From the NCBI RefSeq assembly GCF_006345805.1, contig NC_042998.1, positions 34,782,001-34,846,000 on the forward strand: DNA of 64,000 nucleotides, read 5' to 3'. This document shows positions 1 to 64,000 of the stretch, piece after piece. Origin of the DNA: Octopus sinensis (lineage: Eukaryota). The notes beneath the pieces are model-generated. The model searched no databases, was not told where the DNA came from, and was given only the letters and a program-made list of their open reading frames with translations. The position numbers and the translations under genes were made by a program. The first letter of the stretch is position 1; each line of letters opens with the position of its first letter.

Positions 1-295
1 GTTGCGTATTTGGAGTGAGAGACTAATTATCGAAAATACGATAAATACTATCCCCAGCTTTGAAGCCACAAATATCAGCCTTGTTAAATAATTGGTTAAT
101 CTCCAGACGAATAAACTGAGGGAGTTTTTTTTATTCAAGATCTTCGTGGTTTTCGACTGAAACTTGAATTTAACATGTGAAGAGTAACTACTAACAGCAT
201 GGCTGGACATCATCAACAACAACTAAACCGAGGAATAGAACGAAAACAACAGCTCAACAGGTAAAACAGATTCTTTGTAGCTGTAGTTACAGAAG

Positions 296-683
296 GTGGA
301 GGCGCAATGGCCCAGTGGTTAGGGCAGCGGACTCGCGGTCATAGGATCGCGGTTTGGATTCCCAGACCGGGCGTTGTGAGTGTTTATTGAGCGAAAACAC
401 CTAAAGCTCCACGAGCCTCCGGCAGGGGATGGTGGTGATCCCTGCTGTACTCTTTCACCACAACTTTCTCTCACTCTTACTTCCTGTTTCTGTTGTACCT
501 GTATTTCAAAGGACCGGCCTTGTCACTCTCTGTGTCACGCTGAATATCCCCGAGAACTACCTTAAGGGTACACGTGTCTGTGGAGTGCTCAGCCACTTAC
601 ACGTTAATTTCACGAGCAGGCTGTTCCGTTGATTCGGATCAACCGGAACCCTCGTCGTAGTAACCGACGGAGTGCTTCCATCC
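296..683 (+). mobile_element. tRNA-derived SINE, family A (GGAGGCGCAATGGCCCAGTGGTTAGGGCAGCGGACTCGCGG head)
   Basis: tRNA-like head with A/B-box-like motifs; 11-bp TSD AGTTACAGAAG at 285-295 and 684-694; near-identical to 11922-12289. Confidence 0.92.
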
Positions 684-927
684 AGTTACAGAAGAAACCG
701 TAACTACAAAACTCATTTTTCTTGGAATGTAACTCTGGTAAATTTTCTCATTGTTACGTACAAATGTAGCAGGGTCTCATATGAGGAAAATTATCGAGAT
801 TTTACCCAAGTAATTAATGAAGTTGCTTGAAGTGAGTGAAAATAACAGACGTTTTTGGTTCTTAGACATCTTCAAAGAAGCATATACTAATCATACACTA
901 CTCAGATGGCAAGTTTGCATGGGTTCA

Positions 928-966
<39 letters not shown>

Positions 967-1251
967 ATATAGTTTCATCTTGTTTCTTCGTTTCTCTCCG
1001 TATTGATATATGGAAAATTAAGGTGGTTTTAGAGTCAGATCATGGCTGCTATTTTCAGCATGGTGGTATCTCGTAGATACCCTAATTTATAATTTTAATA
1101 ATTATTACCTTCGAAGGTTATTTCTTCCATGCTGGCCACTTGATAAAATCGTTATTCTATTTTAAATTAACGATCTTATCCTTATTTATATGAATATATA
1201 TATACATCCAATTAGAATTTTTCTTTTGCCCTTATTTTATATGCCTTATAT

Positions 1252-1306
<55 letters not shown>

Positions 1307-1571
1307 CATAGAAATTAAGTGAATGTGAGTGAAATATAGTGACGCTGATTATGAATATCAACAATATTTATGAGAGAAAATATGATAAGAGTGCGTTCTG
1401 CATAATATATACAAAAAGAAACGGTATGGTTACATATCTGTAATAGACAAAGCTGAAAATTTTGATCGACAAAACATGAGAGAAAGCTCCAACAAAATAA
1501 GTTGTTCAAAATGTTTAGATAATGTAGACGATATAAATTCAATTGCTTTGACTTTTAAAGCGTTTTATTTT

Positions 1572-1620
1572 AAGTAATGGACATGTTTCGGTCGTTTTAG
1601 ACCTCATTAGCGAATACTCA
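1572..1620 (-). ncRNA. Hammerhead-like motif, probably inactivated
   Basis: CTAATGA-GGTC-TAAAAC-GACC-GAAA-CATGTC. Palindromic ACATGT stem III and GUC triplet, but G5 to A in the core and a weak stem I. Confidence 0.6.
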
Positions 1621-2555
1621 ATCGGCATTTATATATAAATAGTGTGTCTGAAAGAGCGGGCGTCTAACTTCTTAAGTGCAACGTCTTTGGTCTAATTATG
1701 ATTCTTCGTTTATTTATCTTTCATTTTCTTTGTAGGAGTGATTTTTAAAAATTATTTAGAAATATTATTTCTGATGGACTATATACACATACACGACATA
1801 CATACACAAAATACACACACTTACACACACACACACATAGACACACACACACAAACACACACACACAAAACACACACACACACATAAAACACACGCACAC
1901 GTCACTCGCAAGGGAATATGACCTGATAACTTGCACCATGCTTTTGCTAGATCCTTCTTTTGTGCCTATGCAGGCAAGATAAACACCCTCTCGGTGTTGG
2001 TGCCATTGACCAGGCAAGACATTGAGAGTGTGACAGCAAGAAGGAAAGAGAACTGCACCAGCAACGCGTCGCCTGGTCCTGGAATCGCGTGATTATATGA
2101 ACACCTATTTATATGTATGTACACACGCACACATATAATAAAACACGCATAAAAAGATATTAGGTATGTACATACACATATACCTACAAACGTGTACTAA
2201 TATGAATGGCGTTTGTTTACATATCAGATGCATACAATTAGACAACACAGCGATAATTACAACTCATAATGATTGTAATGGCGTACTTTAATGTACATTT
2301 CAAGATATCAAGGACATGCTCATTAGTTCATTATTAATTATATGATTGGCTGTATGGCAGACGACATTTAGTCGCTATAAAAAGCTATCCGGTATAACAT
2401 TCTCCATGACCAGAAAAAAAAGGTGCGTGTTCTTTGAAGCAATCCCAGCGAAAGATGAGATCTGATCGGTCCAATCTTCCTATCTCCGTCTACGGAGAAA
2501 TGTTTATATGTATTAAAAATATTGGGTCATTCAATACGGCAATAGTCAAATATTA

Positions 2556-2970
2556 TTTCTCTATTCTAGGCACAAGGCCATAAATTATTATTTTTTTTAG
2601 TGTGGGGTGGGGGGCAGTCGATTAGATCGACCTCATTATGCAACTGGTACTTAATTTATCGACCCCGATAGGGATGAAAAGCAAAGTCGACCTCGGCGGA
2701 ATTCGAACTCAGAACGTAACGGCAGACGAAATACCTATTTCTTTACTACCCACAAGGAGCTAAACACTGAGCGGACAAACAAGGACAGACAAACGGATTA
2801 AGTCGATTATATCGACCCCAGTGCGTAACTGGTACTTAATTTATCGACCCTGAAAGGATGAAAGGCAAAGTCGACCTCAGCGGAATTTGAACTCAGGAAC
2901 GTAAGGGCAGACGAAAAACGGCTACGCATTCCGCTCGGCGTGCTAACGTTTCTGCCAGCTCGCCACCTTA
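2556..2970 (-). mobile_element. SINE family B (GGCGGCGAGCTGGCAGAAACGTTAGCACG head; Nin/Deu-like core GCCTTTCATCCTTTCGGGGTCGATAAATTAAGTACCAG), dimeric
   Basis: Two core repeats; TSD AATAGTCAAATATT on both sides. Confidence 0.88.
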
Positions 2971-3365
2971 GAGAATAGTCAAATATTGAACTGCATATAC
3001 CTTCGAATTTACTTTTCAGCATAACGGACATACTCTTTTTTAGTGCATTAGTTCTTTAGAAAATTGACTAACGTAATCAGTACTAATTGATTCCAGTAAT
3101 GTCATAATATTTATTACCTATGACTTTCAATGGACTACATATCCTTCTCCGTAAATAAATACAGGTGAGTAGTCGGCCTTTGAAGAAACGTCAACTAGAA
3201 TCGAAACCAGTTGAGACCAATCCCCACCTTCTTGTCTAAGAAGTGATAAAGAAGACATTTGTTTATTTTTACGAAAATGGATTCGTTTACGCATCATAAG
3301 GTTCGTTGAAGCTTCGTACTGCCTATAAAGATATGCTTTTACCTATATTTCGATACCCCAACACA

Positions 3366-3444
<79 letters not shown>

Positions 3445-3701
3445 AATACAAAAATGGGACAAGAACACAAAACATCCAGACAGATGATACAAAAAAGGGT
3501 CATGAAAAAAAACAAGGACGCGTCATTCGGAGTTTTCTTTCCTCAGTCGAGTTCCAGATTATCTTTGCAATTTCGGCTGGTTATACTCGAGATTGCTCCA
3601 ATCTGGCGAGCCCCAAGGAAAACCTAATCTAAGAGCACGGAGAAATGGTATACAAATACAAATGCAAATAACATGATATATATATATGTACATATACATA
3701 C

Positions 3702-3742
<41 letters not shown>

Positions 3743-4820
3743 CGTATGCATGTATATATATATGTATGTGTGTGCTTTGTATACATGTGGTTGTGTGGTG
3801 ACATGAAAACAGAATGACAATAAAGCCAAAGTTATATTCCATGATATGTGATAAAAATAAATATTGATCGTTCGTACAAGTAGTTTGGTTTGATAAAATC
3901 TCTGGCCTTAGAGATTTGATGAACGAGGAAGAAAATCTTCGAACGTAGTGAAATAATTCATTTCATTGATAAGTTAACATGAGATACGTTTCACAACGAT
4001 TCTATCATCACTTTACAATGCATTGCTGAATAATAGGTGTGATGGCCGTCGTCAATGTGCGGACATGTTTAAGTCTGTTCAGCTGTCAGTTAACTGTATC
4101 CTGTGTCACATTGTGTTCTGTCATTGATTGAAGTATTTCACTGTCGTCGTCCTATTATATCTGTAGTGGAGAGGTTATCTTCACATTTAACATTTTAATA
4201 CACGATTTTCACTTTGAACAACAGAATTGTTTGGTTTTAATTTACCGGTACACCGAGTTGGTCAAAGCGACTAAAGAATCTTCTTCAGTGATAATTCATT
4301 GTAATAGTGATCTCTTTTTAATATTAGGTTGGAAGAACTAATGATATAAGATTCAATGAATGGAATGTTGTGAAGTTCATTCATATCTTTTCCAAATACG
4401 CTCTGAAATTATGTTGTTTCACTTAAGAATTTACAAAGGATCATAGAATCAATATTAACAGTTAAGTGCTTCTTAACGGGCACTTAACCCTTAAACATAC
4501 AGCTTAGTATGATTTAAGGAAACGAAACAGAATCTAAGTAATAAGTTAAATGAAAGAACTTCATTGAAATACATCTAAACATTTAAGCAAAAAGTATTCT
4601 ATAATGATTTCATACGCTTATGATACTCAATGCCACAGAAGAAAATATATTGTTGCAAACACTTGTGAACCGACATGATATTTGATGATTATTTCTTCAA
4701 CAGATACTTGCATTTTGTGTTTCTGTGTTGCATTTCTAGAATTCGCAAAGATAAAAAATACAAGCATTGAAAAAATTCTTTTTTGGTATGATCAGTCCTG
4801 ATATGTAGAGTTTTATTCGT

Positions 4821-4924
4821 TCATAGATTTGTAACCGAAGTGCTTTGATAGGCGGAATTGTTTCTTCGCATCATTATTTCTTCTGGATTCCGTTTCTGCA
4901 TACACCTCATCGTGTCTCGAAGAC
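4821..4924 (-). CDS. GPCR terminal coding exon (C-terminal tail and stop)
   Basis: Acceptor T-run-AACGTAG. Phase-1 join gives (G)LRDTMRCMQKRNPEEIMMRRNNSAYQSTSVTNL*, completing helix 8 with a Cys, followed by a Ser/Thr-rich tail and TGA at 4821-4823. Confidence 0.85.
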
Positions 4925-5780
4925 CTACGTTAAAAAAAAAAAGAATGGCATATGGTAAATTATGGTAAAAGAAAAAAAAACATTCATATAAAACTTGGAA
5001 GTGATAAATACTTATAACAATTTACTGCAATAAACTTTTTATAAAATCGCTGAGAAATTTATTGTTCAATCCTTTTACACAGCAGCTGGCAGTTGAACCT
5101 GGAGCTCTGGATTGTAAAGAGTCATCTGATATCGTAACAAGGTACCATACCGAAATAACAGTGAATCTACTTTAAGAAAGTAAGACAGTGGAGAATATTA
5201 TTTGTGTATATTGGTAAACATAAAAAACTAAAACGGTAGTAGCAAGATAAAGATTAAGGTAGATAAGGAAGTCTGTTAACCATCATAAATAAAAGCAATG
5301 CATTCGATAAGGTTTCAATTCTCAGAGATTTTACAAATACCTGATTCGTTGGTATATTTAATAAAGGCAACCGAAGACATTAACGTAGAAGATAACCGAC
5401 ACAAAATAAAAGTGATCTATTTGAGATACAATTAAGTCTTGGAATGGTAAATGTATCTTCCAGAGTGAAGCTAATATATCATAAGATAAAGAATAAGCTT
5501 TATTTTGTAAGGTGCATTTTCTTTCCAAGCTCAGAGCGATTGCGAAGGCCAAAAGAAAATGCATATTGCAAACTTTAGAATGCAATAGAAGTCAGGAAAT
5601 TGTGTGGCTGTCTAAGAAATATTATAAAATACTTTTTAGTAATACTTTTAATTAATACCTTTAACTGGTGATTTTAAAACACACACACACACATACATAC
5701 ATACATACATACATACATACATACACAACACATATATACACAATACATATATACACAATACATATATACATGCAGATATA

Positions 5781-6440
5781 CAGGGGTTGGACAAAATAAT
5801 GGAAACACCTTAAAATTTCAAAGAAATTAATTTTAATATGGTGTAGGACCGCCTTTGGCAGTAATTACAGCTTGAATTCTACGAGGTATGGACTCGTACA
5901 AAGTTTGAATTGTTTCCAAAGGAATTTTTGTCCATTACTCAGCTAAAACAGTCTCCAGTTCTTGTAGTGATGATGGTGGAGGATATCGACTCCTAACTTG
6001 TTTTTCTAAAATGCACCATAAATGTTCAATAGCACTGAGATCTGGGGACAGTGGTGGCCAGGTAATATGTTCAACTTCACTAGAATGTTCCTCGTGCCAT
6101 TCAGTAACAACTTTTGCTGTATGAATTGGTGCATTATCATCCCGGCCCTCCGGAAACAGCTCCGCAACCATAGGATGAATTTGATCAGATAAAATGCAGA
6201 AATAGTCTAGACTATTAATTCTGCCATGAACGGAAACCACAGGGTCAGCGGATTTCCAAGATATAACACACCCCAGATCATCACAGATACTCCTACATGT
6301 TTAACAGTTGGAAGAAGGCAGTCTGGATCAAATGCTTATTTTGGCTGTCTCCACACGTATACTCGGCCGGTGATCGGAAATAAGGTAAAGGATGACTCGT
6401 TTGAGAAAATAACATTCTTCCACTGTTCTAGAGACCAATT
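5781..6440 (-). mobile_element. Tc1-like transposon, 3' fragment of a DD34E transposase pseudogene with one TIR
   Basis: ORF 5935-6240 has DDNAPIHTAK...WPPLSPDLSAIEHLW; terminal TA-CAGGGGTTGGACAAAATAATGGAAACACC. Confidence 0.9.
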
Positions 6441-6965
6441 CTATAGATTTTATATATACAAAAATTGTGGGATTCGCCAAACAACGGAGAAGAAAGAGGA
6501 AAAGTTTGAGAAGGAGGGGGAGGTAAAGAGGCGTGGCTTGCTTTTGTATTGGTGTGGTCAGACTTGTTTGTTTAATACTTAGTGACCTTTTAGGGTGGGG
6601 AAGGAAAAAAATGAAATTTTGTATTTGAATTGGTTAAGGATTATAATTGAAAAACCAGATGTTATTATAATTGCATTTCCAGGTCTTGTTTTTTACTCTC
6701 TTGTATTCATTAAAGAATGGCTGTATGGACGTAGTCAACTTTTTTGATAGAAATTCTAGATGCTTTCGATTTAGTTGTTTTTGTAGCTACAACTTTCTCT
6801 GACCTTTCTGTTTGGCCTGCTCGCTTAGCCAGCGGGGTGGCGTCATTTGAAGGCTAAAACAATGCGAAGCGCATTGTGTCCAGCGATGTGTAGCAACATC
6901 TGATAGCTTGGTCGGTCACGGTGATCACGGTGATACATACATACATACATACATACATACATACA

Positions 6966-7441
6966 TCGAAGCGACAAGTCGCGTATTTGGAAAGGGAGAC
7001 TATTTATCGAAAATACGACGAATACTATCTCCAGCTTTGGAGTCACAACTATCAGCCTTGTTAAATAATTGATTAATCTTCTGATGAATTAATTGAGGGA
7101 GTCTTTTATTTACGATCTTAGTGATTTTCGACTGAAACTTGAATTTAGCATGCAGAGAGTTACTCCAAACAGCATGGTTGGACACAACATCAACAACAAC
7201 ACAACGGAGGAGCCGAACGTAAACAACAGCTCAACAGGTATGAGCATGTCTAGATATACAAGTATATGCATGAGAATACATACATAAAACAAAACATGCA
7301 AATCTGTACACGTAGAGACATGCAAACAAAAATACCCTGTTGTTAGTGTTGAAATTCCAATGGAGGAACCTTGGATTTGGGGTAGAAACCAGTTCTTCCT
7401 CTATTGGCATGAAATCTTGAAATAAAGCTGGACAGTGGCAT
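6966..7441 (+). mobile_element. Short bipartite element: 5' module shared with 1-263 fused to the 3' UTR of the R4/Dong element
   Basis: 6975-7240 matches 1-263; 7238-7441 matches the reverse complement of 43883-44180; both ends sit in (TACA)n. Confidence 0.75.
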
Positions 7442-7687
7442 ACATACATACATACATTTGGAGAGTTTAGGAAAAAAACAAAGGACGAAGATAGGTGGTG
7501 TACAAAACAAACAGATGTATTAGTATAACGCTCAGGAATAGAAAAAGTCTTTTACGTTTCGATCCTACGCTCTTCTACAGAAAGGGACACAGAAAAAAAC
7601 AAGGAGAGAAAAAATACATACATACATACATACATACATACATACATACATACATACATACAGGCATTCATATACATACATACATAC

Positions 7688-8160
7688 AATATGGCGTCGC
7701 TTATAGACGCGTTGGCAAAGAGGATTATTCATATTCCAAAATAATGAATGTTATCCTCTACAATTTTCACCACCAATGCAAGCCTGGTAAGAGAAATGGT
7801 TATCCTCTTTAAGTAAACGCAAAGGAACAATCTTGTTTTGAAAAGATCGTAGCAGTAATCAAACAGTGAAATAAAAAAAACGACATGGAAATTTATTAAT
7901 ACATACACTATGGCGACGAAAGGTCTCGAAGCCAGCCATCGCAGATCGCGGAGCTAACTAGAAAAATTCCAGTAGACTTTTGAACTGAACCAAGACCTGT
8001 ACCAATTCTACAGAAAGGCTAGGGAAGATCACTAGATAGGCTACATGAAGGGACTTAAAGAAATAACCAAACTTTTCAAATTCTTCAGAGAAACAATTAC
8101 GCCAGCAAGCTACATTTCTTGAAATACGTTGAACAAACACACACAAGACTGTCCGATATT
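7688..8160 (+). mobile_element. 5' end and N-terminal ORF remnant of an R4/Dong-like LINE
   Basis: Follows (TACA)n; reads KFQ*TFELNQDLYQFYRKAREDH*IGYMKGLKE...SEKQLRQQATF, resembling N-termini of R4-clade ORFs. Confidence 0.55.
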
Positions 8161-8199
8161 TAAGCGTTACACAGTTTGAAATATTTCAATAAACGTTTC

Positions 8200-9600
8200 A
8201 AAACAGTACGACCAAAGAATATTAGCTCTGGACGCGTGCTTAAGAATTCCTATTAAAATATCAATTTTCTACCGAAATACAAATTTCACAATAATGAATA
8301 AAAGATTTCTAACATCTCCCAAATAGTTTTGTAGTTTCTGATATCGTCAGATTTTAAAGTTCGGATGTACTTTGGTAAATTTCCTTGAGATCTTTATGAA
8401 TTTCTGAAAATGTATTTATGTTGATTAATATTTAACTTAAACAAGTTTTCAGGCATCCCTATCTAATCCTTAGAAATAGTCACTAGTTGTGAATATTTTT
8501 GTACAATAAAATACCGATTCTGAAACACAATTGATTTGATGGGTTATTTACGAGGTTAAAACAATTGCACGAATGAAAACTCAATGAAGATAGCTGTATA
8601 ATATGTTTACAATTAATATCTTCAATTTCTATAGAAAATTATATCTTCAACTAAATCTCAATACAGCATTCTTTATTTTAAAAAATCCTGCGACGTATAT
8701 GATTTTCCGCAAAATATTTATCGAGCTAAGTTAAATGGCGCACGAAACCAAACAACTTTATCGTTTGTATTTTCCGTGTCTGAGAATTAATACGGTAAAA
8801 GAATTAGTATAATTCCATTTTAACCATATAGCATTATCGGAAGAAAGAAAATGGTCTTGTATGCTTGATTAAAATCACTGACTGAAATATAATTCTTGGC
8901 AAAAGCTAATGGTTTTTGGACAAAACGATTTAGTTGTCGAAGTGTGAAATTCAATGTTATAAAACTGGATAAATATGTCAAGATCTTTATTACTAATATC
9001 ATTCGACCAATTAATAATAGAAATCTGCTACTCTTTACTGGCAAATTGGTATTTTGCGTAATTTTAAGAATAATATTGTACATTTTTTACTTCACTTAAA
9101 TCGCTTTGAATTAGATTTAGTGGCGTAGAAGATGGAATATTAATAAAATTTTGATAGAATTCTTCAATTCAATATAAAGTCTTCATAGTGTTAAGCGTGC
9201 AATTCTATCATTTGATTGTAATTCCGTCATTATTAGTTTCATAATTAATAGAATTAAATTTAGTGTCATTAGATTTTTTTAAATGAATATTAGAAATACT
9301 GTTAGAAGAAAGCAGATTATATACGTTGAAATTTTATACAAATATCTGGTTTTGTCTGAAGAAACAAAAATAATCTTAATGGCTTTAAATTATTCTTTAT
9401 AATCGTTTCAAACCTGTGGGGGGTAAGTCGAAAGCTGCTGTGGAGATGATCTTTTAGCTAATTTTGACAAACATTATTGATTCTAGTTTCGTTCTCAAAT
9501 TCTGTCGTAAAATCTCTATAATTTCAGTTCAAGAAATCTACTTTGTGTTAGCTACGCGAGAAATGTTGGTAGATGTAAAAATAGAATGTTGTAACGTTTA
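8200..9600 (-). mobile_element. Highly degenerate Penelope-like element (PLE) body
   Basis: Minus strand near 8790-8590 gives KVVWFRAPFNL and IIQLS, matching the PLE RT-EN linker motif RK.IWFNPPF...SYS; many stops. Confidence 0.5.
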
Positions 9601-9668
9601 TACCATTTGGCGAGAATATCAGGAAATAAGTGAATAAAGAAAATAATTAAAAGAAAGCAATATCTTAC

Positions 9669-9777
9669 CGTTACGAAAATTTTCATTGAAGCCCACGTAT
9701 ATGACAGGGTTCAGAGCAGCATTCGAATCAGCTAAGTACTGCGCGCAAAACTTAAGATCATAAAACCATGGGCTCAA
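9669..9777 (-). CDS. GPCR exon encoding TM7 and start of helix 8
   Basis: LSPWFYDLKFCAQYLADSNAALNPVIYVGFNENFRN(G) contains NPxxY and F-x-x-x-F-R. Acceptor GTATTTCAG, donor G|GTAAGA. 109 nt, phase 0 to 1. Not in the ORF track; read manually. Confidence 0.94.
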
Positions 9778-9953
9778 CTGAAATACAAAGAATCATGTCT
9801 TTGGAAAAGTCAAGTAAATTGTCAAGCATACAGTTTTAAACGACACGATTTCACTTGTGGATAATTTATAGCTTATACACAGAGAAGGCTGCGGCTGAAT
9901 AATAAATCAAACGTCGAGAATTAATTCAAGTTTAAATTTCGTAAAAGTTTGGA

Positions 9954-10003
9954 CATCATCATCATCATCATTATCATCATTTCTATCATTTCCATCATAC
10001 TCA

Positions 10004-10035
<32 letters not shown>

Positions 10036-10111
10036 CTTCTTCTTCTTCTCCTCCTCCTCCTCCACATCATTATCATCATCATCATCATCATCATCATCAT
10101 CGTCATCATCG

Positions 10112-10147
<36 letters not shown>
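9954..10147. repeat. Compound trinucleotide microsatellite (ATC)n-(TTC)n-(TCC)n-(ATC)n
   Basis: Directly visible; source of the poly-D/E/K ORFs. Confidence 0.97.
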
Positions 10148-10622
10148 CCTCCTCCACAGTTAGGAAACCTATTACTACCATCTTCATAGTTCAGGTGTGA
10201 AAACCCCGCCACCGATATCGCCGTCACAGTTTCTTCCTGTTCTCTCATTATTATTGCAACGTTGACAGACGTTGAAAGTTCACCTGTATCGGCAATAATA
10301 TCTAATTTAGTAGCAACGCCGAAAGCACCTGCATCAGAAAATATTAGCAGTTGTCAGAAATTTTTATTTCTCTATTATCATATCACTCTGTTCCAGACAA
10401 CGCTGACCACAACTTCAGAATGATTCTTAAAAATTTAGACTGAATAGTGAAAGGTCACGATACATTATGCAGATACGGTTTTCAGTTTACGGCAATTTTA
10501 CATTACAATGACCTCCGTGATTAGTAGAAGTCAAGAGGGTGGTTGTTCTATATTCCAGACATGAGGAATTCTGAACATTATTTACATTGGATGGATATGT
10601 GTCCTCATCTTGTTTGTTGTTA

Positions 10623-10666
10623 CCACAACGTTTCGGCTGTTTTACTTTCCAGCCTACATCAGGTGT
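10623..10666 (-). ncRNA. Degenerate hammerhead motif of the same family
   Basis: GACAC-CTGATGTA-GGCTG-loop-CAGCC-GAAAC-GTT-GTGGT; one core change. Confidence 0.6.
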
Positions 10667-10769
10667 CCTGGTAGAATTCTGAACCCAACCATGGGTTCTC
10701 ATTCATAAGGTAATTTTTGGCTGATGTTATTTTATTTTGCGAGTTCAATTCCAGGCAGTGCCTTGAATA

Positions 10770-10829
<60 letters not shown>

Positions 10830-11921
10830 TATTATTATTATTATCATTATTATTATTTTAGTTTAATGGCCTACCAATGTATACTATGAGTTTCTTTGCC
10901 CTAGGAGTCGGGAAGACACTCGGCAAGAAATGGAAGCAAATTTGAAAGAAGAAAAAAAAATAATGATAAGAAGAAGAAGAAGAAGAAGATATATAGGAGG
11001 TTATAGTTGTTTATTTTCAGTAAATATTATTTATATGTATTCAGAAATTTCGATAATATTTTTAAAATTCAGTTTTATATCCCTGCGTACGCCCGAGTAG
11101 CATCGTATATTTGATTTCTGAAGGGAATATTTTAAAAATTCCCCCAGAGGAAATAACTCCACATTAGACATAAGGCAGACAGCTGCTCAAATTTTCTTAC
11201 GTATCTTTTATATTCACAGACATGAGGTGCGAGGCGTAGGGGCTAGGTGAGTTACACTCGCGATCGATACATCGTCCGTTCGATTCCCGAACCAAGTGGG
11301 GGTGTTGTGTTCTTGAGAAAAACGCTTCATGTCACGATGTTCCAGTCCCCACCCCTGCTGTAAATGAGTAACCCTGCGACTGAATAGCCTTCCGATCTGG
11401 AGGAATTTTGACCAGCTCGCCTCGCCAGTCAGGTGGCATCATTGGAAAGCTAAACGAATGCGATACACATTGTGACCGACAGTCTGGCCGAGACCGCCAC
11501 ATAGACATGAGGACTAATATTATCAAGAAAACAATATTTTGAAGTTTATTTCGTTTTTGTATCTGGTTTGCAAGATTCTTTATGTGAATACGTGTGTTGA
11601 AACAAATTTTGTTGTATCTGGGGAGAGTCATACTACCTTAATATCTAATACACACTCTGGTTCAATTTCCACTCATTTATTATTTATATTATTTTAATAT
11701 ATTTTAAATATATATTATTAAATATTGTTTAAAATATTCTTTTATGACACTCATGCCTTTCTGAATTCCACTAGCATCCAGTGTGTGGTGTAAAACAGGA
11801 ACAGGGTCGCAGACACGGTTTTTGTTTTTCTTTTCTTTTCTGTTTTGAGAGTTAATGTCTGTTCAACTCTAGCCGTACTCAACGTTAACAATGGCTTCTT
11901 TGAATCGGTACACAACCCATA

Positions 11922-12289
11922 GTGGAGGCGCAATGGCCCAGTGATTAGGGCAGAGGACTCGCGGTTTCGATTCCCAGACCGGGCGTTGTGAGTGTTTATT
12001 GAGCGAAAACACTTAAAGCTCCACGAGGCTCCGGCAGGGATGGTGGTGATCCCTGCTGTACTCCTTCACCACAACTTTCTCTCACTCTTACTTCCTGTTT
12101 CTGTTGTACCTGTATTTCAAAGGGCCGGCCTTGTCACTCTCTGTGTCACGCTGAATATCCCCGAGAACTACGTTAAGGGTACACGTGTCTGTGGAGTGCT
12201 CAGCCGCTTACACGTTAATTTCACGAGCAGGCTGTTCTGTTGATCGGATCAACCGGAACCCTCGTCGTCGTAACCGACGGAGTGTTTCC
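11922..12289 (+). mobile_element. SINE family A copy
   Basis: Near-identical to 296-683; 12-bp TSD ACACAACCCATA at 11910-11921 and 12290-12301. Confidence 0.92.
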
Positions 12290-12920
12290 ACACAACCCAT
12301 ACGTACAGAGAAGAATAACATGAAAAGTTTTGTTATCAATCACTCTATATAATTAACTGTAGTTTGAAACAAAATAACTACAGCCAAGCTATTTCTCTTC
12401 TTATATCAACGACTTCGCTGACCAGGAAGTAAGAGTTTTGTCAAAAGTTTCTCTCAACTATGCAAGCACGACGAATATAACAAGACTTATAATGAAAATG
12501 ACAAACTGCAGATAAATGCTTTTATTAGTTTCATGTTTCATTTTCTCATTAACTCATCTCGTCTTGGTTACAGATCTAACGAAATTGTCTCAGGTTGTGG
12601 CATTAATAACATTTATCAAATAAAGATCAATACAAAAGTTAGCTTTGCATCCAGACCTAAAAATCTAGGTTATTTCCAAGTTGAGTTCAGTATCGGGCCT
12701 AATTGGTCAGCCGTTGATTATTCGCCTAATTTTGAATGATCCTAATTAAGGGATTCTTAAGAATGCTAAATAAAGTATAATCATGCAATGATTTCTAACA
12801 TTGCTGTCATCGTTCCTAGTGTCATCGGCGAGTTTTCATAAGAATTATTCCATTTTTGCTGACAAAAGTGTAAACCATTCGACCGTATAAACAGCATTGA
12901 TCAAGAAAATACTGGATAAT

Positions 12921-13555
12921 TTTTTTCTATTCTAAACACAAGGCCTGAAATTTTGGGAGAGGAGGTCAGTCGATTAGATCGACCCCAGTACGCAGTTTGG
13001 TACTTAATTTATCAACCCCGAAAGGATGAAAGGCAAAGTCGACCTCGGCGGAATTTGAACTCAGAACGGAATTTGAACTCATACCTATTTCTTTACTACC
13101 CACAACTCAGAACGTAGCGGCAGACGAAATACCTATTTCTTTACTACCCACAAGGGGCTAAACATAGAGAGGACAAACAAAGACAGACAAACGGATTAAG
13201 CCGATTATATCGACCCCAGTGCGTAACTGGTATTAATTCAATCAACCCCGAAAGGATGAAAGACAAAGTCGACCTCGGCGGAATTTGAACTCAGAACGTA
13301 ACGGCAGACGAAATACCTATTTTTTTACTACCCACAAGGGGCTAAACACAGAGAAGACAAACAAGGACAGACAGACAAAGGGATTAAGTTGATTATATCG
13401 ACCTCAGTGCGAAACTGGTACATATTTAATCGATCCCGAAAGGATGAAAGGCAAAGTTGACCTCGGCGGAATTTGAACTCAGAAAGGAAGGGCAGACGAA
13501 ATACGGCTACGCATTTCGCCCGGCGCGCTAACGTTTCTGCCAGCTCGCTGCCTTA
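12921..13555 (-). mobile_element. SINE family B, trimeric with internal duplications
   Basis: Three tandem core modules; 18-bp TSD AAGAAAATACTGGATAAT on both sides. Confidence 0.9.
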
Positions 13556-14041
13556 AGAAAATACTGGATAATAAATAAATTGCAATTAATAAACAGAGGC
13601 CCACAAAACGTAATCAAGTTCTTCAGCTTCGACCCGAAAAGATCAGTTGTATTTTTAAAAGCTTGCCAAATGTCGCGGAAAATCTTAAATATAACTTCAT
13701 TAAATGCTGTTTTAATTACATGTAAGACAAGATCATTAAATTGACGATTAATAGATCTCTTTCGCTCTTCTCGCTTCTCATTCTCTCAATCTGTCTTCTT
13801 CCAATTTATGTTTCTCAACAACAGGTAAAGATTCATTAGTCAGCTTTAGCTCAATGACCTGAATATTTTTAGGTCAGTCGGACTTCCGTAATGAGACGTT
13901 CGTTGAGATTTTTTTCAATTAACACAGCTTTTAGTATTCTCAAGAATTATCATAAAAAAAGACAAAATGAAAATAAATGTTGCGTGAAATGATCACAAAT
14001 TTCTGTGATAACACTAATCATGTGTGTGTGTGTGTAAGTGT

Positions 14042-14117
<76 letters not shown>

Positions 14118-15133
14118 ATACAAGAATACATACACACACACACATATATATCATTTATCTTTTGTTTCAATTATTAGACTGCGGCCATGCTGGGGCACCA
14201 CCTTGCAGAATTTTTAGTCGGATGGTTGAGTTGCCAAGGGATGGGGAGAACAAATACAGACACAAAATCTCTCTCGCTCTCTCTTTCTCTCTCTCTCACC
14301 CTCTCTCTCTCTCTCACTCACATATACACACACGTACGACAGGCTTCTTCCAGTTTCCGCCTACCAAATCCACTCACAAGGCTTTCGCTGGACCGAGGTT
14401 ACAGTAGCATACATTTGTCCAGAGTGTTATGCATTAGGATTGAACCCGGAACCAATGGGTTGGGAAGCAAGCTTCTTACCACATAGCTACGCTGCTCTTA
14501 TAAATACACACATACACACACATACACACACACACACACATGCACAATTCCCGTACACATACACACACATGTTCAAACCTATAGCTGCCTATCCCAAGGG
14601 AATGTGACTTGGCAGCATCTACCATGTCTCCGCTAGATATTGTAGGTGCCAGAACACCGAAGATGTGACCTCTGATGGGAAGGAGAAGGAGCTGCAACAG
14701 CCCCCTATCGGTACAGTTTCACCTGAGTAGCCACAGCCCTGGCGGCCCTGAAATCGGATACACGATTCTACATCCTTTACTTGTTTTAATTATTTGACTA
14801 CGGTCATGCTGGAACACCACGACTGTTTTTTTTTGTATTTATTTGAAAGCCTAGTACATATTCTATCAGTCTTTTTTTTTATCGAGCCACTAATGTAACG
14901 GGAACATAAACAAACCAGCACCGGTTGTGAAGCAGTTGAGGAGGACAAAAACGCATGCACACATACACAAACACACAGATACGCATACATATATACATTA
15001 AACATGTTTCATACATGCATTTATATAAATTCATATTTTTGCAAGTATACATACATTGAAACAACTATACATACATACATATATATATGTGTGTGTATGT
15101 GTGTGTGTGTGGTGTGTGTGTGTGTGTGTGTGT

Positions 15134-15629
15134 GGTGGCGCAATGGCCCAGTGGTTTGGGCAGCGGACTCGTGGTTTCGATTCCCATACCTGGCGTTGTG
15201 AATGTTTATTGAGCGAAAACACCTAAAGCTCCACGAGGCTCTGGCAGGGGGGAGTAGCAAACCCTGCTGTATTCTTTCACCACAACTTTCTCTCGCTCTT
15301 TTTTCCTGTTTTTGTTGTACTTGTATTTCAGAGGGGCCAGCCTTGTCACACTCTGTGTCACGCGGAATCTCCCCGAGGACTACGTTAAGTGTACACGTGT
15401 CTGTGGAGTGCTCAACCACTTGCACGTTAATAAATGAGCTACGATGTCACTGGTGCCAAGCTGTATCGGCCCATTTGCCTTTCCCTTGGATAACATCGGT
15501 GGTGTGGAGAGGGGTCGCTGGTAGGCGTGGGCGACTGCTGGTCTTCCATAAACAGCCTTGCCCAGACTTTACCTCGGAGAGTAACTTTCTGGGTGCAATC
15601 CCATGGTAATTCATGACCGAAGGGGGTCA
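15134..15629 (+). mobile_element. SINE family A copy with alternative 3' tail
   Basis: Same head and core as 296-683, then a tail ending GGTGCAATCCCATGG...GACCGAAGGGGGTC that is shared with 47455-47787. Confidence 0.85.
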
Positions 15630-15695
15630 CAACAATATATACACATACATATAAAAATATATATATACTTATATATAAATATAAATATATACACA

Positions 15696-15767
<72 letters not shown>

Positions 15768-16193
15768 TGATAAAAATGGTAAGACAACAAAAGAGTGAAA
15801 GAGACCTCGATATTATGTAAATAGAGGAATTTATCTGTAAATGTAGTATGTGACAATTATTCGGTAGCCATGATAAAAGTCCGAGTTAACAACAAACAAG
15901 ATGAGGACAAATATCCATCAAATGTAAATAATGTAAATAATGTTACAAAAAATAAGTCGTGGGGTCGCTTTGTTCGACTAAAGGCGGTGCTCCAGCATGG
16001 CCGCAGTCAAATGACTGAAACAGGTAAATGACTAAATGAATAAATTTACGGCACATAAATTTTAGCGACAAAATCTTATATGGACCCCTAAGGGCGATAG
16101 GGACCCCAGTCGAGCATCACTGGTTCAAAATTTTACAAGAAACATAATATCCTTCGTAAGAGATGCTATTTTATGAAAAATGTAACAACTTAC

Positions 16194-16292
16194 CTCATCG
16201 GAACTTTTATATTCTGAATATAACAGTGATATTAGATAGGGTAACCAGCAAATGCCGAAAACAAAAAGGATCGAAACCAACATGATGACAAC
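16194..16292 (-). CDS. GPCR exon encoding TM6 and ECL3
   Basis: VVIMLVSILFVFGICWLPYLISLLYSEYKSSDE contains CWxP. Acceptor TTTCCAG, donor GAG|GTAAGT. 99 nt, phase 0-0, continuing RMKRK from the previous exon across a 23.4 kb intron. Confidence 0.95.
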
Positions 16293-16809
16293 CTGGAAAC
16301 GAAAGAATAGAAAATATTTTATAATTATTTCCATTAATCAATTAATTATTATTTTTAATTTATAATAAAAATGTAACACATAATGAGAGTTAAAAGAGAA
16401 CTTCTTGTGCTTGTGGATTTACCGAAAGAAAGCTTCTACGAAGTGATTAGACCTACAAGATATATTTGTCAGTTTCTCCCTAAAATCAAATTCTTCCGTT
16501 TTGACGACAGTGGGATATATTGGATACTGTAATGCCTGAGACATAAGAACAGGATGATCACGTTTGGAACGTCTTTTTGGTCATGGATATAGACATTTAG
16601 AGCTTGCTTCTACCTTAACAGAAACAAACTCTACCTGAAATGTTGGAACCAAGAAACTGAATTGTGATAAATTTCTTCGTAAACAAATTTTGTCATCTAA
16701 TATCTACCTTAATTCATACGTTGTTATTCTCTCTCTCTCTTTCTTTCTTTCCTTCTTTATTACATTCTTTCTTTCTTTCTTTCTTTCTCTTACACACTCT
16801 CTCTTTGTG

Positions 16810-17208
16810 TACACACGTGCACACACACATACACACACACATACAAACACATACACAAATATATACATATGCATATATACATCCACACGCGCGTTCACAC
16901 ACAGATATATGCATATGCATATACACATACACATGCGCGTGCACACACACACACACTCACAAATACAAATATATACATACAACGCACGCACGTACACACA
17001 CACACACAAACACAAATATATACATATGCATATATACATACATGCGCGCGTTTACACACACACACACACTCACACACATACAAACACAAATATATACATG
17101 TGCATATATACATACACCTGCGCGTGCACACACACACAAACACAAATATATAAATATGCATATATTCATACACACACACACACAATTACACACACAAACA
17201 CACACACA

Positions 17209-17280
<72 letters not shown>
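16810..17280. repeat. CA/TA-rich compound minisatellite
   Basis: A unit like CACAAATATATACATATGCATATATACATACAC..GCGCGT..CACACAC repeats about five to six times. Confidence 0.8.
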
Positions 17281-18195
17281 CCCATAATTGATTCTTCTAC
17301 AATCGAAGCTTGGTCGTCGACAGCGTCAACTTAATCTTCAATTGCGCAACACATTTTGAAAATATCCTATCTTTTGATCAGTAATAAAATCAATTTCTTA
17401 CTCACTTATCATCATTATCAACATATACTTAAAGTGTAAACGATGTATTTAAGAAAGTCGGACATTCTTTTTTTATTATTATCTCTTTGCAAACGGTCTA
17501 TTAATTTGAAAAAAAGGGAAAATGTTTGAAAGTCAAAAATGATGTAACGTTTAGTTTCACAAGATTTTTTTTTTGTTTTGGATTTTACATAAATTCATAA
17601 TTTTCCTTCGTCTTCACTCATTTATAGAAACAATGGTTTACTTGAAGGATTTTTCCTCATCACCACCACCACCACCACCATCATCAGCCGTTCAAGAATT
17701 TGGACCTGGAGATCTCCATTTCCAGCGACTTCGAGGGCCACCTCCCAGTGGTGTCGGGCGTCAACGAAAAGCCCTCGACTACAACAAGACGAGCAAAGTT
17801 TTTTTTTTCCAAGGTCTGGGGTCTCCCGCCCCTAAGCCCTAGACCATCACCAAATCACCCTTACCCGTCTTGTTGCTTAACAACAACAACAACAATCATC
17901 ATCATCATCATCATCATCATTCGTTTTACATGTTAATGATAATAATGGTTTCAAATTTTAACACAAACCCAGCGATTTCGTTAAGGCGGTAAGTGGATGG
18001 CATCGACCCCCCCCCCGCCAATGCGCAACTTGTACTTATTTCATCGATTCGGATGCAAGGCAAAGTCGATCCCGGCGGAATTTGAACTCACAATATAAAG
18101 TTCGCTATAATGTCTTAGTTTTAATTTTAGAAATAATCAACCTTTTGCATGTCGTTTGAATTCTTAATTATGAACCAAACTGCATTTTATGAAAA

Positions 18196-18437
18196 GGCGG
18201 CGAGCTGGAAAAGGCGGCGAGCTGGAAAAGGCGGCGAGCTGGCAGAATCATTAGCAGGCCGGGAAAAATGCCTCGCGGTATTTCGTCTGCCGTTACGTTC
18301 TGGGTTCAAATTCCGCTGGGGTCGATTAAACAAGTACCAGTTACGCACTGGGGTCGATATAATCGACTTAATCCGTTTGTCTGTCCTTGTTAGTCCCCTC
18401 TGTGTTTGGCCCCTTGTGGGTAGTAAAGAAATAGGCA
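18196..18437 (+). mobile_element. SINE family B copy
   Basis: Head triplicated (GGCGGCGAGCTGG x3). A partial minus-strand copy lies at about 17945-18095. Confidence 0.85.
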
Positions 18438-18719
18438 TTTTATGAGAAGGCTGGGACACCACAGATGCGTAATTTTGTCTATTATCGTTAAGGTGTTTGA
18501 AGAACAGCGGATTTTAGTTCATTTTGTACTCTTCTTTTTCGCCGAAGCGTTTTAGATTGCCACTTTGAAGAAATTGTTTGTTCACATTCTCCTTGTTTTA
18601 TAACGAAATTTTGTCTTTGAGACATTTTCTACCTTACCCTTTCTTGTTTTCCCCGACCCTTTGTAGGGTTTCTTCTAAAAACTATTATTCCTTTCTTATG
18701 ATGTGATTAACAAACGGGT

Positions 18720-19135
18720 AGTTTCCACATCTACCGAACACCTACGAGACGTTCGTATACGTAAGAACGCCCCCATCGCCCGTCATTTTCGCTTGGCCGG
18801 CCACTCCACCTCGGACCTCACCATGGATCCACCATCTCTAGACTCTGCCTGGAACAACGCTACATATTCATTTTACGTATTTCTATTTCTCCTTCCACTT
18901 CCGGTCACTTCAAAAATGTAACTGCACGTGAACTATTGGCGATTTTCCCTTATTTTTCCTTCTTTCTCTTTAGACTTACCTCTTTCCGACGAAGAGCTAT
19001 GCTCGAAACGTTAACAACTCTCTCCTTTCACCGAGCGTCAAGCTGATATGTTGCTTGTATACGTCCTCACGTTCGATTTTCTTTTCTTTTTTCTCTATTT
19101 TTTAATTGTTTGTTCTGTGAATTGACTATTTCTAA
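18720..19135 (+). mobile_element. PLE 3' fragment: GIY-YIG remnant plus hammerhead-bearing terminal repeat
   Basis: TEHLRDVRIRKNAPIARHFRLAGHSTSDL followed by CCGACGAA-GAGC-TAT-GCTC-GAAACGTT at 18986-19012. Confidence 0.8.
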
Positions 19136-19214
19136 TAGCAGCTATACAAAGCTATTTGAAATACCATACCCAGAATTTTGGCTGATGGTGGTGCTCTGAA
19201 GAGTGGGGCTCGTT

Positions 19215-19540
19215 GCTATTGAATACGAGATAATCCGACTACGGAAAATGAAGAAGATGACGATAGTACCAATTATTATCGGATCCTTGGGTACAGTTTC
19301 AGAAGGCATCAAGAGGACTATAAAGGAAATCGGAATAGAGTACCCAGTAGAACTGTTATAAGAGCCCTGCCTTGCAGACATGACCAAAATCATCACGCAA
19401 CTACTTGATAGTTGAAAAGAACAGCTAGCATAATTCCGTAGGCTGCAGGTAGCAACCCCGATATGCATGCAAGATTCAAGGATTTCCAGCAAACCCCGAG
19501 GTAAAAAACGAGGATAACAATACGAGTAATAATGATAATA
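19215..19540 (+). mobile_element. R4/Dong-like LINE 3' fragment
   Basis: YEIIRLRKMKKMTIVPIIIGSLGTVSEG...IITQLLDS* (RLE C-terminus), ending in an AAT-rich tail. Confidence 0.75.
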
Positions 19541-19808
19541 GCTAAGAAAAATATTATGAAGCTGAAAATACCCGATTCCCTTATAACTCTTTCAAAATAG
19601 AAATATTATAAATTTTATAAGATCTTAGTCCTCAGATTCCAGTCTCCTTCCTCCACAACATGTTATTACTAATCATAAATATGACCTATCGTGAAACGCC
19701 CAGCTTGCTTCTAGTTGAGTCTCTGGGTGAGACTTGGAACAGCTCGTATAAAACGAAGCAGCAGCAACAATAATTTATTCTCTTATTAGCCACAATGGCC
19801 ACAACAGC

Positions 19809-19851
<43 letters not shown>

Positions 19852-19854
<3 letters not shown>

Positions 19855-20408
19855 GCCCTGATGCAGTACCAGGCAGTGGCTCTCATGGCTTCTGATCTTA
19901 ACTGATTGGAAGTGTTATCATGTACATTGTTTTGTCTTGGTATAAAAGATGGGCTACAGCAAATATTCTGCTCAATACCACAGATTTGCTTGTCAGTTGT
20001 TTGACCTTAACCAGTTGAGCATGTCCCTTAGTGGCTGACGATATGTGCATCTCTGATCACGAGCAGAAGTAGTGGGGGAGCATCATAGCCATGTGTTGAG
20101 AGGGATTCTTTGGGGTTTGAATAGTTCACCTCTGGAAACATGGGTGGTTCTTTCAACATCCTTAAACAACCCTTATTCAGGGACCGTTTGAGCGGGATGG
20201 GTTACTCAACCTGAAGAAAATTCTAACTGGGCCCCACCTGCAAGGTCATGTGCTGTTTATCTTGATATGAGATCACCATGTCGCGCACATATGGTTGTGA
20301 TGCATGTGCCTGGTGTACCTTTATCAGACGGGTAGTCATGATGGGTATATTGGGCTTCGTATATTTTACCCCAGTGTCACTTTGATGGCATGAACTGCTC
20401 TCTCACTC
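19852..20408 (+). mobile_element. About 560-bp non-coding element inserted in (TAA)n
   Basis: Starts AATGCCCTGATGCAGTACC and ends CTCTCTCACTC(AAT)n. A 5'-truncated copy lies at 20429-20898, a minus copy at 27097-27664 and a 25-bp 3' stub at 24968-24992. Confidence 0.88.
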
Positions 20409-20428
20409 AATAATAATAATAATAATAA

Positions 20429-20898
20429 TAAAAGATGGGCTACGGCAAATATTCTGCTCAATACCACAGATTTGTTTGTCAGTTGTTTGACCTTAACCAG
20501 TTGAGCATGTCCCTTAGTGGCTGACGATATGTGCATCTCTGATCACGAGCAGAAGTAGTGGGGGAGCATCATAGCCGTGTGTTGAGAGGAATTCTTAGAG
20601 GTTTGGATAATTCACCTTTGGAAACATGGGTGGTCTGTTCAACATCCTTAAACAACACTTATTCAGGGACCTTTTGAGTAGGATGGGTTACTCGTCCGGA
20701 AGAAAATTCTAACTGGGCCCCACCTGCAAGGTCATGTGCTATTTATCTTGGTATGAGATCACCATGTCGTGCACATATGGTTGTGATGCATGTGCCTAGT
20801 GTACCCTTATCAGATGGGTAGTCATGATGGGTATACTGGGCTTCGTTTATTTTACCACAGTGTCACTTTGGTGGCATGCACTGCTCTCTCACTCACTC
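20429..20898 (+). mobile_element. 5'-truncated copy of the (TAA)n-associated element
   Basis: Highly similar to about 19943-20408; begins within the AAT tail of the previous copy. Confidence 0.88.
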
Positions 20899-20950
<52 letters not shown>

Positions 20951-21993
20951 TTAATAATAATAATAATAATAATAATAATGATGATGATGATGATGATCAA
21001 GATGATGATGATGATAGCAATAGGAATAATAAATACGACTATAACAATACTGTTAAGCTGTGATATTAACAAAGCACGACAACATTGCTACAAAGCAAAG
21101 AGAAGATTATTAAAATAGGAAGACTCTTAGTTCTTAGCTCTAACCCCGTTAACAGTGCAGCTTGTATTCTGTGAAAGAAAATTTCACTGCAACAGTACAA
21201 TTAACACAATGAAGTTTCTGCTCATCTCCCATATATTTTCAACATAACCAGTACACAAATATGTAATATAACGCGTAGGAACATTACACAGCATAAGTAT
21301 TACTCTTACAGAAATGACACCTGATACTATAACATTCCTGACATTCCATACACAACTCACGCAACTAAGTATCAATGACTACCTGATGCTATATTATGTA
21401 ATTCAACTCAGGAACAAACTAGAACATTTCACATTGCCACCATTCCAGACCACGAACATGAAACAGAAGCAATTACGCAAACGCACAACAAAGCTGATGT
21501 CATATAAAAGCAGAATCGTAAGCCTGAAAAAAGACATTGCTGCCCACGGGAAGACAGAGGTGCACCTAGTGATGTGGTGCACGAGAAACTAGCATTAATT
21601 AGTTGAAAAAGAAAGAAACGATATCGATTTATCGATCGGCCGCAAGGCGTCGCTGGTAATACAAAAATGAAAATTATGTAAATGAAAAATGAAAAATAAA
21701 GAAACAGTGAGAATCATATGTCGAGTAAATCAATGAACGCCACAATTACGATAACAGAGTATTAAAAATAGATAACAATAAACGGCTTTACCAATATTAA
21801 ACTAAAATAACAAGGAAAAGAATTCCCCAAAATGGGAGCAACGATATAGAATGATTTTGGACACTGCAAGGAACCTCAGATTGCACTTACATATCAAAGT
21901 AAAATGTTCCCCTGCAGTTTTTGACGTCCCCTTCATAGCAAAATTGTTCCCTCAGTTACGTCTCAATTTTGTCATTCTGATCTACTTGTCATC

Positions 21994-22372
21994 TCTCTCT
22001 ATATAAAGCTGAAGTTGTCTGTGTATGGCAGGTTTGGTAGCCTTCAACTAACACTATTTCCTCCGAGACCCTGCGGCGCAAGTTGACCAAAATTGAGAGT
22101 ATGATAGAAGGTTTGCACTTCCTTCCGTAGAAGAAAAAAATTCAAATCGGACCATGTTAAGACCAAAAATTATTTACATCAAAAAGGTGCTTTTTGAAAA
22201 TCCCTATTTTTTACGATGTTTTGACTGCTGTGTCGCCATTTTCGGTATATTTCAACCAGAAAAATGTTCAGTTAAAGAGAATAACAAGCTACATAATGCA
22301 ACATTTTTACTCTTCAAAAATTCCAATTCTAAAGGGTCGAAACAAACCCGAGCAACGCCGGGCGATACTGCC
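21994..22372 (+). mobile_element. Non-autonomous Helitron-like element
   Basis: 5' TCTCTCTATATAAAG; subterminal hairpin CCCGAGCAACGCCGGG followed by CGATACTGC (terminal CTAG degenerate). Confidence 0.75.
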
Positions 22373-22962
22373 AATCCTTTAATAAAATTTACTGGAGGAT
22401 AATATCTCCCTCTGCAAGTAGCACTTGAAAAGTTCCTCGCAATAATAACAAAAATATTGATAAATTAGAAACTCTAAACCGGACTTAACCAAACAAGCTA
22501 ATCACGTATTATTTGACATAATTACAAAGCAAATAACTAGAAAGTATATAAAAGGCTGCAACCAAACTCTCTGTGCACGTCACAGCATGTGTAGTAAGCA
22601 GAACTGTTGGTGTCTGAATAAAAAAATGTAGATCTATTATATGACGTTTTTAATATGAACGAAGACATTGATACTGAGCAGTAAGACATATATAAAGTCT
22701 CTCATCGAAAAGATTTTCAACATGAAAAACAGAACACTTGCCGAGAGAACTTATATGATTGTAAAGACCAAGAGCTGATTTATAAATCTATGATCGAAAA
22801 CAGCAGACAAAAGCGAGAACTTCGCACTGAATGATTTGTTTATAAAAAGAATGAAAGCGTATAATGGATCGTCAAGTCTCATTGAAAATATATAAATAAC
22901 AGTTATTATATAAATAATAGAAGGTAGTTTATCAAAATAGTACTAAATGGGGTATAAATGAA

Positions 22963-23265
22963 GGCGCTTGGCTTAATGGTTAGAGTATTCGGCTCACGGT
23001 CACAAGATCGGCATGTTTTTCCCCCTGAGGAAGACACTTTATTTTCACGTTGCTCGATTCCACTCAGCTGGTAAAAAATGAGTAGAACCTGTATTTCAAA
23101 GGGTCGCCTTTGTCGCATTCTGAGTCACGCTGTATCTCTCTGGGAACTACGTTAAAGGTACGCGTGTCTTTGGAGTACTCAGCCACTTACATGTTAATTT
23201 CGTGAGTAGGCTGTTCCGTTGATCAGATCAGCTGGAACCTTCGTCGTCGTCGTAACCGACACAGT
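22963..23265 (+). mobile_element. Older family A-related SINE
   Basis: GGCGCTTGGCTTAATGGTTAGAGT head and 3' part matching 296-683. Similar diverged copies at about 33942-34240 (TSD TATACTAAAGT), 11227-11490 and 43745-43860 (-). Confidence 0.75.
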
Positions 23266-24064
23266 GTCAGTTAAGTGGTGTATTAAATAACTAAGGCGGT
23301 ATCTGATAGGATTAGGAATTCCCCAATACTGTAATAGTTCAAACAGATTCTCTCTACCCACCATTAAATGTCTCAAGTGAGCATCAAAATATCGAACCGG
23401 TGACCATTCTAAAATGCGATTAAACTACAGAAAACAACACAAAAACACACATATATGTCTAACATATCGCTGCCTCGTCCTCCAGACTTCTTTGTCACCG
23501 ATTCGTCGTCCATACATCAACGAAGAGAAAAAGGGTCGATTGCATAAAGTTGAGGCGGGAGCCAGGCAGAAGAAAACCAGTGACGATCAAATACTTAAGA
23601 AAATTGAAGAACCTTACCAAAACATCCACTAACAATCACCGCTACCAAAGTATCGTCAACAGCTAAACTCAGGACAAAACGCACGCACAGACAGACATAC
23701 ACAAGCACAACAGCCATTTTGCCTTTTATCTTTCCGGGTTCGATAAAATAAAGTACCAGTTTGTTACTGGGGTAGCTGTGACTTGAGCGAATCGCGCCTT
23801 CCTGCATATTTCTGGCTTTGTGGTGCCTATATTAGAAATACTTAAACATTGGTGGATTGGAGGATTCGTAAGAACAGCAGAGAAACATTTTTCGCTGTTT
23901 CTTCTGGTTCTTTACGCTCTGCGTTCAAACCCAGCCGACGGCATCTTTGTCCTTCATCGTTCTGTGATCGATAAAATACAGTTCGAATCAAGTAGTGGGT
24001 CATTGATATGCATTTATCCGCTATGGTCACTGGCTTTGTGCCAAAATCAGAAACAATTATTATC

Positions 24065-24266
24065 AGTAGTAGTAGTAGTAGTAGTAGTAGTAGCAGCAGC
24101 AGCAGAAGTGGTAGTAGTAGTAGCAGCAATAGTATAGTAGTAGTAGTAGTAGTAGTAGTAGCAGCAGCAGCAGTAGTAGTAGTAGTGACAGTAGTAGTAG
24201 TAGTAGTAGTAGTAGTGTAGTAGTAGTAATAGTAGTAGAAGCAGCAGCAGTAGCAGCAGCAGCAAC

Positions 24267-24307
<41 letters not shown>

Positions 24308-24320
24308 CAGCAGCAGCAAC

Positions 24321-24358
<38 letters not shown>

Positions 24359-24383
24359 CAGCAGTAGTAGTAGTAGTAGTGGC

Positions 24384-24421
<38 letters not shown>

Positions 24422-24428
24422 CAGTAGT
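24065..24428. repeat. (AGT)n/(AGC)n microsatellite
   Basis: Directly visible. (ATT)n arrays also at 24897-25264, 34420-34606 and 41006-41084. Confidence 0.97.
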
Positions 24429-24908
24429 AACATATTCTTAGGTTTTATGCACCAGCTAAATCTTTATATCTGAATACAGAAACAAATTCCCTTACGGGTT
24501 TGACAATTGTGAGTTACCACATCAGCGTGAAAGCCTTTATTGCGACAAAGCATTCTTAGAGTGTCCTTCAAATTTTCTTCCACACAATACGCACTTAACC
24601 AGTGGAGAAATGAAAACTCGTATCAATAGATATGAATAGAACAACACAGATCAATGGCGTATACGAAAACAGGGCGGTGAATAAAGACCAGCGACATTAT
24701 AGAGGGAAAGATATTTACTTTAAGATGTAATAATAATAAAATTAGCAGTATTAATACAACACACATTCAGAAAATATTTTGCCAGGAAAAGACGAGCCGA
24801 GTTTACAAATCTGATAAATTTGGTTTTGAAGAGCAATAGTGAGAAAGCATAACACTAAACGCATTAACTATAAACAAAATGGAAATTGCTGAGAAATTAT
24901 CATCATCA

Positions 24909-24967
<59 letters not shown>

Positions 24968-25115
24968 GAGTGAGAGAGCAGTGCATGCTATCAATTATTA
25001 TTATTATTATTATTATTATTTTATTATTATTATCATTATTGTTGTTGTTGCTATTATTATTATTATTATTATTATTTTATTATTATTATTATTATTATTA
25101 TCATTATTGTTGCTG

Positions 25116-25173
<58 letters not shown>

Positions 25174-25685
25174 CATTATTGTTGTTGTTGTTATTATTAT
25201 TATTATTATTATTATCATTATTGTTGTTGTTGTTGTTGTTATTATTATTATTATTATTACATTACCCTTCATAAATCTTTTGAGAAAAGCAGGTAATTAC
25301 AAAACAACAACTGACTGTATGCGCTGCAGGAGAAAATATCTTTGGACAAATAGTGATGTGAATATGTTTAAAGCTGAAAGTCAATACTAAACAAATATCA
25401 ACAAACTGTGCAAATTTAGATTAAGTCAAATAATATTGAGCCATATATCTTTATTTAACCTGAGCGAAGTTAGCGTGGGTTTTTTTCCTTTATGCATCCA
25501 GGAATGCAAAAATGGTGATAAGAGTATTTCTTCATATACCAAACCCAAAATAAAAACAAAAAAAATGAATGCCAAAGAAGGGCGAATATTTAACAATACT
25601 CTTGACACGAATATTTTGAAGACACACACACAGAAATGCGATAGAGCGAAGTATAAGTGACAGAGAATTTTTATATGCTATATAT

Positions 25686-25976
25686 ATCACGTGATCACGT
25701 GACCGACCAGACCATCAGATGTTGTTACACATCGCTGGTCACAATGCGTTCGCATTGTTTTAGCCTTCGAATGACGCCACTCCGCTGGCTGAGCGAGCAG
25801 GCCAACAGAAGAAAGAGTGGTGAAAGAGTACAGCAGGGATCACCACCCCCTGCCGGAGCCTCGTGGAGCTTTTAGGTGTTTTCGCTCAATAAACACTCAC
25901 AACGCCCGGTCTGGGAATCGAAACCGCGATCCTTCGACCGCGAGTCCGCTGCCCTAACCACTAGGCAATTGCGCCT

Positions 25977-25980
<4 letters not shown>
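25686..25980 (-). mobile_element. SINE family A copy with third tail type
   Basis: Reverse complement of the family A head; tail ...GCGATGTGTAACAACATCTGATGGTCTGGTCGGTCACGTGATCACGTGA, also present alone at about 6808-6935 (+). Confidence 0.85.
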
Positions 25981-26044
<64 letters not shown>

Positions 26045-26188
26045 GTATATATATACATATGAAAAATAGAAATCGGTTTGAGCAACACGTTTTATTACAT
26101 AACACTAAATTACTTCAAAGTCAGTTAACCTGCACAAACATTGCTGAGCTATCATATGAATTAACACATATTATTATTATTATTATTA

Positions 26189-26234
<46 letters not shown>

Positions 26235-26775
26235 CTAAAACACATTAAAAATGAGATTGAATCTAGCTTGCTTGATTGCAATGTTACTCAGCCAAACTGA
26301 CACGTAATGGGAGAATACTATGAATTAAATCTCCCTAAAATGTAAATACGAACGGAATAAAACATATTTTGCGTAAATCGGATAAATGGTTGTGAAGATA
26401 TGAAAGGTCTTCAGTGTATAAATACCAAAAACGGTGCATAATGGGAAACGTTTCCGAAATTAACTTAATCCTGAAAGGGTAGTAACTCTTTCCTTTCGAT
26501 TAGACTGATTTGACAACGAAAAATTACGATTGTCTTTTTTAATATTTTTAACTGAATGTAATTTCAAAAATGTAAGTTGTTTGTACAATAAGTATTTACA
26601 TTTTAGCTTTCTTTAAACAGACAATATTTCAATGTTTTTTCAAAATTATTTTCAAGTGAATACTTTCACAAAATTTTTTTGGCATAAATATTTTGTAAAA
26701 GACTCGTTCATAATCTCGGTGCGAAATCATTTTTTCCATAGGTTTTTTCGAGTCCATTCAACGTATCTCCCTGCC

Positions 26776-26894
26776 AAAGATTTGGCTGCTATTTCTAGCA
26801 CGCCCTGCTACTACGTAACAGCTATTTTCGATAAAGGATTCGAAATACCTGTTACGTGGTAGCAGGGCATGCAAGAAATAACAGCCAAATCTTT
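26776..26894. repeat. About 120-bp hairpin (inverted repeat)
   Basis: AAAGATTTGGCTGCTATTTCTAGCACGCCCTGCTACTACGTAACAG..TCGA pairs with TCGAAATACCTGTTACGTGGTAGCAGGGCATGCAAGAAATAACAGCCAAATCTTT; 8-nt loop. Confidence 0.9.
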
Positions 26895-27096
26895 CTTTGT
26901 CTGGGGAGAGGAGCCGCTTACGCGTGATTTCGATGTCATATTCATTGAAAGTATACAAAATAACCTGGCAAAGAAAAAATCCCACGAAACAAAACTCCGT
27001 TTCTGGAAAACTCAGACTTTCCTGGCGACCCACCGAGTTACAGGTAGTCTAGTTATTATTATCATTATTGTTATTGTTGTTATTATTATTATTATT

Positions 27097-27664
27097 GAGT
27101 TAGAGAGTAGTACATGCCATCAAAATGACTTTGGGGTAAAATATACGAAGCCCAGTATACCCATCATGACTACCCGTCTGATAAGGGTACACTAGGCACA
27201 TGCATCGCAACCATATGTGCGTGACATGGTGATCTCTTACCAAGATAAATAGCACATGACATTGCAGGTGGGGCCCAGTTAGAATTTTCTTCCGGACGAG
27301 TAACCCATCCTGCTCAGGTCACTGAATAAGGGTTGTTTAAAGCTGTTGAACGAAACACCCATGTTTCCAGAGGTGAATTATTCAAACTCCAAAGAATCCC
27401 TCTCAACACATGGCTATGATGCGCGCCCACTTCTTCTCCTCGTGACCAGAGATGCACATATTGTCAGCCACCAGGGGACATGCTCAAATGGCTAAGATCA
27501 AACAACTGAAAAGCAAATCTGTGGTATTGAGCAGAATGATATTTGCTGTTATTTGATATTTGCCTATCTTTTATACCAAGACAAAACAATGAAGATGATA
27601 ACACTTCTAATCAGTTAAGATCAGAAGCCACGAGAGCCACTGCCTGGTACTGCATCAGGGCATT
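27097..27664 (-). mobile_element. Full-length, more diverged copy of the (TAA)n-associated element
   Basis: Reverse complement of 19852-20408, flanked by (ATT)n on both sides. Confidence 0.88.
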
Positions 27665-27697
27665 TATTATTATTATTATTATATTATTATTATTATT

Positions 27698-27948
27698 ATG
27701 TTTGACTTTTGCTTTGCATTTTCACAAGTTGGCTCCCAGTCTCACCCAGAGATATTAAGAGACAAGTTAGAAGTTCATGTTGGCGTTATGCCTAAGGTGC
27801 CATATATTTGGTTTTGTACACAGTATTGTTCTAGAGAATGTTTAAGAAACCATAAGAAAATTATGAGTTTGTTTTAAAACTTGAGATTGCATAGTATTTT
27901 ACGTAGGATATGGGCAGTTCCCATGAGCACTATCCTTTGCATTTCTGC

Positions 27949-27950
<2 letters not shown>
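27698..27950 (-). mobile_element. Dong-like LINE 3' end inserted in (TAA)n
   Basis: MAEMQRIVLMGTAHILRKIL C-terminal motif plus 3' UTR. Shorter copies at about 28014-28098 (-) and 19715-19765 (+). Confidence 0.8.
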
Positions 27951-27998
<48 letters not shown>

Positions 27999-28098
27999 TA
28001 TTATTATTATTCTATGTTTGACTTTTGTTTTATATTTGTACAAGTTAGTTCCAAGTTTCACCCAGAGACCTCAAGAGACAACAGGTTGGAAGTTCGTG

Positions 28099-28144
<46 letters not shown>

Positions 28145-28149
<5 letters not shown>

Positions 28150-28305
28150 TAGTTTTATTTTTATAACCTGCTTTCACTTCACTACCGAGCGCCTCTCTGT
28201 GCGCCTTGAGTATATGCTGTGGTTTGCTCTGACGCTCTGATGGTTACTGTATTGAAAGTGTTTGGCGTAGGATGTGTGCAGTGTCCAGTGGTGCTCAGTA
28301 ATGCT
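28145..28305 (-). mobile_element. Second Dong-like LINE 3' end abutting (TAA)n
   Basis: Reads APLDTAHILRQTLSIQ* then a 3' UTR ending AAAATAAAACTACTG(AAT)n. Confidence 0.75.
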
Positions 28306-28834
28306 AAATTCATTCCACCCCTTCGGATTCACACTGAAATGCGCGTAAAATATTTATTCATTGATTAAAGACGAGTTGTCAAATCACAAACATACAACTA
28401 CGGAAATAGCTTAATTTATGACTGATCGATTGAAGCTGAATATTCAACGTTGTTTAATGGAAAACGAAGTCGGGTGTCTTTTCTGAGGTACACTCAACAA
28501 ACTGTGAAATGGTCAGTAAGGAAATTTCCTCGTTTCGCTTCTGCACGTCGAAAGCATAAAAGAACTGTGTTCACAGCATTATAATGTTCCCTTACACGCA
28601 CAAACATATACATATATGTACATACATACATACATACATACATACATACATACATACATGCATGCATGCATACATACATACATATACACATACATACATT
28701 TATACACATACACAAACACACACACATATACATATATATACATAAATATACACACATACTTGCATACATACATTTACACACACACACACAACACACACAC
28801 ACATATATACATATATACATACACACACACACAG

Positions 28835-28874
<40 letters not shown>

Positions 28875-29043
28875 GTATATATACATACATTTACACACAC
28901 ATATGTATATATCATATTGAGACCAATAGAATAATTATCAGGCTTTACATAGAAAGTTCTGATGTCGATTTCTTCGATTAATGCCCTTTAAAACGGTGCT
29001 ACAGCAAGGCCGTTGTCAAATGACTGAAACAAGTTAAAGATAT

Positions 29044-29080
<37 letters not shown>

Positions 29081-29132
29081 CATATTACAAATATACACAC
29101 ACACGTGTATATACAGAAACAGACATATTTAT

Positions 29133-29175
29133 GGATAGATCGATAGATAGACAGATAGATAGATAGCTTGATAGG

Positions 29176-29210
<35 letters not shown>

Positions 29211-29211
29211 G

Positions 29212-29254
<43 letters not shown>

Positions 29255-29281
29255 GTAGATAAGTTAGATAGATAGGTAGAT
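29133..29281. repeat. (GATA)n microsatellite
   Basis: Directly visible. Many (CA)n, (TA)n and (TACA)n arrays occur throughout the window. Confidence 0.97.
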
Positions 29282-29395
29282 TGTGAGAACCTGTTCCTGT
29301 CTGTATCTGAGCGACTGCCTGGTTATATCTATTTTAATGTCTTCAATATATTGAAAGATACAGATAAGGAAATAATTTCATTCTCAAACGCAGGA

Positions 29396-29750
29396 TAATG
29401 CTAATAATATAGCATGAACAGGATAAACTATCCATATTTTCAGGAAAATCCGTCGACGGCCGGCCATGAGACTCGAACTCGCATTCCTTTCAATACATCT
29501 CAACGCTTCTATTGCAAACTTTATTGACTTTCAACGTAAGTTGAATTTTACGTAAGATAGCGTCTTATAAGGCTAGTTTTACATATCCTAAATTTGCAGA
29601 AGAATTTGTTGTTGGGTCAGTTTAGCTTAAAGATAAAGCACTTGACGCGTAATGACAGGGATGTGAGTTCGAGTCATAAGTCTGGCCGCCGACAGAATTT
29701 TTTACAAAGTATGGATAGTTTATCCTGTTCGTGCCATATTATTAGCATTA
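29396..29750. mobile_element. Foldback (MITE-like) element with two outward-facing tRNA-like units
   Basis: Arms TAATGCTAATAATATAGCATGAACAGGATAAACTATCCATA and TATGGATAGTTTATCCTGTTCGTGCCATATTATTAGCATTA; each arm extends inward into a tRNA-like sequence with GTTCGAGTC. Confidence 0.75.
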
Positions 29751-30258
29751 AAAACATGTTTTAAAAACAAATTCCGATGTTATCGGAATTTACACCATCC
29801 GAAGTTAATTTGTAGAAAAGTTCATTGAAAAATATTAATTTTTCTGGAAGATATGAGGAAACAAATTCAGTGAAGGCTCACTCGTGTAGGTACGCCATCA
29901 GATACTAATACCGTCACAAAACCTTATCTGAAGACAAGGTAAGCAAAGAGAACGCGCTGTCCTTCACATATAATACGCTAAACATAAACACACATACAAA
30001 GCATACATGCAATGCTTCCATACAGAGAAAGTCACTCATTGGAAAGACGCACACGCACATATTCACGCTTCCCTCTACACACTCGCAGAACACACTTGTA
30101 CACATTTAACGAACGCGTGTATTTAGCGAATGGAAGTTTTATATTATTCAGACAAGCATCAAATATAATAATATTCGTCAGTAAAATAAGTAAATTCCTC
30201 TCTCATTCCATATAGTTATCAATGTAATTTTGTTTTGCGTATAATTTTCGCGCTTCCA

Positions 30259-30295
<37 letters not shown>

Positions 30296-30452
30296 GTCTC
30301 TCTCCTTCTTCCTCTCTCTCTCTCTGTCTCTGTCTCTCATTCTCTCTCTCTCCTTTTCTCTCTTATTTGCTCTCCTTCTACTTTTCTTTTACTCTCTGTA
30401 CTTATGAGTGTGAGTGCGTTTGCGCGCATGTGTGTACGTCTGTGCATGTGTG

Positions 30453-30509
<57 letters not shown>

Positions 30510-30648
30510 GTGTATAGCTGACCGCGTTTGTGTACCTTTATGTGGTTTTGCATGTACAGGTGGGCATGCTTACGTGTGTATGTGTGTGTGTGTGTGTTTA
30601 CGTGTGTACTCATATAATATTTATATGCCCGTAATGCTTTGAGTATAT

Positions 30649-30685
<37 letters not shown>

Positions 30686-31145
30686 ATGGGTCATCCCGTA
30701 AATAATGCAGTTTTTTTCAATTGCATGAACTTAAGTCAGTGCTAGAAGAAAAACGACCACCAGGTTCTTCCTCCAGGATAATGCTCGGCCACATATAGCG
30801 AGGATGACTTCCAAAGGCTGGAGCAGTTTGAATAGGAAACGATGTCCCACCCACCAACATTCGCTGGACATTGTCCCATCTGAATATCAATTATTCTGCA
30901 GTCTTCAAAATCACTTGGACGGAAAAAATATGAATTCTGTAGACGAGGTCAGATCAGTATTGGAGGAGTATTTTTCGTCACAGACAAGTGAATATTGGAA
31001 GAGGGGTCCTTTCAAGTCTACCAGATAGATGGAAAAGCATTGTAGAAAATGAAGGAGAGTATATTGTAGATTAAAAAAGAACTTTGATTATCTTAATTTT
31101 GAAAAATAAAAGAAGTATAAAAAACCGTATTATTTATGGGATGAC

Positions 31146-31149
<4 letters not shown>
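30686..31149 (+). mobile_element. Internally deleted mariner element with both TIRs
   Basis: TIRs TGGGTCATCCCGTAAATAATGC and GTATTATTTATGGGATGACCCAA with TA flanks; remnant peptides FLQDNARPH and LFCSLQNHLDGK. Confidence 0.9.
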
Positions 31150-31185
<36 letters not shown>

Positions 31186-31339
31186 TATACATATATATAT
31201 ATGTATGTGCTGAAAAGTTGTTGACATCAAGGGCATTGCGGAAAGGTAGAGCTGTTACCTTTATAGGGGAGGTAGGGCAGCTATTAAGGAGAAGGTATGC
31301 AAAAAAATACAATATATCTTTCTCTTTTTTGCAGAGTTA

Positions 31340-31750
31340 ACGCATGATGACTGCTCCTACAGTGGATTTTGGTAAAATTGAAGCACGGGCGGTCATGATG
31401 TCCCTCTTTTTGCAAGGCGAAGAGGGGCAGAAATCCATGACGAGATGAAAGAAATCTTGAAGGATAGCTGCCCATCTTACTTCAGGGTATAAATCAGGGT
31501 GTCAAGGTTTCGGACTGGTCGTTTCGAGGTCAAAGTTGAACCCCGTTCAGGACGGCCAACTTCCATAACTGCAGAGAACAAAGTGGTCGCTGTGCATATT
31601 CTGATTTTAAAGAATCACCAGGGTCTCAGCTAAAGTCATTGCTGAGACTCTGGCGAAACCCCCCGAAAGAGTTGCCCACGTCATCCACAACGTTCTGGAC
31701 ACGAGAAAGCTCTCCGCAAAATAGTTGCCGAAATTCTTGAACGTTGTGTA
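31340..31750 (+). pseudogene. Mariner transposase N-terminal (HTH) fragment
   Basis: Reads KIEARAVMMSLFLQG...EIHDEMKEILKDSCPSY...RFRTGRF...EPRSGRPTS with frameshifts and stops. Confidence 0.8.
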
Positions 31751-31927
31751 TTCAGTCAGTTATTTGTGAATATATGCATAACTGGAAGGGTAAAAATGTA
31801 TTTACTTTAGTAAGAACGCATTTGTCACTACACATGATTGGCATACCGGTGCGCCATCCCCAACTCTACTTTGGTGATTTTACTATTCAAATATCTGATT
31901 CTTTCGAATCCTGAAAATGTTTATATA

Positions 31928-32274
31928 TAGGGTGGGGCAGAGAGGACGAACGTTTTTGAAAAAAAGTCACGAAATCATTATTGTGTTTGTATTGAATTAG
32001 CATTTTACAAAATCACGAGTGCAAAACAGCGTCCACCATGTAGTGTCCGTTTCATTGATGCATTTCTGAAGGCGTTCTTGGAAGTTGGCCTCCACTCTCT
32101 CCAGCATTCCTCCATCGATATGGGCGACCGCCACGCGAATAACTTCCAATGTACGGGACTTAGGCGCATACATACGTGCCTTGAGGTTTCCCCACAAGAA
32201 ATAATCACAAATGGATAAATCAGGGGACTGAGAGGGCCAAGGAATAATACCAAACCTGGAAATGAGACGGTCAC

Positions 32275-32352
<78 letters not shown>

Positions 32353-32900
32353 AACGTTCATTGATGCTCTGCCTGTGTGGGACGTCACCCCATCCTGCTG
32401 AAATCACACTCGTCGAATAGGCATACGTTTTTATTCTAATTCATGCACAAAGAAGTTATTTATCATCTCGGTGTAACACTCGGAGTTCACAGTAACAGCA
32501 TTTCCTTTATTGTCTTCAAAAAAGTAAGGACCAATGACGGCAGCTTTTCCAACAGCACACCAGACAGTCACTTTTGGGTTGTGCAATGGTCTTTCGTGCA
32601 GTTCTCTCGGATTTTCAAGAGCCCAATAACAACACTGAGATGAAAATGAGCGTCATCATTCATGAACAAAATGCGGTTGTCGTTTGCCTCAAAAATTGCT
32701 TCCATCTGACATGCAAAGTTAAACCGCTGTGCATAGTCCCATGGTTTCAACTTTTGCCCAATGATCAAATTGTACGGATGGAAATGTAGGTCTTCATGCA
32801 AAATACGCCTTATCGATCGATTACCGATGCCAAGTTCAGTGGAATATCTTCGAGCAGAGCGATTCGGACTCATCGGACAGTTTTGTTTCTAAAGAAAACA
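31928..32900 (-). mobile_element. Tc1/mariner-superfamily transposase relic (rosa/DD41D-like), interrupted by (GA)n
   Basis: SPNRSARRYSTELGIGNRSIRRILHEDLHFHPY, FQQDGVTSHT and GDRLISRFG..WPSQSPDLSICDYFLWGNLK; terminus TAGGGTGGGGCAG; (GA)n at about 32277-32347. The subfamily call is from motif resemblance only. Confidence 0.82.
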
Positions 32901-33069
32901 GTCCGACGAACGGGAACGTGAAACTCTGAGTAACAATTTTTGTTGGTTTTTAATAAAGTATATTTGTATATCTATATAATTTCAGTACATGTGTTTGTGC
33001 ACATAAATTTACAACAGAATATATTTTAATAAGCTATCTTTTATCTCTCATCATTATTCCCTATATATA

Positions 33070-33164
<95 letters not shown>

Positions 33165-34419
33165 TGTACGAATATGTGTGCGTGCATCTGGGAGATGCTT
33201 GTATGCGATTATCAAAGAAATTTACTCCATGTATTCTAATGTGATTATTTGACAAAATATGATTAAAATACATTTCATTTCTTCTGCAATAAAACGAGTT
33301 TGATAAATATAATGCCACTGAGAAAAAAATGCATAAAATTCTCGGCAAAAAAATTATATTTCTTACATAGAATTCTGTCATGCATTAAAATTACCGAAGT
33401 TCGTGTTTGAATTATTTATCTATCTTTGAGAATGTATTAATGTTAATACACTTTCTCACGATTCAAACAGGAAATATAAATAAACAGAAACGAATACCTA
33501 TTAAAATAAGTCCAATATTTGTTTCGAGCAAATATAGAAAGTATTTAACGAGAATTAAGATGCAAATAAGTGATAGCATTCTCAGTAATTCATGAAATAT
33601 ATTTTTTAATTATATTTTCAAAATGTAAAAGAACAATACATCAAGATAATGCTATAGTTAATTGACCAAAACCAAAACTTAAAATTGAAATTTTTTTTCT
33701 CGAAACATTGATTTTTAAAAGTATCCTGTAAAAAGGAAGACGTCTTCAACTGAACAATGCTTTGACCAAACAAATACATTTTAGAAATAAGCGTAGCATT
33801 TCTTTATAGGATTTTAGAAAAGCAAAACTATTTTACTAGCTTACAGTGATAATATCTCATCGAAAACATTTAATGTAAATTAGACTCTTACCTATATTTT
33901 CCTCCATATTCGTTCAACTGGTGTTCTATACTAAAGTGTGACGGCGCGTGGCTTAGTAGTTAGGGTATTCGACTCACGATCGTAAGTCGTGAGTTCAATT
34001 CCTGGTAGTACGCTGTCGTTGTGCAGGATACTTTATTCCACATTGCCTCAGTCCATTCAGCTGGCTAAAATGGGTAGTAACGGTAATTCAAAGGGCCACC
34101 CTTGTCACAGTCTGTGTCACGCAGAATTACGTTAAGAGTATGTGCATTCGTGGAACACTCAACCACTTGCACATTTGTTTCAGCAGTAGGCGGATCGGAT
34201 CAACTGAAATCTTCGTCGTCGAAACCGACGGAGTACCAGTTGCCAGTTTATACTAAAGTCTTCGTGGCTCTCACTTTTGCTGCCCATGCGCACCTAAGTC
34301 GGTGGTTTGGACTGAGTACGAACGTTTGTTTTAAAGTAGCTTTTAAATGTACTTATTTCCTCTGAATTGTCTGCGATCATCGAAACAGAAATCGACGCTC
34401 TTAGTGCAAACACTACCAA

Positions 34420-34483
<64 letters not shown>

Positions 34484-34549
34484 TATTATTATTATTATTA
34501 TTATTATTGTTATTATTATTATTATTGTTATTATTATTATTACTACTAC

Positions 34550-34607
<58 letters not shown>

Positions 34608-34923
34608 TAAGCACGAGACCTGAACGTGTGGTAGAGGGGAATAGTAGACAATATCGAACCCAATTCTTGACCGTGAGACTTGGGGGGAAAACAAGTAAAA
34701 CGTTAAATGAGATGATGCAGAAACAACGCGTAAAGAACAAATATTGAGGGTGAATCCCTTACTTAGTTTTCCCACCCAGAGTTAAAGGTTTCATTGCATG
34801 GAAAATACAGGATCATGCACCTGGAGAGTGCCAGGGATTATATGTATTACAAGTGAAAATGGCAGTTCTAACACGTAGCTTTAAAACGCGGTGGACAATT
34901 ACATTTCAGGAAATGAAATATAA

Positions 34924-34969
<46 letters not shown>

Positions 34970-35015
34970 CTATTTATAGTGAAATATATGTGTGTGTGTA
35001 TTTATAGTGAAATAT

Positions 35016-35076
<61 letters not shown>

Positions 35077-36915
35077 ATCTATTTATAGTGAAATATATAT
35101 ATATGTGCGTGTGTGTGTGTGTGTGTATTTATAGTGAAATATGTGTGTGTGTGTGTGCGTGTGTGTGTGTGTGTTTGTGTGTATATATGTTTGTGGGTCA
35201 GTGTTTGTCCCTCACCATCATTTCGACAATGCTGGTATGTTTATGTCCCCGTAACTTAGCGGTTCGGCAAAAGACGGATAGAATAATAAGTACCAGTCTT
35301 ACAAAGAATAAGTCCTGGGGTCTATTTCTTTTTACTAAAGGCGGTGCTCCAGCATGGCCGCAGTCAGATCACCGAAACAAGCAAAAGAAATAAAAGAAAA
35401 TAGTTAGAGGCTGGCTGTTTGGCTAATTATTATTTACTGTTTTATTCAGTGTTATAAGTTCTGTTCCGAGTTTTTTGAAATGTTGTCACTTTGTCAGATG
35501 TTTGTATACGAAATAGCTGTCTAGTTTGACAGAATAAAATTATTTTCATAATGTTTATCATATTATAGTAACATATACGACTAATGAGGCATCACTTGCT
35601 TATTTTCTTGTCATAAGATACATTTAGAACAATTCAGAATGGAGTTATGACTTCATCTTACGCTGTTGATAGAAAATAAAGACATGTACATTTACGAAGT
35701 AGCCATCAAGTTTGGATTGCTGTAGGCGGTGGGCTGACAGAATCGTTAGCACGTCGGGCAAAATGCTTAGCGGCATTTCGTCCGTCTTTAGGTTCTGAGT
35801 TCAAATACCCGCGAGGTCGATTTTACTTTTTATCCTTTCGGGAACGATAAAATAAGAATCAGTCGAGCATTGGGTCCGGTGTAATCGATTTAACCAGCCC
35901 CCAAATTGCTGGCCTTGTGCCAAAAATTGAAACGAATTTTAGAACGCTGTTACTGCTGTTGCTGCTATATTGCTACTATCGGATGACACCTATTCATATT
36001 TTGACGTATTTTATCGTTTGAGTATCAGTTTTGGACACATTACAATGATTGTAACATGATAACAAAGACGAACACTCATCACGGTCACACACGCTAACGG
36101 CGTGGTCAGTTGTGGCATTCTGATTTGTGTTTACAATATGAAATTCGACGTTTTCACGTGATTTTCGTTAGTTTCTTTCGAAAGAAAAAAAAATCACAAA
36201 CCGTAGAATCAGAGTAAACTAATGATGATCTGTGTTGGCAAATATATCAAATTATGGAATAAAATAGAAATTTTATGCCGTGTGGAAGAAGATAAATCCA
36301 TCGTTTCTAGCAGAGACTTTCGACGGAATATGAAACAGAATGTTGTTAACTAGTGTTGTAGGATAAAGAAATGCCAAAGAACCGATCGAAAGTAATGAGA
36401 GACAAGGTAAAAGCGCTGACAGTCTCTTCTTCAAAAACCAGGAGACATTTAATCTCTATACAATGAAGGGTTCTGCCTGAAACATTAGACTCCAATTATT
36501 CCACACGGCATTACTTTATTTCGATGTTTGCGTTTTCTGTCGTATGTCCGTTACTCCTGACAGACAGTTTCCTTATAACTCCTCCTGATTCCGTAACACA
36601 ACAAGAGTTCTTGCTTAATGTCTGTAATCGACATTTCCATAAGACATCCAAAACAGAGCTTACGTATATATATATATCTGAGACTTCTTTTACCCGTTTC
36701 TTTTATTAAGTAATTTAACGTACGGTTATCTTGCAACTAAACATTTTCAAGTGGATATTTGCAAGCGTGTGCATTTATGCGTGCCAATTTCTATATTTGC
36801 CATTCTGTGCGTGTGAAACGAACAGGGACAAGGAGACGGAAAACTTCCCAGTTTACGCAATGAGATAATGATTTCCTATAAGGATTTACAATGACCATTC
36901 CATGTGTGTGAATGA

Positions 36916-36951
<36 letters not shown>

Positions 36952-37021
36952 GTGTGTGTGTGCGAGCGCATGTATGTGCTCATATACGTGCAAATATTTA
37001 GATATAAGCACACAGGTAGTA

Positions 37022-37073
<52 letters not shown>

Positions 37074-37935
37074 TATGTAGGTATATGTATATGCAGGTAT
37101 GTATGTATGTGCACATACACACATACAGAAATACATACATTCATGTATATATATGCATGCATGTAAATATATATATATATAAATGTGTGTGTATTCGTGA
37201 GTGTGCAAATGTACGTACATCCTTGCACACACATGCGTACACGCAGACGCACACATTTGCACACATACACACACACACTCACATATAAACATATAGTGTT
37301 TCATATACATATGTACGTAAACATTTTGATCTATTGAGAGAGGAACATGAGCGCGCGCGCGTGTGTGTGTGTGTGTGCGTGTGTGTGTGTGAGTGTGCTT
37401 GAGGACTGGTTTTTCTCTTTTGCTCTTTTTATTATGTGTATATACCATTTTATATATTATGTGTCTGCTGTGTCTGAGAATGTGAAATGAAGCTGATGAC
37501 CAGCTTACTATGAAGACAAATGCTATCGAATATTTTGTCCATTCTTATTATATTTCTATGCATATGGGGATTTGTTACAAAATTAAAATAACGTTTAGAA
37601 TAAGCAGGGCTAATTTTTGACTTTTCGACACATGCTTTTTTTGGTGAATTGATTTTCTTTTCCGAGAAGTCTTATTTTCAGTCAAACTGTGTGGAGAAAT
37701 CAATAGCCAAAGACAAGCTTCTAATTATTATTTGAGCCCTGGGAAAAGGGGAAAAAAGATTCATTGATGTCAGTTATTTTGGTAGTAACGCTATTTTGGT
37801 ATAATTCCCCTTTATTGTAAATTGTCGAGATAACGATGGTTGGAGTGCAAAATGAACGATTCACTAAAACACTAGTTTACAGGTGAAAAGTATTTTCAAA
37901 TCTCTTTTCTCAGAAAGAATATGATGTACAGAGCG

Positions 37936-37984
<49 letters not shown>

Positions 37985-38101
37985 AAACACACACACACAC
38001 GTATATACATGTGCGTGTATTACAGTTCTATATTTAAGAGATGAGGAATTATGTACATTATTTACATTTGACGGATATTTGTCCTCATCTTGTTTGTTGT
38101 T

Positions 38102-38147
38102 AACACAACGTTTCGGCTGGTATACCCTCCAGCCTTCATCAGGTGTC
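38102..38147 (-). ncRNA. Minimal type-I hammerhead ribozyme motif (inverted partner)
   Basis: GACAC-CTGATGA-A-GGCTGG-AGGGTATA-CCAGCC-GAAAC-GTT-GTGTT. Confidence 0.82.
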
Positions 38148-38214
38148 GTGGGGGAAATTTTGAACCTGGGTTCTCATTCCTAAGGTATTTTTCGATGATG
38201 ATGAGGATATTTAC

Positions 38215-38258
<44 letters not shown>

Positions 38259-38332
38259 TCAGTGCTTGGAATCGAATAATAACATCGAAAAATACCTTAG
38301 GAATGAGAACCCAGGTTCAAAATTTCCCCCAC

Positions 38333-38378
38333 GACACCTGATGAAGGCTGGAGGATACATCAGCCGAAACGTTGTGTT
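38333..38378 (+). ncRNA. Minimal type-I hammerhead ribozyme motif
   Basis: GACAC-CTGATGA-A-GGCTG-loop-CAGCC-GAAAC-GTT-GTGTT. Stem I GACAC/GTGTT, intact core, stem II, palindromic AACGTT stem III, GUU triplet. Activity untested. Confidence 0.8.
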
Positions 38379-38438
38379 AACGTCAAACAAGATGAGGACA
38401 AATATTCGTCAAATGTAAATAATGTAAATAATGTGTGT

Positions 38439-38482
<44 letters not shown>

Positions 38483-38511
38483 TGTGTGTGTATTCTATGT
38501 ACGTGAAATAT

Positions 38512-38735
38512 ACAAGGGGGTACTGAAAGGTTTCTACTTTTTATGGTATCACGAAAGGACTGGTTGGAGGCCTAGCCTTCCGGTTTCTTTCACAGGGCTT
38601 AGAAAAACTAAAGGACCGCTGCAATAAGTGTGTGAATCTGTGTTGGGAATATGTTGAACAAAATCATAATGAACTGATCCGCCTGTATCTTCTTTTATTC
38701 AAAGCTAAAAAAAAAACAATTTCCAAAAAATCCCG
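38512..38735 (+). mobile_element. Short mariner-derived MITE-like relic
   Basis: Starts TACAAGGGGGTACTGAAAGGTTTC and contains AATAAGTGTGTGAATCTG..GGGAATATGTTGAA, typical of a mariner 3' end (KCV...GEYVE). Confidence 0.55.
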
Positions 38736-39671
38736 ACCCCACGATACCATCTTAAAAAGGAAAGGGTAAGACAGATTGGACAATGTAGTCCTAGATACAC
38801 CATGCCTGAAAAAGAAAGCATGGTCAAGGCTTTGATCATACGTTTGGTGGATCAGAACTGTCCTGGGGATAAACAACAACACCACGTTACCTTTTAAACA
38901 CCTGGATTTCCAGTAAATGACAGAATGATATTATATATTCAGTTTTTAGTGTGTGCGTGCGTGTAAGTAGAGGTAAGATATTCTTAACAGTGTTCAATAA
39001 ATACCAAAGGGGCTACCTTTCTTGATTCCGAGCAGACCTACAATGGAGTGGCACTATTGATTAGCAACGGCCTGTTATAATAAACGAATGCTTTGTTAAT
39101 TTTCGGCTTGTTTGATATTCATTAAAATTTTATCCTGTGAGTAAAAAGTTGTGAAATAGTGACGTCCTGTTATGGAGGGGATCCAAAGAAGCGTTAGGTC
39201 AAATTCAAACACTGAAAAGTAGCATTGGCCATGCCAAACCGGTACTTTTATTTAATGGTGGTAGAGAAACAAGAAACCGAATAATATTTCAAATCTCCTG
39301 ATTTGCATGATGTAACTACAATAAAGTTCATTGAAAGTGTTGCAGGATTTCTGTAAAAAGATTTAAGAAATATCCAAAATATTTGGAAATATAAACGAAA
39401 CACGCAAAATATATAAAATCCAACAATTGTATGAAAGAACTTATATGTAACGTAAACTTCCCAGAAAAGCGATATCTTTTTTGTTTTGCTTCAGGTGAGA
39501 TCAATCAAATCGCTTATCGAAGATATGTAAAGTATTCCCCAGAACTGAACTTATGAGATTTGAAATAATTCTAAAAATTATATTCTAGATAACCACGCAT
39601 AATACAGCTTCAGATAATATTCTTTTCACAATACTGAAATATAGAAATCGAATACTTAGTGTTAGACGTAC

Positions 39672-40093
39672 CTTCCTTTTCATCCTAGCTTGAAGAATTA
39701 CTTCTCTTTCAATAGTTTCACCTGGCATGGCAGTTGAATTAAGCTTCCATAGAATTATAGTGTAGGTGAAGGTCATCACAAGCATCGGAAAGACATAGAG
39801 AACGATGGCAACAAATGTGTAGTAGATACGACGGGAAGTGGGGTCTGCAGTATTGCTATGGATTGGCCAACCATCATCACACCATCTCTCCACGTGATCT
39901 AACCAGACGCGCACGTGCAGGTTTCGAGATATAAGTATCGGACATCCGACTGCTATTGCGCATGACCAGACGCAAAACAGAGAGCCTTTCGCTTTTCTCT
40001 CCATCATGTGTGCTTTGAGAGCGAACACGATGCCATAGAATCGGTCAAAAGCAATGAGAGACAACGTAAAAACGCTGGCAACCAAGGACACCA
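39672..40093 (-). CDS. Class A neuropeptide-type GPCR, internal coding exon (TM3-TM5 and ICL3)
   Basis: Translates xVSLVASVFTLSLIAFDRFYGIVFALKAH...VWSCAIAVGCP...WCDDGWP...IYYTFVAIVLYVFPMLVMTFTYTIILWKL...QARMKRK. Has DRF (DRY equivalent), W4.50, the ECL2 Cys and P5.50. Acceptor TTTTTCTGTTTCAG at 40094; donor AAG|GTACGT at 39671. 422 nt, phase 1 to phase 0. Confidence 0.96.
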
Positions 40094-40321
40094 CTGAAAC
40101 AGAAAAAAAAAAGCATTCTTATTAGAAGAAGAAGAAAAAAAAAACAAAGAGATGTAGGTTTTCTTTCAGAAATTACAAATACATTGTTCAAAGACAGACT
40201 GGCAATGGGAACGATAAACTATACGAGAAGAGAATATATTATAATATAATTAGCTCTTTAAACATGGTCACAAGTTATATTTGTTCTTAATTTATTTTTC
40301 CGTTTCCTGCAACGTATCACT

Positions 40322-40549
40322 TTTACTCTTTTACTTGTTTCAGTCATTTGACTGCGGTCATGCTGGGGCACCACCTTTAGTCGAACAAATCGACGCCAGG
40401 ACTTATTCTTTGTAAGCCCAGTACTTACTTATTCTATCGGTCTCTCTTGCCGACCCGCTAAGTTACGGGGACGTAAACACACCAGCATCGGTTGTCAAGC
40501 GATGTTGGGGGACAAATACAGACAGACAGACAGACACACACACACACAC

Positions 40550-40589
<40 letters not shown>

Positions 40590-40828
40590 CGACGGGCTTC
40601 TTTCAGTTTCCGTCTACTGAACCTGGAACCATGTGGTTAGTAAGCAAGCTACTTAGCCCACAGCCACTCTTGTGCCTATGAGTCATTCCACCAATTCCAC
40701 TCACAATCCTTTGGTCGGCCTGAGGATATAGTAGAAGACACTTGCCCAAGGCGCCACGCAGTTGGACTGAACCCGGAACCATGTGGTTGGTAAGCAAGCT
40801 ACTTACCACACACCCGCTCCTGCGCCTA
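40322..40828 (-). mobile_element. SINE family C copy with duplicated head
   Basis: Reverse complement of 52790-53200; head region repeated (about 40615-40680 and 40765-40828). Confidence 0.85.
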
Positions 40829-41024
40829 TCATATGTTTGTTTACTCATTAAAGTTAATTTTTCTCTTTATTGTTTATTTCTGTTAGGGGACTGTTTTATT
40901 CTGCTTGAGTGTAATCACTTCTTGGAGTGGAATGGCAAGAAGGCATCATTGAAATGGATTTATGAGACAAAAGCAAAAATAAAAATTTGAGCCATGCTTT
41001 CTGAAAATAATAATAATAATAATA

Positions 41025-41090
<66 letters not shown>

Positions 41091-42662
41091 TACCATTTAA
41101 AAAAAATTGTATAAGCTGTAATTCCAAGATATTCCACCCATGTTTTTGCGTGAAATCCAAGATGAAAATTAATTCAGTTTCCCGCTAAAATACTTGAGAA
41201 ATCATGGAGTAAATTTTATGCACGTTTGAGCGAGTGTGCAGTGAATAACAAGAACAAGAATAAAACGATAATAATAATTAAATCGACAATACTCTCGTTG
41301 TCTTAGAAAAATACCTTATAGTAATGAGATTATTACTACCAAGTAGAGGAAGAAGATTCCGTCCAGCAGATTCAGCGAGAAAGTTTTAATTCTCACTTGA
41401 AACCCACTTCACTTCGCTTAGATTAATATAATCCTCGAGAAAGGCATATAAACCGCCCAATCTTCCACAACATTATATAATCAAAGGATACCTAATCCAT
41501 GGAGATCCTAGTGAAAATACTCTGAGAGCAAGAGATAACGCCCCAACAGGTCAAAACGGCAATTTGATTGCCAGTGGTACAGCTATTATTTCTAATCTTA
41601 AACCATTGCGACTCCAGCATGTCTCAGCTCCACCTTTGGACTTGATCCTCAACATGAAATCAAAGTTATAATGGCGCAATCTAAGGTCAGAAGTTTTAAA
41701 AGAAGCTTAAATTAATTCTCTTAAAATTGTATACAAAAGCGTTATTGATTTGTCGTTTTACTTCCATGTAAGTCTTCTAATGACTACAACACAGTACCAG
41801 TTTTACAAGAGCGACTAAAATCAAGTGTAAGAATCTGAATTGAAGACATTTAACCAAATTCAATATATAATACGTAGAATATTGGTTTACTTTCCCTATT
41901 AGCCGGGTTTCTGCATTTTAGAGTAGAATGATCGGATGTTGTAGCGTGTATGCCTTTTCTAAACTTATTAAGGAAGCTAAATAATGCAAAATGTCTTTGA
42001 GCAGCACAAATATATGTGGCAGGGTGTTTAAACGAAGGAATCAACTCGGATACTCTAGTGGTGCCTATTTTATCGATTGATGCCTATTTTATTGATCAAA
42101 GATGAATAAATGTGTAAGTCGATCCGGCTCAAAGCATAAAGGAATGCAGTTAATTACCTGAATGCAATTTGCCGGATACTTTCTTTCTACATCTCGACTC
42201 TTTTCTTATAAACAGTATACCTAATATCATTCATCGCTTTTGTGATGAGCGGTAGTAAAAAAAAAAAAAATCAGTGTTCGATTTTTTAGTTCAAATGCCA
42301 TCGACATGTTTAACACTTCGTATCATAATGCAACATTGTCTGAAAATAAACATTTGAATATATTTATGTTGAAGCTGATTTGAATAGTTGCTAAGTAATT
42401 CGAAATATTACTCTTTAAAATCAGTCAGAAATGTTTTATCAGCTATAATATTAACCGATTGTTAAAGTTTAATCATAGGAGGAGCAGACACCGTTGTCTC
42501 GCTAGCATGCTCGCTTCGCAACTACGTAACCTCAGATTGGAAACCGCGTCGTGGCATTTTGGGTAAGTGCCTTTTACTGTAGATTTTGCTGGATGGAGTT
42601 CTCTCCAAGTATACAAATTGTAAAAATACACATATCTAGTAATCACGAGTAAAAACAAATTA

Positions 42663-42747
<85 letters not shown>

Positions 42748-43882
42748 TTGCTTGTCTTGTTGTCTGTCTATATACGTTAGGCAGCGAGCTGGCAGAGACG
42801 TTAGCAATGCTCAGCGGCATTTCGTCAGTCATTACGTTCTGAGTTCAAATTCCGCCGAGATCAACTTTGCCTTTCATCCTTTCGGGGTCGATTAAATATG
42901 TACCAGTTAATCACTGGGGTCGATGTAATCGACTTAATCCCTTTGTCTGTCCTTGTTTGTAGCCTCTATGTTTAGCCCCCCTGTGGGCAATAAAGAAATA
43001 TATATATATATATGCATTCATGTATATGTATATATGTTTATATTTGAACACACACACAGGAGTGTGTGTAGTTTGTATGTGTGTGTCCTTCGACTTTCTA
43101 TATCAGCAAAAGATATAAACAACAGCGGCGTGAAAACGAAAAATCACTGTTTCTTGAACTAAGTCCCTAGCGATAATTGTTTTACACCGTTGTTACACAA
43201 CACTCCCTTTTTACTCTCGCCATAAGAATACATTGAACCATTGATTGGACTGTTGGTAGCATGTAATCAACTCGACTACTGTTCATTAATTGCAATAAAA
43301 AAGATATGATTTAATAAATATCTAGCATCTTGTGATTTGTTAAACTTTCAATTACTTCATCTTATAGCAAATATGATCTGCAACAACATTATTGGTAACG
43401 ATTTTATTGAACTACTCATTAGCGACAACTTTGCAGCAGTTATTTCTAGGTTTAGTATTGAATTAGTGAGAATACTTTGTCTATATGTTGCATAGGTTTC
43501 GCATAATCGTATGTATGAAATCTTTCTGTGTTCGCACGAATTTTAATAAGCAATAAAATTTTTATAATGCAAGAAGGCATGGCTGTGAGATAAGAAGTTT
43601 GTTTCACAAGTTCATCGTTACGAGTTCAGTCCTGCTGCATGGCACCTTGGGCAAGAGTCTTCTACTATAGCCTCGGACCGACTAAAGCTTTGTGGGTGGA
43701 TTGGTACACGGAAACTGAAAGACGCTCGTGTTACGTACATCTATGGGCATTCCGTCGGTTACAACAGGGGTTCTAGTTGATCTGACCAACAGAACAGCCT
43801 GCTCGTGAAATTATCGTGCAAGTGGCTGAGTGCTCCACAGACACATGTACTTTTTACATAATTCTATGTATGTGTGTATGTA

Positions 43883-44962
43883 CGTCATTATTCAGTTTAT
43901 TTCAAAATTTTTTACCAACAGAGAAAGAGCCGGTTTCTAACCTAGAACCAAGGTTCATTCATTGGAATTTCAATATCAACAACAGGGTATTTTTCTACGT
44001 ACGTACGTATGTATGTATGTATGTATGTATGTATGTATGTATGTATGTATGTATGTATGTATGTATGTATGTATGTATGTGCAGATTTGTATGTATGTGC
44101 AGATTTGTATGTATGTGCAGATTTGTATGATTTATGTATGTATTCTCATGCATATAGCTGCATATCTAGACATGCTCATATATATTTAAATCCTAAATTT
44201 CTGAGAAGTTTTACAGACTTTTACAGTTCCAGTGATGGATTGGATTTGTAGTCTTCGAATTAGCTTTATCCCTTCTGGTGTTGAGAAGCCTAATTTCTCA
44301 AGATTGGTATTTTGGCAGTGTATTATATATCCCAGTCCCCAATAATTACAGGTATAAACCTGAACTTGTAATCTGGATAGAGTAGCTGTAGATTTCTCAA
44401 CAGTTCAGCATAAGTGTACTTTTTTTCACTGTTCTTCTGCTTTATGTTAACATCAACTGAGCAGCTAATTTCCACAACTATGCACGGTTTTTCTTCTCTA
44501 TCCCAAATCCTTATATCAGGTTGTGCTTATATTTTATTGAGGTCTTGACTGGTACATTCCACCAGTACTCCTTTTTATTATGAGTGGCTATGGCTTCTAC
44601 CATAATGTGGGCTCTTATTTCTTTGTTCCGAGGGATTTCATTACAGACTATCCTAACCACAACATCATGTCTCATTGGTAGATGATACCGTGATGACATT
44701 TTCGGACAACTGTTCATGATGTGAGTGATATCTTCAGTGTGAACTCCACAAAGTCTGCATTGTTTGTCACATTTTACGGCTTTTCCTGCATCGCTATCAC
44801 TTTTGTGCATCAGTTACTTGGTTGATATTTCCTGTTCCTGAATTGAAAACGCATACCCTTCAAAGTGGGAAGTAGTAATCCGGCTATTGGTCCATGATAA
44901 ACTGCTTTGATGATCGATGTTACTATCATCACGGAGATTTCTACTAACATATCCATGCACAG
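43883..44962 (-). mobile_element. R4/Dong-clade (RLE) non-LTR retrotransposon, 5'-truncated 3' portion in a (TACA)n array
   Basis: HGYV...SLSW...SHFEGYAFSIQEQEISTK, CCHC finger CRLC-EDITHIMNSC, RHD, PDI.IWD, IPVIIG, then a 3' UTR; (TACA)n on both flanks. Confidence 0.88.
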
Positions 44963-45139
44963 TATGTATGAATGTACGCATGTACGCATGAATGTATGTA
45001 TGTATGTATGTATGTATGTATGTATGTATGTATGTATGTAGAAATGGCGTACTCCGAACGAATAAGGTGAAGTAATCCAAAGGTAGAAAGAAATCCACTT
45101 CCTCCTTTTTCCTTTTCATTTCGACTTTCTTATGTTTCC

Positions 45140-45176
45140 TGTTTCCGAAGAGGAGCTATGCTCGAAACGTAAAACA
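45140..45176 (+). ncRNA. Variant hammerhead motif (CCGANGA core)
   Basis: TGTTT-CCGAAGA-G-GAGC-TAT-GCTC-GAAAC-GTA-AAACA; perfect 5-bp stem I. Confidence 0.65.
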
Positions 45177-46199
45177 ACCACTCTTTTCCTTTTCCGAGCG
45201 TCTTATTAATGCTTTGCACGTATTACGTCCTCACGTTGTTGCTTTTCTTGTATCCCTTTTTGAATTAAGTATGTATGCATGTATGATTGTTTGTTTGTTT
45301 GTTTGTGTGTGTGTGCCTCACCACTGCTTGACAACCGGTGTTGATTTGTTTACGTCCCCATAACATAGTGGTTCGGCAATAGTGTCTAATAGAATAAGTA
45401 GCAGGCGTAGAAAAAGTACTAGGGTCACTTTATTCGACTAAAATCTCTTCAAGGCATTGCTCCAGCATGGTCGCAGTCTAATGATTGAAACAAGTAAAAG
45501 ATAAGAGATAACATATAAAAAAAAGTGAACCCATTTAATTATTAATATTGAAAATGGAGATGTTTTGCATCGTGGAGTATTCCAGATTTTTGCAGAACAA
45601 TTTTGGGTAATATTACATCAAATATACTCTGGTTTATTAAAAGAAAAAAAATGTATCAGTTCACTGGAAATGTTATCCAGGAACTTAACAAAACACTGGT
45701 ATTGTACATACCTTCCAGGAAAATTAAGATTAAAGCCCTTTAAAGGTCGTTTTGGATTCGTGTAATGTATGAAAATCATTTGAAACGCAAACGAGAAAAT
45801 ATTTTTTCTTCTCCATATGGTTCTTGTTAAGTACAAACGTAAGAAAAACCAAATAGAGATATGTAGCAACGTAGGAATAATTCTTGCTAGATATAATTTC
45901 TCGTCGAATATATTTTTTCAATAATCAAATTATCAGAATATATATCGATCTGAGAAAACATCTGTTTTCCATTAAGCTGTGCTAAAGAAAAGAAAAACCC
46001 TTTAACCAGCAACAAGATACCGGTCAAACACTTAAACGTTGAAGCAGCCATAGATTTTTCATCGAGAAACAGCTATTGATTACTAAGTAAAACAAGTCCA
46101 CAAATTCTGTCTTCTTTTATAACAGAAATATGATATATTATTCAAGGCATATATGAAAATGAAATGAAGCTAAACGATTTACAGATTTCGAGATAATAT

Positions 46200-47230
46200 T
46201 TCACTTTTATTGGGAGGAGAAACATCTCGAAGTAAAGTTACAGTGGACGCTGTGGAGCAGTTTACATGTCATTTTGATCAGGTCGTTTCATTTTACGTGT
46301 GTTGCGCTAAGTCTTCGATTCTTTTATCTTGGTCTCGTGATTAAAGGTGTTTGTATCACGTATACCCAGGCTTTTTAGGTCCTCGTCACAAAGTGTCAAT
46401 CCACCAAGTATTGACTTTACCTGCCAATATTAGTAAAAACAACCATCGAAGATCGTTCTGTGTCACAAGACATCATTGTGCAGTTTTCAATCCGGGAGGA
46501 TCTATGCTAGATTGGAAGATGAATACGTGACCACAACTTCACATAATTCCTATGATGGAAAGTTAAGTAAACGGAGAGGGCCCATATAATAGGTTGCACC
46601 ATCTGCTTAAAGCTGCTGTTTTTCCATTTGCCTTGAACCCCCAGCCCCTTTCTCTACCCTCTTATATGGATGTGAAACTTGGAAACTTTATTGAAATGAT
46701 GAATGATATAAGTGGTAGATATTCTTCTACCAGTAAAAACAGCGAATCATCGTGTGCATAAGTTCCGGAGATCATTTTATGAATAAAGAAATTTTGATTA
46801 AACCCTCAACTGTTACTCCTGAGATGTTACTCCAGCCCGCAATGGTTCGGCTACCTTCAAAGAAGGTCAAATGAATGAATGCTGGAGACTCTTACGCAAG
46901 GAAAAAATTGCGTCCACTTGTACCGAAGCGGTGATACAAGGGCCAACTAAAGCAAACATTTAAAAACTTAACTTTAATATTCATATATCACCGTGGACTT
47001 TTGATACGTTTAAACTTGTGAAGAAAATGTTACGTTCGTCCTTTTGTTTTTGAAAGTACTCATAACAAAGAGGAAGCGGAAGTAATCGATGGAGGGAAGC
47101 AGGTTAACAACAGGGACACTTGGACCCAGCTGTACTTGAGTTTTGCTGTCTTCATTGTCAGCGTTCTGTTTGGTGAAAATAGGCTTAACACAAATGTCAT
47201 ATGGACACAAAATCTCCAAGATATATAAAT
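46200..47230 (+). mobile_element. Degenerate RTE-clade LINE 3' region
   Basis: TLLYGCETW at about 46656-46682, QWFGYLQR, KR*YKGQLKQTFK and a terminal C2H2-like remnant ending in KIGL. Confidence 0.75.
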
Positions 47231-47454
47231 CAAGACAGAAAAAGATGCAAATGATAATGGTAGAGCATCTTGATCAGCTAATACGTTTTTGGAATGCATT
47301 TGTGCCATTATCTCTTTTACTCTCTTTAGAAATGATTGACTTCGCGGTCGTTTGAGTGATTAAAATTTCACGAACACGAAAACCTAAAAGAAACTTGAAT
47401 AAGGTCAAACGAGCTGACCAAATAATATGTGCATTCGATTGACTCGCCTTGTGA

Positions 47455-47787
47455 AGGCGCATGGCTTAGTGGTTACAGCGTCGAGCTTACGATCGTGAGG
47501 TTGTGAGTTCGATTACCGGACCGGGCTGTGTGATGTGTTCTTGAGCAAGACACTTTATTTCACGTAGCTCCAGTTCACTGTAGAAACGAGTTGCGACGTC
47601 ACAGGTGCCAAGCTGTATCGGCCCCTTTGCCTTTGCCTTTTCCTTGGTTAACATCAGTGGTGTGGAGAGGGGAGGCCGGTATGCATAGGCGACTTCTGGT
47701 CTTCCATAAACAACCTTGCCCGGACTTGTGCCTCGGAGGGTAACTTTCTAGGTGCAATCCCATGGTCATTCGTGACCGAAGGGGTCT
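47455..47787 (+). mobile_element. tRNA-derived SINE, family A-related
   Basis: GGCGCATGGCTTAGTGGTTA...GAGTTCGATT head, GTGTTCTTGAGCAAGACACTT core, tail shared with 15134-15629. Confidence 0.85.
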
Positions 47788-48552
47788 CCTCCTCTTCTTA
47801 TGTCATGCTAGATTGACTCGCTTTAATATAAGTGTGTGTGTGCGCGTGCTTTTTTATAACTACATGAAGGGAAAACTCGTTACATGTAGAGCATAATTAT
47901 TTAATGCGTCCAGCTCAGGGAACTTGCAGTACTAATGTAACGTTTCGTGCGTTGACGTTACAACAGGTGACACACACACACACACACACACACATTCACA
48001 CACATATATATATATATACATGCACGCACACATACACATACACACACACACAAGAAACTAATTTTAATAGAAAAAGATTAGATTTAATCCTGCACTTTAA
48101 TCCACAGATGTAAATGCTTTTAAACAAAGTTTCTACCTGACATAGTGACATAATACAGTTGTTTATAAAATTCATTTCATGTCTTCCGCTAATGACAATT
48201 TTCTTCAAGGATTTTAACAGGAATTTTAATGCTTTGTTATTCACGTAATCCTTTTCACAGTTGAAATAATCGGTAACTTAAAGTATTTGACAAATTAATC
48301 CATTTTGGTTGGTGTGAGCAAACGCAAGTTCGCAGTGAAGATTTACACATTTTTGCTATTGACAAATAATATTACAGATTTAATGCGTGTCAGTTTTTAC
48401 CTTCGAATAAGAAACATTCCAATTCTCTACGTAAGTCCCGTACACAAAATTGAGGGAGAACATTGCACTCAATGACGCAGAAGTTTAGTCATTTGTTCAT
48501 TTACGTCGTAAATGAAAAATTCTCGTTGAAATGATATTCGACCCTTATATAT

Positions 48553-48782
48553 GTCTTTACTACCCACAAGGGGCTAAACACAGAGGGGGCAAACAAGGAC
48601 AGACAAACGGATTAAGTCGATTATATCGAGCCCAGTGCGTAACTGGTACTTAATTTATCGACCCCGAAAGGATGAAAGGCAAAGTCGACCTCGGCGGAAT
48701 TTGAACTCAGAACGTAACGGCAGACGAAATACGGCTACGCATTTCGCCTGGCGTGCTAACGTTTCTGCCAGCTCGCCGCCTT
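48553..48782 (-). mobile_element. SINE family B monomer
   Basis: Near-identical to modules in 12921-13555. Further copies at about 51720-51945 (-), 61838-62066 (-), 42780-42999 (+), 35725-35937 (+) and 23717-24057 (+, diverged). Confidence 0.9.
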
Positions 48783-49844
48783 CTTATATTTAGATATTGT
48801 AAGTACAGCTCTGTATGTATACGCACACACGCACGCACTCACACGCACTCACACACGCACGCATATACGCATATATATATATATATCTATATCGTTTATC
48901 TTTCTCTTTTATTTATTTCAGTCATTAGACTGCGCCCATGCTGGGGCATCGCATTGAAGAAAGTTTCAGTCGAATGAATCGATCCCATTTGTTTTAAAAT
49001 CTGGTACTTATTCTATCGGCCTCTTTTATCGAATCGCTAACATAGGGTGACGTAAATACATCAACACCGGTTGTCAAGCGGTGGTGGGAGACAGACACAG
49101 GCAAAAAGACACACACACACACATACATGTATATGACGGGCTTCTTAAATATATAATTCTTTTCAAATCAAATCTTCGGTGAGTTAATTTTGGATTCCCG
49201 AACGACAATGTAACCTTCATATAACTAACTAAGGTATACTCGGCCTCGTTGAATAATTATTACATCAGAGGGTTTGCTCGCTAGAAAACATATGCGGCCT
49301 GGATTTTATCTGTTCCACTCCCACAATTTGGATTTTTATTGCATGCATAGCAACTCTGGTTGCTAACCATGAGCTATATACAAATTGTTTCAGCTTATGG
49401 GACTTCGATATAGAAAAAAACCTACAACCGTCGACACCAATAAAATGTTGTTATTCCTGAACGTTGTCTTTTTTATATCTACCGTTGTCTTTTTTTATAT
49501 CAAACTTTATATCAAACTTCCCACACTTAGATCCTTGGGTCTTACAATTACATATCGAAATCATATGTGTATGTGTGTGTGTGTGTGTGTTATCGATATA
49601 TAATTGTAAGTGCCAACGCACAGAAATCTCGGACCTTGAGTCACTCTTTTACTTCTGCGAAATATTAATAAAAATATACATATACTCATATCTTGAGTTC
49701 TATTTTTCCTGTGTGCATCAACATACCCGTGAATATATATATATACACAAGGTAGAATTCACAAAAAAAAAAAACAAAAAACGAAGTCAGGTGGTGTAGA
49801 CAGCAAATAGATGTATTAGTTTAACGCTTGGGAAGTGAAAAAGT

Positions 49845-49880
49845 CTTTAACGTTTCGAGCCTGCGCTCTTCCACAGAAAG
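49845..49880 (-). ncRNA. Variant hammerhead motif (CTGTNGA core) in a repeat at about 49750-49935
   Basis: CTTT-CTGTGGA-A-GAGC-GCAG-GCTC-GAAAC-GTT-AAAG. Same family at 7549-7584 (-) and 58675-58710 (+). Confidence 0.6.
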
Positions 49881-49966
49881 AAACAAGGAGAGAAAACAAA
49901 AAAAATGTGTAGTGGCTAGCGATCTATCATGGCGAATGTTATGCATTATATACATGTATATATATG

Positions 49967-50064
<98 letters not shown>

Positions 50065-50065
<1 letters not shown>

Positions 50066-51280
50066 GAGGGGTGTTCATTAAAGATTTTCCCTGACTTCCA
50101 TTTATTGTAGGAAACAGAACTTGTGCAAGCATAATTAGACATGTCACTACATGGCACATTGTAAATTGTAGCTTTCCACATGTATTCGTTTGTCTTTTAC
50201 GGCTGCTGAAGTGGACTAAGGTGTTATAATGGAGGCAGTTGAATGCATATCAGTGATCAGGCTGTTATATTTGAAAGGTTGTACACCAAAAGAGACTTCC
50301 CATGAGATGAAAGACGTTTATGGTGACGATGTTCCTCCATACGACGTAGTGAAACACTGGCATCGCCAGTTCAAATGTGGACGACCACATTCCGCTACTA
50401 ATGATGACACCATCTATAAAGTGGACGCCGTCATTTTGGAGGATCGCTGCATAACTATTAGACAACTAGCTTAAGAAGTGAAAATAAGTGTAGGGTATGT
50501 GGGAAAAAATCATTCGCGTCCATTTGCACATGCAGAAGTTGTCTGCACAATGGATTCCCCGGATGTTCATACTTTTTCAGAAGTAGGAACGGGCCAGTTG
50601 CTCCCAGGCTCTTTTGGCAAAGTGCCAAGAAAATGAGGACGACTTTTTTTGCAGAATTATCGCACACTATGACCCTGAAACTAAAGTCCAGTCGAAGCAA
50701 TGGAAGCATAACTCTCCACCTCGAAAGAAGATTCCTGTCCGACCCTCAGCAGGCAAGGTGAATTGACAGTCTTTTGGGATCAGCGTGGAATAGTGACGAT
50801 AGATTGTCTGGAAAAGGGCACCACAATTAACCGGGCATATTATGCTTCTCTGCTGCAGAAATTCCAGGACGCCATCAAAATAGCGAAACGTGGCATACTG
50901 ACCAAAGGAATCCACCTTCTCCAAGACAACGCCTTAGTTCACAATGCGCATGTTGCCCAGATGAAAGCACACTCTGCGACTACGAAATCCTTCCTCATCC
51001 CCCTTACTCTCCATTTGACTTCCACTTCTTTCCATCCATGAAGTCTATTTTGAAGGGGAAGCACTTTTCGGATAATTAACTTATTATTTCCGAGGCAAAG
51101 TCTTGGTTCCAGACACAACCTACCAACATCTACATACGAGCTTTTCACAGCTGCATAAAGCGATGGGAATAGTGTGTCACCGTTGGTGGGGGCTATGTAG
51201 GGAAGGACTAATAACTATGATGTTTCGTTTATCCCAATCCTAGAGAAATGGGTCAGGGGAAATCTTTAATGAACACATCA
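50065..51280 (+). mobile_element. Full-length (about 1.2 kb) mariner element with disrupted DD34D transposase
   Basis: TIRs CGAGGGGTGTTCATTAAAGATTTTCCCTGAC and GTCAGGGGAAATCTTTAATGAACAC; peptides MEAVECISVIRLLYLKG...WHRQFKCG, WIPRM, TVFWDQRG...HLLQDNALVH; several stops and frameshifts. Confidence 0.93.
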
Positions 51281-51671
51281 TATACATACATACGCACATA
51301 TATGTATGTGTATATATATGTATAGAGTCTTAGGTGTGATGTACAGAAATTGAATATTGAGAAAAAAGTCGTCAAAATTTTGGAAAAAAAATCTTTTTAT
51401 TTTCTCATTATTATTATAGCGCTTTCGTTCCTTTCTCGAACTTCTCAAATAAAATGGAACCTCACCAAAAAAACATAAAAAGCAATGTTGTCTTCCAAAC
51501 AAAACCCCGCCCCCACCCCCAAACATCTGTTTTATATAAATGAAGAAGCTGTTTGTACATTCACAAAATTTTATTTGACAATTTCGAGAAAGGAACGAAA
51601 GTGCTAATAATAATGAAGAAATAAAAAAAGTTTTCCAAAATTCTGACGACCTTTTCCTCAATATGTGCGTG

Positions 51672-51717
<46 letters not shown>

Positions 51718-52169
51718 TATCTTTACTAATCACAGGGGGCTAAGCACAGAAGGGACAAACAAGGACAGACAAACGGATTAAGTCGATTACATCGACCCCA
51801 GTGAACTGGTACTTAATTTATCGACCCCGAAAGGATGAAAAGCAAAGTCGACCTCGGCGGAATTTGAACTCAGAATGTAGCGGCAGATGAAATACGGCTA
51901 CGCATTTCGCCCGGCGTGCTAACGTTTCTGCCAGCTCGCCGCCTTCTTTTAAAAGTTGGAGAAGAATAGATGAGAAAGCCGGCGATGCGGTTACATAGGA
52001 TTGAAACACCTTACTCTAAGACATCTAGTATCTTAGCCTAATGAAGTTACCACATGACCAAACTCCCACACCCATATATATATATATATACACATACATA
52101 CACATACATACACATACTCACACACACACACACCACACACACACACACACATATATATATATGTATATA

Positions 52170-52212
<43 letters not shown>

Positions 52213-52750
52213 ATATATATATGTGTGTATATATTCATGCATGCATGGGAAAAGTGCATGAAAGCTTCAGCCAAAAAGCCAAGCAAAAAAGACTTAATAC
52301 TTAAAGTGGTTTCGTTTTTGTTTAGCCCTGTGTTGACCTCAATTAAGCTGATCCGTGATTCATAGATATTCAACCAAAATAATTTCAGCCGCTCTTCTTA
52401 GTAGTTCGGTTTCTCGTTATCTCGTGCAACGGGATATAAATTTTATTTTCACTGAATTAATACATACACATACAAACGCACAAACATATAAACAAAAACA
52501 CGCATATATGATTTAAACACATGTCCAAAGTAATGAGGGAGATTGTAGCATGGAGTGCTCCAGAAATACTTAATTAGGCATTTAGATCAGTGATATAAGA
52601 TGACATAATAAATAGGGAGCAAAAATCAAAACGTTTCAGTATATATGTACAAACATATATTCGCGTAAACAAGCGTCGGCGTGTACGTATACCTGCGCGC
52701 GCACCCACCCCACATACATACATACATACATACATACATACATACATACA

Positions 52751-52786
<36 letters not shown>

Positions 52787-52789
52787 TAT

Positions 52790-53200
52790 AGGAGTGGCTG
52801 TATGGTAAGTAGCTAGGCACAGGAGTGGCTGTGTGGTAAGTAGCTTGCTAACCAACCACATGGTTCCGGGTTCAGTCCCACAGCGTGGCATCTTGGGCAA
52901 GTGTCTTCTGCTATACCACCGGGCCGACCAATGTCTTGTGAGTGGATTTGGTAGACGGAAACTGAAAGGAGCCTGTCGTATATATGTACATATATATATG
53001 TGTGTGTGTCTGTGTTTGTCCCCCTAGCATTGCTTGACAACCGATGCTGGTGTGTTTACGTCCCCATCACTTAGCGGTTCAGCAAAATAAGTACTGGGCT
53101 TACAAATAATAAGTCCCGGGGTCGATTTGCTCGACTAAAGGCGGTGCTCCAGCATGGCCGCAGTCAAATGACTGAAACAAGTAAAAGAGTAAAGAGTAAA
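52790..53200 (+). mobile_element. SINE family C (GGAGTGGCTGTGTGGTAAGTAGCTTG head, CORE-like TTGGGCAAGT, internal TA/TG microsatellite, tail CAGTCAAATGACTGAAACAAGTAAAAG)
   Basis: Full-length copy. Others at about 40322-40828 (-), 14153-14500 (-), 14775-14960 (-), 35190-35400 (+), 48900-49145 (-), 54340-54605 (-), 60769-61070 (+), and split at 43575-43730 / 45315-45510. Confidence 0.88.
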
Positions 53201-53229
53201 TATATATATATATACATATACATACATTT

Positions 53230-53670
53230 TTATAATGGTTCCGATTAAAGTCTGCATTCACAAAATTGTATAGCATCTTGAGAAGCCCCTTGAAAGCTTC
53301 AAGACCGAGATCCGTATATCGAACTGCTCTGTCTTCCCTGTGTTAAAGTATGGAAGTGAAGTATTGTCTACAACATCAGAAATGAGAAGGTGCCCGGAGA
53401 GCTGTGAAATGTGGTCCTTAAAGAGAATATTGACGATAGCATAGACAAAGTGTCTAATAAGGAAGCGATGACCCTAACTGCGGTAGATAGGAAACAGCTT
53501 CGAGAGATAAGGGCGAATGAAGGGATTCCAGTTACTAGATGGGGGCTATCAGTTGACCCCAAGGTGAGAAAGAGAGAAATAAAGGGCGGAATTGGTTATG
53601 AGGATAGTAAAATCACATCTAAGACAAACAGGACTGGCGAGCATTATGGTAACTGACAGCGCAAGTTTGG
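53230..53670 (+). mobile_element. Degenerate RTE-clade LINE fragment
   Basis: CSVFPVLKYGSEV, MWSLKRILTIA and DKVSNKE resemble the post-RT RTE motifs VFPV..YG.E.W and MW..RR.L.I.W. Confidence 0.65.
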
Positions 53671-53704
53671 GATTTTTTTCGAAAAAATTTTATCCTACAT
53701 TAGT

Positions 53705-53736
<32 letters not shown>

Positions 53737-55191
53737 CCTGTACATAATATGTCTTTATACGTATGTTCATAGGTATCTGTCTGTATATATATATATATAT
53801 ATACACGCATACACACGCATACACGCACGCACACATAATTCCATTAAAACAGGTTCAAAGGATTTTCGTTGTCATGTATGAGCAAGATTTTCAATATCTA
53901 TAAAGATATTTTTTATGATTCGTATTTTGCGATGATTATATGCCTGTGTATCTGTGTGTTTGCGCGCGCATGTGTGCATACACACGCACACACACACAGA
54001 GACATATACCTACACATACATATGTATTTATATGTGCTTAGAATATGTGTGTGTGTGTATGTGTGCGCTAATAGAAGTGTACACATACATTCATATTTTC
54101 ACCTCTTCCGGGTATCGATGTATCCACATACTCTCAATTTGTTTCTGCCGTGTACCATTTTCATTTGTTTACCATTTATCATGAAAAGCAAAAGTTGTTA
54201 TCTAAGACACACAATACCTGAGGCGCCAAGAGAAAATCTGATATCTCGGAAGCTACCCTTTTCTAAGATTGGAGAAAATTTGATATTTACTCGGAATAGA
54301 TTGTAATTACTGTTTGTAGCATAGTTCCGTCTTGAGTTTCTCTTTTATCTTTTACTCATTTCAGTCATTGGACTGCGGCCATGCTGGGTCACCGCCATGT
54401 AGGGTTACAGTCGAAACCAGTCGACTTCGCTACTTCTTGCGCTTATTTTGACACATATTTTCGCAGAGTCACTAAGTTACGCCGACGTAAACAAACTAAC
54501 ACCGTTTGTCAAGTGATGGAAGAACAAACGCAAATACACACACATGCACACACATATATTTATATACGAAGGGCTAATTTCGGTTTCCGTCTAATAAACC
54601 CATCTTGATTATTGGTTTCACTCTGTTACGGCTGTTGTACTCTCCGGTCTTTTTCACGTGTCTTGTGTTGTATCGGAATTTCGAACCTAACCTTTTAGTT
54701 CATGCACAGGGGTACGTTGCTCTCATTCCACTCTCTGACATTGTTTGCTTCAGTTAATTCTTTTATGAATTACCTTATTGCCTTCTTTGGCATTGAACTC
54801 AGAACCTCAAACCGACAACACTAAAACAACCAACGTCTTTATCTACTACGCTATGTTCGTAGGCGCCAGAGAGAATTTTCTAAAAATTATAAACCTAATG
54901 TCTATGTAATCTACTGAGGTAGCTTGTCCTTTCCTTTCTTAATTATTGGTTCCAATATTGTATTCATCTCTGTACATGGCCTGCTTAAGTGGTTGGCAGG
55001 TCCTAGCATACGCGCTACTTTCTTAATTTTTCCAATACCAATAACCGAGTTCAACACAAGACAACTGAAAAAGGTTGGAGTGTACAACATCCAAGACGTA
55101 ATGGAAGCTGCTATCAAAAATAAACACTATATATAATTGTTGGTGAGTGTGTGTTTGTGAGTCTGTGTGTGTATGCATGTGTTTATATGTG

Positions 55192-55574
55192 ACTAGCAGT
55201 ATCGCCCAGCGTTGCTCAGGTTTGTAAGGGAAATAACTATAAAGCATTTTTAGAGAGTTATAGCCAAAAAATAGCAAAAAAATGGAAAAAAAATGATGGT
55301 AAATTTTTTTTGAGAGTTAAAAAAGGTGGAGTTGCGTCCCCTAGACGGTCTGTGGTTTGGGTTTCTGATTCTCGACCTCATGTCGAATTTATCGATTTTT
55401 TTCAGAACTGGGGGAACTTTTCAAAATTTTCGCTGCGTTAGTTTTGAATTATGACATTGGGCTATGTGTGTGTCAAGTTTCATCAGAATCGGTTGAAAGC
55501 CGTGGTCAGAGTGAGGGTACGAGAAAACAGACACACAGAAAACGCACAGACAAACTGCCGTTTATATATAGAGA
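55192..55574 (-). mobile_element. Non-autonomous Helitron-like element
   Basis: Minus strand starts TCTCTATATATAAACGGCAG and ends CCTGAGCAACGCTGGGCGATACTGCTAG-T; same 3' end as 21994-22372 with a different body. Confidence 0.82.
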
Positions 55575-55614
55575 GATTATATATATATTGAGGAGTAGGG
55601 TGTTTTTGAGGAGA

Positions 55615-55940
55615 GTTACTACAGGCCATTATATCAACAAAAAGAGCACAAGAAATATATTTATAACTGCAAATATGAAAGCAGAAATCTGTTTTCCTCT
55701 ATGAAATGTCCGAACTGCGAAGATATATATTGACAAAACTGGAAAATTGCTATCAGAATGCATAGGAGTATACTAGCAGCAAATGGGGAAACTTTATGTC
55801 AGACAGATCCCATAACGTAGTCATTTCGAAACATGCTACTATAAAATATTTCTAATATATACTTTTCTCAAGAGAAATTCAAAGAAAACAGAAGAAAATA
55901 ATTTTTTTGAGGAGATCAAACAAGTTCTGAATGAAAAATA
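55615..55940 (+). mobile_element. PLE GIY-YIG endonuclease remnant
   Basis: NLFSSMKCPNCEDIYIDKTGKLLSECIGVY*QQM...VRQIP..SHFETC (CxxC-YIG-T pattern). Confidence 0.7.
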
Positions 55941-56154
55941 ACAAATTCAATTCGATTTAAAATTAACATTCACTGAAAAACCGTTGTAATGTTATAGGTA
56001 TTATCTTTCCTCAATAAAATATCGCCAATCAGATTTAGTTCCTATTGCTCTTTACCTTAACTCAACAACATAAGAATTAAAAGGTGAAAATTTCCGAAGA
56101 TGGAATTTGATCGTCTCATGTATTCTCTGCGCACAATTTTACGAAGTCTGAGTT

Positions 56155-56263
<109 letters not shown>

Positions 56264-56622
56264 ACAAATACACACGCGTGCGCATAATATATATATATAT
56301 ATACGCACTGCACTTAGCTGTTTATATTAATTTTTTTGTACACGCATTAACATTCCGCTAAACCATTCATAATTTTTTTACGGCAAATGCATATACGCTA
56401 ACAGACGAAAGTAGCCGAACCTGTGCCGTTCGAACAGTCATCACCATCGATTCCTACGGAATAGGTGAAACTAGATGTCTAGTCTGGGGATTCTCAAGTC
56501 GGTCATGGAGCGGTAACATCCCCTGTCAGCATATGTGTATACATTTGCGGTATTCCTACGGCATTAGGAGTAATTTAACTATTATTTCTAGCAATGTAGT
56601 TGTTTCGGCACCCTAACTTATA

Positions 56623-56665
<43 letters not shown>

Positions 56666-57199
56666 AAAAAATGAAGTTCGAAAATGCTGCTGTATTATAC
56701 AATTTTTAATTTTTATATATATACATTATAACATGTTTCAGTTCCTGAAATTAACTTTATCAAAAAAGTTATATATAAAAAAAGACAGCTCATGCCGTCA
56801 AACACAAGAAATTCATTTATAATACACAACGGAGTCAGACATCTTAGAGTTCATGTATAGTTGATATATAGTTCATGTATAGTTGATATATAGTTTGAAG
56901 TATATGTTCAAAGTGTTCGATGCAGTGGCCCACGGTGGCGATACGTATTCAATACAAAAAACAGATCAAAGTGGTGGAAAGCGGTCAATACAGAAGATTG
57001 ATGTTTCCGAAAGAGCGAGGAATTCATTTTTACCTTAAGCAAATGTGATGACCCATGGTGGATGTTCGCTGGGTGGTTCTAATATATATATATATATATA
57101 AAGTTAACCCAAACAAGAAAGCACAAAAAAACACAACAACGCGAGGACGTGGAATAAATATAGTATTATTGGACGCTCAGGAAAGAAGGAAAGAACGAG

Positions 57200-57236
57200 C
57201 GTTCAACGTTTCGAGCGGAGCTCTTCGTCGGAAACA
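57200..57236 (-). ncRNA. Variant hammerhead motif (CCGANGA core) in a PLE-type terminal repeat (about 57100-57310)
   Basis: TGTTT-CCGACGA-A-GAGC-TCC-GCTC-GAAAC-GTT-GAACG. Confidence 0.65.
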
Positions 57237-57308
57237 TAGGAGAAGGAAAGATCCAGAGAAGGGAAGACAGAGGAAAAACATCGCCAACGGTACATACGCA
57301 GTCACATT

Positions 57309-57344
<36 letters not shown>

Positions 57345-58331
57345 ATTATGCTTATACATACAAATGTGTGTGTGTGTATATATGTATGTATGTATCGTTA
57401 GCTAGATTTCCTAGTTTCCCCATCTATTTCTCACAATATTATCTTTTCAATTTCCTCTCATTTTTCATCTCTATTACTGAACATTCACCCAGCTCAATTA
57501 CAAGCGTATGTTTTTTCTGGCTTTATACTTTGTGATATTTGCCACTATACACTTTACATGAAAATAATATCTTGTATAAACACCTGATATTGTTTTAAGC
57601 GATATGGATAATAATTTCCAAAATGAAATTAACGAAGCCTTACATATGTGTACAGTTCCATACGGGAGTTGCTCATTATAACCATTCTTCGGAGGTCAAC
57701 GTCTCTATCGTTCCGTAACAAAATACATTTCTTTGAAACCGCTATGATGTTATTCTTATTATAACATAACCCACTCTGAGATTATATCGTGGAATTGGTA
57801 TACAATTCTGCAAAGCGCCATCATTTATTAATAATACATATGCATCATCATGTACGTATACATCTAATCATATGTATACGCAGTCATGCATGTACATATA
57901 TATATACATACATGCACACGACCGACAACATGCATGAATGTATTTCATAGATGAAAACTATATTTATCATTATAATCTTAAACTGTCATTATAAATTCAT
58001 GCACTCATACATATACTTAGACATAAATACATGGGTCTACCTACTAATTTATGCGTATGTATATATATATATACACATATACATACATATATATATATAT
58101 GTGTGTGTGTGTATATATGTATATATATATATATAAATGTATACACATATATACATACGTGTGTGTATATATATATATATATATATAAAATTATAAATGA
58201 GGGTGAAAAATCGATATTAATTTAATAATACCGTCAATTTAACACCAAGTGGCTTAGCACAAAAAACTACGGAGGAATTTGTACTCCACCTGCCTTCGTC
58301 TTTTGTTTATTTTTGTAAAACTTTCCCCTAT

Positions 58332-58407
<76 letters not shown>

Positions 58408-58497
58408 TTCAGTCATACATTCGTGCATGCATACACACATACATACATATATATACACATGCATATTTTCATACATACATACATACATACATATATA

Positions 58498-58547
<50 letters not shown>

Positions 58548-58911
58548 AATGTATACACATATATATACATACGTGTATATATATATATATATACACTTAC
58601 ATATATACAGGACGCCATGATTGATCGTTAGCTCCTACACGCATTTTTTTCTCTCCTTGTTTTTTTCTGTGTATCCTTCTGTCGAAGAGCGTAGGCTCGA
58701 AACGTAATAGACTTGTTCTATTTCTATTCCAGAGCGCCATACTAATACATTTGTTTGTTTGTACTCCACCTGCCTTCGTCTTTTGTTTATTTTTGTAAAA
58801 CTTTCCCCTATATATATATATATATATATAATTTCTGTCATACATTCGTGCATGCATACACACATTACATACATATATATATACACATATACACATGCAT
58901 ATTTTCATATA

Positions 58912-58943
<32 letters not shown>

Positions 58944-58951
58944 CACATGCA

Positions 58952-59007
<56 letters not shown>

Positions 59008-61412
59008 TATATATACACACACCCTCCTACCTAGCTAATTATCGTAACAGCCCGCCCGCACTATCTACAAGACAGCAATATCTCTACAACAATAGAGAGA
59101 ATATTTAAAATCGTTTTGCTGGATAATTGTCGCTTGCTACTCGCTTGTAACTGAAAGGAGAATAAATGCTTCGTATGCGAAATGGCTTGAGTAGTATAAT
59201 TCTTCTAACATAATAGACGGCATTTATAATGATCATTACAGGCTATAGCTTTTTAGATAACGACAACCAGTTGATATCATCAACTTGCGAGCATGAGATC
59301 AACTAATTTTGATAAAAGTTGCTTTGTTAGCATCATCTGTGATAAGAATAAACGGCTTTCACCATACATGTAATATAGTGTATATGATGTGGCTATGTTT
59401 AGAAAAAACACTGCAGGATGCCACAATTTCGTGTGGAATGAGCTCAGAAAATTATTAATATAAGAAATTGATGTTTAATGTTAACTATGTTACCTAGTTT
59501 TTGTATTTGATTTACAAGGTTCTTGATGTGGATTTCTGTGTTGAAACAAATCGCGTTTGTTTCGTGGGTGGGTCATTACACCAACGATAAAGAACAAAAC
59601 ACGCACTGGTTCAATATCACTTCTTTATTTTTAGTCAGTTGGTTAAATATGTAACAAACGAACTAATCGATCGTTTGTTTAATGTACTGCTTAAATAATG
59701 AATCGTTTTGTTTTTTGTTATGTTATTCAAAGTCCTTTTGTCGCTACTTGCGACCTTGTCAATGACCTGTACTCACGCTTCAAGATCTACTCCGAGTTTG
59801 TCTGAGTTTTAGTCTTGTGCCTGTGTGTTTGTGTGCCTCTGTGTATGTAGATGTATATTTGTTTAGAAGAGAAGGGAAGGGTGAGAGTGAACGAAGTGTA
59901 TGTGTGTGTGTATGTGTGTGTGTGTGTGTGTGCGCGGGGTGGTGTGTGTGTGTGTGTACACCCGCGTGACTGCCTGTATGTGTTTGTGAGTATGCGTATG
60001 CGCATTAGCCATCTGTGACCTTCCTAAAAAGAAACAAGAGTTAACTATTTTGTTGTTATGGTGACGATAATGATGAGAATTGTGATGATGATCAGCCACA
60101 GCTGTCACCGTCACCTTCATCTTCGTGTTCACCCTCCTCTTCCTCCTAAACTTCTCTCTCCTCCCCCTCCCCCTCCTCTTCGCTTCACATCATCATTAAC
60201 TGTGGAAACAGCTATGGCTGCGAATACTGTTACATTCGTTGCTTCGTTTTGAAGTTTCTACTTTGCTAAAAAGGTAATATGTTCCTATGCTGTTAAGATG
60301 CTAGTGTCATAGGAGCAGTTAATGGAGTTGTTAGACTTCATATCAAGCCAGGTTTACTCATTTCGCAACAAAACGTAAATCCGTGCATATAATTTCTAAA
60401 CAGGCAAAAAAAAAAGCGTATCGTTCATATAACAGAAATAAACTCGGAAATTTAACCAATGAATTCTGCTGATTATTTTGGCTCTGAACGAACTAATTTT
60501 AGTACAACTTCTATAACTTTCACATGAAAGAAAAAAAAATATACTCAACTAAAAAGTCAGCTCTGTGTTTTTTATATTTTGTCTGGAAGAATTTTCTGCG
60601 AGAACTTTCGAAATTAATAGCGTCCACCAATTTACTAATTTGAGCAGATGGCGTACATTTTGCAAACGAAGACCAATTTTTTCCCCAATTTTTTTTGCTT
60701 GGATTCTATTGGTTCACCACGTAACATTCATTGATAAAATGTTTTCATGCTGTATTATCCAATTGATAGGTGCAGGCGTGGCTGTGTGATAAGAAGCTTG
60801 CTTTCGAAACGCATGGTTCCGGGTTCAGTCTCAATTTGTGACATTTTGGGCAAGTGTTTTCTACTATAGCGTCGGATCAACTAAGGCCATGTGAGTGGAT
60901 TTGGTAAAGGAGAAACTGAAAGACGCCCCTCGTGTGGTGTGTGTATATATATATTCTTTTACCTGTTTCAGTCATTATACTGCAACCATGTATGTATGTA
61001 ATGTGTGTGTGAGTTTGTCCCCCACCATCGTCTGACAACCGGTGTTGGTGTGTTCACGTCTCCGTAACTTGTATGTATATATTGACAGGGCAAGATTGCT
61101 AGGTAGTCGGCCGCATGCTAGAAATAGATCATCAACGATCAAACTACAAAGAAAGTTCTCTAGAGGAAAAATTCAGCGAACACCAGAACCAAATTTGGCG
61201 GGCAGGAGAGATGAAAATTTATATAAAAAACAGAATTAATTGCATACCTCGGTTATATATATATATACATACTCACACACACACACACACATACACCACA
61301 CACACCACACATACATACATATATAATATATATATATATATATTATATATATTTTTTTTTTTTTTTTCTAGTTTCAGCTCAGAGCTGCGGGCATGCTGAT
61401 GCACCGCCGTTG

Positions 61413-61499
<87 letters not shown>

Positions 61500-61661
61500 G
61501 AAAAAAACACCTCTTATCAATCCATAATGAAAATTAAATTATACCATTAAGAAAAATACATATTATAGAAAGATTGAATATAATAAAAACATATAACGAT
61601 GATTAAGTAATGTGCAAAATAATAAATAAAACGTATATATTTGGTAGAATAACAAGTCCAA

Positions 61662-61711
61662 GTTCACTGATATATATCTGGCAATATTGTGGGGGAAGAT
61701 ATCTGTTGTCA

Positions 61712-61783
<72 letters not shown>

Positions 61784-62225
61784 GGACAACAGATATCTTC
61801 CCCCACAATATTGCCAGATATATATCAGTGAACACACTTATTTCTTTAATGTCCACAGGGGGCTAAACACAAAGGAGACAAACGACAGACAAAGAGATTA
61901 AGTCGATTGCATCGATCCCAGTGCGTAACTGGTACTTATTTAATCGAGCCTGAATGGATGAAAGGCAAAGTCGACCTCGGTGGAATTTGAACTCTAAACG
62001 TTAAGTCAGACAAAATACTGCTAAGCGTTTCGCCCGACGTGCTAACGTTTCTGCCAGCTTGCCGCTTATATCAGTGAACACATTGACAGATGTGCAGAAC
62101 AATTACAACCACAATTCCTAATCTTCCCATTATATCAATCTGCTATTTGGACCTCAACGCAAGTGCGACTAAAGAGACTTCATTTATCGAAAAATATAAA
62201 CCAGAATTTAATATAAACCCATATT
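61662..62225 (+). mobile_element. PLE GIY-YIG remnant with 5' inverted duplication and nested SINE
   Basis: GQQISSPQYCQIYISEH [SINE B, TSD TATATCAGTGAACAC] IDRCAEQLQPQFLIFPL...TSFIEKYKPEFN; 61662-61714 is the inverted copy of about 61779-61832. Confidence 0.75.
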
Positions 62226-62583
62226 GAAAAGTATTAAATATAATATTGATTTAATCCTGAATCAAATACAAAGCAATATTAAAAATTACAGATTTACTTC
62301 CCCTCTACTAAAAATACCTTGGTTACCAATTATCACCCCCTAGCAAACAAAATCTCTAACTTCGAGTTCTATCCAACCCTCAAACTTTGAAAAAGCGTTA
62401 AGGAAACCGGTTATTATTATGTTGGAAGAAAAAAAATCTTATTTTATATAATATTGTATCATACTTTTGCTATGATGCTGCTGATATATTTTTAGTCGTG
62501 TAAAACAAATCTGTTTTTTCATCTTTTCTTATTCCCTGTATATTCAACCACGTGGAAGTACCATCAATACTTTCTATCTCATA

Positions 62584-62636
<53 letters not shown>

Positions 62637-63012
62637 GAGTAAGTAAATGAGTTGAACGCAGATGGTATTCAAATTCTTTTACGTTTGACATATGTTTCGA
62701 AGACAACATTGGTTTTATTCCAAAGGAATAAACGGTGTAAATGCAATCTTCTCACCAGGAAAGAAAGAGAACCTATCTCAACAACAAGACATTATAGAAA
62801 CAAATGTTAAAACTAAAAGAATTTCAATAACATCTTCGTTCAACTCCATTTATTTACTTATACTACACAAATTACTGCACATTAACCCGGAGTTTCCACC
62901 TTAGAATAGGTCGCTACATCCTTGTTAACTGCGTGAATTTTGTTACCCTGGTAACTGTTTATTGAATTTTCGCTGTTAGCGGTAAACAAAGGATAATTCA
63001 TTCATCCAATTA

Positions 63013-63064
<52 letters not shown>

Positions 63065-63086
63065 TGTGTGTGTGTGTGTGTATATG

Positions 63087-63118
<32 letters not shown>

Positions 63119-63139
63119 TGTATGTATGTATATGTATAT

Positions 63140-63566
63140 ATTTAAGGTGTTCGGGCTAAATATGAAGATTTTCATGTATCCTTATTTTCAGAACAGCTTG
63201 TAGTGGTGATCTTTCAAATGTAAATTTAATATTTGTACTTTGGAGAGCATAAAGATTGGATTTGTAGCTGAGAGAAAGTCAGCTGGCATGAAGAACTGGA
63301 AGCCCTCTGCATATTGGAAAAGTATTACGTCTATCATGGTGATTCGTGCTCGGTATCAAAAGTACCGACAGCATGAATGTTACTCAATGATTTGCCAATA
63401 CTTTATAGGCTGTAAGACGTGATGTGGACAGTCGTAATGGAGATTACGAAGCCGTGGCCCGGAGAGAGGGACACAGTAAGCGTTCTGGTTGCGTTCGCAC
63501 GCTTCAGTTTATCCAACAACTACAGGAAAAGTTGATGGAAGATCAGAGCAAGGTAATCCCGGTTTT

Positions 63567-63608
<42 letters not shown>

Positions 63609-63611
63609 TGT

Positions 63612-63659
<48 letters not shown>

Positions 63660-64000
63660 TGTAAGAAAGAGAGAGAGAGAGAGAGAGAGTGTGGTGTGTG
63701 TGTGTGTGTGAGAGAGATAGATGGGTGTTGGAGTCACCACCATGAAACTGGCTCTGAATGAGTATCATCGCCACTACTCGTGCAAGAGCAGCAAGGGACA
63801 AATTTTGGCAGTCATGGCCACGAAGAACCACTTGACTAAAATAAGGAAGTTGCTGTAGAAGTTCTGTGAAGTTCTGTTGAAGCGAGGATGATCTGGTTCT
63901 GCTTAAATGAAAAGCAATTTTTCCAGAACGAATTGCACAACATCCAGAACAAATGATGGCCTGAAACCCATACCATGTCCCAATGTCATGAAGACCAAGT
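63140..64000 (+). mobile_element. Degenerate Tc1/mariner-superfamily (maT/DD37D-like) transposase, 5' part, truncated by window end
   Basis: ARREGHSKRSGCVRTLQFIQQLQEKLMEDQSK and terminal ...HNIQNK*W...VMKTK resemble maT-type transposases; a (TG)n/(GA)n run is inserted. Confidence 0.65.

What the first reader, a model, noticed from the sequence alone, without database searches (positions are those of the whole stretch)
38022..38432. tRNA-B-box / (AAT)n / hammerhead unit in an inverted pair: candidate SINE-like retrozyme mobilised by Penelope-like elements
Seen: on the minus strand TTCGATTCCAAGCACTGACCTGA (38276-38254; tRNA T-arm/B-box-like, 5'-truncated) runs into (AAT)n and then an approximately 170-nt tail holding an intact minimal hammerhead (38147-38102). 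The tail is repeated in inverted orientation at about 38281-38425 with a second intact hammerhead. The same parts recur at about 10550-10830 (GAGTTCAATTCCAGGCAGTGCCTTGA-(AAT)n next to an inverted hammerhead tail), and a tail stub lies at about 15887-15943. Known: PLE terminal repeats carry minimal hammerheads and often insert with inverted repeats, and retrozymes are non-autonomous hammerhead retroelements. Inference: this is a non-coding Pol III-headed element using a self-cleaving PLE-type 3' module, i.e. a SINE-retrozyme hybrid. I do not know of one described in cephalopods.
Basis: partly seen in the sequence, partly recalled or inferred. Interest (0 to 1): 0.8.

Follow-up and report, generated by a model that had tools for sequence, protein, structure and literature searches.

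The report
Penelope retrotransposon with tRNA-type promoter
The repeat is the end-repeat of an abundant protein-coding Penelope-type jumping gene rather than a separate SINE, but its RNA likely starts at a captured tRNA-like promoter and is likely made by RNA polymerase III, which would be unusual for a gene that encodes its own enzyme.

Summary
The inverted pair, both minimal hammerheads, the B-box stub and the other window copies are there, and full copies carry a tRNA-derived head with A and B boxes.

The SINE-retrozyme reading does not hold. The unit is the pseudo-LTR of a Penelope/Poseidon-type element (RT plus C-terminal GIY-YIG): it follows the ORF stop in 28 of 30 loci, precedes the ORF in full-length copies, and the hammerhead tail is the ORF's first codons. 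Solo and ORF-linked units share variants and age; no head-to-tail arrays appeared in 128 loci.

What is new is the head. 53 of 70 heads stop within 10 nt of its start, and 10 of 20 body-to-head junctions begin at one G, 13 nt before the A box, which likely marks the RNA's 5' end. The 2.7-kb sense strand has no fixed T4 run, unlike 26 of 26 long control elements. Pol III therefore likely transcribes the coding element (about 65%), and internal priming, as known for anole Poseidon, would yield the SINE-like copies. No transcript or cleavage was shown, and no intact copy was found.

The parts
38010..38020 (+). Left copy of a likely 11-bp target-site duplication
   Evidence: Matches 38434-38444 at 10 of 11 bases; weak, because both lie in TG-rich simple sequence
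38021..38053 (-). 33-nt PLE 'tail' extension, on this arm only; it equals the stretch that leads into the ORF body in full-length copies
   Evidence: feature described in PMC8557442 and PMC11167929
38054..38197 (-). Left arm: pLTR tail. Holds the start codon (38177-38175) and first codons of the PLE ORF; the frame is broken in this copy
38102..38147 (-). Minimal type I hammerhead, core intact; predicted cut between 38107 and 38106
   Evidence: cleavage not tested
38216..38254 (-). (AAT)13 between head and tail
38255..38276 (-). 3' stub of the tRNA-like head, truncated inside the B box
   Evidence: full head in other copies
38277..38433 (+). Right arm: inverted pLTR tail, truncated in the (AAT)n, without the extension; start codon 38303-38305
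38333..38378 (+). Second minimal hammerhead, core intact; predicted cut between 38373 and 38374
38434..38444 (+). Right copy of the likely target-site duplication
   Evidence: weak
10550..10726 (-). Older, more diverged pLTR tail with extension; hammerhead core altered
10741..10828 (+). B-box stub and (AAT)n of the partner arm; its tail is missing and another repeat follows
15885..15941 (+). 57-nt 3' stub of the pLTR tail

Best explanation
The unit is the pseudo-LTR of an abundant Penelope/Poseidon-type retrotransposon, whose RNA likely starts at a captured tRNA-derived A/B-box head and is likely made by RNA polymerase III. Shown: the order ORF stop, 30-nt spacer, tRNA-like head, (AAT)n, start codon, hammerhead, ORF body; a pile of 5' ends at the head start; two 3'-end sites; no fixed T4 run on the sense strand. 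Inferred: the RNA begins at the G six bases before tRNA position 1 and runs into the ORF. The element's protein nicks both target strands and starts reverse transcription inside the RNA, about 120 or 150 nt into the ORF, as shown in vitro for anole Poseidon. It then copies back to the RNA's 5' end, which gives mostly solo pLTRs of about 300 nt or less, often as head-to-head pairs like the window locus. ORF-bearing copies would need tandem or circular templates or a template jump. The hammerhead lies between the start codon and the conserved N-terminal domain, so cutting would destroy the message; it is likely slow or gated by dimerisation or protein.
For: pLTR: 28 of 30 ORF-end loci run into head and tail. 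Full-length copies have the unit at both ends (L245, L247), and L243 shows the partial tandem with the head in the 5' pLTR. The ORF has an RT (Pfam RVT_1, E 3e-8) and 82 longer homologs. The frame is open from tail into body in L244 and L246, and homolog P0005 reads through the hammerhead the same way. 3' ends are bimodal: +117 to +126 in 14 of 30 and +147 to +157 in 12 of 30. Solo and ORF-linked units do not differ. RNA start: 53 of 70 heads stop within 10 nt upstream and none at 11-40 nt, whereas only 5 of 29 copies end in the 100 nt above the spacer. 10 of 20 body-to-head junctions start exactly at the same G, 13 within three bases, 5 of the 20 after an A-rich linker. Pol III: consensus-type A and B boxes at tRNA spacing without a cloverleaf; no T4 site in 30% or more of covering copies over 2.7 kb, against 6.5 expected from composition; 0 of 26 long control PLE families are T4-free, median 2.6 per kb, and 0 of 48 have an A+B box pair downstream.
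Against: No transcript, polymerase or cleavage was shown. RNA-seq gave equal depth in both directions and no pile of starts or ends. The T4 deficit is modest against stricter nulls: dinucleotide shuffles P 0.04-0.19 per copy, synonymous-codon shuffles P 0.40-0.48; 0 of 14 fixed T3 sites extend (P 0.026) but 0 of 14 G3 sites do either (P 0.053). Controls are single copies, one with only 1 T4 in 2.1 kb; one own copy has 4 private T4 runs. A hairpin spans the spacer and head start (-10.6 kcal/mol, z -2.9) and could stop RT there. Both PLE promoters I read about have Pol II-type features, an intron in each (PMC2377424, PMC8557442). Pol III RNA is uncapped, so translation needs an unexplained route. 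No intact ORF was found among the copies read.
Confidence: 0.65

Rival explanations
1. The tRNA-like head is a passenger or a Pol II promoter. A tRNA-derived retrocopy with an (AAT)n tail landed in the pLTR, the element is transcribed by Pol II (own promoter or read-through), and the 5' ends pile up because RT stalls or folds back at the hairpin over the head start.
For: Hairpin with z -2.9 at that place. Many inverted junctions sit on the near-palindrome at the head start. Known PLE promoters are internal with Pol II-type features (PMC2377424, PMC8557442). The T4 deficit is weak against codon and dinucleotide nulls.
Against: 10 of 20 body-to-head junctions start at a single base inside the hairpin's 5' arm, several after an A-rich linker, which fits a template end better than a stall. 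Head-start arms also join unrelated flanks and non-palindromic partners. A and B boxes are kept while the cloverleaf is lost. The T4-free strand is not explained.
Confidence: 0.2
2. Split labour: Pol III makes the short template RNAs from the head, while the protein is translated from separate Pol II read-through transcripts. The solo units would then act like SINEs of the same masters.
For: Solo units outnumber ORF-linked ones about four- to seven-fold. Pol III RNA is poorly translated (established knowledge, recalled).
Against: RNA that starts at the head appears to run hundreds of bases into the ORF, and the whole ORF, not only the pLTR, lacks fixed T4 runs. Solo copies end at the priming sites; anole Poseidon needs template beyond them (PMC11167929), so they are likely dead ends.
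Confidence: 0.1
3. One reading: an independent, non-coding tRNA-headed SINE or retrozyme that borrows a PLE 3' end.
For: Most copies are short and begin at the head; target-site duplications flank 5 of 15 simple head-start copies. Short two-pLTR derivatives with direct hammerheads exist among ORF-start loci (43 of 89).
Against: The whole unit is part of the coding element. No variant separates 76 solo from 37 ORF-linked units (27 columns, lowest P 0.08), divergence is 4.6% against 5.0% (P 0.23), and labels are mixed on the tree (32 changes, 31.1 shuffled). No head-to-tail arrays in 128 loci.
Confidence: 0.05

Closest known systems
Poseidon of the green anole (PAc; PMC11167929)
   Same: RT plus C-terminal GIY-YIG, hammerhead overlapping the ORF start, two internal priming sites giving an optional tail, both target strands primed. 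An anole protein (P0041) is 33% identical over 98% of my 300-aa query; that it is PAc itself is my inference.
   Different: The parts I read (1-2 of 4) describe no tRNA-derived head. PAc is active and in tandem arrays; this family is about 5% diverged and no intact copy was found.
Penelope of Drosophila virilis and Chlamys-3 (PMC2377424, PMC8557442)
   Same: Internal promoter and transcription start inside the pLTR; partial tandems; inverted truncated copies; 30-40 bp tail.
   Different: Their promoters are LINE-like with a spliced intron; here the start lies 13 nt before an A box and the strand lacks fixed T4 runs.
Non-LTR retrozymes (PMC7229834; bioRxiv 10.64898/2026.07.22.740005)
   Same: Type I hammerhead, related to PLE pLTRs.
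   Different: Defined by head-to-tail repeats with two or more hammerheads and circular RNAs; here neighbours are head-to-head and the unit is part of a coding element. The preprint's main text has no occurrence of 'tRNA' or 'promoter'.
SMalpha of Schistosoma (passages in PMC8490949)
   Same: SINE-like repeat carrying a type I hammerhead, so a SINE-with-hammerhead is not new in itself.
   Different: Non-coding, with an active canonical hammerhead; no link to a PLE ORF in the passages seen. Its Pol III boxes are recalled, not read.
tRNA-derived SINEs of molluscs, including octopus OR2 (passages in PMC4758252)
   Same: tRNA-Arg-like heads with A and B boxes are common in molluscs.
   Different: Those are non-coding; none is linked to a PLE in the passages seen. 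I could not compare sequences with OR1/OR2, Repbase or Dfam.
R2 retrotransposon (recalled, no call)
   Same: Autonomous element that likely does without a capped Pol II message and carries a self-cleaving ribozyme.
   Different: R2 is co-transcribed with rRNA by Pol I and has no promoter of its own.

Membership tests
Penelope/Poseidon PLE | Single ORF with reverse transcriptase | tested here: met
   Pfam RVT_1 E 3e-8, 34 bits over a 29.6 cut-off for L065; the second piece (L066) had no Pfam hit; 82 longer RT homologs
Penelope/Poseidon PLE | C-terminal GIY-YIG with CCHH motif and no cysteine linker before it | tested here: met
   By reading natural translations against the definition in PMC8557442; Pfam did not call the domain in my pieces but lists PF01541 for 3 of 82 homologs
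Penelope/Poseidon PLE | pLTRs from partial tandem insertion | tested here: met
   L243, L245, L247; 3 of 89 ORF-start loci reach back to the ORF end
Penelope/Poseidon PLE | Inverted 5'-truncated copy and optional 30-40 bp tail | tested here: met
   14 of 30 hammerhead loci head-to-head; bimodal 3' ends; the window locus itself
Penelope/Poseidon PLE | Minimal hammerhead in the pLTR | tested here: met
   Motif and fold; cleavage not tested
Penelope/Poseidon PLE | RT phylogeny inside the clade | not tested
   No named reference set was available; placement rests on domain order and motifs
Penelope/Poseidon PLE | An intact, transposition-competent copy | tested here: inconclusive
   All long copies read are broken; only part of the family was read
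tRNA-derived SINE | tRNA-derived head with A and B boxes | tested here: met
   Colinear with the genome's own tRNA-Arg(TCT), 44-50 identities over 73 nt, and one tRNA-Met, 46; z 5.5-7.4; parent isotype unresolved
tRNA-derived SINE | Non-coding element distinct from its partner | tested here: not met
   Whole unit is the PLE's pLTR and holds the ORF start
tRNA-derived SINE | Own source lineage | tested here: not met
   76 solo and 37 ORF-linked units indistinguishable; power is limited by a star-like family
tRNA-derived SINE | Transcribed by Pol III | not testable with these tools
   Indirect support only; RNA-seq uninformative
Non-LTR retrozyme | Head-to-tail repeats with two or more hammerheads | tested here: not met
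   None in 128 loci chosen by hammerhead, tail or head; rare two-pLTR derivatives exist among ORF-start loci
Non-LTR retrozyme | Self-cleavage and circular RNA | not testable with these tools
   No pile of read ends at the predicted cut in three RNA-seq runs, which such libraries may not show

The most novel reading that the evidence does not exclude
An autonomous, protein-coding retrotransposon switched to RNA polymerase III: it captured a tRNA-derived promoter into its pLTR, purged T4 terminators from 2.7 kb of coding strand, and translates its RT-endonuclease from an uncapped Pol III RNA, shedding tens of thousands of SINE-like solo repeats as by-products.
Probability: 0.5. Interest if true: 0.82.

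Novelty: new variant of a known kind. Interest (0 to 1): 0.62.

Why it matters
PLE pLTRs, minimal hammerheads, inverted insertions and internal priming are all known. A tRNA-type promoter at the start of a PLE's coding RNA was not found in ten literature searches. If Pol III makes this RNA, a 2.3-kb ORF would be expressed from a polymerase thought to serve only non-coding RNA, which makes cap-independent translation and the open question of what PLE hammerheads do directly testable. It would also show one route from an autonomous element to SINE-like repeats, and that some repeats annotated as SINEs in such genomes are PLE ends. The junction copies give a sequence-only way to map a PLE's transcription start.

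Tried and rejected
ARAGORN found no tRNA in 15 full-head loci and Rfam none in 6: the cloverleaf is lost. A first tRNA-Arg pattern gave 0 hits because of a spacing error; a looser one gave 26 tRNA genes. RNase P cutting at tRNA position 1 was rejected, since most 5' ends lie upstream of it. A bias against TTT codons seen in three 3' pieces was weak over the whole ORF (6-11 TTT against 11-14 TTC per copy) and was dropped. A search for other hammerhead-bearing PLE families in G000 as same-host controls gave 388 hits against 81 for the control; of 50 loci read, only L308 gave a weak hit to a different PLE, so controls came from other organisms. L266 looked like a second subfamily but the search with it returned the main family. 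No RNA holder was listed in the run index. Three raw RNA runs from an organism matched only by species label showed no strand bias and no pile of ends. Three look-ups in earlier findings returned nothing. Lunse et al. 2017 is not held. No RT tree, structure prediction or covariance model was made.

Full report
OBSERVATION. On the minus strand a B-box stub (38276-38255), (AAT)13 and a tail with a minimal type I hammerhead (38147-38102) sit head-to-head with an inverted tail (38283-38432, 95%) holding a second intact core. Only the left arm has a 33-nt extension (38053-38021). An 11-bp near-duplication flanks the pair, but in TG-rich sequence, so it is weak evidence. Two more insertions lie at 10550-10828 and 15885-15941. 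No part of the coding body is in the window.

THE FULL UNIT. A DNA search with the tail returned 42 places; among the 30 loci fetched many carry a complete head before the (AAT)n. The head aligns along its length with the genome's own tRNA-Arg(TCT) genes (44-50 identities over 73 nt) and one tRNA-Met (46), z 5.5-7.4 against shuffles; only these two isotypes were compared. A and B boxes match the recalled consensus, while ARAGORN and Rfam see no tRNA. Exact whole-genome counts, each with 0 for the reversed control: hammerhead word 6,969, head start 3,991, head middle 3,492, spacer above the head 805, ORF body just past the tail 111. Dividing by the match rates in samples not chosen by that word (24 of 114, 14 of 60, 16 of 46) gives roughly 33,000 hammerhead arms, 17,000 head starts and 2,300 spacers. 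These are rough.

IT IS A pLTR. In L023 the head follows the end of an ORF. That peptide has 3,642 candidates in G000, 150 scored. Of 30 loci fetched, 28 run from the stop through a 30-nt spacer into head (whole or part) and tail; L040 has only the head and L050 only the tail. Longer copies give an RT (Pfam RVT_1) followed by a GIY-YIG-type end with a CCHH pattern and no cysteine linker (read), the Penelope/Poseidon layout of PMC8557442. Full-length copies of about 2.7 kb carry the unit at both ends (L245, L247), and L243 shows ORF end, spacer, head, tail and then the ORF. The frame starts at an ATG in the tail, passes through the hammerhead and the extension, and is open into the body in L244 and L246; homolog P0005 (53% identical) reads through the same motif. 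All long copies read are broken further on.

HOW THE SHORT COPIES ARISE. PMC11167929 (parts 1-2 of 4 read) shows for anole Poseidon that the hammerhead cut lies 26 nt after the start codon, that both target strands are nicked and extended, that RT starts inside the RNA at two sites 111-118 nt into the ORF with the optional tail between them, and that the hammerhead cleaves only with protein and is not needed for insertion in vitro. Here the 3' ends of the first 30 hammerhead matches on contig C1 fall at +117 to +126 (14) and +147 to +157 (12); three are shorter and one was misaligned. Neighbouring copies within 1 kb were head-to-head in 14 of 30, 13 of 28 and 21 of 70 loci, with no head-to-tail array; one direct pair of hits 75 nt apart was seen in L129. 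Solo (76) and ORF-linked (37) units share all 27 variable columns (lowest P 0.08), have the same non-CpG divergence (4.6% and 5.0%) and are mixed on a tree (32 label changes, 31.1 shuffled). I infer that solo units are pLTRs copied from the element's own RNA.

WHERE THE RNA STARTS. I read 70 head matches on C1: the first 30 and 40 of the next 42 (two second arms in already fetched loci were skipped; L182 and L183 look like duplicates). 16 run on through the spacer, one joins the ORF end with the spacer deleted, 53 stop within 10 nt of the head, and none stops at 11-40 nt. Above the spacer only 5 of 29 copies end within 100 nt. Five of 15 simple head-start copies have clear target-site duplications. 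Of 89 loci chosen by the ORF-start word (89 of 111 matches), 43 are internally deleted, the body jumping to a tail (29) or a head (14). With six more from other loci, 10 of 20 body-to-head junctions begin exactly at the G six bases before tRNA position 1, three more within two bases of it, and seven further inside the head; five of the 20 have an A-rich linker. Two other junctions join the body to the ORF end about 60 nt upstream. This fits RT running off a defined 5' end and jumping to, or a circle made with, a prematurely ended RNA. It implies that RNA starting 13 nt before the A box runs hundreds of bases into the ORF. This is inference. A hairpin over the same place remains a rival.

WHICH POLYMERASE. 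Pol III stops at runs of four or more T (established knowledge). Across 235 aligned pieces (124 kb) no T4 site on the 2.7-kb sense strand is present in 30% of covering copies; the highest is 10 of 124. Composition predicts 6.5 (Poisson P 0.0015 for none). Five near-full copies have 1, 0, 1, 1 and 4 private runs and no T5. Among 48 PLE families from metagenome contigs of other organisms, the 26 with 1.5 kb or more all have T4 runs (median 2.6 per kb, observed/expected 1.18; the lowest has 1 in 2.1 kb), and none of 48 has an A+B box pair within up to 500 nt downstream, though some contigs end sooner. Other RT-type ORFs in G000 have 1.6-4.2 per kb and one retroelement-like ORF 0.7. Against this: dinucleotide shuffles give P 0.04-0.19 per copy, synonymous shuffles of three 3' pieces P 0.40-0.48, and G4 runs are similarly absent (T: 0 of 14, P 0.026; G: 0 of 14, P 0.053). 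The signal is suggestive, not proof. RNA-seq laid on L079 gave equal depth in both directions, a profile like the genomic copy profile and no pile of ends, as expected for passive read-through.

LITERATURE. Ten searches found no report of a tRNA-headed or Pol III-transcribed PLE, nor of this family. Seen: PMC4209133 parts 1-2 of 4 (minimal hammerheads in pLTRs, single motifs inactive, opposite-strand pairs 100-700 bp apart); PMC11167929 parts 1-2 of 4; bioRxiv 10.64898/2026.07.22.740005 part 1 of 5 and passages; PMC13282606 part 1 of 3 and passages; passages only of PMC8557442, PMC7229834, PMC6962438, PMC8848866, PMC5753468, PMC8490949, PMC2377424, PMC4758252, PMC8967140. No supplements were read; repeat libraries in them, Repbase and Dfam may already list the family. 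Subscription papers are not searched.

VERDICT. A real, abundant feature: the pLTR of a Penelope/Poseidon-type element (about 0.97). Its RNA likely starts at the tRNA-like head (about 0.85) and is likely made by Pol III (about 0.65). It works like a SINE head placed on an autonomous element but is not a SINE or retrozyme by membership. New variant of a known kind; interest 0.62.

Noticed in passing
L293:1600-4200 (G000:C3:126331135-126332858 and on): Tandem array of about 563-nt units, each with a hammerhead-like core of another family and no PLE protein hit; it looks like a classical non-LTR retrozyme array. L271 has a related core.
   Followed up: partly
L137, L179, L205, L040, L449; window 19809-19890 and 10860-10960: Other retroelements insert into (AAT)n tracts, including the one in this pLTR, and split head from tail. 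Many tails preceded by a foreign (AAT)n end are therefore likely interrupted, not truncated. A Dong/R4-type element is a recalled candidate.
   Followed up: partly
L447, L450, L451, L453 and others among L443-L531: Short derivatives made of tail, 30-900 nt of ORF start and a second pLTR carry two direct hammerheads; L450 has a small tandem of period 391. They could be raw material for retrozymes; no amplified family was seen.
   Followed up: partly
L157:1515-1545: The spacer above the head is nearly the reverse complement of the head start and forms a hairpin; it may be the relic of a fold-back when the head was captured.
   Followed up: partly
window 33945-34010, 11240-11290 and 29620-29680: Other tRNA-like A/B-box repeats, unrelated to this family by eye.
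   Followed up: no
window 19834-20895 and 27074-27682: A repeat of about 600 nt present in several copies and both orientations, beside (AAT)n tracts.
   Followed up: no
L314-L318 and L324-L332: Clusters of tRNA-Arg(TCT) genes without introns on contigs C4, C17 and C18.
   Followed up: no
L372 (metagenome contig): A PLE from another organism with only one T4 run in 2.1 kb and no A+B box pair downstream; the closest control to this family's pattern.
   Followed up: partly
L116, L134, L207: Three of 70 heads have neither a tail downstream nor an inverted partner; deletion is likely but a free head was not excluded.
   Followed up: no
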